Shown: piece after piece, positions 1 to 40,879 of the stretch
How the letters are laid out: each line of letters starts with the position of its first letter
Position numbering within the stretch: the first letter of the stretch is position 1
Virus record (IMG/VR): IMGVR_UViG_3300045988_143943
DNA from: a virus
Length of the DNA stretch: 40,879 nucleotides
Reading direction: 5' to 3' (one strand)
Made by a program: the position numbers and the translations under genes
The notes under the pieces: generated by a model
What the model saw: only the letters and a program-made list of their open reading frames with translations
Database searches by the model: none
What the model was told of the DNA's origin: nothing

Positions 1-160
1 ATGTCAACAACAAAAATTGCAGATTTAATAAATCCAGAAGTAATGGCAGATATGATTTCAGCCAAAATAGAAAAAAAATTAGTGGTTACACCATTTGCTA
101 AAATAGATACTACATTAGTAGGGCAACCAGGAAATACTATAACAGTTCCACAATATGCGT
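1..160 (+). CDS. Major capsid protein, exon 1 (53 codons plus first base of codon 54)
   Basis: ATG with RBS AGGAAGGTGA (seen at 40787-40796 in the circular copy), directly after the scaffold gene. Encodes MSTTKIADLINPEVMADMISAKIEKKLVVTPFAKIDTTLVGQPGNTITVPQYA. The unspliced frame hits TAA at 160-162. Continues in frame at 1397 after intron removal. Confidence 0.8.
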
Positions 161-1396
161 AAAAATATGCGCCTTTACATAGTGATATGTATTGCAAACC
201 CTTTTAATTGCTGGAAACTCCTAAAGAGTTCATCTCACTTTAGGACAATCAGCAGCGAAGATTCATTAAATATATAACAATTCCTATTTATTGATATATT
301 GTCAAATTTATGATAAACTATAAATAGAGGTGATAATATGTCAAAGAGAAAAACTACAGAAGAATTTAAAAATGAAGTATATGACAAATTTGGAGACTCT
401 ATAGAAATTTTAGGTGAATACAAGACAAACAGAGATAAAATATTAGTTAAGTTTAAAGAATGCGGACACGAAGGGTATAAAGCACCTTCTAAGATATTAG
501 CTGGGCAAAGATGTGCTAAATGCGCTGGTAAAAGAATAGCTAAATCTAAAACTAAAACAACAGAACAATTTAAAAAAGACTTAACTAAAAACAACATTAA
601 CTATATAGAAGTTATTAGTGAGTATAAAGGAGTAAAGTATAAAATAGAAGTATTGAATAAAAAGTGTAACCATGTATATAGTGCGTTACCTGGCAATATT
701 TTAAGAGGTGCTGGATGCCCTGTATGCCATGGGTTTAAAGATACTAATAAATTTATTGAACAAATAAATCATAAATATCCTGAAGAATATGAAATAATAG
801 GAGAATATATAAATAACAAAACTCCTATATTAGTAAGACATAAATGCGGTTATGAATGGGAAGTAATACCAAAAGATTTAATGAGAGATATAAGATGTCC
901 TAAATGCATAATGTCAAAAGGAGAATTATTTATAAGTAAATATTTAGAAGAAAATAAAATAGATTTTAAACCTCAGTATAGATTTAAAGAATGTAGAGAT
1001 GTGCTAGAATTACCTTTCGATTTTATGGTTAATATAAAAGGGCAATTAAAGCTAATTGAATTTGATGGTAGCCAACATTTTGGCGAAAAATCTTCTAAAT
1101 ATCGAACTCCAAAAGTAAAAATACATGATGAAATAAAAAATAAATTTTGCAAAGATAATAATATTCCTTTATTAAGAATACCTTATTGGTGGTTAAGAAA
1201 TGATAGAATTATCAAGGAATTAGATAAATTTATATTTAATGAATAACGTTCAACGACTAGCCGAAAGGCGTACACCCAAGTGGGTGGAAATGGAGGGCAA
1301 CTCAAGGAGTTGATGATATAGTCTAATCTATATAGTAATATATAGCAGTTCATAAGAGAACGATACAAGATTAACGACCTTGTATGAATGTAAATG
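161..1396 (+). mobile_element. Group I self-splicing intron with internal homing endonuclease ORF
   Basis: The 5' exon ends in U160 and the intron ends in G1396. A short P1 is possible: GCGU 157-160 pairs with GCGC 169-172, including a U160-G169 wobble. Conserved core elements occur in the canonical order. P-like AATTGCTGGAAA 206-217. Q-like AATCAGCAGC 247-256. R-like GTTCAACGACTAG 1248-1260. S-like GATATAGTC 1315-1323. TTGCTG/CAGCAG can pair as P4 and GACTA/TAGTC as P7. Several short hairpins, some with GNRA-type loops (e.g. GCC-GAAA-GGC 1260-1269). The ORF sits between Q and R. Confidence 0.85.
338..1246 (+). CDS. Intron-encoded homing endonuclease: three zinc-ribbon repeats plus C-terminal Vsr-like / PD-(D/E)XK-type nuclease domain
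   Basis: 302 aa with its own RBS (GAGGTGA). Three ~60-aa repeats each carry a C-x-H/Y ... C-x-x-C motif: CGHEGY..CAKC, CNHVY..CPVC, CGYEW..CPKC. The C-terminus (LPFDFMV..LIEFDGSQHF..IHDEIK..IPLLRIPYW) resembles Vsr / DUF559-like endonuclease folds, as in EDxHD-type homing endonucleases. Confidence 0.7.
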   Translation: MSKRKTTEEFKNEVYDKFGDSIEILGEYKTNRDKILVKFKECGHEGYKAPSKILAGQRCAKCAGKRIAKSKTKTTEQFKKDLTKNNINYIEVISEYKGVKYKIEVLNKKCNHVYSALPGNILRGAGCPVCHGFKDTNKFIEQINHKYPEEYEIIGEYINNKTPILVRHKCGYEWEVIPKDLMRDIRCPKCIMSKGELFISKYLEENKIDFKPQYRFKECRDVLELPFDFMVNIKGQLKLIEFDGSQHFGEKSSKYRTPKVKIHDEIKNKFCKDNNIPLLRIPYWWLRNDRIIKELDKFIFNE

Positions 1397-2214
1397 ATAT
1401 AGGAGATGCAGTAGATGTAGCAGAAGGTGTTGCAGCAGAAACAGTAAAATTAACTACTACTTCAACAACTGCTACAGTAAAAAAAGCAATGAAGGCAGTA
1501 GAACTTACAGATGAAGCTGTGTTAAGTGGTTATGGCAATCCTGTAGGAGAAACAAATAATCAAATAGCAAAATCAATAGCTTCTAAAGTAGATAATGATG
1601 CAATAGATGCTTTATTTAATGCGCAATTAATTTATGATGGTTCAAGCGGAACTATAAATTATGACGGAATAGTTGATGCAGTAGATGTATTTGATGAAGA
1701 ATTGAATACAGAAAAAGCTATGTTTGTAAACCCTAAACAGGTTACACAATTAAGAAAAGATAGCAACTTTATATCTGCTGACAAATATACTGGTCAAGTA
1801 GTTATGAATGGAGAAATAGGTAAAATAGCTAATTGTAGAATTGTAGCAACTAAAAAAGCTAAATTAGTAGATGAGTGGTACTCTTTCTGTGAAAGTGGAA
1901 CAAATAGTGCAGTACAAGTAGCATCTGGAAACTTGGCAACAATACAAGCTACATTGCCAAATGCAAAAGAAGGTGATTTTGTATTAAAATCAACTACTCC
2001 AGTATACTTTAATCCAATTATAAAACTTAATAATGATGCTGAAACAGAAGAAGATACTGCTGCTTTAACTGTATATTTAAAAAGAGATACAAATGTAGAA
2101 ACAGATAGAGTATCTTTAGCAAGAAAAACTGATATATCTGCTGACAAACACTATACTGCAGTCTTATCAAATGCAGCTAAAGTTGTTTTAGCTAAATTTA
2201 AATCTAAAAAATAG
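1397..2214 (+). CDS. Major capsid protein, exon 2 (HK97-fold-like capsid)
   Basis: The track ORF 1384-2214 has no RBS. It starts inside a conserved capsid segment (IGDAVDVAEG...LTDEAVLSGYGNPVGE). Joining T160 to AT1397-1398 gives codon TAT and the sequence ...VPQYA-Y-IGDAVDVAEG. The spliced CDS is 978 nt (325 aa). Confidence 0.8.
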
Positions 2215-2224
2215 GTGATTCAAA

Positions 2225-2473
2225 ATGGATGATTTAGAAATGCTAAAGCTGATTTTAAGGGAGAAAGATTCTCCCTTTTTTAGTGATGAACAATTAAGAT
2301 TTTATGCAGAAAAAAATAACTATGACATAAATAAAACTGCTTATGAATGCCTTCTAGCCAAAGCAGAAGATGATAGTATTGCCTTACCAGGGGGATTAAG
2401 CTTGCCGAACAATAAAGAATACTGGTTAAGGCTTGCTAAAAAATACAGACCGAACGGAAGTAAGATCTTATGA
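2225..2473 (+). CDS. Putative head-tail connector / head completion protein (positional call)
   Basis: 82-aa ORF immediately after the capsid gene. Its stop overlaps the next start (ATGA). Confidence 0.45.
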   Translation: MDDLEMLKLILREKDSPFFSDEQLRFYAEKNNYDINKTAYECLLAKAEDDSIALPGGLSLPNNKEYWLRLAKKYRPNGSKIL

Positions 2474-2850
2474 TAAATAAAGAAAAAATCAAATCGAAAG
2501 TTGAAAAAGCAATAAAAAAGCTCCCTTCTTTAGGAGTGGTTAAGCGAGCTTACACAAATGATTTTGGAGAAAAGTCAGACTTACTTGAATTAGTATGTGA
2601 AATAGAAGGCTTATATCATGAATCAAATAATCAGTATGGCCAAAGTATAACATTGCAAAATAAAGCAGAGGTAATAAAAGAAAAAAGTATATATTTTTTA
2701 GTTGTATACGATGAGACTGCGAAGCTTATACAGAAAGATGACTATATATATATAAATGGCTATAAATATCAAATTAAAGATATTGGAAACGTAAATAAAA
2801 TGGATATTTATATGGATATGAGATTACAAGAGGTGAGTTACAATGAGTAA
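2470..2850 (+). CDS. Head closure / head-tail adaptor protein
   Basis: 126 aa, translationally coupled to its neighbours. The C-terminal pattern D.I.INGYKYQIKDI is typical of head-tail joining proteins. Confidence 0.55.
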   Translation: MINKEKIKSKVEKAIKKLPSLGVVKRAYTNDFGEKSDLLELVCEIEGLYHESNNQYGQSITLQNKAEVIKEKSIYFLVVYDETAKLIQKDDYIYINGYKYQIKDIGNVNKMDIYMDMRLQEVSYNE

Positions 2851-3271
2851 TTTCAACATGAATATAGACGAGTTAACAGATATGCTAGAACAAAAGAGAA
2901 ATAGGACAAAAGCAGCACTAGAAATATATGCTAATAGCTCAGCTCTAAAACTCCAAAATAATGCAAGAAGAAATAAACCTTGGACCAATAGAACTCACGA
3001 TGCTAGAAATAGACTTAATGCATCATGGGAATGGAAAAATGAGAATTTATTAAGTATTGCATTGTCGCATGGAGTTAATTATGGGATATATCTAGAAAAA
3101 GGAACATCGCCACACGTTATAACTGGAAATCCTTGGTTGTATTGGCAAGGGGCTAGTCATCCAGTTAAACGAGTAAATCATCCAGGGACAAAACCTTATC
3201 CAATTATAATGCCAACAATAAATGAAATAGGTCCACAGGTTATGGCTGGATTAAGCATACTTCTAAGGTAG
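2843..3271 (+). CDS. HK97 gp10-like head-tail joining / tail component protein
   Basis: 142 aa. Position in the module plus the motif HGVNYGIYLEKGT. Confidence 0.5.
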   Translation: MSNFNMNIDELTDMLEQKRNRTKAALEIYANSSALKLQNNARRNKPWTNRTHDARNRLNASWEWKNENLLSIALSHGVNYGIYLEKGTSPHVITGNPWLYWQGASHPVKRVNHPGTKPYPIIMPTINEIGPQVMAGLSILLR

Positions 3272-3634
3272 GTGATGCTAATGTTTCAAGATTTATATAG
3301 ATTTCTTAGAACTGGTGGATTAAAAGTGTACTCACTTGGCCAACAAGATAAAATTTGCACAGAGCCATATGTATTGATTTATGAAGCTGGAACAGAAGAT
3401 ACTTCAAGTAGTAAAAACTTAAAAAAGGAAAGCATAGAACTATGGGTATTTTATCCTTTTAATGAATACTCAAAAGTTGAAACTTATATAAAACAAGTTG
3501 AAAATACGATAAAAAAATTCGGAAAACTAAGAAAGAATTATGACAAGTATGCAATAGAAATTGATAACGATATGAAAGCGTATTATACAAAGCTTTCGTA
3601 TTTTAGATATGTATATAGAGAAGGAGGTAGATAA
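3272..3634 (+). CDS. Tail completion / tail terminator-like protein (start ambiguous: GTG 3272, ATG 3275 or ATG 3281)
   Basis: 120-aa ORF directly upstream of the major tail gene. Confidence 0.45.
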   Translation: MMLMFQDLYRFLRTGGLKVYSLGQQDKICTEPYVLIYEAGTEDTSSSKNLKKESIELWVFYPFNEYSKVETYIKQVENTIKKFGKLRKNYDKYAIEIDNDMKAYYTKLSYFRYVYREGGR

Positions 3635-3636
3635 AT

Positions 3637-4209
3637 ATGACAGCTACAGTAAAAAAAATAAATCAAATGCCACTATCAGATGTGTCATTGGTTAGAGTTG
3701 TAACTGAAACTGATATTTTTAGCTTCAAAACTTCTGATGAGATTTCAACAGAAGAAGTGGTTTCAGAAGGTGAAGAGCAAACGCTAAAATTAAAAGGTGA
3801 AATATATGCAAATAGAGAAGCTAAAGATACTGTACTTGGTTATGACTTGACTTGCAAAGACAATGTAATGTGTCCTGAACTTCTTAAAGTTATTCAGGGA
3901 GGTACTATCGAATACGATACAGATGGAAACACTTTCAAAAAATATACAGCACCGCCAGTAGGACAAAATGCATCAAAAATAGCATTTGATGTTGAAGTTT
4001 ATTCCGCAGAAGTAGGAACAGATGGGGATACTGGAAACTTTTCAAAAGTAACATTCCCAAGTTGTAAAGGAAAATCAGTACCTCTATCTTTTAAGGATGG
4101 TGAATATTATTCAAATGAATACACTATCCAGTCAAGACCAGAGAAAGGGACTGCACCTTATACAATAGAAAAGGTAACTGCTCTACCAAATGATACAGTA
4201 TCAGAATGA
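3637..4209 (+). CDS. Major tail protein
   Basis: 190 aa with RBS GGAGG. Lies upstream of the chaperone pair and tape measure and is followed by a strong terminator. No sheath gene is present, so the tail is siphovirus-type. Confidence 0.65.
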   Translation: MTATVKKINQMPLSDVSLVRVVTETDIFSFKTSDEISTEEVVSEGEEQTLKLKGEIYANREAKDTVLGYDLTCKDNVMCPELLKVIQGGTIEYDTDGNTFKKYTAPPVGQNASKIAFDVEVYSAEVGTDGDTGNFSKVTFPSCKGKSVPLSFKDGEYYSNEYTIQSRPEKGTAPYTIEKVTALPNDTVSE

Positions 4210-4274
4210 ACAAATAATATTCAAGAAAATGTTATAAATGATGAAATGAATATCTCTATAGAAGATAAAATAGA

Positions 4275-4304
4275 CCCCTCTAAATAATTTTAGAGGGGTT
4301 TTAT
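4275..4304 (+). terminator. Rho-independent terminator/attenuator after the major tail gene
   Basis: CCCCTCTAAA (4275-4284), loop TAAT, TTTAGAGGGG (4289-4298), then TTTTATT. Confidence 0.8.
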
Positions 4305-4324
4305 TATGAAAGGAAATAGATATA

Positions 4325-4774
4325 ATGGAAAATTTACAAGTAACAAGCTTAGACAAATTAAAACAAGTAAAACAAACTCAAATAGTAAGTTTAGGTAAAT
4401 TTGAAGACGGGACAGAACTCATAGCCGAGTTAAAAAGACCAGATATGTTAGCTTTTATAACAGAAGGCAAAATACCTAATACTCTTTTACAAGAAGCAGC
4501 AGAAGTATTTAACGGGAAAACTGAAACTGTAAATAAAGCTACTATAGATGGAGATGTTACAGCACTAAAACAATTAGGGGAATTATTAGAGTTTTTATGT
4601 GAAGAAACATTAGCAAATCCAAGTTATAAGGAAATAAAAGAAATAGGTTTAACATTACCGCTAGAAATGAAAACAACAATTCTTACTTATGTTCAAGCTG
4701 GGATTGATGGTTTAAAAAGCTTTCGTAAAGAGCAAGAACGTATTGAGGATAATCAATCAGTCGGAGAAATATAG
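4325..4774 (+). CDS. Tail assembly chaperone (gpG-like, short form)
   Basis: 149-aa acidic protein between the major tail and tape measure genes. Confidence 0.7.
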   Translation: MENLQVTSLDKLKQVKQTQIVSLGKFEDGTELIAELKRPDMLAFITEGKIPNTLLQEAAEVFNGKTETVNKATIDGDVTALKQLGELLEFLCEETLANPSYKEIKEIGLTLPLEMKTTILTYVQAGIDGLKSFRKEQERIEDNQSVGEI

Positions 4775-4973
4775 AAGATTACCAAGTGAAATAGCAAGAA
4801 TAAAAGATGAATACGTGGCTTTTTGTTTCGATGAAGCCTGTATGTATATATCAAGCCAACTTGAAGAAAAGAAAAAGCCACGATGGAGTGAAGATCTAAT
4901 AGACCAAGAAACAGGAAAGAAAAAAACATTTATATCAGAAGCATGGAAAAAACAAAGAAAGGAGGGTAAATAA
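4716..4973 (+). CDS. Tail assembly chaperone extension (gpT-like), reached by a +1 (or -2) frameshift from 4325-4774
   Basis: The +1 frame opens at 4716, directly after an in-frame TAA (4713-4715) and inside the A5 run 4714-4718. It runs to the TAATG overlap with the tape measure start. There is no SD for the nominal TTG at 4743. Confidence 0.5.
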   Translation, partial: KAFVKSKNVLRIINQSEKYRRLPSEIARIKDEYVAFCFDEACMYISSQLEEKKKPRWSEDLIDQETGKKKTFISEAWKKQRKEGK

Positions 4974-7900
4974 TGCCGGATACAAACTTAGGAACTGCAA
5001 CAGGCTATTTAAATCTTGATATTCATAACTGGAATAATGCATTAGATGATGCTAGAGAGAGTTTAAGGGAGTTTGAAAATAGTTCTAATTCTATGGGTGA
5101 TACGTTAAGAAATACACAACAAGCTACAAATGGAGCAAGTGATGCATTACGAAACACGAGTGATTCAGCCAGCAGAGCTAGAAGTGCTTTTGATGGTGTT
5201 AGACAGGTAAGTAGTAGTACGAGTGATGCTTTTGATGATATTGCAAGTTCGACATCTAGAACAAGAGATGAATTCAGTAGAACAACTCGAGAAGCACAGA
5301 GATTCGAAAGGCAAATGCAGAGATTAGAATATCAACTTGGTGGAGAAGTGCCACAAGCCACACGAGAGGCCTATCAAGAAATGTATAGACTTAGAAATGA
5401 ACAAAGAAGAGCATCGAGAACTTACGGAAGTTATTCTAGAGAAGCTATGCAAGCAAGAAATGCGATGACAGAATTTGCATTAAGTCTAGATGATAATACA
5501 TTTAGGCAAGTCTACATGAGAAGTCAATTAGGACTTACAGAGGGGCAACTTCAAAGACAAGCTAATAGTATACGACTTAATGCGAGAATGACTAGTTTAA
5601 TGGGAGACCAAACTCAAATTCTTACACAACGTATGCAAGGTTTACAGGCACATGGAATTAGACCAGAAATGTTATTGCCAGCATCAACTCCAGGACAATT
5701 CCGATTATTAAGTGAAGCGATGAATTTAGGAGTTTCACCACTAAATCGTCTATCTGCAGGATATAGAACGTTAGGTGGTAGAGTTGAAGGAGTTATAAAG
5801 AGATATTCAGCTCAGAAAGTAGCAGTAAGACTTGCACAAGGAGATATGACGAGATACGGATTGTTAATGAGAAGTTTGACTACTGGTACTGCCAATCTTG
5901 GACTTGCAATTCCAATTGTAGGAGTTGCTGCAATTACCGCATATGGAACTTTATTTAGTGCAGCTATGCAAGCAGATGAAGGATTGCAAAAGCTATGGGA
6001 TACTACAAAAAACAAATTAGCAAAAGCATTCGAACCTTTGATAGAAACTGCAGGGCAAGTTTTAGAAGTAGGCATGAAAGTTGTTGGTGTTATAGCTGAC
6101 TGGGTTGCAAAATTCAATGAGGCACATCCAATAATCGCAAAAGTAGCTAGTGTAGTTGCCTTGTTAGCACCAGCAATGACATTATTGTTATTACCTCTTT
6201 CTATGGGTGCTGGATTATGGAATGGTTGGATGGTTGCCCTCAATGGTGCTTGGACCATGATTGGTGGAGTTGTCACAATGATAGGGACTGCTACATCAAC
6301 CTTTTTCGCATTCGCTATACCAATTGCAGCGGTAACTGCTGGACTTATACATCTTTACAAAACAAATGAAACATTTAGGACTACTGTAAATAATGCCTGG
6401 CAATCGGTAAAAGAAAAGGCAAAGGATGTATTTGGTACACTTGAAAAGTATTTTACAGAAACTATTCCAAATGCATATAAAAAAGGTGGCATAAAAGGAG
6501 TTATAGATCAATTTGCAGATACATTTAAAAGTGGATTAGATAAGGTAAAATCATCATTACCTCAATGGCTAGAAAGCGGTAAAAGTATAGCTAGCAACCT
6601 GGCTCAAGGGATTAATCAGAATTTACCAGCTTTACAGTCAAAAGCAAGCGAAATAATATCAAACTTAGTAGCTGGAATCTTGAAAGTAGCACCGAAATTA
6701 ATAGAAACAGCAGGACAATTAATCCAAGCATGGCTAAAAATGTGGAGTAATAACGTAAAATTATTTTTAGATGCTGGATTTAAACTGCTTGAAATGATTA
6801 TGCAAGGTATAGCGCAAGCATTACCGACATTAATTGAAACTATAGTAAATGTTGTATCTACAGTAATAAACATCATAGCCGAAAACCTGCCAAAAGTAAT
6901 TGAAGCAGGAGTATACATTATAACTGCACTTGTAAATGGCATAAGTCAAAATCTACCAGCTATAGTTGATATAATAACAAATACACTAAGTTCTATAGTT
7001 AACATCATATTAGAAAATTTACCACTAATAATAGAAGCTGCAGCACAGATTATAACAACTCTAGCAGTTGCATTAGTAGAAAATTTACCAACATTACTAG
7101 AAGCTGCAGTAAAATTAGTTATTGAAATTGCTAGATGCATATTAGAAAATTTACCACTAATTATAGAAGCTGGTATTCAACTTGTAATAGCATTAGGACA
7201 AGCAATAATACAAGCATTGCCTCAGATAGTTGTAGCAATTAGAGAATTATTTGTCGGAATATTAGAGGTAATAGGTGAAGAAATAGGGAAATTAGGTCAA
7301 TTCTTATTGGGTAAAGCTATGGAAATAATTCCTCAAATTCAAAGTAAAATATCAGAACTATGGGAACAAATAAAAGTAACAGCAATGGAAAAAGCTCAAG
7401 AGTTATGGCAATCTATAGAACTATGGGCAAGTAACACATACAACAGTGTATCCATTTGGATTAGCAACTTAATAACATCAATAGGAACTTGGTTAAGTGG
7501 TTTACCTGAAAAGATAGGCTACATATTAGGATTTGTATTAGGAGTTATAACTAGTTGGGGAATTAATACATATAACTATTTTGCTACAAATATACCTCTA
7601 TGGATAGAAGCTATAGCAAATTGGTTTTCTCAATTACCTTCTCGAGTGGGCCAATGGCTTACAGATACTTATAATAAAGCAGCTCAATGGGGAAGCAATA
7701 TGTTATCGAAAGCACAAGAAACTGGTAGCCGATTTATAAGTGATACAATAAACTGGTTTCAACAATTACCAGGTCGAGTATGGAATTTCCTAAGCAATAC
7801 TTACAGTAAGGCTACTACATGGGCATCGCAAATGATTGCGAAAGCACAGCAAGCTGGAAGTCAATTTGTAAGTAGAATTGGAAGTACATTGTCAGCATTA

Positions 7901-8521
7901 CCTGGCCGAGTGTGGTCGTTTTTATCTAGCTGTATATCGAAAGCAACTAGCTTTGCATCACAATTTGGGGCAAAAGGACAAAAAGCTGCATCTGATTTTA
8001 AAAGTAAAATAGTGAGTGGAGTTAAGTCTATCCCAGGACAAATGGCAAGCATAGGTAAGCAGATAGTCCAAGGTATATGGAGAGGTATATCTGGAGCTGG
8101 AAGTTGGTTAAGAAGTCAAATATCTAATTTTGCCAGTGGAGTTGTGAAAGGATTTAAGGCAGGATTCAAGATAAACTCACCTTCTAAAATCATGCGAGAT
8201 GTAATTGGCGTTGGCATAGTAGAAGGTATCGGTGTCGGAATAGACCAAGAAGAAAACAGTTTGCTTGGAAAAGCTAAAAATCTAGCTAATAGCGTAGTTA
8301 GTGTTATGAACAATAATGCAACTACAATGGATTTAGTAGGAACTGCTAGAGGTTTAAGTGGCAACGTTAGCGCTGTAACTCAAACAACACAAAATAATAC
8401 AAGTAATTTTGCTAGTTTACTACATATAGAAAATCTAACTATAAACGATGATAAGGATATAGAAACTCTAGCAAATGATTTAGCATTCTACCTAAAAAGA
8501 AAAAATGTATTAACAGTATAA
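4973..8521 (+). CDS. Tape measure protein
   Basis: 1182 aa with hydrophobic central segments. Contains tandem 22-aa ENLP repeats and ~44-aa W/LPGRVW repeats (approx 7600-8010). Confidence 0.9.
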   Translation: MPDTNLGTATGYLNLDIHNWNNALDDARESLREFENSSNSMGDTLRNTQQATNGASDALRNTSDSASRARSAFDGVRQVSSSTSDAFDDIASSTSRTRDEFSRTTREAQRFERQMQRLEYQLGGEVPQATREAYQEMYRLRNEQRRASRTYGSYSREAMQARNAMTEFALSLDDNTFRQVYMRSQLGLTEGQLQRQANSIRLNARMTSLMGDQTQILTQRMQGLQAHGIRPEMLLPASTPGQFRLLSEAMNLGVSPLNRLSAGYRTLGGRVEGVIKRYSAQKVAVRLAQGDMTRYGLLMRSLTTGTANLGLAIPIVGVAAITAYGTLFSAAMQADEGLQKLWDTTKNKLAKAFEPLIETAGQVLEVGMKVVGVIADWVAKFNEAHPIIAKVASVVALLAPAMTLLLLPLSMGAGLWNGWMVALNGAWTMIGGVVTMIGTATSTFFAFAIPIAAVTAGLIHLYKTNETFRTTVNNAWQSVKEKAKDVFGTLEKYFTETIPNAYKKGGIKGVIDQFADTFKSGLDKVKSSLPQWLESGKSIASNLAQGINQNLPALQSKASEIISNLVAGILKVAPKLIETAGQLIQAWLKMWSNNVKLFLDAGFKLLEMIMQGIAQALPTLIETIVNVVSTVINIIAENLPKVIEAGVYIITALVNGISQNLPAIVDIITNTLSSIVNIILENLPLIIEAAAQIITTLAVALVENLPTLLEAAVKLVIEIARCILENLPLIIEAGIQLVIALGQAIIQALPQIVVAIRELFVGILEVIGEEIGKLGQFLLGKAMEIIPQIQSKISELWEQIKVTAMEKAQELWQSIELWASNTYNSVSIWISNLITSIGTWLSGLPEKIGYILGFVLGVITSWGINTYNYFATNIPLWIEAIANWFSQLPSRVGQWLTDTYNKAAQWGSNMLSKAQETGSRFISDTINWFQQLPGRVWNFLSNTYSKATTWASQMIAKAQQAGSQFVSRIGSTLSALPGRVWSFLSSCISKATSFASQFGAKGQKAASDFKSKIVSGVKSIPGQMASIGKQIVQGIWRGISGAGSWLRSQISNFASGVVKGFKAGFKINSPSKIMRDVIGVGIVEGIGVGIDQEENSLLGKAKNLANSVVSVMNNNATTMDLVGTARGLSGNVSAVTQTTQNNTSNFASLLHIENLTINDDKDIETLANDLAFYLKRKNVLTV
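6815..7276 (+). repeat. Seven tandem 66-nt (22-aa) coding repeats inside the tape measure gene
   Basis: The units are QALPTLIETIVNVVSTVINIIA, ENLPKVIEAGVYIITALVNGIS, QNLPAIVDIITNTLSSIVNIIL, ENLPLIIEAAAQIITTLAVALV, ENLPTLLEAAVKLVIEIARCIL, ENLPLIIEAGIQLVIALGQAII and QALPQIVVAIRELFVGILEVIG. Confidence 0.8.
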
Positions 8522-8533
8522 GGAGGTGTAGAA

Positions 8534-9292
8534 ATGGAATTTATGGAATATAGAGATCCAATAATTTTGTACTTAGACGATAAACCTAGTACAGATTACG
8601 GAATAAAGGTGTATGAAAGTAATATCCTTTCTGCGCCTTCTAAAAGGTTAGAGTTTATTGAAATAGAAGGAAGAGACGGAGCATTAACAGTAGACAATGG
8701 ATATGAAGATTTTATACTAAAACTAAGTTGTGTGCTAGTAAATGAACATGATGAAATTGAAACTACTCCAGCATTAGCAAGGAGAGCAAAGAAATTTCTT
8801 CTTAATGGAACAAATAGAAAAATACAATTAAGTGAGGATATGGATTACTATCTGTTAGGGACTTACAATTCTGATATTGACATAGAAGAAGCAATTGAAA
8901 ACTTTGGATTGTTTCAGGCACAATTTAGATGTAAACCTTATAGATTTTCAAATAAAAGCAAAACAGTAGAAATAACTACTAAAAATACTATAATAAAAAA
9001 TGATGAATATAAAACTAAGCCTGTTATTGATGTGTATGCGACAGGGGATATAACTATTAATATAAATAATCAAGAAATAATTTTAAAAGCCTTAGAAGGG
9101 CATATAAAACTTGACTGTGATTTAATGAATGCAACTACTGTTAATTCGCTTGGAAAAACAGTAAATGCAAATCATAAAATGTATAGTGATTTTCCGATAT
9201 TAGAAGAAGGTAATAATAATATAACCTGGTCGTTGGGAACAGGTGCTAGTTTTACTAAAATAAAAATAGATTATAGAATGGCGGTGATATAG
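8534..9292 (+). CDS. Distal tail protein (Dit)
   Basis: 252 aa, directly after the tape measure gene. Siphovirus tail-family layout. Confidence 0.7.
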   Translation: MEFMEYRDPIILYLDDKPSTDYGIKVYESNILSAPSKRLEFIEIEGRDGALTVDNGYEDFILKLSCVLVNEHDEIETTPALARRAKKFLLNGTNRKIQLSEDMDYYLLGTYNSDIDIEEAIENFGLFQAQFRCKPYRFSNKSKTVEITTKNTIIKNDEYKTKPVIDVYATGDITININNQEIILKALEGHIKLDCDLMNATTVNSLGKTVNANHKMYSDFPILEEGNNNITWSLGTGASFTKIKIDYRMAVI

Positions 9293-12200
9293 TGATACCA
9301 AGAATTTATGATAATAGTTTTACAACGTATGAAAGCAATGGATTAGGTTTATTGGTAGATGCTATATCTTGCCAAGTTGAAGAAGAATCAAACGGGGATT
9401 TTGAGTTAACACTTGTATATCCTTCCGATGGTTCTTTTTTTTATGCATTAAAACAAGATAATCTTATAAAAGCCGATGCATCTGACAGTCTAAAAGGACA
9501 ACTTTTTAGGATAGATACTATAAGTAAACCTTTAGACGGGCAAGTAACAGTATATGCAAAACATATTTCATTTGATTTAGCTAAAAACTCTTTAAACGAA
9601 GATATAAACGAAAGAAATATAAATTGTGAAAATGCTGGTAAACATATGCTACAGAGTTCTGATGCAGATAGTAGATTTACAATAGAAAGTAATATAGAAA
9701 TGCTAGGTAACTATAGCATGGATAGAAAAACAGATTGCTTATCTGCTATAGCTGGAACAAGAGGTTCTCTTATAGATACATTCGGTAATGGTCCTAAGCT
9801 TCTTAGAGATAACTTTACAATATCCGTACTTAATAGAAGGGGTAAAGATGATAACACTCTTATAGCTTATAAGAAGAACATTACAGGATTTACATTAGAA
9901 GAGGATTACTCAGAAATAATTAATGTTATAAAACCTTATGCTACTTATACAGAAGATGAAGTTGAAAAGACTCTATATATTGATGAAATAGGAGTAAAAT
10001 CATCTAGATATGTAGAAGGTGATATAGTAAAAAGTCAATGGATAGATTTTTCTGATAAATTTGACAAAGATGAAGCCCCAACAAAAGAAAAATTAAAAAA
10101 TCTAGCTGAAAAATATTTCAACGATAATAGCTGCGACCTTCCTAAAATGACTTATAAAATAGAATTTCAACCACTTAGTCAAACTGAGGAATATAAGGAA
10201 GATGGATTATATGAGTTAGAGCATATAGGTATGGATGATAGTGTATATATAGTTAACGGTAAATACGGAATAAGAGACCAGGCGAGAGTAATTAAAACAA
10301 CTTATAATGTATTAGCAGAAAAATATATATCTATAGAATTAGGTGATCCAAAGACAACATTAGGAAGTATTATAAATAAATCTAATGATGATACTGTGAC
10401 AAAAGATGAAGTAAAAGAGATTATAAAAAATAATAAAAAAGATTATCCTAATACATTGCCAGCAATACCCGTTATAACTATAGATAGAGCTGGATTTAAG
10501 ACAGTTTCTCTTAGTTGGGAGTATGACAATAAGCCTTATTATTCTTATGAGGTATATGCAAGCCAAGAGCAAGGATTTACACCTAATGCTTTCGACTTAA
10601 TTTTTAAAGGTCAAGCAAGTGCATTTTTACACGAAGTTGAATGCGCACAAACTTGGTATTACAAAGTAAGAGCTGTAAATACTTATGGTAATTCAACTGA
10701 TTTTTCAGAAGAAGTTAGTGCGACAACTACAAAAATAAGTGATGCTGCAGAATATTTTCAAGAAGCTGCAATAGAAAGTGCTTTGATAGGTTCACTTAAT
10801 GCAGACAAAATAAATGCAGGTAAAGTCAAGGGGACTTATATAGATGCTAGAAACCTTACTGTGGAAGATGGAAACGGAAATGTAACTTTTTCAGTAAGTA
10901 GTGATGCGATTGTAAGAATGATACAAGGACTTATAGATATTTCAGATGAAGGGATAAGAATTAACTTACAAGATAGTGAGAGTAACATTGTAGGTTATGT
11001 TATCTATGATGGTCAAGGTGTTCAAATATTTACAAATAATGACGAGCCTATAAGTTCATTTCATAGAGAGGGAGCTTATACAGAAAAATTAGTTACTGAC
11101 AAGTTGATATGTTCTCAAGTTGTACAAATAGCTGATTTTAATGGATGTCCTCTTGATTGGTACATAGCACCAACTGCTACTGGAGAAGGGACAGGTAAAG
11201 ATGAAAATAATAAGGCAAACTCTTTAAAAGATGTATTAAGGCATATAAAACAATATGGATATAAATTTAATAATGTAATTACTATTCATATAGAAGAAAA
11301 TTGTATATTGAACGAAGATGTAGTTATACAAGACTTTATGGGAACGTTATTTAAAATAGTATTAGGAAAAAATGTTGTCATAAATTGTAAAAAATTTAAA
11401 GTAGAAGATTTGCTTAGTAGAATGACAATAGAATATGATGCTGATAAAAGATTAGTAGCTGGAGAAATAACTCAAACAGATTATAATAATTATCCAATTA
11501 TAAATTTAGTTGATTCTTCTTTAGAAAATTATGTATTTTCAGCATCTAATGTAAATTATGTCGAAATAAAAGGAATAAGATTTCATGGAGTAGAGGGTAC
11601 TACAGGAATTGGTTCATTTGCTGCTTCTAATATAGTTATAGATAATTGTGACTTTTCAGGAGTAGATAAATGTGTAGTTGCTGATGGGCAAAGTAAAGTT
11701 TCACTGGGGTGGAGTTCTGGAAATGTTGAAAAAATTGCAAGTGTATATAATGGTAGTATATTTACTTCAAGTAGAATAATACCAAAATATTCAGATAATG
11801 AAATGGTATATGTTTCAGAAAATGCTATATTTATACCTAATACAAACGGTTACACTCAATTTGATACATTATATACTCCTACAACAACATCTACAAGTAC
11901 AAATATAACAGATAATATTTGTATAGATACTGCTAACTTATATACATTAGTAGAGGGTGAAGGCGAAGAGGATGAACAAACCGTACCAAGAAAAGGATAT
12001 ACAGGGCAGGGCAAATATAAAGAAAACTCAAAATCACATAGAGGGTATATCAAATTACCTGTAAGTGTAATCAAAGATGTATTATCAAATAAAAAAGAAT
12101 ACAATGTAAAACTTAGAATGACAAGACTCAATACGGAACATGGTTACAATAGTAAAACACCACATCCGATTATTAGAGCGGTAGGTGGAAGTAGCGGAAC

Positions 12201-14100
12201 AACAGATTATTGGGACAGTAATATTAAATTTGCTAGAGGAGAAACACAAGATATAACATTGCCTGCATCAATAGTACAAGCTATAGAAAAAGGAGCTACT
12301 TCATTAGAATTATTCGTAAATAGCAATCAATTAGAACAGTATTCTTTCTATGGAGATGTAAGCCTTATAGTAGAAGGTACAAATAGTAATCCTGGAGAGG
12401 AAGATAAACCAAGTGGTCCAGTAGGTACAGGTGAAACTGCTTATAATGCAACTGGTACAACAACAGCTAATCTTAATGTGAGAAAAGGAGCTGGTGTAAA
12501 CTATGGAATAATTACAACTCTACCACAAGGAACAACAGTTACAATAGTTGCCAAAGACAATGCCACAGGTTGGTACAAAATAAGTTACAATGGAGCTTAT
12601 GGTTATGTTTCAAATAAATATATCACTATAACATCAACAGGGACAACAATAGATCCTACAATTATTCAAGATTTCCCATATGCAGATGAAATGGTAGAAG
12701 TTGGACTAACATATTGGAGAGTGTGTGACAATGAATATACACAAGGTCAATCATGGTCACAAGGTTTTACCTATAGAAGTGCAAATACTCCACTTAGTGG
12801 TAGCTGTACAGCTGACCAAGACGTTGCCGATTCATTATGGGTAGCAGTTACTAGAAGTGGAAAGACAAGACATTATAAAGCAATAGATTGTAGTACATTC
12901 TCAGGCATGATGACAAAAGGACTTGAATATGCGAATGGTCCATATGCCAATAAAACAAACTTTACTAATTTCCGTAAAGATAAATTGCAGAAAAGTAGTA
13001 AGAGTTGGGCATTTAACATGGTCAAAGCAGATGGTACATGGGCAAGAGAAGCAGCAGCTCAATGTGAGTATTTCGATAGAGTCGGCCTTGGAATTGTATA
13101 TTACAGAAATGTAGATACAGGAAAAACTTACGGAAGCAAAGGCTCAACTGATGATAATTTCTCACCAATAAAAAAAGGGGACTTAATATTCTATTCTAAA
13201 AAAGACTCTAGCGGAAATTGGAAACAACCTAATAGATATATGAAGGTTTCTCATGTAGCAGTATGTTATGGAGATAATTCTAGTGGTAAAAAGTCAGTTA
13301 TAGAATCTACAAACGGAACTATGACAAAGAATCACACGTTTGATGACGGAACAACAATTAATGCCGGTATAAGAATAGTTTCTATAGCAGGTAATTCGGG
13401 ATATGCTGACGATATTGTAATGATAGTAAGACCTCAACCTACCCATTATGACGGAACATTACCAGGAGGTGGAACAGAAAGTGGTGGTACTGGTGGAGGT
13501 ACAACAGGCGATGGAGTAACAGATGCTGGTACAACTGAATATACAAATTGTGTTTCAGAACAAGGTACAATAGACGGCAATAAATATGTATATAAATTAA
13601 AAACTTGTAAAATAACAGCTTATGGTGGAGACAGTGGAAGTGCTTGTAATATACCATTGAATTTGGGTAAAACTTGTGGTTCGTTCAATTTACCATTCGG
13701 AACAAAAATCTACATTCCAAGCCTTAAAGGTAAAAGTATTACAGACGGAAATGGAAAAACAGTAACTTGCGATGGTATATTTACAGTAAATGACACAGGT
13801 GTAGGCGGAACAGACTTTGACCTTTACATGAGTACTAAGTCAGATACAAATGCAGAAAGTGTATTTGGAAATACAAGAAGAGAAGATGTTTACATATTAA
13901 GTTATGGCAGTGGCTACGGGTATGCTTGGTCATACACACAAAGTTATAAATGGGCTTACAATAATGGAACTTTAAGCGCTTATAAAGTGGCTTTCAAAGA
14001 CTACATAAAATATGGAGGTACGTTAATAAACTTCCTTAAATTCAAAAATGATGATGCAAATATAAGAAGCTCAACTTATTGGAGCATATTAAACAGTTAA
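9292..14100 (+). CDS. Tail-associated lysin (Tal) / tail tip protein with multiple peptidoglycan hydrolase domains
   Basis: 1602 aa, GTG start overlapping the Dit stop. N-terminal prophage-tail endopeptidase-like region. FN3-like segment approx 10450-10730. Beta-helix-like segment approx 11500-11750. SH3b-like segment approx 12440-12640 (NLNVRKGAGVNYGIITTL..WYKISYNGAYGYV). NlpC/P60-like motifs approx 12880-13320 (AIDCSTFSG, GDLIFY, HVAVCYG). 3D/RlpA-like domain approx 13600-13830 (ITAYGGDSGS..FGTKIYIP..VNDTGVGGTDFDLYM). Confidence 0.8.
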   Translation: MIPRIYDNSFTTYESNGLGLLVDAISCQVEEESNGDFELTLVYPSDGSFFYALKQDNLIKADASDSLKGQLFRIDTISKPLDGQVTVYAKHISFDLAKNSLNEDINERNINCENAGKHMLQSSDADSRFTIESNIEMLGNYSMDRKTDCLSAIAGTRGSLIDTFGNGPKLLRDNFTISVLNRRGKDDNTLIAYKKNITGFTLEEDYSEIINVIKPYATYTEDEVEKTLYIDEIGVKSSRYVEGDIVKSQWIDFSDKFDKDEAPTKEKLKNLAEKYFNDNSCDLPKMTYKIEFQPLSQTEEYKEDGLYELEHIGMDDSVYIVNGKYGIRDQARVIKTTYNVLAEKYISIELGDPKTTLGSIINKSNDDTVTKDEVKEIIKNNKKDYPNTLPAIPVITIDRAGFKTVSLSWEYDNKPYYSYEVYASQEQGFTPNAFDLIFKGQASAFLHEVECAQTWYYKVRAVNTYGNSTDFSEEVSATTTKISDAAEYFQEAAIESALIGSLNADKINAGKVKGTYIDARNLTVEDGNGNVTFSVSSDAIVRMIQGLIDISDEGIRINLQDSESNIVGYVIYDGQGVQIFTNNDEPISSFHREGAYTEKLVTDKLICSQVVQIADFNGCPLDWYIAPTATGEGTGKDENNKANSLKDVLRHIKQYGYKFNNVITIHIEENCILNEDVVIQDFMGTLFKIVLGKNVVINCKKFKVEDLLSRMTIEYDADKRLVAGEITQTDYNNYPIINLVDSSLENYVFSASNVNYVEIKGIRFHGVEGTTGIGSFAASNIVIDNCDFSGVDKCVVADGQSKVSLGWSSGNVEKIASVYNGSIFTSSRIIPKYSDNEMVYVSENAIFIPNTNGYTQFDTLYTPTTTSTSTNITDNICIDTANLYTLVEGEGEEDEQTVPRKGYTGQGKYKENSKSHRGYIKLPVSVIKDVLSNKKEYNVKLRMTRLNTEHGYNSKTPHPIIRAVGGSSGTTDYWDSNIKFARGETQDITLPASIVQAIEKGATSLELFVNSNQLEQYSFYGDVSLIVEGTNSNPGEEDKPSGPVGTGETAYNATGTTTANLNVRKGAGVNYGIITTLPQGTTVTIVAKDNATGWYKISYNGAYGYVSNKYITITSTGTTIDPTIIQDFPYADEMVEVGLTYWRVCDNEYTQGQSWSQGFTYRSANTPLSGSCTADQDVADSLWVAVTRSGKTRHYKAIDCSTFSGMMTKGLEYANGPYANKTNFTNFRKDKLQKSSKSWAFNMVKADGTWAREAAAQCEYFDRVGLGIVYYRNVDTGKTYGSKGSTDDNFSPIKKGDLIFYSKKDSSGNWKQPNRYMKVSHVAVCYGDNSSGKKSVIESTNGTMTKNHTFDDGTTINAGIRIVSIAGNSGYADDIVMIVRPQPTHYDGTLPGGGTESGGTGGGTTGDGVTDAGTTEYTNCVSEQGTIDGNKYVYKLKTCKITAYGGDSGSACNIPLNLGKTCGSFNLPFGTKIYIPSLKGKSITDGNGKTVTCDGIFTVNDTGVGGTDFDLYMSTKSDTNAESVFGNTRREDVYILSYGSGYGYAWSYTQSYKWAYNNGTLSAYKVAFKDYIKYGGTLINFLKFKNDDANIRSSTYWSILNS

Positions 14101-14113
14101 TAGGAGGTGTATT

Positions 14114-16801
14114 ATGAGAGATTATGATATAGAGAGTGATTTAAAGCAGGAAAAATTTCAACATCTAAAATTAGTTCAAGGTGATAGAGGGAATAAAATA
14201 AAAATAAATGTGTATGAAGATGGGCAACCAGTAAATCTAACTGGTTGCTCTATTACTGCTAAATACAAAAGAGCAGATGGACAAATAATAAATGGATCCG
14301 TAACAAATATATCTAATAATTCATTTGATGCCGTAATAGATAGTGATATAACAAAAGTAGTAGGAACTTTAAAAATGCTATTCTCCATAGAAAAAGACGA
14401 TGTAAAAGTAAGTACATTCTTATTATTAGCAGATGTAAGAGAAGGATTATTAGAAAATACAGGAAGCTCAGGAGGAAGTACAGGAGGTGGAGAAGTGACA
14501 GTAGATCTTAGCAATTATTATAAAAAAAATGAGACTTATTCAAAAGCACAGATTGATTCGCAATTTAAAGATATTGCGAAAAAAACTATAGTTGAAGGAA
14601 ATAAAATATATTTAGCAAAAAACGATGGAACTAAACTAGATGAAGGAACTGATTTACCTACTTCTAGTGGTTCTAGTGAAGCAGATGGTATAACTATAAA
14701 AGATACAAATAATAATTTTACTGCTACAAACGTAGAAGGGGCATTATCAGAGCTTTTTCAAAATGTCAGTAATGGGAAACAGTTAATCGCTACAGCTATT
14801 ACTGACAAAGGCGTTGCTACAAGTAGCGATGATACTTTTCAAATTATAGCAGCTAATATAAGAGGAATCCCAAATCAAGGAGGAGGAATAACTCCAACAG
14901 GGACAATAAATATAACTGCAAATGGAACTATTGATGTAACCAATTATGCAAATGCTGTTATAAATGTAGAAGGAACAGGAAGTACAATAATTACAACAAA
15001 TAAAAATACACTTAATAAAAGAGGAAATAAAAAATTATCTTTTGGAGTCATATCTGATATTCATATTACAACAGACACCACAAATGGTGCTAATGTTAAA
15101 TTTGCAAACGCCTTAAACTTTTTTAAAACTCAATCTTGTAATTTTGTTGCTTTTTGTGGAGATATAGCAAATTATGATAAAGCAAATGAATTTAATACTT
15201 ATGCATCTATGATAGCTGATTATACATTGCCCATATATGAAGTTATGGGGAATCATGATGCTGGAACAGGAACATCGACAACAGAAGATGAATGGACAAC
15301 CCTTACAGGTAATGGATTTCGTTTTGAAATAGTTAATAATGATGAAGTTTTCTTATTCTTATCTCAAAGAAAATGGTCGGATTATTCAACAGCTGAAAAT
15401 AATAGAATGCTAACAACAGAAGATAAAGATTGGTTGTTAAGCAAATTGGAAAGTTATAAAAATAAAGCAAGGGTATTTTTATTTCATCATGAATATTTAG
15501 ATGATTGTGAAGGATTTGCTTATAAAAATGGAACTCAAAGTAATACACTTATAAAAAATGATAAGGATTGGTGGACTAATATAGCTAAAACATATAAAAA
15601 TGTAACTTGGTTTAGTGGCCATTCTCATACTAAATTTGATGCACAAACAGATTATCCTAATAATACAGTCTATAATAAAAATGGGGAATATTGTAATATG
15701 ATTCATATTCCTTCACTAACATATGGACAATATTATATCGTTACTGTATATGATGGAATATTTGAAGTACAAGGTTATCAAGATGGCACAAAGGTAGATA
15801 GTGCATATTACATAATAGGTAATTATAATATTTCAAATTCAAGCGCAGAAGATAAAGAAACTTATACTATAACAAATAATCTTACTAATGTTACTAATAG
15901 TAATTTATACTTATCTATTGAAGAAGGAAATGCTTATACTGGAACATTAACCGCTACAGAAGGATATGTAATGACAAATGTAACAATAACTATGGGTGGA
16001 AATGATATAACTTCTACTGCTTACAATGGAGGGAATATTAATATAGAAAGTGTAACTGGAAACATTGTTATAACAGCAAGTGCAGAAGAAATTACTACAC
16101 CTCAATATACAATAACTAATAACTTGTCAAATGCTACTACATCAAATAATGCTACTTCTGTTAATGAAAATACTTCTTATTCTGCGACAATAAGTGCAAA
16201 TAAGAACTATGAATTAGACAGTATAACAGTAACAATGGGAGGAATTGATATAACAAGCACATCAGTTAGTGGAAATACTATATCTATATCTAATGTGACA
16301 GGCAATATAGTAATAACAGTTACTACAAAAGTTCAATTAACCAAAACAGTAGCTTATAGCAAAGCAAGTCAAACATTTAATTTTACGAGTTCGCTAAAAG
16401 CTATACAAATAGATACTGGTACTCAAGCAACGACTTCAACTTTTACAGAATTACCTATAGCATTAGAGCAAGGTAAAAAATATTATATTAGATGTGAAAG
16501 TTTAAAATATGCTGATGGTACGGATGTAAATATAGCAAGTGATAAAATTTATGTGACTGGTATACCATACAACGGAAGCACACAAGTAAAAAATAAAATG
16601 GTTAAAGACTATAGTAATATAGTAGGAACAGATGTATTAATGACTCAAGATACAGGTGCAATAATAACAAGTGATTCACAGGTTACTAGAATAGCTCAAT
16701 TAATGTTAAAATTATCAAGTAGTTCTCCTAAAGTTTCAAGTTTGCCATTTTCTGTTACTATGACTGGATTTGAAATATTTACTTATGGAGAAAGTTGTTA
16801 G
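14114..16801 (+). CDS. Receptor-binding / baseplate upper protein with embedded metallophosphoesterase domain and two Ig-like repeats
   Basis: 895 aa with a BppU-like N-terminus (LVQGDRGNKIKINVYEDGQPVNLTG). All five calcineurin-like phosphoesterase motifs lie within approx 15029-15730: GVISDIH, CGDIANYD, VMGNHD, FLFHHE, SGHSHT. Two ~78-aa repeats lie at approx 15860-16095 and 16100-16330 (TYTITNNLTNVT.. / QYTITNNLSNAT..). Confidence 0.75.
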   Translation: MRDYDIESDLKQEKFQHLKLVQGDRGNKIKINVYEDGQPVNLTGCSITAKYKRADGQIINGSVTNISNNSFDAVIDSDITKVVGTLKMLFSIEKDDVKVSTFLLLADVREGLLENTGSSGGSTGGGEVTVDLSNYYKKNETYSKAQIDSQFKDIAKKTIVEGNKIYLAKNDGTKLDEGTDLPTSSGSSEADGITIKDTNNNFTATNVEGALSELFQNVSNGKQLIATAITDKGVATSSDDTFQIIAANIRGIPNQGGGITPTGTINITANGTIDVTNYANAVINVEGTGSTIITTNKNTLNKRGNKKLSFGVISDIHITTDTTNGANVKFANALNFFKTQSCNFVAFCGDIANYDKANEFNTYASMIADYTLPIYEVMGNHDAGTGTSTTEDEWTTLTGNGFRFEIVNNDEVFLFLSQRKWSDYSTAENNRMLTTEDKDWLLSKLESYKNKARVFLFHHEYLDDCEGFAYKNGTQSNTLIKNDKDWWTNIAKTYKNVTWFSGHSHTKFDAQTDYPNNTVYNKNGEYCNMIHIPSLTYGQYYIVTVYDGIFEVQGYQDGTKVDSAYYIIGNYNISNSSAEDKETYTITNNLTNVTNSNLYLSIEEGNAYTGTLTATEGYVMTNVTITMGGNDITSTAYNGGNINIESVTGNIVITASAEEITTPQYTITNNLSNATTSNNATSVNENTSYSATISANKNYELDSITVTMGGIDITSTSVSGNTISISNVTGNIVITVTTKVQLTKTVAYSKASQTFNFTSSLKAIQIDTGTQATTSTFTELPIALEQGKKYYIRCESLKYADGTDVNIASDKIYVTGIPYNGSTQVKNKMVKDYSNIVGTDVLMTQDTGAIITSDSQVTRIAQLMLKLSSSSPKVSSLPFSVTMTGFEIFTYGESC

Positions 16802-16833
16802 TTCGCAATATAAAAAGTAGGTGATTATTAAAA

Positions 16834-16989
16834 ATGTTTAAATTTATCAAAAATATAATTGAATCTTTAATAGGGGATTGTGATAGTTGTAAACATAAAG
16901 AAAATTGTCCTTACTTAGAAGAAGGAAAAGGAAGTTGTTTTGAAATAAGTGGTTTCGAACCTCATTATGAAAAAAAGGAGAATTATTAA
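16834..16989 (+). CDS. Small Cys-rich protein (51 aa, CxxC...C...C)
   Basis: ATG with RBS AGGTGA. Encodes MFKFIKNIIESLIGDCDSCKHKENCPYLEEGKGSCFEISGFEPHYEKKENY. Not in the ORF track because it is under 60 aa. Confidence 0.45.
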   Translation: MFKFIKNIIESLIGDCDSCKHKENCPYLEEGKGSCFEISGFEPHYEKKENY

Positions 16990-16990
16990 T

Positions 16991-17344
16991 ATGGATACAT
17001 TGAAAACAGTCGTACTAGACTTTGATGGAGTAATCCACTCTTATATTAGTGGATGGCAAGGATTGGAAAATATACCTGACCCACCTTGCAAAGGAATAAA
17101 AGAGGCTATTGATGAAATTAGACAAAAATATAAAGTGGTAGTTGTATCGAGTAGAACATCTACACAAAAAGGTATAAAGGCTATAGAAGATTATTTACGT
17201 AAATATAACATAGTAGTTGATGAAATATCAGATACAAAACCACCAGCTATAGTATATGTTGATGATAGAGCTATTTCTTTTTCTAATGATGCTAATACTT
17301 TATTAGAAAGAATAGGAAACTTCAAACCTTGGCAAGAAATATAA
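16991..17344 (+). CDS. Small HAD-superfamily phosphatase-like protein
   Basis: ATG 16991 with RBS AAGGAG is preferred over the track GTG at 16949. HAD motif I is LDFDGVIH, motif II is VVSSR, and a late K...VYVDDR is also present. 117 aa. Confidence 0.65.
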   Translation: MDTLKTVVLDFDGVIHSYISGWQGLENIPDPPCKGIKEAIDEIRQKYKVVVVSSRTSTQKGIKAIEDYLRKYNIVVDEISDTKPPAIVYVDDRAISFSNDANTLLERIGNFKPWQEI

Positions 17345-17352
17345 AAATATTT

Positions 17353-17388
17353 AGTTCGCAATTTAAAAATATTGCGAACTTATTTTTT
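17353..17388 (+). terminator. Rho-independent terminator
   Basis: AGTTCGCAAT (17353-17362), loop TTAAAAAT, ATTGCGAACT (17371-17380), then a T-run at 17383-17388. Confidence 0.8.
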
Positions 17389-17405
17389 AGAAAGAAGGTG
17401 ATAAA

Positions 17406-17567
17406 ATGGAGACACAAAGGTGTGAAAAATGTGGAAAGAAAATACTTAAAAATGATGCTTACTATAAATTGTTAGAAATGAAAAATAAACAATATGAAGG
17501 GATAAAAATTAAGGAATTTTGTCCTTATTGTAGAAGTATTACAACTGATAAAAATAAAGTTAAATAA
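17406..17567 (+). CDS. Small zinc-ribbon protein (53 aa, CxxC...CxxC)
   Basis: ATG with RBS GAAGGTGA. Encodes METQRCEKCGKK...FCPYCRSITTDKNKVK. Confidence 0.5.
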   Translation: METQRCEKCGKKILKNDAYYKLLEMKNKQYEGIKIKEFCPYCRSITTDKNKVK

Positions 17568-17709
17568 ATAAGATCATAGAGCAGTTAAAAATGGTATTTA
17601 AATCATTTTATAGTATAATAACTGTAAGGGGGTGAAAAAGATGTAAAATGCGAGAATACAAAAAATAAAAACAACTATATAATTAAAAAACCTAAATCTA
17701 TTTTAAAAA

Positions 17710-17735
17710 GGACTGTAGCGGTACAGTCCTTTTTT
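17710..17735 (+). terminator. Rho-independent terminator upstream of the lysis cassette
   Basis: GGACTGTA (17710-17717), loop GCGG, TACAGTCC (17722-17729), then TTTTTT. Confidence 0.75.
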
Positions 17736-17756
17736 ATTTACAGAAAGGAGTTTTGC

Positions 17757-17990
17757 ATGAATGATGAATGGTTAAAAGACACACTAAAGAGACACGATGA
17801 AAGGCTGCAAAGACATTCTGAAAGAATAGACAAACTAGAAAATACACAGTCTGAAATGGCAGTAAAAATAGAAAATCTATGCAATACCATAGACAAATTA
17901 GCAAGTAACTTAAACAAACTAACTTATGCAATTATAACAGCATTGGTTAGTTTTTTCTTTTATGCAATACAAAATAATTTATTTAATTAA
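17757..17990 (+). CDS. xhlA: XhlA-like lysis accessory protein (coiled coil plus C-terminal TM)
   Basis: 77 aa with an N-terminal heptad-like charged region and a C-terminal hydrophobic segment (LTYAIITALVSFFFYAI). Directly precedes the holin and amidase, as in PBSX-type cassettes. Confidence 0.6.
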   Translation: MNDEWLKDTLKRHDERLQRHSERIDKLENTQSEMAVKIENLCNTIDKLASNLNKLTYAIITALVSFFFYAIQNNLFN

Positions 17991-18002
17991 TAGGAGGTAG
18001 TT

Positions 18003-18260
18003 ATGTTTGATTTAAATTTATTAGGTAGCTATTTAGTTTTAGTAGTAGTAGGTATTTGTGTATGTGTAGGATATGTTATAAAAACAAGTTTTAGTTTTAT
18101 AGATAATAAATACATACCTTGCATCATGGCACTTTTAGGATGCGCTTTAAACATATGGATAGCTGGATATGTAAGTCCAGAAGTTATACTTGGTGGATTA
18201 TTTTCAGGACTTGCTTCTGTAGGCTTACATCAAGCTTTTAAGAACTTGATAGAAAAATAG
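18003..18260 (+). CDS. Holin
   Basis: 85 aa with 2-3 predicted TM segments and a charged C-terminus. RBS GGAGG. Lies between xhlA and the endolysin. Confidence 0.75.
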   Translation: MFDLNLLGSYLVLVVVGICVCVGYVIKTSFSFIDNKYIPCIMALLGCALNIWIAGYVSPEVILGGLFSGLASVGLHQAFKNLIEK

Positions 18261-18292
18261 ATAATAAATACTTTACAAGGTAACTGTAAGGT

Positions 18293-18328
18293 GCTTAGAA
18301 AGTCGATAGGAAGGTCGATTTTTTAAGC
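18293..18328 (+). terminator. Hairpin / weak terminator-like element between holin and endolysin
   Basis: GCTTAGAAA (18293-18301) pairs with TTTTTAAGC (18320-18328), with an inner TCGA/TCGA stem. Followed by ATCTTTTATTTT. Confidence 0.35.
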
Positions 18329-18358
18329 ATCTTTTATTTTCAGAAAGGATTTGATAAA

Positions 18359-19123
18359 ATGACTAAATATATAGAAAATGGTGTATTAAAAAATGGAATG
18401 ACTATAGGAAAAGCTAAAGTAATATCTACGAATTTACTAAAAAAGGGACATATGGTACCATACGAAGCTTTTACACCAACTAGCATAACAATACATGAGA
18501 CAGATTGCCCAGATATACCAGCTACACAATTTTATTTAAGTGTTAAAAATGGCCAAAATGATTTAAACAGAAAACCTCAAGCTAGTTTTCAACTTTGTGT
18601 AGATGCTTATATAGTAAGACAAATTGTAAATTTATACAGAACTTGCTGGCATGCTGGATGCAAAGAAGGTAATGCAACATCAATAGGAATAGAGATATGC
18701 CAATATGAAAATAATAGAGAATTGCAAAAACAAGCGTATTTAAATGCTGCAGAACTTGTAAAAATATTAAAATCAGAAATAACAACAGTAAAAAAAGTAA
18801 AAAGACATTATGATTGGACTAGAAAAATATGTCCTTCTTATATGATAACTAAAAAGTATTCTGGTTTAACTTGGAATTGGTTTTTAGATCAATTAAACTC
18901 TAAAGAAGAAGCTAATAAAACTAAGTATGTTAGAATACTAAAAGACATAAATATACATAGCAAGGCTGACTTTACAGAAGAAAATACTATTGGCAAGGTT
19001 ACAGCTGGTGGAGCTTATACTGTAGTAGAAACTATAAAAAGAACTGGAACAGATATGTATAAACTAAAATCAGGAGTTTATATAACAGCATCGCCTAAAT
19101 ATGTAGAAGTGTTTGAAAGATAA
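18359..19123 (+). CDS. Endolysin: N-acetylmuramoyl-L-alanine amidase (PGRP/Amidase_2-like) with C-terminal SH3-like binding domain
   Basis: 254 aa. Motifs ITIHETD, WHAG, IGIEICQ and HYDW..KICP. The C-terminal ~70 aa is beta-rich and SH3b-like. Confidence 0.8.
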   Translation: MTKYIENGVLKNGMTIGKAKVISTNLLKKGHMVPYEAFTPTSITIHETDCPDIPATQFYLSVKNGQNDLNRKPQASFQLCVDAYIVRQIVNLYRTCWHAGCKEGNATSIGIEICQYENNRELQKQAYLNAAELVKILKSEITTVKKVKRHYDWTRKICPSYMITKKYSGLTWNWFLDQLNSKEEANKTKYVRILKDINIHSKADFTEENTIGKVTAGGAYTVVETIKRTGTDMYKLKSGVYITASPKYVEVFER

Positions 19124-19157
19124 GCTTATCGGTCGCTATCGGTCGCGTCCGATAAAA

Positions 19158-19187
19158 ATAGCTAGAAGGTGTTAGCCCTCTAGCTAT
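19158..19187. terminator. Bidirectional terminator between convergent endolysin and accessory-operon genes
   Basis: 12-bp stem with one mismatch: ATAGCTAGAAGG / CCCTCTAGCTAT. Flanked by an A-run upstream and a T-rich tract downstream. Confidence 0.7.
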
Positions 19188-19190
19188 TTA

Positions 19191-19427
19191 TTATTTCTTT
19201 TCTAATGTTTTTATTTCGTCATCATCACCATTTATTAATATTTCTAATTCTTTTTCTAATTCTATAAATAAACAGTTTATTCTGAGTTGTCTTTCTTTGT
19301 AAGTACATTTATCTGGATATTTTTCACATTTTTTACATGAATCCGATTTACATAACGTTTTTCTCATCATTGTAATACTTCTCACGCCCATATAATCCAA
19401 TTCATCAAAAAAATCATATAAATTCAT
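19191..19427 (-). CDS. Hypothetical Cys-rich protein (78 aa), last gene of the accessory operon
   Basis: Intact ORF. Contains CKSDSCKKCEKYPDKC and an acidic C-terminus. No family recognised. Confidence 0.55.
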   Translation of the reverse strand: MNLYDFFDELDYMGVRSITMMRKTLCKSDSCKKCEKYPDKCTYKERQLRINCLFIELEKELEILINGDDDEIKTLEKK

Positions 19428-19474
19428 TTAACCACCTCTTTGTATGTTAATTAATTTTTATTTCTTTTCTATTA

Positions 19475-19726
19475 TTATTTTTCTACGCTCCTTTTGTCAT
19501 ATCCTTGGTAGAAATAATATTTTCTTTCTCCATAACTATAATGTATCTCTTCTGTTTCTTCTGGAAGATCTACAATCTTGCAAAGTTTTTTATAATCTTT
19601 TTCTTTGAAGTCCTTTCCTATACAACCAAGTGCATTAGTATAATTATTATTTCTTAGAATTTCGAAAAATTGTTCCTTAGTGAATTTTTTGTTAAACTCT
19701 TGACCTAGTCTGTACCATTTATTCAT
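19475..19726 (-). CDS. Hypothetical protein (83 aa); start overlaps the upstream AbrB-like gene by 8 nt
   Basis: ORF with translational-coupling geometry. No family recognised. Confidence 0.55.
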   Translation of the reverse strand: MNKWYRLGQEFNKKFTKEQFFEILRNNNYTNALGCIGKDFKEKDYKKLCKIVDLPEETEEIHYSYGERKYYFYQGYDKRSVEK

Positions 19727-19910
19727 TTCTTTTCCCCTTCTCTATTATTATTTTATTATTTTCAAAAGTAGCTGTTATTTCCCTATCTTCTGGACTAATA
19801 CCCATTTCTTTAATCCATATTGTTGGAAGAGTTAACTTGTAAGACAATGCATTTTTACTTGCATTGCCTCCAACTTTACAACAACTTACTTTTAAATTTC
19901 TTTGTTCCAT
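19719..19910 (-). CDS. AbrB/MazE/SpoVT-type DNA-binding protein (antitoxin-like)
   Basis: 63 aa. The segment SYKLTLPTIWIKEMGISPEDREITATFENNKIIIEK fits the looped-hinge-helix (SpoVT-AbrB) pattern. Confidence 0.55.
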   Translation of the reverse strand: MEQRNLKVSCCKVGGNASKNALSYKLTLPTIWIKEMGISPEDREITATFENNKIIIEKGKRNE

Positions 19911-19922
19911 GTTATTTCTCCT

Positions 19923-20375
19923 TTACTCTGATTCAACACAATCGAAATATCTAAACATTTCAGTTGCTTTTTCTTTATTTTCTTCACTTTCTTTTACAAA
20001 TCTTAATAAACCCCCTACAAAATAATCGAAATCTCTCCAACCATCTTCGTCATGATAACAATGTAAAAACGTATGTTTTTTACTTTCATCTAAATAAAAT
20101 CTTACTTCATATATATTTTTCCCTACGTCTGCTGAATGATGTGTAATTTCTTTTGTGAAGTTATTTTCTAGATATTTATATATATCCCATTTATTAACTT
20201 CGTTAAAGAATTTTTTTCTATCTATTATTGTCATTTTCTTTTCCCCTTCCTTTTTACTCTCTTGAGCTAAGAAAGATAAACATAAACCTAATTGAGTTCT
20301 ATAATCTACATCGCCATATTTTTCAACCATTCCTCTTGTCATTTCATGAGCTTTTTTCATTAAATTCTTTTTCAT
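19923..20375 (-). CDS. Hypothetical protein (150 aa), first gene of the accessory operon; possible two-domain fusion
   Basis: RBS AAGGGG. The N-terminal ~47 aa (MKKAHEMTRGMVEKYGDVDYRTQLGLCLSFL) resembles small stand-alone mobile-element proteins. An internal SD-like AAGGAAGGGG plus ATG occurs at codon 48. Confidence 0.6.
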   Translation of the reverse strand: MKKNLMKKAHEMTRGMVEKYGDVDYRTQLGLCLSFLAQESKKEGEKKMTIIDRKKFFNEVNKWDIYKYLENNFTKEITHHSADVGKNIYEVRFYLDESKKHTFLHCYHDEDGWRDFDYFVGGLLRFVKESEENKEKATEMFRYFDCVESE

Positions 20376-20412
20376 CTTTCTTAACCCCTTTCTTATTATT
20401 TATTATACTTAT

Positions 20413-20441
20413 ATAATATACTATTGGTTACCAATAGTCAA
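20413..20441 (-). promoter_or_regulatory. Sigma-A-type promoter of the accessory operon with an operator palindrome in the spacer
   Basis: On the minus strand: TTGACT (20441-20436), 17-nt spacer, TATTAT (20418-20413). The spacer contains the inverted repeat CTATTGG-TTA-CCAATAG (20421-20437). Confidence 0.6.
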
Positions 20442-20520
20442 GTAAATTTGAAAAGTTTTTTTCTAAAATTTGTATAAATATTCCAGATATAGTTGATACT
20501 CTAATAAAGGAGGTGTCGGC

Positions 20521-20661
20521 ATGAAAAAACTAGCATTAGAAGTAGCAGGACGCATAGCATACTTAGGAATTGGAGTAGCAAGTGCTATATTATTCATATT
20601 ATACAATAAAGATGTTTTTATGGGATGGTTTTACAGGTATCATGATACAGACAAACAATAA
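20521..20661 (+). CDS. Small hydrophobic protein (46 aa)
   Basis: Strong RBS AAGGAGGTG 6 nt upstream. Encodes MKKLALEVAGRIAYLGIGVASAILFILYNKDVFMGWFYRYHDTDKQ with one TM-like segment. Confidence 0.5.
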   Translation: MKKLALEVAGRIAYLGIGVASAILFILYNKDVFMGWFYRYHDTDKQ

Positions 20662-20683
20662 TCTGTGTGGTGATACCTGTAAA
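20630..20683. other. Large inverted repeat adjacent to the integrase 3' end: candidate attP (or an atypical convergent terminator)
   Basis: Perfect 13-bp arms TTTACAGGTATCA (20630-20642) and TGATACCTGTAAA (20671-20683), with inner arms ACAGA/TCTGT. No U-tract on either side. About 54 bp in total. Confidence 0.35.
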
Positions 20684-20688
20684 TAGTC

Positions 20689-22197
20689 CTATATTTTAAA
20701 TTTGACCTCCAAAGTAAATTGTGCAAATCTCTTTTTTTCTTTGTTATATAAAATTTCCTTTATAATAGTTTTCAAAGCCTTATTTTTCAATTCTATATTA
20801 TCAGTGTTTTCATAACTTTCTATAGCACACTCTATATTTTCTGCTAACTCCTTATAATCAATGTCCTTGCTAACTTCTGCCTCTAATAACTTTTTAGTAC
20901 CTTTTATAGCTATTTCTATTTCTTCTTTCTTATTTGCCAAAGTCTGTTGTCTTTCTAAAAAAGTATCTACATCATATATACCTCTTTCTAGCAAGTCATG
21001 TAATTTATTTTTCTGCTTATCTAATTCTTTTTCTTCTTTTTCTAGAGTGGTTAGAGTATTTTGTAACATCTCTAGTTGCTTATTTTCTCTATCTTCTATT
21101 TCTGTATTATCTAACTCATCTTTAATCTCTTTTAATTTTATTTTCAAAACATTTATTATTTCTTCTTCTATTAGATCTAGCCTAGAAGAGCCAACCTCGT
21201 AGCATTGTTTGCAACGCAAATAAAGTACAGGGCCTTCTTTACCTGTATTGTAAGATGCTACCATTGTATGTTTACAATTAGAACATTTTACTATACCAGC
21301 TAATGGATTAATTAGTTTTCTACCACTTTTCTTAGCGGGTATTTGATTATTTATTCTTATTTCTTGTGCTTGATTCCAGTCATCTTCACTTATAATAGCC
21401 TGATGTTTTCCTTTACACGCTATCATATCACTTTCTCGATTTTTTCTTGTTTTTGTTCCTTTTCTCTTATATTCAAACCAAGTCACATAGCCACAATACG
21501 TTTTATTTCTTATAATCCTTCTGACTGCACATTCTGTAAAACATTTACCAGCAGTTGTTTTATAGCCTAGAGTGTTTAGATGATTCATTATCTTATATGC
21601 ACCTTCTCCTTTTAGATACATATCAAATACAAGTTTTATTGCTGGAGCAGTTTCTTCATCTATCATCATGTGCCTTTTCCCTAATTTATCATACTCGAAT
21701 TTGTATCCTAAAGGGGCTATTGAGCCTATGAAATTACCTTCTTCTATAGATTTAACTCTACCACGTTGCATACGTTTAGTTATTACTTTTAATTCTCTAC
21801 GTGCAAAGAAGGTTTTAAATTCCGTCATTTCTTCGTCTAGTTCGTTGTTTAGGTTGTAAGTCTTATCAGGTGTAACTATATAAGTATTACTTTGTTTGAA
21901 AGTATTTATAATTTTACCCTGGTCCTGCATATCTCCACGTCCTAGACGGTCTATATCCATACATAATACAGCATCATACAGATTATTTTCTACTTCTTCT
22001 AGAAGTTGTATCATTTTAGGTCTTTTTGCAATACTATCTCCACTAACTATTTCTTCTTTTATCTCAACTATATCAAGGTTTTGTTTTTTTGCAACTTCTA
22101 AAAGTGTACTCCTATGCCTACTGAGTGTATCGACCTTTTCTTTCTTTTCTAATTCTTCATCAGCCCTAGATTTTCTAAGGTATATACATGTTTTCAT
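20689..22197 (-). CDS. int: Large serine recombinase (integrase)
   Basis: 502 aa. N-terminal resolvase catalytic motif (IYLRKSR...), a recombinase domain, a Cys-rich zinc-ribbon (CSNCKH...CKQC) and a long coiled-coil C-terminus. Confidence 0.9.
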   Translation of the reverse strand: MKTCIYLRKSRADEELEKKEKVDTLSRHRSTLLEVAKKQNLDIVEIKEEIVSGDSIAKRPKMIQLLEEVENNLYDAVLCMDIDRLGRGDMQDQGKIINTFKQSNTYIVTPDKTYNLNNELDEEMTEFKTFFARRELKVITKRMQRGRVKSIEEGNFIGSIAPLGYKFEYDKLGKRHMMIDEETAPAIKLVFDMYLKGEGAYKIMNHLNTLGYKTTAGKCFTECAVRRIIRNKTYCGYVTWFEYKRKGTKTRKNRESDMIACKGKHQAIISEDDWNQAQEIRINNQIPAKKSGRKLINPLAGIVKCSNCKHTMVASYNTGKEGPVLYLRCKQCYEVGSSRLDLIEEEIINVLKIKLKEIKDELDNTEIEDRENKQLEMLQNTLTTLEKEEKELDKQKNKLHDLLERGIYDVDTFLERQQTLANKKEEIEIAIKGTKKLLEAEVSKDIDYKELAENIECAIESYENTDNIELKNKALKTIIKEILYNKEKKRFAQFTLEVKFKI

Positions 22198-22251
22198 TGG
22201 TAACCCTCCTTATAAAAAAAGAGCAGCTGGTAAAACTGCCCTGATGTTTGT

Positions 22252-22767
22252 CTATAATTTTAATATTTGTTCTTTTTTATTTTCATATTCTTCTTCAGTT
22301 ATAGCACCCATATCTAGAAGTTTTTTGAATTTCATTAATTCATCTGCATCACTTGATATATTTTGACTTCTATAGTTATTTTTATTTTCTATATAGTTCT
22401 CTATATATCCTTTAATTTCTAATATTTGTTCATTATCTTTTTTAGCGAAAGAAATAGTATTTTCATCTTGTACCGCATTAAAAACTCCGCCTTTAGCCTC
22501 TTGGCTACCCATTAATATTATTTGTAGATATCCAGTAGTTAAACCAGGTTTTTTATATTGTACTCCTGTTACATTATCTAAACAGATTTTCTTTGTACCT
22601 GTAAATCCTTTATTTATCGAATTCATAATTCCTTTAGCAGTAATAGAAATAAATTTCCCTTCTAAGACAATTTCATATTTACCGTTTGATTTTAAATTGT
22701 AAACTTTTTTAGAAGTTATAACTTGTCTTTCATTAGATTTATCTTTTTTAGATTTAAATAATCCCAT
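22252..22767 (-). CDS. PH-like (bacterial PH/DUF4429-like) domain protein with C-terminal SHOCT motif
   Basis: 171 aa. The C-terminus DELMKFKKLLDMGAITEEEYENKKEQIL matches the SHOCT pattern. The N-terminal beta-rich region includes GYLQI. Confidence 0.55.
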   Translation of the reverse strand: MGLFKSKKDKSNERQVITSKKVYNLKSNGKYEIVLEGKFISITAKGIMNSINKGFTGTKKICLDNVTGVQYKKPGLTTGYLQIILMGSQEAKGGVFNAVQDENTISFAKKDNEQILEIKGYIENYIENKNNYRSQNISSDADELMKFKKLLDMGAITEEEYENKKEQILKL

Positions 22768-22875
22768 AATTATCCCCCTCTTTAGTTTTCATTTTTTCTT
22801 AAATTGTAGCATATACCAAATTAATTTACACTATTTTCTAGTATAAAATAGATATTATGCTACAAAAATGATAGT

Positions 22876-23073
22876 ATGAAGATACTAATTTACCAACAAA
22901 GAATAAAAAAGAGATATTCATTAGAAAAATTAGCAAGAAAAACTAATATTAGTAAAGCTGCACTTAATAACTACGAAACTGAAAAAAGGAAGGTGAATAT
23001 ATTCCAGCTAGAAGATATAGCCAAGGCTTTAGATTGTAAAATAACAGATTTGTTTGATTCTTATTGGAAGTAA
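22876..23073 (+). CDS. Small XRE-family HTH protein (65 aa)
   Basis: HTH pattern YSLEKLARKTNISKAALNNYETEKR. No clear SD upstream. Confidence 0.55.
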   Translation: MKILIYQQRIKKRYSLEKLARKTNISKAALNNYETEKRKVNIFQLEDIAKALDCKITDLFDSYWK

Positions 23074-23223
23074 GCATAAATTTCCGTCTACATATGTGGA
23101 AATTTTACTAAAATATTCCAAAAAGGTCTTATTAGATAGTATAATAAGACTATACAAAATATTTTGTAATTTACATATACTATATATCTGAAAAATAGTA
23201 TATAATATATGTAAACGATTAAT

Positions 23224-23239
23224 TAGAACATATGTTCTA
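23224..23239. promoter_or_regulatory. LexA (DinR/Cheo) SOS box
   Basis: TAGAACATATGTTCTA is a perfect 16-bp palindrome. Its core GAAC-ATAT-GTTC (23226-23237) is identical to the core of the Gram-positive LexA consensus CGAACATATGTTCG. Confidence 0.7.
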
Positions 23240-23266
23240 TGATTTAAGGGGGGAATAATCTGGAAT

Positions 23267-23374
23267 ATGAAAGAAAAATTAATAAATGCAATAAAAAATC
23301 ATAAATTAGATCATAAACATTTAAATGAAGTTATAAAGCTAGCTAAAGAAGAATTGAATAAAACAAAAGACTAG
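23267..23374 (+). CDS. Small charged helical protein (35 aa) downstream of the LexA box; candidate SOS-induced antirepressor, or a non-coding transcript
   Basis: Encodes MKEKLINAIKNHKLDHKHLNEVIKLAKEELNKTKD. The G-rich SD (AAGGGGGG) is 13-14 nt upstream, which is long spacing. Ends in the bidirectional terminator. Confidence 0.35.
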   Translation: MKEKLINAIKNHKLDHKHLNEVIKLAKEELNKTKD

Positions 23375-23388
23375 GGATTACCTAGTCT
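23368..23388. terminator. Bidirectional terminator overlapping the CI-like gene stop codon
   Basis: AGACTAGG (23368-23375), loop GATTA, CCTAGTCT (23381-23388). A-run upstream and T-run downstream. Confidence 0.7.
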
Positions 23389-23720
23389 TTTTTTATTAGT
23401 CCAAATGCCATTTTAGTTATTAATTCAAGTTGTTCATCTGTTAATTGTTCTGCTAATTTAATAGCATCATGTTCTTTTCCTGACATATCTTCTAACGGTT
23501 TTTTATTATCTACACGCCCTAGCAGATAATCTGTGGTAACGTCAAATATATCTGCTAATTGTAAAAGCGTATGGGCATCTGGTACGCTTATGCCTCTTTC
23601 GTAGCAACCGTATGCTCCTTTTGTTAAACCTATTTTACTAGCGATTTCTTGTTGTGTATAATTATTTTCCTCTCTCAGTTCTCTTAATCTTCTTGCTAAC
23701 ATGTTTTTCCTATCCTCCAT
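23382..23720 (-). CDS. CI-like repressor (XRE HTH, no peptidase domain)
   Basis: 112 aa. HTH pattern YTQQEIASKIGLTKGAYGCYERG. Divergent from the Cro-like gene. Only a short helical C-terminus, with no S24 Ser/Lys motifs visible. Confidence 0.75.
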   Translation of the reverse strand: MEDRKNMLARRLRELREENNYTQQEIASKIGLTKGAYGCYERGISVPDAHTLLQLADIFDVTTDYLLGRVDNKKPLEDMSGKEHDAIKLAEQLTDEQLELITKMAFGLIKKD

Positions 23721-23756
23721 TAAAATGCACTTTATCTATAAATATGTTATAAGTTA

Positions 23757-23786
23757 ATTATACTTATATATTCTCTATTTATGCAA
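23757..23786 (-). promoter_or_regulatory. Candidate repressor-maintenance promoter
   Basis: On the minus strand: TTGCAT (23786-23781), 18-nt spacer, TATAAT (23762-23757). Confidence 0.45.
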
Positions 23787-23835
23787 ATTTTCCTCGCCTT
23801 TTTGAAATAAAATCGAAAAATTTTAGTCAAAACAC

Positions 23836-23863
23836 TTGACAGGCTAATTTAATTTGCTATAAT
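23836..23863 (+). promoter_or_regulatory. Early lytic promoter (extended -10)
   Basis: TTGACA (23836-23841), 16-nt spacer, TGCTATAAT with the -10 hexamer at 23858-23863. Related AT-rich motifs CTAATTTAATTTG (23843-23855) and CTAATTAAATTTG (23908-23920) may be operators. Confidence 0.65.
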
Positions 23864-23935
23864 GTAAGTATAACAAGTCAATAAGATTTGCTTAATAATT
23901 AAAAAAACTAATTAAATTTGATTGGAGGTGATTTG

Positions 23936-24160
23936 ATGAATAAGCTAAGAGAATACAGAACAGAGGGCAATTATAGACAAAGAGACTTAGCTGAAAAAAT
24001 AGGAGTAACAAGACAAGCATTTTCTTGTTATGAATTAGGAATAGCTAAACCTCCACTAGACAAAGCTAAGAAACTAGCTGATATATTTGGAGTAACAATA
24101 GAAGATATTTTTTTTAGTAAATCAGATGAATTAAATTCGACTAATAAAAACATTGACTAA
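23936..24160 (+). CDS. Cro-like XRE HTH regulator
   Basis: ATG 23936 with RBS GGAGGTG is preferred over the track TTG at 23918. HTH pattern YRQRDLAEKIGVTRQAFSCYELG. Confidence 0.75.
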   Translation: MNKLREYRTEGNYRQRDLAEKIGVTRQAFSCYELGIAKPPLDKAKKLADIFGVTIEDIFFSKSDELNSTNKNID

Positions 24161-24187
24161 TAATATTGATTGAAAGGAGATTGAAAT

Positions 24188-25015
24188 ATGGATTGTATAA
24201 ACGAAATGAACAACTTAGTACAAAGTATATCATCTAGAGAAGTAGCAGAAATGATGGAGACTAGACATGATAATTTAATGAACAAAATAGAAAAACACAC
24301 AACAATATTAGAAAAAGTTAGCGACCTAAAAATTAAGGTGGCTGATTTATGGATATTAAGTTCTTACTTAGATGCTCAAGGGAAAGAACGTAAAGAATAT
24401 CAAGTAACTAAAAAAGGCTGCGAATTTCTAGCACATAAAACAACTGGAGAAAAAGGGGACTTGTTTACCATAAGATATATGAATAAATTTGAGGAAATGG
24501 AACAGTACATAAAAGAACAACAAGTACCACAGTTAACAGAAAAACAAATGCTACAGTTGCAAATCCTAAATGGTGATGAAATGGAGAGAATAGGAGCTTT
24601 AAAACAATATGAGGGAGTTATAACTAAACCTCTAATAGACACAATAGAAAAACAATCAGATGCAATAAATGAATTAAAACCACATGCAGAATATGCAGAA
24701 AGAGTTTTAGAGGATAAAAAAACATTATTAACTCCAACTCAAATAGCTAAAGATTTTGGAATGGCTGGTAAAGCATTAAATGCATTACTCCATGAGTTAG
24801 GAGTTCAATATAAGCAAAACGGACAATGGCTTTTATATGCTAAGTATCAAGGTAAGGGATATACAGGACCATATCAACCAGATATACCGAATGCTAAACC
24901 TCAGACAAGATGGACTCAAGCTGGTAAAAAGTTTATCCATGACATTTTAAGAAAAAATGGCTATAAAACAATTTTAGAAAATCAACAAGAACAACAAAGA
25001 TTTGACTTTAACTAA
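24188..25015 (+). CDS. Antirepressor: Rha/ORF6N-type N-terminal domain plus KilAC/ANT C-terminal domain
   Basis: 275 aa. N-terminal ISSREVAEMMETRHDNLMNKIE and C-terminal LLTPTQIAKDFGMAGKALNALLHELGVQ... Confidence 0.7.
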   Translation: MDCINEMNNLVQSISSREVAEMMETRHDNLMNKIEKHTTILEKVSDLKIKVADLWILSSYLDAQGKERKEYQVTKKGCEFLAHKTTGEKGDLFTIRYMNKFEEMEQYIKEQQVPQLTEKQMLQLQILNGDEMERIGALKQYEGVITKPLIDTIEKQSDAINELKPHAEYAERVLEDKKTLLTPTQIAKDFGMAGKALNALLHELGVQYKQNGQWLLYAKYQGKGYTGPYQPDIPNAKPQTRWTQAGKKFIHDILRKNGYKTILENQQEQQRFDFN

Positions 25016-25027
25016 GGGGGCTTAAAT

Positions 25028-25441
25028 ATGGAAGATAATAAAAAACTAAGTTTCACATACTTTGGTGATATAAGAATAGAGAAAGCAAATGTTAGAGTGA
25101 TAGAAATAGGGGCTGGAAGTCTTAAATTCGCAATAGATGAAAGATATCCTCATTACATAAAGGTTTACATAGGAGATAACTCTGACGAAGGATTTGAATA
25201 CATTGACGATATATTAGGGATAGATCAAAAAATAAATGATGATGAATTTATGACAATAGTTCTTAATTATTGTGTGCAACATGTAGAGTTTATAACAAAT
25301 AAAGCAATGGAGGAAAGGGTTCAAAATTACTATAAAAAGTTAGAAAAAGAAAACCAAAAGGTAAAACAAATTTTATCTCAGTATACAGATGAACAGTTAT
25401 TAAACGAAGTTAACGAAAGAGGACTTTTAGGAGGTAATTAG
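25028..25441 (+). CDS. Hypothetical early protein (137 aa)
   Basis: ORF with RBS AAGGGGG. No family recognised. Confidence 0.6.
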   Translation: MEDNKKLSFTYFGDIRIEKANVRVIEIGAGSLKFAIDERYPHYIKVYIGDNSDEGFEYIDDILGIDQKINDDEFMTIVLNYCVQHVEFITNKAMEERVQNYYKKLEKENQKVKQILSQYTDEQLLNEVNERGLLGGN

Positions 25442-25442
25442 C

Positions 25443-25646
25443 ATGGCAGTATATACAGGAACAGAACACTTCATAAAAAAAGAAGTAGAAGCAGTATCAG
25501 ACATATTAAGAGCTAGAGGTTTTAGAGAAGAATGGAGCATCATAACTCCATACCAAGCAGAAATTAAGATGTTTCACGTGTTACAAAACAAGTTTGCACT
25601 ACTTAGAAAACAAGGCAATAACACAGTAGTAGATTATTCGAGATAG
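25443..25646 (+). CDS. Hypothetical early protein (67 aa)
   Basis: ORF with RBS GGAGG, tightly packed against its neighbours. Confidence 0.55.
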   Translation: MAVYTGTEHFIKKEVEAVSDILRARGFREEWSIITPYQAEIKMFHVLQNKFALLRKQGNNTVVDYSR

Positions 25647-25658
25647 GGGATAAGAAAT

Positions 25659-25853
25659 ATGAATTTAAAATTGGAACGTATTAGAAGAGGGTTAAATCAA
25701 AAGCAACTATCAAAACTTTCAGGAGTTGGTGTAACTACGATAGTAAAAATAGAAAAAGGTGATATTGATAGTGTTATGGTCCATAATTTAAGAAAAATTG
25801 CTAATGCATTAGGGATGACTATAACAGAGTTATTTTTTAATGACGAACAATAG
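25659..25853 (+). CDS. Small XRE-family HTH protein (64 aa)
   Basis: HTH pattern LNQKQLSKLSGVGVTTIVKIEKG. Confidence 0.7.
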   Translation: MNLKLERIRRGLNQKQLSKLSGVGVTTIVKIEKGDIDSVMVHNLRKIANALGMTITELFFNDEQ

Positions 25854-25861
25854 GAGGCATC

Positions 25862-25945
25862 ATGATAGTAAAATACATAGCAGTAAGTATAGTTTTTTCA
25901 GTAGGCTTTTTCCTAGGAGCATGGTGGAGAAGTATCCACGAATAG
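25862..25945 (+). CDS. Very small hydrophobic peptide (27 aa)
   Basis: RBS TAGGAGG. Encodes MIVKYIAVSIVFSVGFFLGAWWRSIHE. Confidence 0.35.
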   Translation: MIVKYIAVSIVFSVGFFLGAWWRSIHE

Positions 25946-25987
25946 GACAAATCCAAGAATACATAGTTTTTAGTAGGGGGTGCTTAG

Positions 25988-26161
25988 ATGGAGTATAAAA
26001 TAACCCATGAATATGAAAACGACAGAGCAAAAGTGATTATGAAGTCACCAGTAGGGCTTACAGAAGAGGAAAGAAGTTTAATCTTAAAAGATATAAAAAA
26101 AGCATTTTATGAAATAGCTAAATACAATTACCAACAAGCTCAGGAAGGTGCTGGAGCTTAA
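25988..26161 (+). CDS. Hypothetical small protein (57 aa)
   Basis: RBS AGGGGG. Encodes MEYKITHEYENDRAKVIMKSPVGLTEEERSLILKDIKKAFYEIAKYNYQQAQEGAGA. Confidence 0.45.
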   Translation: MEYKITHEYENDRAKVIMKSPVGLTEEERSLILKDIKKAFYEIAKYNYQQAQEGAGA

Positions 26162-26178
26162 AAAAGGGGGGATAACAA

Positions 26179-26451
26179 ATGACAAATCAAGAGTTTAGAG
26201 TAAAAGCTTTAGGTTTATTTGCTAAAGCAGAATACATCAACGATAATCTAGAATTTGCAAAAATAGGAATGGACCTATCTTTACAAGTTAGTGGTGAAAG
26301 CTATTATGCTTTAACGATTTCAATCGAAGAATACAACAAAAAAGTACATTATATAGTGCTTACAAGCGCTGGTTATAATGTAGCAACAAATCTACACGAC
26401 ATTTCAGACTTACTAGACAACTATATCGAAGGAATCAAGGAGGTGATATAA
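26179..26451 (+). CDS. Hypothetical protein (90 aa)
   Basis: ORF with RBS AAGGGGGG. Confidence 0.6.
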   Translation: MTNQEFRVKALGLFAKAEYINDNLEFAKIGMDLSLQVSGESYYALTISIEEYNKKVHYIVLTSAGYNVATNLHDISDLLDNYIEGIKEVI

Positions 26452-26652
26452 ATGACAATGATATGCACAACAGAATACCTAGATAGAGCAGCAAAAGAAA
26501 ACCCAGATATGACTTTTCTTGAATACATAGCAATGTTACAAGTTAGAAGAATAACAGGAGAACAAGAAGAAATGACATTAGAAGATGCAAAAGAATTTGC
26601 ACAAATAGAACAAGATTACCAAGACTTAGTTTACGATATGACACACCAATAA
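26452..26652 (+). CDS. Hypothetical acidic protein (66 aa)
   Basis: ORF with RBS AAGGAGGTG, abutting the upstream stop. Confidence 0.6.
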   Translation: MTMICTTEYLDRAAKENPDMTFLEYIAMLQVRRITGEQEEMTLEDAKEFAQIEQDYQDLVYDMTHQ

Positions 26653-26670
26653 AAAATTCAATAAAAAATA

Positions 26671-26700
26671 AGCTATCTAGAGTACCAAATCTAGATAGCT
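26671..26700. other. 11-bp perfect inverted repeat (hairpin or protein-binding site) between early gene blocks
   Basis: AGCTATCTAGA (26671-26681), 8-nt loop, TCTAGATAGCT (26690-26700). No downstream U-tract. Confidence 0.4.
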
Positions 26701-26764
26701 ATAAATCAAACACTATATGTAATATAAGATACTTAAATTATAACACGAAAGGGGATAAATTTAA

Positions 26765-27286
26765 ATGAATTTATATGAACTTACAAGCAATTTTATAGAA
26801 GTAGATAGATTAATAAGTGACTATTTAGAAAATGGAGAAGAAGATTTAGCAGAAAATTTAGTAAAAGCTAATAAAATAATAGCTGATGAAATAAAAAATA
26901 AATCAAATGGTTTTGTATACGTTTTTAGAAATATAGATAGTCAAATAGAAAGCATAGACAGTGAAATAAAAAGACTTCAAGAGTTAAAAAAACAAAGACA
27001 AAACAAAGCTGAAAATCTTAAAAAGATGTTAAAAGACAATATGGAAGCACTTGGAGTTAAAAAGATGGAAACAGATTTAGGCAACTTTACTATAAGAAAC
27101 AATCCAGGAAGTCTTATTATAGATGATTTAGAAAGTGTACCAGATACATATAAAGAAACTGTTGTAACAGAAACAGTTAAAGTTGATAAAAATGCAATTA
27201 AAAAACTTATAAAAGGTGGTACAGATGTAGAAGGATGCCACTTAGAAGTCGGAACAAGTTTAACTATACCAAAAACTAAAAAATAA
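26765..27286 (+). CDS. Siphovirus Gp157-family protein
   Basis: 173 aa with N-terminal MNLYELTSNFIEV..L. Typical partner directly upstream of RecT/Erf recombinases. Confidence 0.65.
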   Translation: MNLYELTSNFIEVDRLISDYLENGEEDLAENLVKANKIIADEIKNKSNGFVYVFRNIDSQIESIDSEIKRLQELKKQRQNKAENLKKMLKDNMEALGVKKMETDLGNFTIRNNPGSLIIDDLESVPDTYKETVVTETVKVDKNAIKKLIKGGTDVEGCHLEVGTSLTIPKTKK

Positions 27287-27300
27287 GGAAGGTGAATAAC

Positions 27301-28185
27301 ATGAATAAAGCAGCACAAAGAACAAATGGAGCATTAGCACTTGCAGAATGCACTCTAGAAGGTGGACAAGTTTTAAACGTAGAAACAGTCAAGAATTATC
27401 TTGTAAGAGGTAACGGAGATATAACAGACCAAGAAACATTGATGTTTATCGAGTTATGCAAAGCTCAACATCTTAATCCATTCATAAACGAAGCATACTT
27501 AATCAAATTTGGAAGTCAACCAGCACAAATAGTTACTGGTAAAGATGTATTTGTTAAAAGAGCTTATAAAAATCCTAACTTTGAAGGAATGAAAGCTGGA
27601 ATAGTAGTTTTATCTAATGGAGAAATGAAATACAGAGAAGGCAGCTTAAAAGCACCAAAAGAACAATTAATCGGTGGTTGGTGTGAAGTATATGTAAGAA
27701 ATATGAAGTTCCCTATTAGATCAGAGGTATCTTTAGAAGAATATAGTAAATCACAAGCGACTTGGAAACAGATGCCATGCGTAATGATTAGAAAATGTGC
27801 TATGGTAACTGCTTTAAGAGAAGCATTCCCAGAAGATTTACAAGGTTTATATGATAGTTGCGAAATGAAAAACGTACCAGATAAATTACCAACTAAAGAA
27901 GTAGTTATCGGCAAAGCCACAAGTGAACAAAAAAGAAAGTTATTAGCAATGGCAGAGGTAAAAGGATTATACAATCATGAAGATGCTAAAAACACAGAAA
28001 AGCTTGAATATTTCTGCAGCAGTAACGGATATGACCTAAAAGACTTAAAATTCGAAGAAGTGGACGAGCTATTACAACTACTAACAAACTATGAACCAGC
28101 ACAAGATGTAGATTATACAGAAGAACCTATAGAAGAAACAGAGGATAACGGACAAATAGAAGGACAGCAAGTAATGGATATGTAG
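27301..28185 (+). CDS. recT: RecT-family single-strand annealing recombinase
   Basis: ATG 27301 with RBS AAGGAAGGTGA is preferred over the track GTG at 27292. Motifs NPFINEAYLIKFG, GGWCEVY, MIRKCAMVTALREAFPEDLQGLY. Confidence 0.85.
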   Translation: MNKAAQRTNGALALAECTLEGGQVLNVETVKNYLVRGNGDITDQETLMFIELCKAQHLNPFINEAYLIKFGSQPAQIVTGKDVFVKRAYKNPNFEGMKAGIVVLSNGEMKYREGSLKAPKEQLIGGWCEVYVRNMKFPIRSEVSLEEYSKSQATWKQMPCVMIRKCAMVTALREAFPEDLQGLYDSCEMKNVPDKLPTKEVVIGKATSEQKRKLLAMAEVKGLYNHEDAKNTEKLEYFCSSNGYDLKDLKFEEVDELLQLLTNYEPAQDVDYTEEPIEETEDNGQIEGQQVMDM

Positions 28186-28234
28186 TTAGGTTGGGGAGCA
28201 ATCCCCTTCCTAGAGTAAGACAAGGAGGTTGAAG

Positions 28235-29185
28235 ATGACAAAACGATATTATTGGTTGAAATTAAAAGAAGACTTCTTTGAGGAAGATACGATAGAGTGG
28301 TTAGAAGAACAGGAGAATGGAAAAGAATATTGTTTATTCTATCTAAAAATGTGTCTTAAATCCATAAAGACAGAAGGTATTTTAATCAGAAAAGTAGGTA
28401 ATATATTAGTTCCATATGACGAAAAACATCTAGCTAAAATAACAAATACTGATTTTGATACAGTAGTTGTAGCTATGGAATTATTTAAAAAAATAGGACT
28501 TATACAAATTCTAGAAGGTGGAGAAATATTTATACCAGGTATGGATGAAATGATAGGTTCGGAAACTGAGAAAGCTAAGTTTATGAGAAATAAAAGAGCG
28601 AAAGAAAAAGAACAACTCCTAGATAGTAACAGAATAGAACAATCTAGTAACAATGTTACTCAAAATAGTAACAAAGTTACTATAGACAGTAACAATGTTA
28701 CTAATGTGTTACCAAAATGTTACACAGAGAAAGAGAAAGAGAAAGAGAAAGAGATAGAGATAGATATAGAGTTAGATAGTAAGGTAGAAGATACTCAATC
28801 AAACAAGCAAACAGACATAGCTGAGTTCTCAAAACTATATGAACAAAACATAGGTACTATTAATCAGTTAACAGCAGATTGGCTTATAGAAATGTCTGAA
28901 ACAATAGATTTTGATTTGTTTAAAAGAGGTATAGAGATATGTACTGAAAGAGGAAAGTTAAATCTAGGCTATCTAAAAGGGATAATTAAAAGATGGTTAG
29001 ATAGCAATATAACTACATACGAACAGCTAAAGGCATATGAATTGCAAATGAAAGCAAATAAGAATAGTGACAATAAAAATTACGATATTGCAAAAGAAAA
29101 AGAAAAACCAAGTGTAGTACAATTACAGCCTCTCGATTTTAGCGAAGTGAGAAAAGAATTGGAGGAGATGGGAATTGAGTTATAA
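28235..29185 (+). CDS. Replisome organizer (phage replication organizer N-terminal domain plus DnaD/DnaB_2-like C-terminal domain)
   Basis: ATG 28235 with RBS AAGGAGG. N-terminal YYWLKLKEDFFEEDTIEWLEEQENGKEYCLFYLKMCLKS and C-terminal LGYLKGIIKRWLDSNITT. Confidence 0.8.
   Translation: MTKRYYWLKLKEDFFEEDTIEWLEEQENGKEYCLFYLKMCLKSIKTEGILIRKVGNILVPYDEKHLAKITNTDFDTVVVAMELFKKIGLIQILEGGEIFIPGMDEMIGSETEKAKFMRNKRAKEKEQLLDSNRIEQSSNNVTQNSNKVTIDSNNVTNVLPKCYTEKEKEKEKEIEIDIELDSKVEDTQSNKQTDIAEFSKLYEQNIGTINQLTADWLIEMSETIDFDLFKRGIEICTERGKLNLGYLKGIIKRWLDSNITTYEQLKAYELQMKANKNSDNKNYDIAKEKEKPSVVQLQPLDFSEVRKELEEMGIEL
28625..28772. repeat. Candidate origin of replication: iterons with 21-bp phasing plus a GA-rich tract, inside the replisome organizer gene
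   Basis: AGTAAC-containing units start at 28625, 28646, 28667 and 28688. Three are palindromic AGTAACA(A/T)(A/T)GTTACT-type sites. A further GTTAC pair lies at approx 28707-28722. A (GAGAAA)n / GATAGA tract spans 28725-28771. Confidence 0.65.
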
Positions 29186-29393
29186 ACTAGACGAAATTAG
29201 AAAAGAAGTAAATAAAAGAACTGTTCAATATGATAAAAACGAACTTGAAACAAAGCTTTTAGAAAGCCAAAGGGCATCTAGAAACAAGAAAGTAAATAAC
29301 TACATAAGAGATGTTATGTCAGGAAAAATAGAAAGCGAAATACCTAATATGAGAGAATTTATAAAAAATACAATAAACAGAGGAAACCGTTAG
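29175..29393 (+). CDS. Hypothetical protein (72 aa, TTG start)
   Basis: RBS GGAGG 10 nt upstream. Overlaps the upstream gene end. Confidence 0.5.
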   Translation: MSYKLDEIRKEVNKRTVQYDKNELETKLLESQRASRNKKVNNYIRDVMSGKIESEIPNMREFIKNTINRGNR

Positions 29394-29404
29394 GAGGCGA
29401 TGAA

Positions 29405-29665
29405 ATGCTAATAGTTGCATCAGATAAGAAATATGGCATGCGTATAGAAATAAGCGAGAAAAGCACTACAGAAGAATTATTAGATGAAACAGTTGAATTT
29501 ACAATAAGAATGCTTATCGAACTAAAGAAAAGAAAAAATATGTCGATGGATGACTTGAAAACAAGTTATATATCATTAATTGAAATGTACATAAAAGAAA
29601 TTAGCCAAATAAATTACGATTTAGATGGCATTGACAATGTTATTGATCTAAATTCAAGAAGATAA
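29405..29665 (+). CDS. Hypothetical protein (86 aa)
   Basis: RBS TAGGAGG. Confidence 0.6.
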   Translation: MLIVASDKKYGMRIEISEKSTTEELLDETVEFTIRMLIELKKRKNMSMDDLKTSYISLIEMYIKEISQINYDLDGIDNVIDLNSRR

Positions 29666-29742
29666 CATGATACAAATAACAACTATAGATTAAGAAATAT
29701 AATATAGGGCTTTAACGAGCCCTAGGAGGGGGATAATCACAA

Positions 29743-30279
29743 ATGGCATTAAGACTATCAGATATAGAAAAAAGAAAGATAAAGAGATTATACAATAAAG
29801 GATTAAGCATTTTGAATATTTCATACGAACTAAATAGAAATAAAAATACTATAAAAAAATATGTAAAAGAAATGGGACTTGTTAGAGAAAATCCAGACCT
29901 AACTGAACAAGTATTTGGCAAACTTACAGTAATAGAATTAGATCAAGAATCAAGTGGTAGAAGAAAATGGATATGTAAGTGTAGCTGCGGAAATACAGTA
30001 TCCGTCAGAGAATACAACTTGAAATCTGGAAACACAAAATCATGTGGATGCACTAGAAAAGAAAAATCATCAGTGAGAAATCTGAATGTAAAGCAAGTTA
30101 AAACTAGAGATAATCAAGGTGGAGTTTACTATTTTCAACCAGGAGAGATTATTTTAAAAGGCAATTACGAAAGCGAGAAAAAATGCAGCAAAGTAAAAGA
30201 ATATAAACTAAGCCCTGAGGAGTTGCAAGTCTATTTGAAATCACTAGAAACAAAAAAAGTAAAGAGAAGGGGTGAATAG
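29743..30279 (+). CDS. DNA-binding protein: N-terminal HTH plus Cys-rich zinc-ribbon
   Basis: 178 aa. HTH-like LYNKGLSILNISYELNRNKNTIKKYV, then FGKLTVIE...WICKCSCGNTVSVREYNLKSGNTKSCGC. Confidence 0.55.
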   Translation: MALRLSDIEKRKIKRLYNKGLSILNISYELNRNKNTIKKYVKEMGLVRENPDLTEQVFGKLTVIELDQESSGRRKWICKCSCGNTVSVREYNLKSGNTKSCGCTRKEKSSVRNLNVKQVKTRDNQGGVYYFQPGEIILKGNYESEKKCSKVKEYKLSPEELQVYLKSLETKKVKRRGE

Positions 30280-30281
30280 TA

Positions 30282-30680
30282 ATGGAAAAAAATATAATCG
30301 AAGTGAAAAATATAAAGACAGGTGAAGTATTAGAGTTTACAGGCCAAAATGCAGTAGCGAAGTATCTTACAGGTGTATATGGCAAGAAAATATACGCTGG
30401 AGCTGTAGCATCAGCTATAAGACAAGACACTCCATATAAAAATACATGGGAAATAAATTTTATAAAAAATGCTAATAAAAAAATATGCGATTATTGTGGC
30501 AAAGAATATACAAGTAATAGAGCAAATCAAAGATTTTGTAGTGATACTTGTAGAGAAGAATATCGTGCAGAAGAAAAAAGAGGACCAGCGATAAACAGTG
30601 AGGCGAAAATAACAAAAGACAAAGAAATATTAGTACATAAATTAGTAACAATGTTAGAGCCATATAGAACAGCAAAATAG
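30282..30680 (+). CDS. Putative DNA-binding protein with C-terminal zinc-ribbon
   Basis: 132 aa with CDYCGKEYTSNRANQRFCSDTCREEY. The N-terminal segment resembles nuclease-associated DNA-binding modules (weak call). Confidence 0.45.
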   Translation: MEKNIIEVKNIKTGEVLEFTGQNAVAKYLTGVYGKKIYAGAVASAIRQDTPYKNTWEINFIKNANKKICDYCGKEYTSNRANQRFCSDTCREEYRAEEKRGPAINSEAKITKDKEILVHKLVTMLEPYRTAK

Positions 30681-30688
30681 GAGGGAAT

Positions 30689-31165
30689 ATGGAGAGATAT
30701 CAGCTAAATAAAAATGCAGAAGGGTATACAGATTTAACGGCGCTAGAAGGAATTAAGAGAGCAGATAAAGGCAAAGTTAGATTTCTTATTCCAGGAGAAC
30801 CAATAGCAAAAGAAAGACCTAGACTTGGAAAGAATGGAAAAGTATATACACCTAGAAAAACACATAACTTTGAAACAACATGTAGTTTAGCTTACGGAAA
30901 CAGACCTAGATTAGAAGGTGAGAAATTAAGAGTTGAAATATTATTCAATTTCAAAGTACCGAAAAGTTATAGCAAGAAACAACGAAATAAGGCTCTAGAT
31001 GACAAAATAGGACCAACTAAAAAGGATATTGATAATTGTATCAAGGCAGTACTAGACGGATTAAATGGAATAGCATGGAGAGACGATAGATATATTCATG
31101 AAGTGATAGCAAAGAAACAGTTTGCTGAGAAGTCTGAAATAATAGTAGAAATAACGGAGTTGTAA
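30689..31165 (+). CDS. rusA: RusA-family Holliday junction resolvase
   Basis: 158 aa. Motifs IPGEPIAKERPR, YTPRKT, DIDNCIKAVLDGLNGIAWRDDRYI. Confidence 0.85.
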   Translation: MERYQLNKNAEGYTDLTALEGIKRADKGKVRFLIPGEPIAKERPRLGKNGKVYTPRKTHNFETTCSLAYGNRPRLEGEKLRVEILFNFKVPKSYSKKQRNKALDDKIGPTKKDIDNCIKAVLDGLNGIAWRDDRYIHEVIAKKQFAEKSEIIVEITEL

Positions 31166-31239
31166 AATACGAATTTAAACAAGAAGAAATAAAAACAATC
31201 AAGTATGAGCAACTAAGTTTTATATAGAGGTGAAAGTCT

Positions 31240-31317
31240 ATGAAAATAAAAACAATTCAATATTTGCAAATCCTTGTAAACAAGGTTATGAGATTTGAGG
31301 ATTACTTAGTCCAATAG
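31240..31317 (+). CDS. Possible 25-aa peptide in the long spacer
   Basis: RBS GAGGTGA 7 nt upstream. Encodes MKIKTIQYLQILVNKVMRFEDYLVQ. Too short to verify from sequence alone. Confidence 0.25.
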   Translation: MKIKTIQYLQILVNKVMRFEDYLVQ

Positions 31318-31483
31318 TTTGACAAACCACATTGAGGTAATGTGAATCGTTTTAGGTGAGTGAATGAAATGTAAAATGGATTTAAATAGCCTGAGTGGAT
31401 ATAAGGAGTAAGTCAAACACTCGGTTGGGAAGCCTATCCATTACCTATATAGATTAAGAAATTGATTTATATAGGTGTGAATA

Positions 31484-32404
31484 TTGAACTTAAATGAGTT
31501 AAGGATATTACAAAATTATCCTTTAGAAATGAAAATAGGGAGAACAAAACAACGAATTAGAGAATGGGTTGATTATTATGGTGAGAATGGAACATATATA
31601 AGTTTTAGTGGTGGGAAGGATAGTACAGTTTTATTAGACATAGTAAGAAGTATATATCCTGATATCGAAGCAGTTTTTATAAATACAGGACTTGAATATC
31701 CAGAGATTTATAAATTTGTTAAAACTTTTAAAAATGTTACCATTCTTAAGCCAGAAATGAATTTTAAACAGGTTATAAATACATATGGCTATCCAGTAAT
31801 CAGCAAAGAAAATAGTCAATACATATATGAAATAAGACATAGTACTAAAAAAATGAGACAAAGACGATTATATGGAGACAGTAAAGGGAGATTTAAACTT
31901 CCTAATAAGTATCATTACTTAATAGATGCACCGTTTGAAATATCAAATAAATGCTGCGAAGTTATGAAAAAACGACCTGTAAAGAAATTTGAAAAAGAAA
32001 CAGGTAAAGTTCCTATTATTGGAACTATGGCAGAAGAAAGTAGTTTAAGACAACAAAGTTACTTACAACATGGGTGTAATGCATTTGAAAGCAAAAGACC
32101 TGTAAGTACACCACTTGGATTTTGGAAGCAACAAGATGTACTAGAGTACATTTATAAGAATGATCTAAAAATAGCAAGTGTTTATGGCGAAGTTATAGAA
32201 GATAAAAATTTACTTGATGAATGTACATATAGAACTACTGGATGCGAAAGGACAGGTTGTATTTACTGCTTATACGGAATACAGTGCGATACAACACCTA
32301 ATAGAATACAAAGACTAAAGAAAACACATACAAAGCAATATAACTATTGCATTAACAAATTAAAGTTAGGTGAAGTATTAGATTACATAGGAGTTAAGTA
32401 TTAG
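31484..32404 (+). CDS. PAPS reductase / PP-loop ATP-pyrophosphatase family protein with C-terminal Cys cluster (possible nucleic-acid modification enzyme)
   Basis: 306 aa, TTG start with RBS AGGTG. PP-loop SFSGGKDS. C-terminal TTGCERTGCIYCLYG. Confidence 0.75.
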   Translation: MNLNELRILQNYPLEMKIGRTKQRIREWVDYYGENGTYISFSGGKDSTVLLDIVRSIYPDIEAVFINTGLEYPEIYKFVKTFKNVTILKPEMNFKQVINTYGYPVISKENSQYIYEIRHSTKKMRQRRLYGDSKGRFKLPNKYHYLIDAPFEISNKCCEVMKKRPVKKFEKETGKVPIIGTMAEESSLRQQSYLQHGCNAFESKRPVSTPLGFWKQQDVLEYIYKNDLKIASVYGEVIEDKNLLDECTYRTTGCERTGCIYCLYGIQCDTTPNRIQRLKKTHTKQYNYCINKLKLGEVLDYIGVKY

Positions 32405-32415
32405 GAGGTGATTAA

Positions 32416-32541
32416 TTGATATTAGCAAGATACAAAGAATTAGTCGAACTGGCTAAGAAATACATAGAAAAGGGATATAGCACATTGGAAGCAATTAAAT
32501 TAGCTGAAAAGGAATTGGAGGAAGATTATGAGAGAAATTAA
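32416..32541 (+). CDS. Small protein (41 aa, TTG start), copy 1 of a duplicated leader gene
   Basis: RBS GGAGGTGA. Encodes MILARYKELVELAKKYIEKGYSTLEAIKLAEKELEEDYERN. Overlaps the YopX start. A paralog lies at 33140-33283. Confidence 0.45.
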   Translation: MILARYKELVELAKKYIEKGYSTLEAIKLAEKELEEDYERN

Positions 32542-32959
32542 ATTCAGAGGGTATAACAAATTCGAGAAAAAATGGGTTTATGGTTATGGATTACATCAAT
32601 CAATTTTTATAGATGGTTCATCTAATGCATACGTAACAGCTGGTATTAGAGAAGTATTTATTGTAGATAAGGAAAGTGCTGGACAATATACAGGTTGTAA
32701 AGATGCTAACGGCAAAGAAATATATGAGGGAGATATAGTGGAAATAGTTGATGGTCCAACTTTACATCCAGATAATTGTTATATAGGAACTAAATTTAAA
32801 GTGTTCTACAATCAAGAAAGTTGTAGTTTTATGATGCAAGATATATATGATGAAGATAATACACAATATTTTGATTTGGATTTAGGCGGGATACCTCCAA
32901 AATATTTAGAAGTAATAGGAAATATATACGAAAATAAAGAACTACTGGAGGTTGAGTGA
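32528..32959 (+). CDS. YopX-family protein, copy 1
   Basis: 143 aa. MREIKFRGY...QYTGCKDANGKEIYEGDIV...GNIYENKELLE. Confidence 0.8.
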   Translation: MREIKFRGYNKFEKKWVYGYGLHQSIFIDGSSNAYVTAGIREVFIVDKESAGQYTGCKDANGKEIYEGDIVEIVDGPTLHPDNCYIGTKFKVFYNQESCSFMMQDIYDEDNTQYFDLDLGGIPPKYLEVIGNIYENKELLEVE

Positions 32960-33135
32960 TGAAATGTAAATACTTTGAAAAAGAAACTGGCAATAAATAC
33001 TGCAGCAACTATTTAGGACCACAAATAGTAGGAGCATATGGAGAAGGAACGATTATAAAACATAACTGTAAAGATAAATGCAAGTATGTTGATTGTAAGA
33101 AACTTGAAGAATTACAAGGATTAAAAAGGGGGTGA
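32959..33135 (+). CDS. Small Cys-rich protein (58 aa)
   Basis: ATGA overlap with the YopX stop. Encodes MKCKYFEKETGNKYCSNYLGPQIVGAYGEGTIIKHNCKDKCKYVDCKKLEELQGLKRG. Confidence 0.45.
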   Translation: MKCKYFEKETGNKYCSNYLGPQIVGAYGEGTIIKHNCKDKCKYVDCKKLEELQGLKRG

Positions 33136-33139
33136 TTGA

Positions 33140-33283
33140 TTGATATTAAGTAGAGTAAATGAAATAGTACATATAGCTAAAATTTATATGATTGTATATA
33201 AGTTAGAGCCAATGCAAGCAATAGAATGTGCAATACAGGATGTAGAAAGATATTTGAAGGAGGAAGATTATGAGAGAAATTAA
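33140..33283 (+). CDS. Small protein (47 aa, TTG start), copy 2 of the duplicated leader gene
   Basis: RBS AGGGGGTGA. Encodes MILSRVNEIVHIAKIYMIVYKLEPMQAIECAIQDVERYLKEEDYERN. Has the same 34-nt junction with the YopX start as copy 1. Confidence 0.45.
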   Translation: MILSRVNEIVHIAKIYMIVYKLEPMQAIECAIQDVERYLKEEDYERN

Positions 33284-33701
33284 ATTCAGAGGTCATAATG
33301 GAATTGAATGGTTATACGATTCACAAATTTCTATAATACCATATGGCAAAAACGTACATTGTTTTATGCCGAATGAAAAAAATAAATCAGACCAAAATGA
33401 TGTATGTAATTGGGATAGTGTTAGTTATGTAGGACAATATACAGGTTGTAAAGATGCTAACGGCAAAGAAATATATGAGGGAGATATAATAAGATTAGAA
33501 GGAGTAGACGATAGAGAAATAGGTTCAACGTGGGAACATATAGGAAAAATAGTATATAAACGAGGAGCATTCTTTGTTTGCTATTTTGATTATTATGCAG
33601 ATGGAGATGAAGAATTGATATGTGATGCCCAAGTTGAATTTGGTACAGTTATAGGAAATATATACGAGAATAAAAACTTATTGGAGGAAAACTATGAATA
33701 A
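33270..33701 (+). CDS. YopX-family protein, copy 2
   Basis: 143 aa. MREIKFRGH...QYTGCKDANGKEIYEGDII...GNIYENKNLLE. Confidence 0.8.
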   Translation: MREIKFRGHNGIEWLYDSQISIIPYGKNVHCFMPNEKNKSDQNDVCNWDSVSYVGQYTGCKDANGKEIYEGDIIRLEGVDDREIGSTWEHIGKIVYKRGAFFVCYFDYYADGDEELICDAQVEFGTVIGNIYENKNLLEENYE

Positions 33702-34203
33702 AAATTTAAACAATAAAGAAATAAGCACTTTAATATCTTTAATGAAAGAAGAACTTTTAAAAATTGGGATATCATTATGTAACGATGAAGATGTTGATTT
33801 AGAAGATGCAAATAAAAAAATAGAATTTTTTAATAAAATATTAGATAAATTAGGAGTGCCAAAAGAAATATCAGATAATAATGAAAAAGCATGTGAAAGA
33901 TGTGGAATAACAGAAGGTAAAAAAGGTGATGAAGGTTACCCAATTAGTGTTAAATATTATAAATATGCAAAACAAACATTATGTGACTGCTGTATAGATA
34001 TATTTAACGGAAATTCATGGGGATATAACAGATTAAAGGAATTATTTGGAGATGAACAAGCTAAGAAAATGCTAACAGCAGGATTTAACGAAGTACCATT
34101 CGGATTTAAAATAAATACAGAACTTCCATTATTTTCAGGAAATGAAGATAATTTAGAAAATATAACAAAGATGGCTAACATATTGAATAGCAAATTAGAA
34201 TAA
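33694..34203 (+). CDS. Hypothetical protein (169 aa) with a CxxC...CxCC cluster
   Basis: Intact ORF overlapping the upstream stop. No family recognised. Confidence 0.6.
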   Translation: MNKNLNNKEISTLISLMKEELLKIGISLCNDEDVDLEDANKKIEFFNKILDKLGVPKEISDNNEKACERCGITEGKKGDEGYPISVKYYKYAKQTLCDCCIDIFNGNSWGYNRLKELFGDEQAKKMLTAGFNEVPFGFKINTELPLFSGNEDNLENITKMANILNSKLE

Positions 34204-34219
34204 AACGAGGTGTAAAAAT

Positions 34220-34594
34220 ATGTCATTAAGAACAATGCTAGAAGATAATGGATACACATATCTATCAAAAGAATACAAAGAAGCTGAAAAAGATTTTAGA
34301 AAAATGAGCAACTGGATTGTTCAAATGCATAATGGTATAAAACCGTGCAATGAAATGTACGTAATTAAGATACTAAATATTTTAGAAAGTCATGATAATA
34401 TAAAAGGTGATTACGGAAATAATGATTTACATGATATAAAAACTTTTCTAAAAAAAGCAGTTTATATTTTTAATGCAAAATTTATAATAAGACAACTAGG
34501 GTATAGATTTGAATTTAATCCTAAAAAATACGGAAATGACAAAAAAGAATTAAAACAACATATTGAATTGCTTAAAGAGATAAAATACAAATAA
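34220..34594 (+). CDS. Hypothetical protein (124 aa)
   Basis: ORF with RBS GAGGTG. Confidence 0.6.
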   Translation: MSLRTMLEDNGYTYLSKEYKEAEKDFRKMSNWIVQMHNGIKPCNEMYVIKILNILESHDNIKGDYGNNDLHDIKTFLKKAVYIFNAKFIIRQLGYRFEFNPKKYGNDKKELKQHIELLKEIKYK

Positions 34595-34666
34595 TTGACA
34601 TAAAAAAAGGAATGCTTTCACATTCCGACAAATTCCTTAATAATATTATAACAGGAGTGTGGGAGC

Positions 34667-35152
34667 ATGGCAACATTAAACGTAAGTGAACAAGCAAAAG
34701 AATTAGCTAAGGAAGTAGTATTTGAAATAAAAAAACAACAAAAAGATAAAAGATTACACAATACTAAACTATTAATGAAAAACTATGACAAACTAAAAAA
34801 TCATATAGAAAAAGTTAATAGCGATGGTTTCAAAGGATATTTTGGAGAAGAATTACAAGATGCACTAGAAGAAAATGATATATTCCTTAACAGTGTACTT
34901 AGAACAAAAGCAAGAACAGCACAAATGGTTTCTTGTATAGATATATCATTAGAAATATTAGCTGATGAATACGAAGAAAATGGAACTTATTACATATACG
35001 ATGCTTTTCATATGTATTACATAGAAAAAATTACATTTGAAGAAATAGCTGAAAGACTTAATACAGGCAAAAACACTCCAGCAAGATGGGCAAAAGAGGT
35101 ATTAAATAAATTAAATATCTTATTGTGGGGAGTTGAAGCATTGGGGATTTAA
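34667..35152 (+). CDS. ArpU/RinA-like late transcriptional regulator (sigma region-4-like HTH)
   Basis: 161 aa with C-terminal ITFEEIAERLNTGKNTPARWAKEVLNKLNILLWG. Last gene before the packaging module. Confidence 0.6.
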   Translation: MATLNVSEQAKELAKEVVFEIKKQQKDKRLHNTKLLMKNYDKLKNHIEKVNSDGFKGYFGEELQDALEENDIFLNSVLRTKARTAQMVSCIDISLEILADEYEENGTYYIYDAFHMYYIEKITFEEIAERLNTGKNTPARWAKEVLNKLNILLWGVEALGI

Positions 35153-35325
35153 TAGGGAATATGTGGGGTTTTCATAGGGGATTACCGATAATATAATGAT
35201 AGTATAGAGAAACTCTAATAAAAAGGTTGTTTCTTTACGAACTCTTATTGAATGTCAGATAGCCTGGTAACCTATTTGACTAGTATAATTGCTACAGTTT
35301 TTTTAAAAACATTGGTTTTTTCTTT

Positions 35326-35343
35326 GATGCATAGTTATGCATC
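35326..35343. promoter_or_regulatory. 18-bp DNA palindrome (candidate protein-binding site: late regulator or terminase)
   Basis: GATGCATA-GT-TATGCATC. The 2-nt centre makes an RNA hairpin unlikely. Confidence 0.35.
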
Positions 35344-35418
35344 CTCCTTAAGTATTAAGTATATAATTAACAACTTAGTTATGACAGGAAATGGCTGAGG
35401 GTGAAACCTCAGCAACGT

Positions 35419-35471
35419 GCAAGTAATGGAAATCGCCCCCAACGATGTAGGTTCGAATCCTACAACTTGCT
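35419..35471 (+). ncRNA. tRNA-like minihelix (acceptor-like stem plus canonical T-arm); not a complete tRNA
   Basis: GCAAGT (35419-35424) pairs with ACTTGC (35465-35470). T-arm GTAGG-TTCGAAT-CCTAC spans 35447-35463. An internal 4-bp ATCG/CGAT stem carries the 7-nt loop CCCCCAA. No D-arm and no CCA. Confidence 0.35.
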
Positions 35472-35533
35472 AATTGTAATTACTATCATACAACAACAGA
35501 AACAGATTTTAATCTCATACTCAATTTGAAAAG

Positions 35534-35554
35534 GAGCCCATGAAGGGCTCTTTT
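35534..35554 (+). terminator. Rho-independent terminator closing the non-coding transcription unit
   Basis: GAGCCC (35534-35539), loop ATGAA, GGGCTC (35545-35550), then TTTT. Confidence 0.7.
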
Positions 35555-35580
35555 GTCGTGTAAAGAAAGAGTTGATCTAA

Positions 35581-35862
35581 ATGAGTAGAAAAATATTTCA
35601 AAGAAAAGAGTATTCAATCTATAGATGTGATTATGGATATGTTATTCATAACACAAACAAGAAATTTGAAAACGGACATACACATGTAAATAATTTTTAT
35701 AAAGCTAAGATACTGGTTATTATGGCTATAAAAAGAGAGATAGACAATAAGCTAAGTAAAAGAGATATAGAAAGTCTTATTAGATTAACAAATGATAATA
35801 GATATAGAAATAAATTATTAGAATTAGAAAGGAGTGGTATTAATGGCGAAATTGACAGCTAA
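35581..35862 (+). CDS. Hypothetical protein (93 aa) upstream of terS
   Basis: Intact ORF overlapping the terS start. Confidence 0.55.
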   Translation: MSRKIFQRKEYSIYRCDYGYVIHNTNKKFENGHTHVNNFYKAKILVIMAIKREIDNKLSKRDIESLIRLTNDNRYRNKLLELERSGINGEIDS

Positions 35863-36340
35863 ACAAAAGAAGTTTGTAGAAGAATACTTAATAGACCTTA
35901 ATGCTACTCAAGCAGCAATTCGTGCTGGATACAGTCCTAAAAATGCAGGTAAAATAGGACATGAACTGCTAGAAAAAACTAGAAATGAAATAGATAGAGC
36001 TATAGCGGAAAGAAGTCGAAGGACAGGTATTAATCAAGATAGAGTTTTAAGGGAATTGGCAAAGATAGCATTTGTTAATCCTGGAGATGTCATAAATTTT
36101 GACGAAGCTACAGTAAAAGGCGATGCCAAGGAAGAAGATTTAGCTGCTATAGCAAGTGTAAAAATAAAAAACATACCAACAGAAGATGGAGAAATAACAG
36201 AAAGGGAAATAAAACTATGCGACAAGCTAAAAGCATTAGATTTACTCGGTAAACATCTAGGAATATATGACAAGCATGAATCAGAAGATAAAAATCTAAC
36301 AATAACAATTCAGAAAGCAAGCGAGAAAAATGGAAATTAA
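35843..36340 (+). CDS. terS: Terminase small subunit (P27/Terminase_2-like)
   Basis: ATG 35843 with RBS AAGGAG. Motif [32 protein letters not shown]. Confidence 0.85.
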
Positions 36341-37604
36341 CATAACTTGCAATGATCACTTTGAAGATTTTGTTTTAGATTGGAACTATAAATTTTATTT
36401 TCTTGTTGGTGGTTATGGTAGCTCTAAAAGTTATCATGTGGTCCAAAAGCTGCATCTAAAATTATTACAAGAAAAGAGATTAGCATTAGTTGTAAGGGAA
36501 GTATATGACACTATACGAGATAGCTGCTTTTCACTTTTACAAGATGTAGCAGTAGATATGGGGATATACGATATGCTTAAATTTAAGACATCGCCAATGC
36601 AAGTAACATATCCTAATGGAAGCAAGATAATTTTTAAAGGTATGGATAAACCAGCTAAATTAAAATCTATCAATGGTGTATCTATTATATGGGTTGAGGA
36701 ATGTTCCGAGGTTAAATATGAGGGCTTTAAAGAACTTTTAGGACGTTTAAGACATCCTACACTCAGTAATCACATTATACTTAGTGAAAACCCTATAGAA
36801 AAGGCTAACTGGACTTATAAGCATTTTTTTATTGATGAAGAAAATAATAAGAAAATACTTGATGATGAAAAACTTTATATCGAAAGAATTATCAAGACAA
36901 ATAATACATACTATCATCATTCCATTTGTGATGACAATTATTTTCTACCTCAGGACTATATAAAAGAGCTTGATAACATGAAAGAATATGACCCAGATTT
37001 ATATAGAGTAGCTAGACAAGGTAGATTTGGTATAAATGGTACTAAAGTATTACCGCAATTTGAAATGATGGACCACGATTTAGTTATGGCCAAAGTAGGT
37101 TCTATACCTTCTAGATTTTATAGAGCTGGTATGGACTTTGGATTTGAAACTTCATACAATGCATTAGTTAGAATTGCTATAGATGATGTGAATAAAGATT
37201 TGTATATTTACTGGGAATATTATAAAAATCATATGACAGATGATAAGACTGCTAAAGAAATAGATGAATTTAGAGTAAATAAAGAGTTAATAAGAGCAGA
37301 TAGCGCTGAGCCCAAGACAATTAGATTTTATCAGCAAGAAGGTTTTAAAATGATAGGGGCTAAAAAATATCAAGGCTCTAGGCTTCAAAATACTAAAAAA
37401 GTAAAAAGATTTAAGCATATATATTGCTCAACTAAATGTGTTAATGTAAAAAAAGAATTGAAGGATCTAACATATAAGCAAAATGAAAAAGGTGAGAATA
37501 TATATGATGAATTTAATATAGACCCTCATACTTTGAGTGCTATTTGGTATGCATTAGATGGTTATGAGGTTGCAGATTATAAAAGACATTATCACAGTAG
37601 ATAG
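36330..37604 (+). CDS. terL: Terminase large subunit (PBSX/Terminase_3-like)
   Basis: 424 aa. Walker A-like VGGYGSSKS and Walker B-like IIWVEE. C-terminal nuclease region. Confidence 0.9.
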
Positions 37605-37619
37605 AAAGGAGGATGTAAG

Positions 37620-39044
37620 ATGCTTAATAGTTATCAAGAGTTTGTTGCTGCTGAACTTACTGGATTGTATGGCTCGGCAGTATTACAAGAAATGAACGAT
37701 ATATTAAGGCTGTATGACATATATGAAGGTCGAGAAAATTTCATTGACAAGTCAGAAGAAAAAGACTATACACAGACAGAAAAAAGAACAAATCTGATTA
37801 AGAAGCTTATAAAAGAAGAATCTAGATTTTTATTCGGTAAGACTCCAGAGTTATACATTCAGCCTAAAAATGATACAGAAGTTGACAAAGATAAAGCCGA
37901 AGAAATAAATCTTTACTTAGGCAAGATACTAAAAGATAATTTATTCTCAGAGAAGCTTGTAAAAGGTGCTAGAGACTGCTTTATCGGTAAAAGAGCTGCT
38001 ATTAAATTATATGCTAACCGAGATACAAAAGAAATTAGGATAATGTTTTTACCTAGCTTGGAATTTATCTACGAGAGTGACGAGAAAAATCCTAACGAAC
38101 TTAAAAAGATAATATTCTTCTATCAGACAAATAAGGAAGTTGAAAAAGATAAACAGAGAATATGGAAACAAAAATATGAAATGATAGATGGAAGATGCAT
38201 ATTAAATGAAGGCATCTACAATGGTAATGGGATATTAATAGAGCCTATAAATGTAGATGTAGACTTACAACTAAGTGGTATTCCTTGCTATGTAATTATT
38301 AATGACGGATTAAGTGGAGACCCGTTCGGAGAATCTGATGTAAAAGAGCTTCTAGATAATCAGATTCAATACAATAGACTATCAAGTGAAGATGTTGACA
38401 CTCTTAGAAAAGGTATGGATAGGATTATTTATGGTGTCGACATAGACCCTGAAGCATCTGAAAAATTTAAACTAAAGCCTGGAGCATTTTGGGACGTACC
38501 AACAGACCCTACAGCAGAAAATAAACAAGCTACACTAGGTACAATACCGACAGACTTTGGTTATGGAGACAAGATAGAAAACTCTCTAAAACGTATCAAG
38601 TCAGATATGTATGAGATGCTAAATATACCAATGCTATCAAATGACGAGCTAAAAGGTATGATGACATCAGGTAAAACTATGAAGGCATTGTATTGGCAAC
38701 TTATTACTAGATGTGAAGAGAAGATGATGGCATGGCGACCAGCTTTAGAGTGGTTAATAAGAGCAATACTTGAAATTACAGAAGTATATCAAATAGAAAA
38801 ATTACCGCAACTTGATTATACTGTTACAGTAGAAAATAACTATCCTTTACAGGAAGATGAAGACGAAGAAAAGACATTAGACTTGCAACAAGTAAATGCA
38901 CAGGCTATGTCTAGAAAAACATTCATCAAGAAATGGCAAGGTGTTACAGATGATGTGGCTGATGCTGAAATAAAACAAATAGCATTAGAAAGAGAAATGT
39001 TAGAAGAAAGTTATGTATCTGGAATGAGTGATCCAGTTGAATAA
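37620..39044 (+). CDS. Portal protein (SPP1 gp6-like)
   Basis: 474 aa. Position after terL, with size and composition typical of a portal. Confidence 0.8.
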   Translation: MLNSYQEFVAAELTGLYGSAVLQEMNDILRLYDIYEGRENFIDKSEEKDYTQTEKRTNLIKKLIKEESRFLFGKTPELYIQPKNDTEVDKDKAEEINLYLGKILKDNLFSEKLVKGARDCFIGKRAAIKLYANRDTKEIRIMFLPSLEFIYESDEKNPNELKKIIFFYQTNKEVEKDKQRIWKQKYEMIDGRCILNEGIYNGNGILIEPINVDVDLQLSGIPCYVIINDGLSGDPFGESDVKELLDNQIQYNRLSSEDVDTLRKGMDRIIYGVDIDPEASEKFKLKPGAFWDVPTDPTAENKQATLGTIPTDFGYGDKIENSLKRIKSDMYEMLNIPMLSNDELKGMMTSGKTMKALYWQLITRCEEKMMAWRPALEWLIRAILEITEVYQIEKLPQLDYTVTVENNYPLQEDEDEEKTLDLQQVNAQAMSRKTFIKKWQGVTDDVADAEIKQIALEREMLEESYVSGMSDPVE

Positions 39045-39927
39045 TTTTTTTAAACAAAAGAATAAAACTGAAAAAGAGATGACTAGAGAAATAAAAAAAG
39101 CATATAAGAGAGTAGCGAATAATTTGATTAAAAGATTAGCTCTAGTTAATCCAGATACGATGACATATGACTATTTAAGACAAACTGCTAAGTATCTAGA
39201 AAAAGAATATAAGAAGCTTAATAAAAGACTTAATAAAGATATAGAAAAGGCTATTGTAAACACAGTAGAAGGCTATACACAAAGCCAAGTAGAGTTTTAC
39301 AGTGATTTATGTAAACCTCTATCTAGTAGCTTTGAAGATATGTTTAGCAAAGTGAATAAGCAAGTTTTAGACAATGTTATTACAGGCAAAATGTATGGAG
39401 ATAACATAAAACTTTCTGACAGACTTTGGAGTAATCGTAAAAAGACTGTAAAGACTATAAACGATATACTTACAGATGGTTTTATTACTGGTAAAAACAG
39501 TAAAGATATAGCTAAAGACTTAGAGGTTTATTGTAATCCAGATTATTTAAAGGAATACGAAAAGTTTACTATTCATCCTAAAAGTAAAAACAAGGTTGAA
39601 TTTAACTCATATAGATTAGCAAATACATATATAAATCATGCATACCAAGAAGCAACAAGGCAAAGTGCTAAGCATAATCCATTTGTAGAAAAAGTTGAAT
39701 GGCTAAGCGGAACAGACGATAATGTATGCGATTTATGTAAAGAACGAAACGGAAAGAAATTTGATAAAAATAAAGTACCTTTAGACCATCCACTTGGCAG
39801 ATGTACACTATTACCAGTCATAGAAGATGATTTAGAAGATATAGCTAGAGAGTTAAAAGGCTGGGTTAATGGTGATAAAAATGAAAAGCTTGATAAATGG
39901 TTTGAAGCATGGAAGGTTAAAATATGA
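39028..39927 (+). CDS. Minor head / head morphogenesis protein (SPP1 gp7 / Mu F-like)
   Basis: 299 aa with C-terminal CDLCKERNGKKF...PLDHPLGRCTLLPV. Confidence 0.8.
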   Translation: MIQLNNFFKQKNKTEKEMTREIKKAYKRVANNLIKRLALVNPDTMTYDYLRQTAKYLEKEYKKLNKRLNKDIEKAIVNTVEGYTQSQVEFYSDLCKPLSSSFEDMFSKVNKQVLDNVITGKMYGDNIKLSDRLWSNRKKTVKTINDILTDGFITGKNSKDIAKDLEVYCNPDYLKEYEKFTIHPKSKNKVEFNSYRLANTYINHAYQEATRQSAKHNPFVEKVEWLSGTDDNVCDLCKERNGKKFDKNKVPLDHPLGRCTLLPVIEDDLEDIARELKGWVNGDKNEKLDKWFEAWKVKI

Positions 39928-40070
39928 GAGATTTATTGTTTAAAATAGGGGTAAAAATGGGCTGGGTTACAAGTCCAAGCATCTTATTTGACTTAGCAAT
40001 GTTAGGTGAGAAATCAACTTACTATGAAAAATACTATAAGAAGTATAAGAAAAGATGTAAATGGCTGTAA
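39924..40070 (+). CDS. Small basic protein (48 aa)
   Basis: ATGA overlap with the upstream stop. Encodes MRDLLFKIGVKMGWVTSPSILFDLAMLGEKSTYYEKYYKKYKKRCKWL. Confidence 0.4.
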   Translation: MRDLLFKIGVKMGWVTSPSILFDLAMLGEKSTYYEKYYKKYKKRCKWL

Positions 40071-40173
40071 AGCCTTATTTTTATGTCTTTTTTTAGTTTG
40101 TAGACGTAAAAGAATAAACTAAAAACTATATTCAAGAAACGGACTTGTAAAAAGTGTAAATATAGGAGGAAAT

Positions 40174-40785
40174 ATGGAATTTAAAGAGATATTAAAAGCA
40201 CAAAGCTTAACAGATGAACAAATAAATAACATTACTGCAAAGATGAAAGAAGAAAAAATATATACTACATCTTTAGAAAATGCAGACGAACGATATACGA
40301 AATTAAAAGGCCAAAAAGCTGATTTAGATGAACAAATAAAAGCTGCAAATACAACTATAACAGAGTTGAAGAAAAATAATAAAGACAATGAAGCATTGCA
40401 ACAAACAATACAAGATCATGAAGCTACAATAGAAAATCTGAAAAAAGAATCAGCACAAAAGGATTTTAATTATGCATTAGACAGTGCATTAAAAGACAAT
40501 AAATGTAAGAATGCTAAGGCTTTAAAAGCTTTACTAGATTTAGATAATATAAAATTTAATGAAGGTAAATTAGAAGGCTTAGAAGGACAATTAACTGCAT
40601 TGAAGGAAAGCGATGGATATTTATTTGATACATCAAATCCAGCTCCAGGTAATACTGGTGGAACAGGCAATCATCCAAGAGTTGGCGATGGAGCAATAAC
40701 AAAAGAACAATTTAATAAAATGACTTATAAAGAAAGAGTAGATTTATTCAATTCTAATAAAGAACTGTATGATCAATTAAAATAA
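40174..40785 (+). CDS. Scaffolding protein (GP20-like)
   Basis: 203 aa, coiled-coil rich, RBS AGGAGG. Directly upstream of the capsid gene. Confidence 0.8.
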   Translation: MEFKEILKAQSLTDEQINNITAKMKEEKIYTTSLENADERYTKLKGQKADLDEQIKAANTTITELKKNNKDNEALQQTIQDHEATIENLKKESAQKDFNYALDSALKDNKCKNAKALKALLDLDNIKFNEGKLEGLEGQLTALKESDGYLFDTSNPAPGNTGGTGNHPRVGDGAITKEQFNKMTYKERVDLFNSNKELYDQLK

Positions 40786-40800
40786 TAGGAAGGTGATAAT

Positions 40801-40879
40801 ATGTCAACAACAAAAATTGCAGATTTAATAAATCCAGAAGTAATGGCAGATATGATTTCAGCCAAAATAGAAAAAAAAT
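40801..40879 (+). repeat. Terminal overlap: exact copy of nt 1-79 (start of the major capsid gene), marking circular closure of the contig
   Basis: The 79 nt at 40801-40879 are identical to 1-79 on direct comparison. Confidence 0.95.

What the first reader, a model, noticed from the sequence alone, without database searches (positions are those of the whole stretch)
23224..23374. Perfect LexA (Cheo) box in front of a 35-codon ORF next to a CI-like repressor that lacks an autocleavage domain
TAGAACATATGTTCTA (23224-23239) is a perfect 16-bp palindrome. Its core GAACATATGTTC equals the core of the Gram-positive LexA/DinR consensus CGAACATATGTTCG. In such an AT-rich genome a G/C-anchored 12-mer like this is unlikely by chance. 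I noticed no second GAAC-N4-GTTC while reading, although I did not scan exhaustively. It lies 27 nt upstream of a small ORF (23267-23374, highly charged and helical). That ORF runs convergently toward the CI-like gene and ends in a bidirectional terminator overlapping the CI stop. The 112-aa CI-like protein shows only an HTH and a short helical tail, with no S24 peptidase part, so RecA-stimulated self-cleavage is unlikely. Host LexA de-repressing a small antirepressor is the logic known from coliphage 186 Tum, the Gifsy phages and N15. It would supply the missing SOS input here.
Basis: partly seen in the sequence, partly recalled or inferred. Interest (0 to 1): 0.65.

Follow-up and report, generated by a model that had tools for sequence, protein, structure and literature searches.

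The report
SOS-controlled mini antirepressor of a phage
A temperate phage of a low-GC gut Firmicute appears to sense host DNA damage through a host LexA site that controls a 35-amino-acid protein, which most likely disables the phage's uncleavable repressor; the logic is already known, and a Bacillus phage relative has recently been solved structurally.

Summary
TAGAACATATGTTCTA lies at 23224-23239 and is the only GAAC-N4-GTTC in the window. It sits 27 nt before a 35-codon ORF with a strong ribosome-binding site. The ORF ends in a bidirectional terminator shared with a convergent repressor that has only an HTH domain. That repressor is probably 106 aa, not 112.

On its own the box is only mildly improbable: 11-12 of 100 shuffles contain one. 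Comparison with relatives makes it convincing. In nine diverged sub-lineages the arms TAGAAC/GTTCT never change, while the central four bases vary. The ribosome-binding site, start codon, open frame and terminator hairpin are also kept.

The repressor is a full-length homologue of AimC (PDB 9IAQ). In Bacillus phi106-family phages, a LexA site precedes a 29-aa antirepressor, AimX, convergent on aimC. Natural chimeras show the small ORF varies with the repressor's C-terminal two-helix domain, not with its HTH domain.

The window has no S24 domain, no ImmA-type protease motif and no AimR/AimP.

It is a new member of a known kind: an AimX/AimC-like module without arbitrium signalling, outside Bacillus. 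The same 16-mer precedes small ORFs next to short repressors in about a third of 112 viral contigs. The peptide families involved are unrelated.

The parts
23192..23206 (+). Conserved promoter block AAAATAGTATATAAT, with the -10 TATAAT at 23201-23206. It probably drives the small ORF. No convincing -35 was found.
   Evidence: The block is invariant in all aligned lineages while the flanks diverge. The scan tool also reports TTTACA-18-AATAGT at 23170-23199. The transcription start was not determined.
23224..23239 (.). Predicted host LexA operator (Cheo/DinR-type box) TAGAACATATGTTCTA. It lies 17 nt downstream of the -10 and overlaps a second -10-like TATGAT (23238-23243).
   Evidence: It is the only GAAC-N4-GTTC in the window. 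The arms are invariant and N4 varies in nine sub-lineages. It matches the clostridial and Bacillus LexA operator form. The identical 16-mer occurs in 112 IMG/VR contigs of 26-63% GC, which fits a host factor rather than a phage-specific operator.
23246..23253 (+). Shine-Dalgarno sequence AAGGGGGG of the small ORF.
   Evidence: The GGGGG run is invariant in the relatives.
23267..23374 (+). 35-codon ORF, the predicted SOS-induced micro-antirepressor (AimX-like in role).
   Evidence: ORF. It is kept as a 33-39 aa ORF in all relatives. There are 3 synonymous and 0 non-synonymous changes against L020/L056/L109. The AF2 single-sequence model has two helices, 2-11 and 16-34, with pLDDT 79.5. There are no Pfam or PHROG families. 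Only one true relative appears among 1.84 billion representatives.
23365..23391 (.). Bidirectional intrinsic terminator shared by the small ORF and CI. Its two arms encode the K-D-stop ends of both proteins.
   Evidence: Found on both strands by the scan. A hairpin of -12 to -17.5 kcal/mol is present at the same place in seven lineages with different stem sequences.
23382..23702 (-). CI-like master repressor of 106 aa from M7 (the ORF extends to 23720). It has an XRE-type HTH (about residues 2-60), a linker, and a C-terminal two-helix hairpin (75-85, 89-105). It is an AimC-family homologue without an autocleavage domain.
   Evidence: Pfam shows HTH only. The AF2 model has pLDDT 88.5. The top Foldseek hits are 9IAQ (AimC, 32% identity over 107 columns), 1B0N_A (SinR in complex with SinI) and 9SF2_A (phi106 repressor with AimX). 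The family profile hits 9iaq_A at E=1.9e-13 over profile positions 4-104.
23836..23863 (+). Early lytic promoter: TTGACA, 16-nt spacer, TATAAT, with TG. It is the presumed target of CI repression.
   Evidence: 12 of 12 consensus matches in the scan. An operator-like repeat lies in its spacer.
23844..23856 (.). Putative CI/Cro operator CTAATTTAATTTG.
   Evidence: There are two exact copies of CTAATTWAATTTG, 64 bp apart, in the CI-cro intergenic region. The sequence is unrelated to the GAAC box. Binding was not tested.
23908..23920 (.). Second putative CI/Cro operator CTAATTAAATTTG.
23936..24160 (+). Cro-like (AimL-like) HTH protein of 74 aa, divergent from CI.
   Evidence: Pfam HTH_3, E=1.4e-13. 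The position is conserved in the relatives.
24188..25015 (+). Rha/KilAC (Ant-type) protein in the CI-repressed early operon. It cannot start induction but may reinforce it or act on other prophages.
   Evidence: Pfam ANT E=6e-24 and Phage_pRha E=1.6e-23. PHROG 63, anti-repressor Ant.

Best explanation
This is an SOS-gated repressor/micro-antirepressor switch.

In the lysogen, host LexA binds TAGAAC-N4-GTTCTA just downstream of a conserved -10 element. This keeps the 35-codon ORF silent. Meanwhile the 106-aa HTH repressor, dimerised through its C-terminal two-helix hairpin, shuts off the early promoter at 23836-23863.

DNA damage activates RecA and LexA cleaves itself. The small ORF is then transcribed and translated. 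Its two-helix product binds the C-terminal oligomerisation hairpin of the repressor and forms a heterodimer. That heterodimer can no longer oligomerise on the operators. Cro, Ant and the replication genes are then expressed. The bidirectional terminator keeps the two convergent transcripts apart.

Shown by sequence and comparison: the anatomy; conservation of box arms, ribosome-binding site, ORF and terminator; homology of the repressor to AimC; and absence of S24, ImmA and AimR/AimP. Inferred: LexA binding, DNA-damage inducibility, the peptide-repressor contact and its effect.
For: The box is unique in the window. Its arms are invariant and N4 is variable in nine sub-lineages. Its form equals the clostridial and Bacillus LexA operator.

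The same 16-mer lies in front of 33-48 aa ORFs next to HTH-only repressors in about 37 of 112 IMG/VR contigs. A small ORF plus a convergent ORF is found at 39% of boxes, against 8% of random positions.

The small ORF shows signs of coding constraint: invariant ribosome-binding site and ATG, an open frame in all lineages, and 3 synonymous against 0 non-synonymous changes among close relatives.

The repressor has only an HTH domain, and no window ORF of 80 aa or more contains HExxH. Its model has a C-terminal helical hairpin. The best structural and sequence matches are AimC 9IAQ, SinR/SinI 1B0N and the phi106 repressor-AimX complex 9SF2.

Experiments on AimX/AimC cover several steps. They show a LexA site just upstream of a 29-aa ORF convergent on aimC. 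[quoted passage not shown] They also exclude an antisense role.

Natural chimeras point the same way. L207 has an HTH domain 100% identical to the window, but a 47%-identical C-terminal domain and a 31%-identical small ORF. L210 has a 76% HTH domain, an 89% C-terminal domain and a 100%-identical small ORF. Over 28 pairs, small-ORF identity tracks the C-terminal domain (Spearman 0.81) and not the HTH domain (0.27).

As a negative control, 0 of 79 XRE loci from reference genomes have a box plus small ORF downstream.
Against: Nothing here is experimental. The box alone is only weakly improbable: 11-12 of 100 shuffles contain one. No clear -35 was found, and the transcription start is unknown.

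The peptide has no detectable homology to AimX, SinI, Tum or any known family. Its similarity to its own repressor's C-terminus is not significant (z=0.01).

L116 and L117 have identical CI proteins, yet their small ORFs differ by 5 non-synonymous and 1 synonymous change. So constraint on the peptide is loose, or the peptide is diversifying.

The co-variation with the CI C-terminal domain could come from physical linkage alone, because the small ORF abuts the 3' end of the CI gene. The host is not identified. No close relative was found in the reference genomes, so the cognate LexA is unknown.
Confidence: 0.7

Rival explanations
1. The LexA-controlled unit acts as RNA. Convergent transcription or an antisense transcript reading into the CI gene lowers CI expression after DNA damage, and the 35-codon ORF is incidental.
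For: The promoter points at the 3' end of CI, and the two units are only 7 nt apart. This idea was originally proposed for aimX.
Against: A strong bidirectional terminator separates the two genes and is kept in all lineages, although the stem sequences differ. The ribosome-binding site, ATG and open frame are conserved, and the changes among close relatives are synonymous only. In phi106 and phiW23, changing the aimX start codon to a stop abolished function, and recoding the overlap did not. No Rfam family reaches threshold.
Confidence: 0.08
2. The peptide is SOS-induced but targets something other than the phage repressor. Examples would be host LexA or RecA (as with GIL01 gp7 or DinI), cell division, or a competing prophage. 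Induction of this phage would then run through another route.
For: Small LexA-linked phage proteins with host targets exist, such as GIL01 gp7 (PMC4551915, listed). The peptide shows no sequence tie to any antirepressor. L116 and L117 have identical CI but peptides that differ at 5 residues.
Against: The peptide gene always abuts the repressor gene, and it varies with the repressor's C-terminal domain rather than with the HTH domain. The repressor belongs to the AimC family, whose partner peptides sit in the same place. No other SOS input is encoded: there is no S24 domain and no HExxH protease motif.
Confidence: 0.12
3. The palindrome is not a LexA site. It is a chance AT-rich palindrome or the operator of a phage regulator, such as the 65-aa HTH protein encoded just upstream or CI itself.
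For: 11-12 of 100 shuffles of the window contain such a motif. An HTH gene lies 150 nt upstream.
Against: The arms are invariant across lineages, including those that lack the 65-aa HTH gene (L113, L122). The central four bases drift, as expected for LexA half-site recognition. The candidate CI/Cro operators, CTAATTWAATTTG, are unrelated to the box. The identical 16-mer recurs in 112 unrelated viral contigs of widely differing GC content.
Confidence: 0.05

Closest known systems
AimX-AimC-AimL module of phi106-family arbitrium phages of Bacillus (bioRxiv 10.1101/2025.11.23.689978; PDB 9IAQ, 9SF2)
   Same: Both have a short XRE repressor with a C-terminal helical oligomerisation domain and no autocleavage domain, and a divergent cro-like gene. 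Both have a very small ORF (29-80 aa there, 35 aa here) convergent on the 3' end of the repressor gene, with a LexA site immediately upstream of that ORF. The window's repressor is a full-length homologue of AimC (E=1.9e-13, 32% identity).
   Different: There is no AimR receptor or AimP peptide, so SOS would be the only input. The host is a roughly 30% GC Clostridia-like bacterium, not Bacillus. The peptide shows no detectable sequence similarity to AimX. The two genes are separated by a terminator rather than overlapping.
SinR-SinI of Bacillus subtilis (PDB 1B0N)
   Same: Both pair an HTH repressor with a C-terminal helical hook and a small helical antagonist that forms a heterodimer through that hook. 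SinR is the fourth-ranked structural hit, after three chains of 9IAQ, and a sequence-profile hit at E=9.4e-9.
   Different: SinI is demonstrably homologous to the SinR C-terminus, but here that similarity is not significant. SinI is under developmental control, not LexA control. It is a chromosomal biofilm switch, not a phage switch.
LexA-controlled antirepressors of Gram-negative phages: 186 Tum, Gifsy GfoA/GftA, N15 AntC (PMC3121763)
   Same: The logic is the same: a non-cleavable repressor, a LexA-repressed antirepressor gene, and induction that is in principle reversible.
   Different: These proteins are unrelated and larger (Tum is 146 aa). Their LexA box is the CTGT-N8-ACAG type. In the Gifsy phages the antirepressor gene is far from the immunity region.
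Sar-SroF of SPbeta/phi3T (bioRxiv 10.1101/2025.11.27.690993)
   Same: A small antirepressor whose promoter carries a Bacillus-type SOS box. A Gram-positive host.
   Different: The repressor SroF has an integrase-like fold and binds DNA as a monomer. Sar acts by DNA mimicry rather than by blocking dimerisation.
ImmR-ImmA (ICEBs1 and many Firmicute phages)
   Same: The HTH domain is the best sequence match in the PDB (7T8I, E=1.9e-20). The repressor is likewise short and not self-cleaving.
   Different: ImmR is inactivated by the adjacent ImmA (M78) metalloprotease. The window has no such gene and no HExxH motif in any ORF of 80 aa or more. A 39%-identical relative elsewhere does have one (L127).

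Membership tests
LexA operator of Firmicutes (Cheo/DinR box) | Inverted repeat GAAC-N4-GTT(C/T) | tested here: met
   GAACATATGTTC at 23226-23237, unique in the window. The operator form is taken from PMC4234289.
LexA operator of Firmicutes (Cheo/DinR box) | Constraint falls on the half-sites, not on the spacer | tested here: met
   The TAGAAC and GTTCT arms are invariant, and N4 takes seven different values in nine sub-lineages.
LexA operator of Firmicutes (Cheo/DinR box) | Overlaps or abuts a promoter so that binding blocks transcription | tested here: inconclusive
   The box lies 12-17 nt downstream of a conserved TATAAT and overlaps a second -10-like hexamer. The transcription start is unknown and the -35 is weak.
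LexA operator of Firmicutes (Cheo/DinR box) | Bound by host LexA and derepressed by DNA damage | not testable with these tools
   This needs EMSA or SPR and transcript measurement after mitomycin C.
AimC-AimX repressor/antirepressor module | Short XRE repressor (80-140 aa) with a C-terminal helical oligomerisation domain and no autocleavage domain, homologous to AimC | tested here: met
   Pfam shows HTH only. The AF2 model has a helical hairpin at 75-105. Matches to 9IAQ: Foldseek E=3.6e-5, and profile E=1.9e-13 over positions 4-104.
AimC-AimX repressor/antirepressor module | Very small ORF convergent on the 3' end of the repressor gene, and a divergent cro-like gene on the other side | tested here: met
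   The relevant ORFs are 23267-23374 (+), 23382-23702 (-) and 23936-24160 (+). The layout is conserved in the relatives.
AimC-AimX repressor/antirepressor module | AimR receptor and AimP peptide genes immediately upstream of aimX | tested here: not met
   Upstream lie a 65-aa HTH ORF, a DUF4429/SHOCT gene and a serine integrase. There is no TPR receptor. So this is not an arbitrium system.
AimC-AimX repressor/antirepressor module | Sequence relationship of the peptide to a known AimX | tested here: not met
   phmmer of the peptide against PDB chains found no AimX chain (9SF2 holds the phi106 AimX complex). Foldseek gave no hit. AimX proteins are reported to be highly divergent, so this test is weak.
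AimC-AimX repressor/antirepressor module | Peptide binds the repressor's C-terminal domain and blocks oligomerisation and DNA binding | not testable with these tools
   Only indirect support: the small ORF varies with the C-terminal domain, not with the HTH domain.
SinR-SinI | Antagonist is homologous to the repressor's own C-terminal multimerisation domain | tested here: not met
   The Smith-Waterman score of the peptide against its own CI C-terminus equals the shuffled mean (z=0.01). It is significant only in the unrelated L026/L053 family (z=3.2-5.7).
Lambda-type self-cleaving repressor (peptidase S24) | C-terminal S24 domain with a Ser/Lys dyad and an Ala-Gly cleavage site | tested here: not met
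   There is no S24 hit even at E up to 1. The protein ends 40 residues after the HTH domain.
ImmR-ImmA | Adjacent COG2856/M78 metalloprotease gene | tested here: not met
   No neighbouring protease. No HExxH motif in any window ORF of 80 aa or more.
186 Tum / Gifsy GfoA / N15 AntC antirepressors | Sequence membership in those protein families | tested here: not met
   The peptide has no Pfam or PHROG family. Only the regulatory logic is shared.

The most novel reading that the evidence does not exclude
'LexA box, then an ORF of 45 codons or fewer, convergent on a short HTH-only repressor' may be a general, uncatalogued SOS-induction cassette of Firmicute phages, especially gut Clostridia. It would be independent of arbitrium signalling and built from at least two unrelated peptide families. 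The peptide and the repressor's C-terminal domain would be exchanged together as one module. Induction specificity could then be reassorted separately from operator specificity, as the chimeras L207 and L210 suggest.
Probability: 0.45. Interest if true: 0.6.

Novelty: new member of a known kind. Interest (0 to 1): 0.45.

Why it matters
Small antirepressors are hard to find by sequence, and most gut Clostridia phages have no known induction mechanism. This locus gives a concrete, testable case. It suggests the AimX/AimC type of switch also works without arbitrium signalling and outside Bacillus, with LexA as the only input. It also offers a simple genomic signature: a Cheo box, a tiny ORF, a terminator, and a convergent short XRE repressor. 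That signature picks out candidate SOS-inducible prophages in metagenomes. The natural chimeras suggest which repressor domain the peptide recognises. It does not overturn any concept, because LexA-gated antirepression has been known since phage 186.

Tried and rejected
- **Close phage relatives:** Megablast of 22200-25100 against GenBank phages found no match.
- **Sequence mimicry:** I tested whether the peptide is a sequence copy of its repressor's C-terminal hairpin, as SinI is of SinR. For the window pair the score equals the shuffled mean, so I dropped this as a claim. It holds only for the L026/L053 family.
- **Shared peptide superfamily:** An HMM built from the large superfamily of small ORFs found behind the same 16-mer does not hit the window-lineage peptides. 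The best non-member ORF scores only E=0.062, and no window-lineage peptide appears in the list down to E about 9. The two are analogues, not shown homologues.
- **Host identification:** Scanning one genome per species with the CI profile gave only distant XRE relatives, the best being 60% identity over the HTH domain in C. difficile. The endolysin (64% to a Terrisporobacter phage) and the terminase (65% to C. perfringens phage phiCp-D) only narrow the host to low-GC Clostridia.
- **Known RNA families:** The Rfam scan of 22700-24300 found nothing above threshold.
- **Peptide structure and family:** Foldseek of the peptide model gave no hits. phmmer against 1.84 billion representatives found one true relative.
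- **The 65-aa HTH gene as part of the module:** Rejected, because it is absent from L113 and L122, which keep the box and the ORF.

Full report
**Context.** The window looks like a complete, circularly permuted genome of a temperate siphovirus-like phage of about 30% GC. Structural genes come first. A serine integrase lies at 20689-22197(-). A lysogeny switch and replication genes follow, with terminase and portal at the far end. No close relative exists among deposited phages. The endolysin is 64% identical to that of a Terrisporobacter phage. The large terminase is 65% identical to that of C. perfringens phage phiCp-D. The host is therefore a low-GC member of the Clostridia, possibly Peptostreptococcaceae, but it is not identified.

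**The observation.**
- TAGAACATATGTTCTA is at 23224-23239.
- It is the only GAAC-N4-GTTC in 40,879 bases.
- On chance grounds this is only weakly notable. The expectation is 0.13 per window, and 11-12 of 100 dinucleotide-preserving shuffles contain one.
- Twenty-seven bases downstream, after AAGGGGGG, an ATG opens a 35-codon frame at 23267-23374.
- The frame's stop codon lies in the left arm of an 11-bp hairpin (23365-23391, -15.1 kcal/mol). That hairpin scores as an intrinsic terminator on both strands.
- The right arm holds the stop codon of the convergent CI-like gene.
- That gene matches only XRE-type HTH families in Pfam and has no S24 peptidase.
- Its likely start is the second ATG (23702), which has a GGAGGA in front and gives 106 aa. 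Database relatives are 105-109 aa.

**Comparative evidence for the box.** An exact scan of IMG/VR for the 16-mer returned 112 contigs. Five of them are near-identical relatives of the window. I also recovered more distant relatives of the CI protein (57-92% identity) from metagenome assemblies, together with their flanks.

In every sub-lineage that keeps this region, the same order is found:
1. an invariant block AAAATAGTATATAAT;
2. 12-17 bases of spacer;
3. TAGAAC-N4-GTTCT(A/G);
4. a GGGGG ribosome-binding site;
5. an ATG;
6. a 33-39 codon frame;
7. a hairpin terminator;
8. the 3' end of CI.

The half-sites never change, but N4 takes the values ATAT, ATAC, GTAC, GTGT, GTAT, GTTT and AAAA. This pattern is expected for a LexA dimer reading GAAC/GTTC half-sites. 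It matches the operator form used for clostridial and Bacillus LexA (PMC4234289).

The candidate operators of the phage's own repressor are two exact copies of CTAATTWAATTTG. One lies in the spacer of the perfect early promoter at 23836-23863. They are unrelated to the box. The 65-aa HTH gene upstream (22876-23073) is missing from lineages that keep the box, so it is not the box's regulator.

**Is the small ORF a gene?**
- Its ribosome-binding site and start codon are invariant, and the frame stays open in all lineages despite the AT-rich composition.
- The window differs from L020, L056 and L109 by three synonymous and no non-synonymous changes. There are 17 synonymous sites against 88 non-synonymous sites.
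- Against this, L116 and L117 have identical CI proteins, but their peptides differ at five residues with one synonymous change. The peptide therefore evolves fast. The same is reported for AimX.
- The single-sequence AF2 model is a helix-turn-helix hairpin, with helices at 2-11 and 16-34 and pLDDT 79.5.
- The peptide belongs to no Pfam or PHROG family.
- It has one true relative among 1.84 billion representative proteins.

**What the repressor is.** The AF2 model (pLDDT 88.5) has a five-helix HTH domain, a linker, and a two-helix hairpin at 75-85 and 89-105.
- The best Foldseek matches in the PDB are the chains of 9IAQ, the AimC repressor of phage BMBtp14 (32% identity over 107 columns).
- Next come SinR in its complex with SinI (1B0N), and further down 9SF2, the phi106 repressor in complex with AimX.
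- A sequence profile of the CI family hits 9iaq_A at E=1.9e-13 over nearly its whole length, including the C-terminal QLTD region.

The preprint describing these structures reports several relevant results:
- AimC proteins are 80-140 aa HTH repressors without an autocleavage domain.
- In phi106, a LexA site lies just upstream of a 29-aa ORF, AimX, convergent on aimC.
- AimX, not its RNA, is needed for induction.
- AimX binds the AimC C-terminal domain, forms a heterodimer, and prevents oligomerisation and operator binding.
- The authors themselves compare this to SinI/SinR.

The window has the same core, but no AimR/AimP genes. The genes upstream of the small ORF are the 65-aa HTH ORF, a DUF4429/SHOCT gene and the integrase.

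**A natural experiment.** L207 encodes a CI whose HTH domain is 100% identical to the window's. Its C-terminal domain is only 47% identical, and its small ORF is 31% identical. That small ORF instead resembles the one in L122, whose CI C-terminal domain is the closest to L207's. L210 shows the converse: HTH domain 76%, C-terminal domain 89%, small ORF 100%. Over 28 lineage pairs, small-ORF identity correlates with C-terminal-domain identity (Spearman 0.81) and not with HTH-domain identity (0.27). This is what a peptide that docks on the C-terminal hairpin would give. However, the small ORF lies next to the part of the CI gene that encodes this domain. Co-inheritance by linkage is therefore an alternative explanation, and I count this evidence as supportive only.

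**No other SOS input.** There is no S24 domain. No ORF of 80 aa or more contains an HExxH motif, so there is no ImmA-type protease. The Rha/KilAC Ant protein lies downstream of cro, in the operon that CI represses, so it cannot start induction.

**Generality.**
- Among the 112 contigs with the identical 16-mer, 32 carry, directly downstream, a 33-48 aa ORF of a different and internally coherent superfamily (pattern EEYK..LI..I....L..IY.FIK). The separation from 8,524 other small ORFs is clean: members score E of 1.5e-8 or better, and the next best scores 0.062. This separation is partly circular, because members were used to build the model.
- These ORFs are convergent on 119-125 aa, or in one case 239 aa, proteins. 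The partners tested in Pfam hit only HTH families.
- In the L026 type, the box exactly fills the 17-nt spacer between TTGACA and TATAAT.
- A small ORF plus a convergent ORF is found at 39% of boxes, against 8% of random positions in the same contigs.
- The window's peptide is not detectably related to this superfamily.
- Conversely, 0 of 79 XRE-repressor loci taken from reference genomes have a box plus small ORF behind the repressor gene, so the arrangement is not generic to XRE loci.

**What did not hold.** The attractive idea that the peptide is a sequence copy of the repressor's own dimerisation hairpin, as SinI is of SinR, is not supported for this pair (z=0.01). It is supported only for the L026/L053 family. 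The two ORFs share a K-D-stop ending simply because the two arms of the terminator palindrome encode it.

**Verdict.** The closest known system is AimX/AimC rather than Tum, Gifsy or N15. Because AimR/AimP are absent, this is not an arbitrium system. It is best described as a new member of the class of LexA-gated small antirepressors, in a Clostridia-type phage.

| Claim | My estimate |
|---|---|
| The full mechanism as described | 0.7 |
| The LexA site is real | about 0.85 |
| The peptide targets the CI C-terminal domain | about 0.6 |

Interest is moderate.

Noticed in passing
window 23362-23394: Both convergent ORFs end in K-D-stop because the two arms of the terminator palindrome (AAAAGACTAG / CTAGTCTTTT) encode their last codons. 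The shared ending is a by-product of the hairpin, not a sign of homology.
   Followed up: yes
window 22876-23073: A 65-aa XRE HTH ORF lies co-oriented upstream of the box and has no Shine-Dalgarno sequence. It is intact in L116, though the collection's gene caller did not call it there. It is absent from L113 and L122. It is an accessory gene of unknown role, possibly leaderless.
   Followed up: partly
window 23170-23186 / 23199-23215: A 17-nt inverted repeat, 94% complementary (TTTACATATACTATATA / TATATAATATATGTAAA), brackets the conserved -10 of the small-ORF promoter. Its right arm is not conserved in L116, so it may not be functional.
   Followed up: partly
window 23844-23856, 23908-23920, weaker 22817-22829: Candidate CI/Cro operators CTAATTWAATTTG. 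One lies in the spacer of the early promoter. A weaker, inverted copy lies in the promoter region between the DUF4429/SHOCT gene and the 65-aa HTH ORF.
   Followed up: partly
L001, L003, L004, L026, L030, L031, L045, L049, L051, L067, L102 and others (32 of the 112 IMG/VR loci): A second, unrelated superfamily of 33-48 aa ORFs lies directly behind the identical 16-mer, convergent on HTH-only repressors. The L026 and L003 types share a 5'-UTR motif, ATCGCTACC...AGTGCG. It has no Pfam or PHROG family.
   Followed up: partly
L001 8343-9194, L003 6261-7193, L031 12646-13497: These loci carry an extra 283-aa HTH protein, divergent from the box promoter. Its C-terminal half looks like a degenerate S24 fold by eye, but it has no Pfam S24 hit.
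   Followed up: no
L036 (IMGVR_UViG_3300018465_000007) 114-1162: At least six copies of TAGAACATATGTTCTA lie within about 1.1 kb of a 57% GC contig. This is an array of LexA-box-like palindromes of unknown meaning.
   Followed up: no
L124 2501-3059 (protein P0016): This CI variant of 123 aa runs straight into the DUF4429/SHOCT gene. The terminator, small ORF and box are missing, and the CI C-terminus is altered. It looks like a deletion derivative that would have lost SOS inducibility.
   Followed up: partly
L127 2501-3736: A 39%-identical CI homologue is followed by a Peptidase_M78 (ImmA-type) gene. It sits next to ThiF, Multi_ubiq and BubE genes, a different way of controlling the same kind of repressor.
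   Followed up: no
window 22252-22767: A DUF4429 + SHOCT protein of 171 aa lies between the integrase and the switch. It is conserved in some relatives (L207) and replaced by other genes in others. It is a variable moron slot.
   Followed up: no
window 24188-25015: A Rha/KilAC Ant-type protein lies directly after cro. Relatives carry one to three different Ant, Bro or ORF6N genes at this position, a variable set of candidate trans-acting antirepressors.
   Followed up: no
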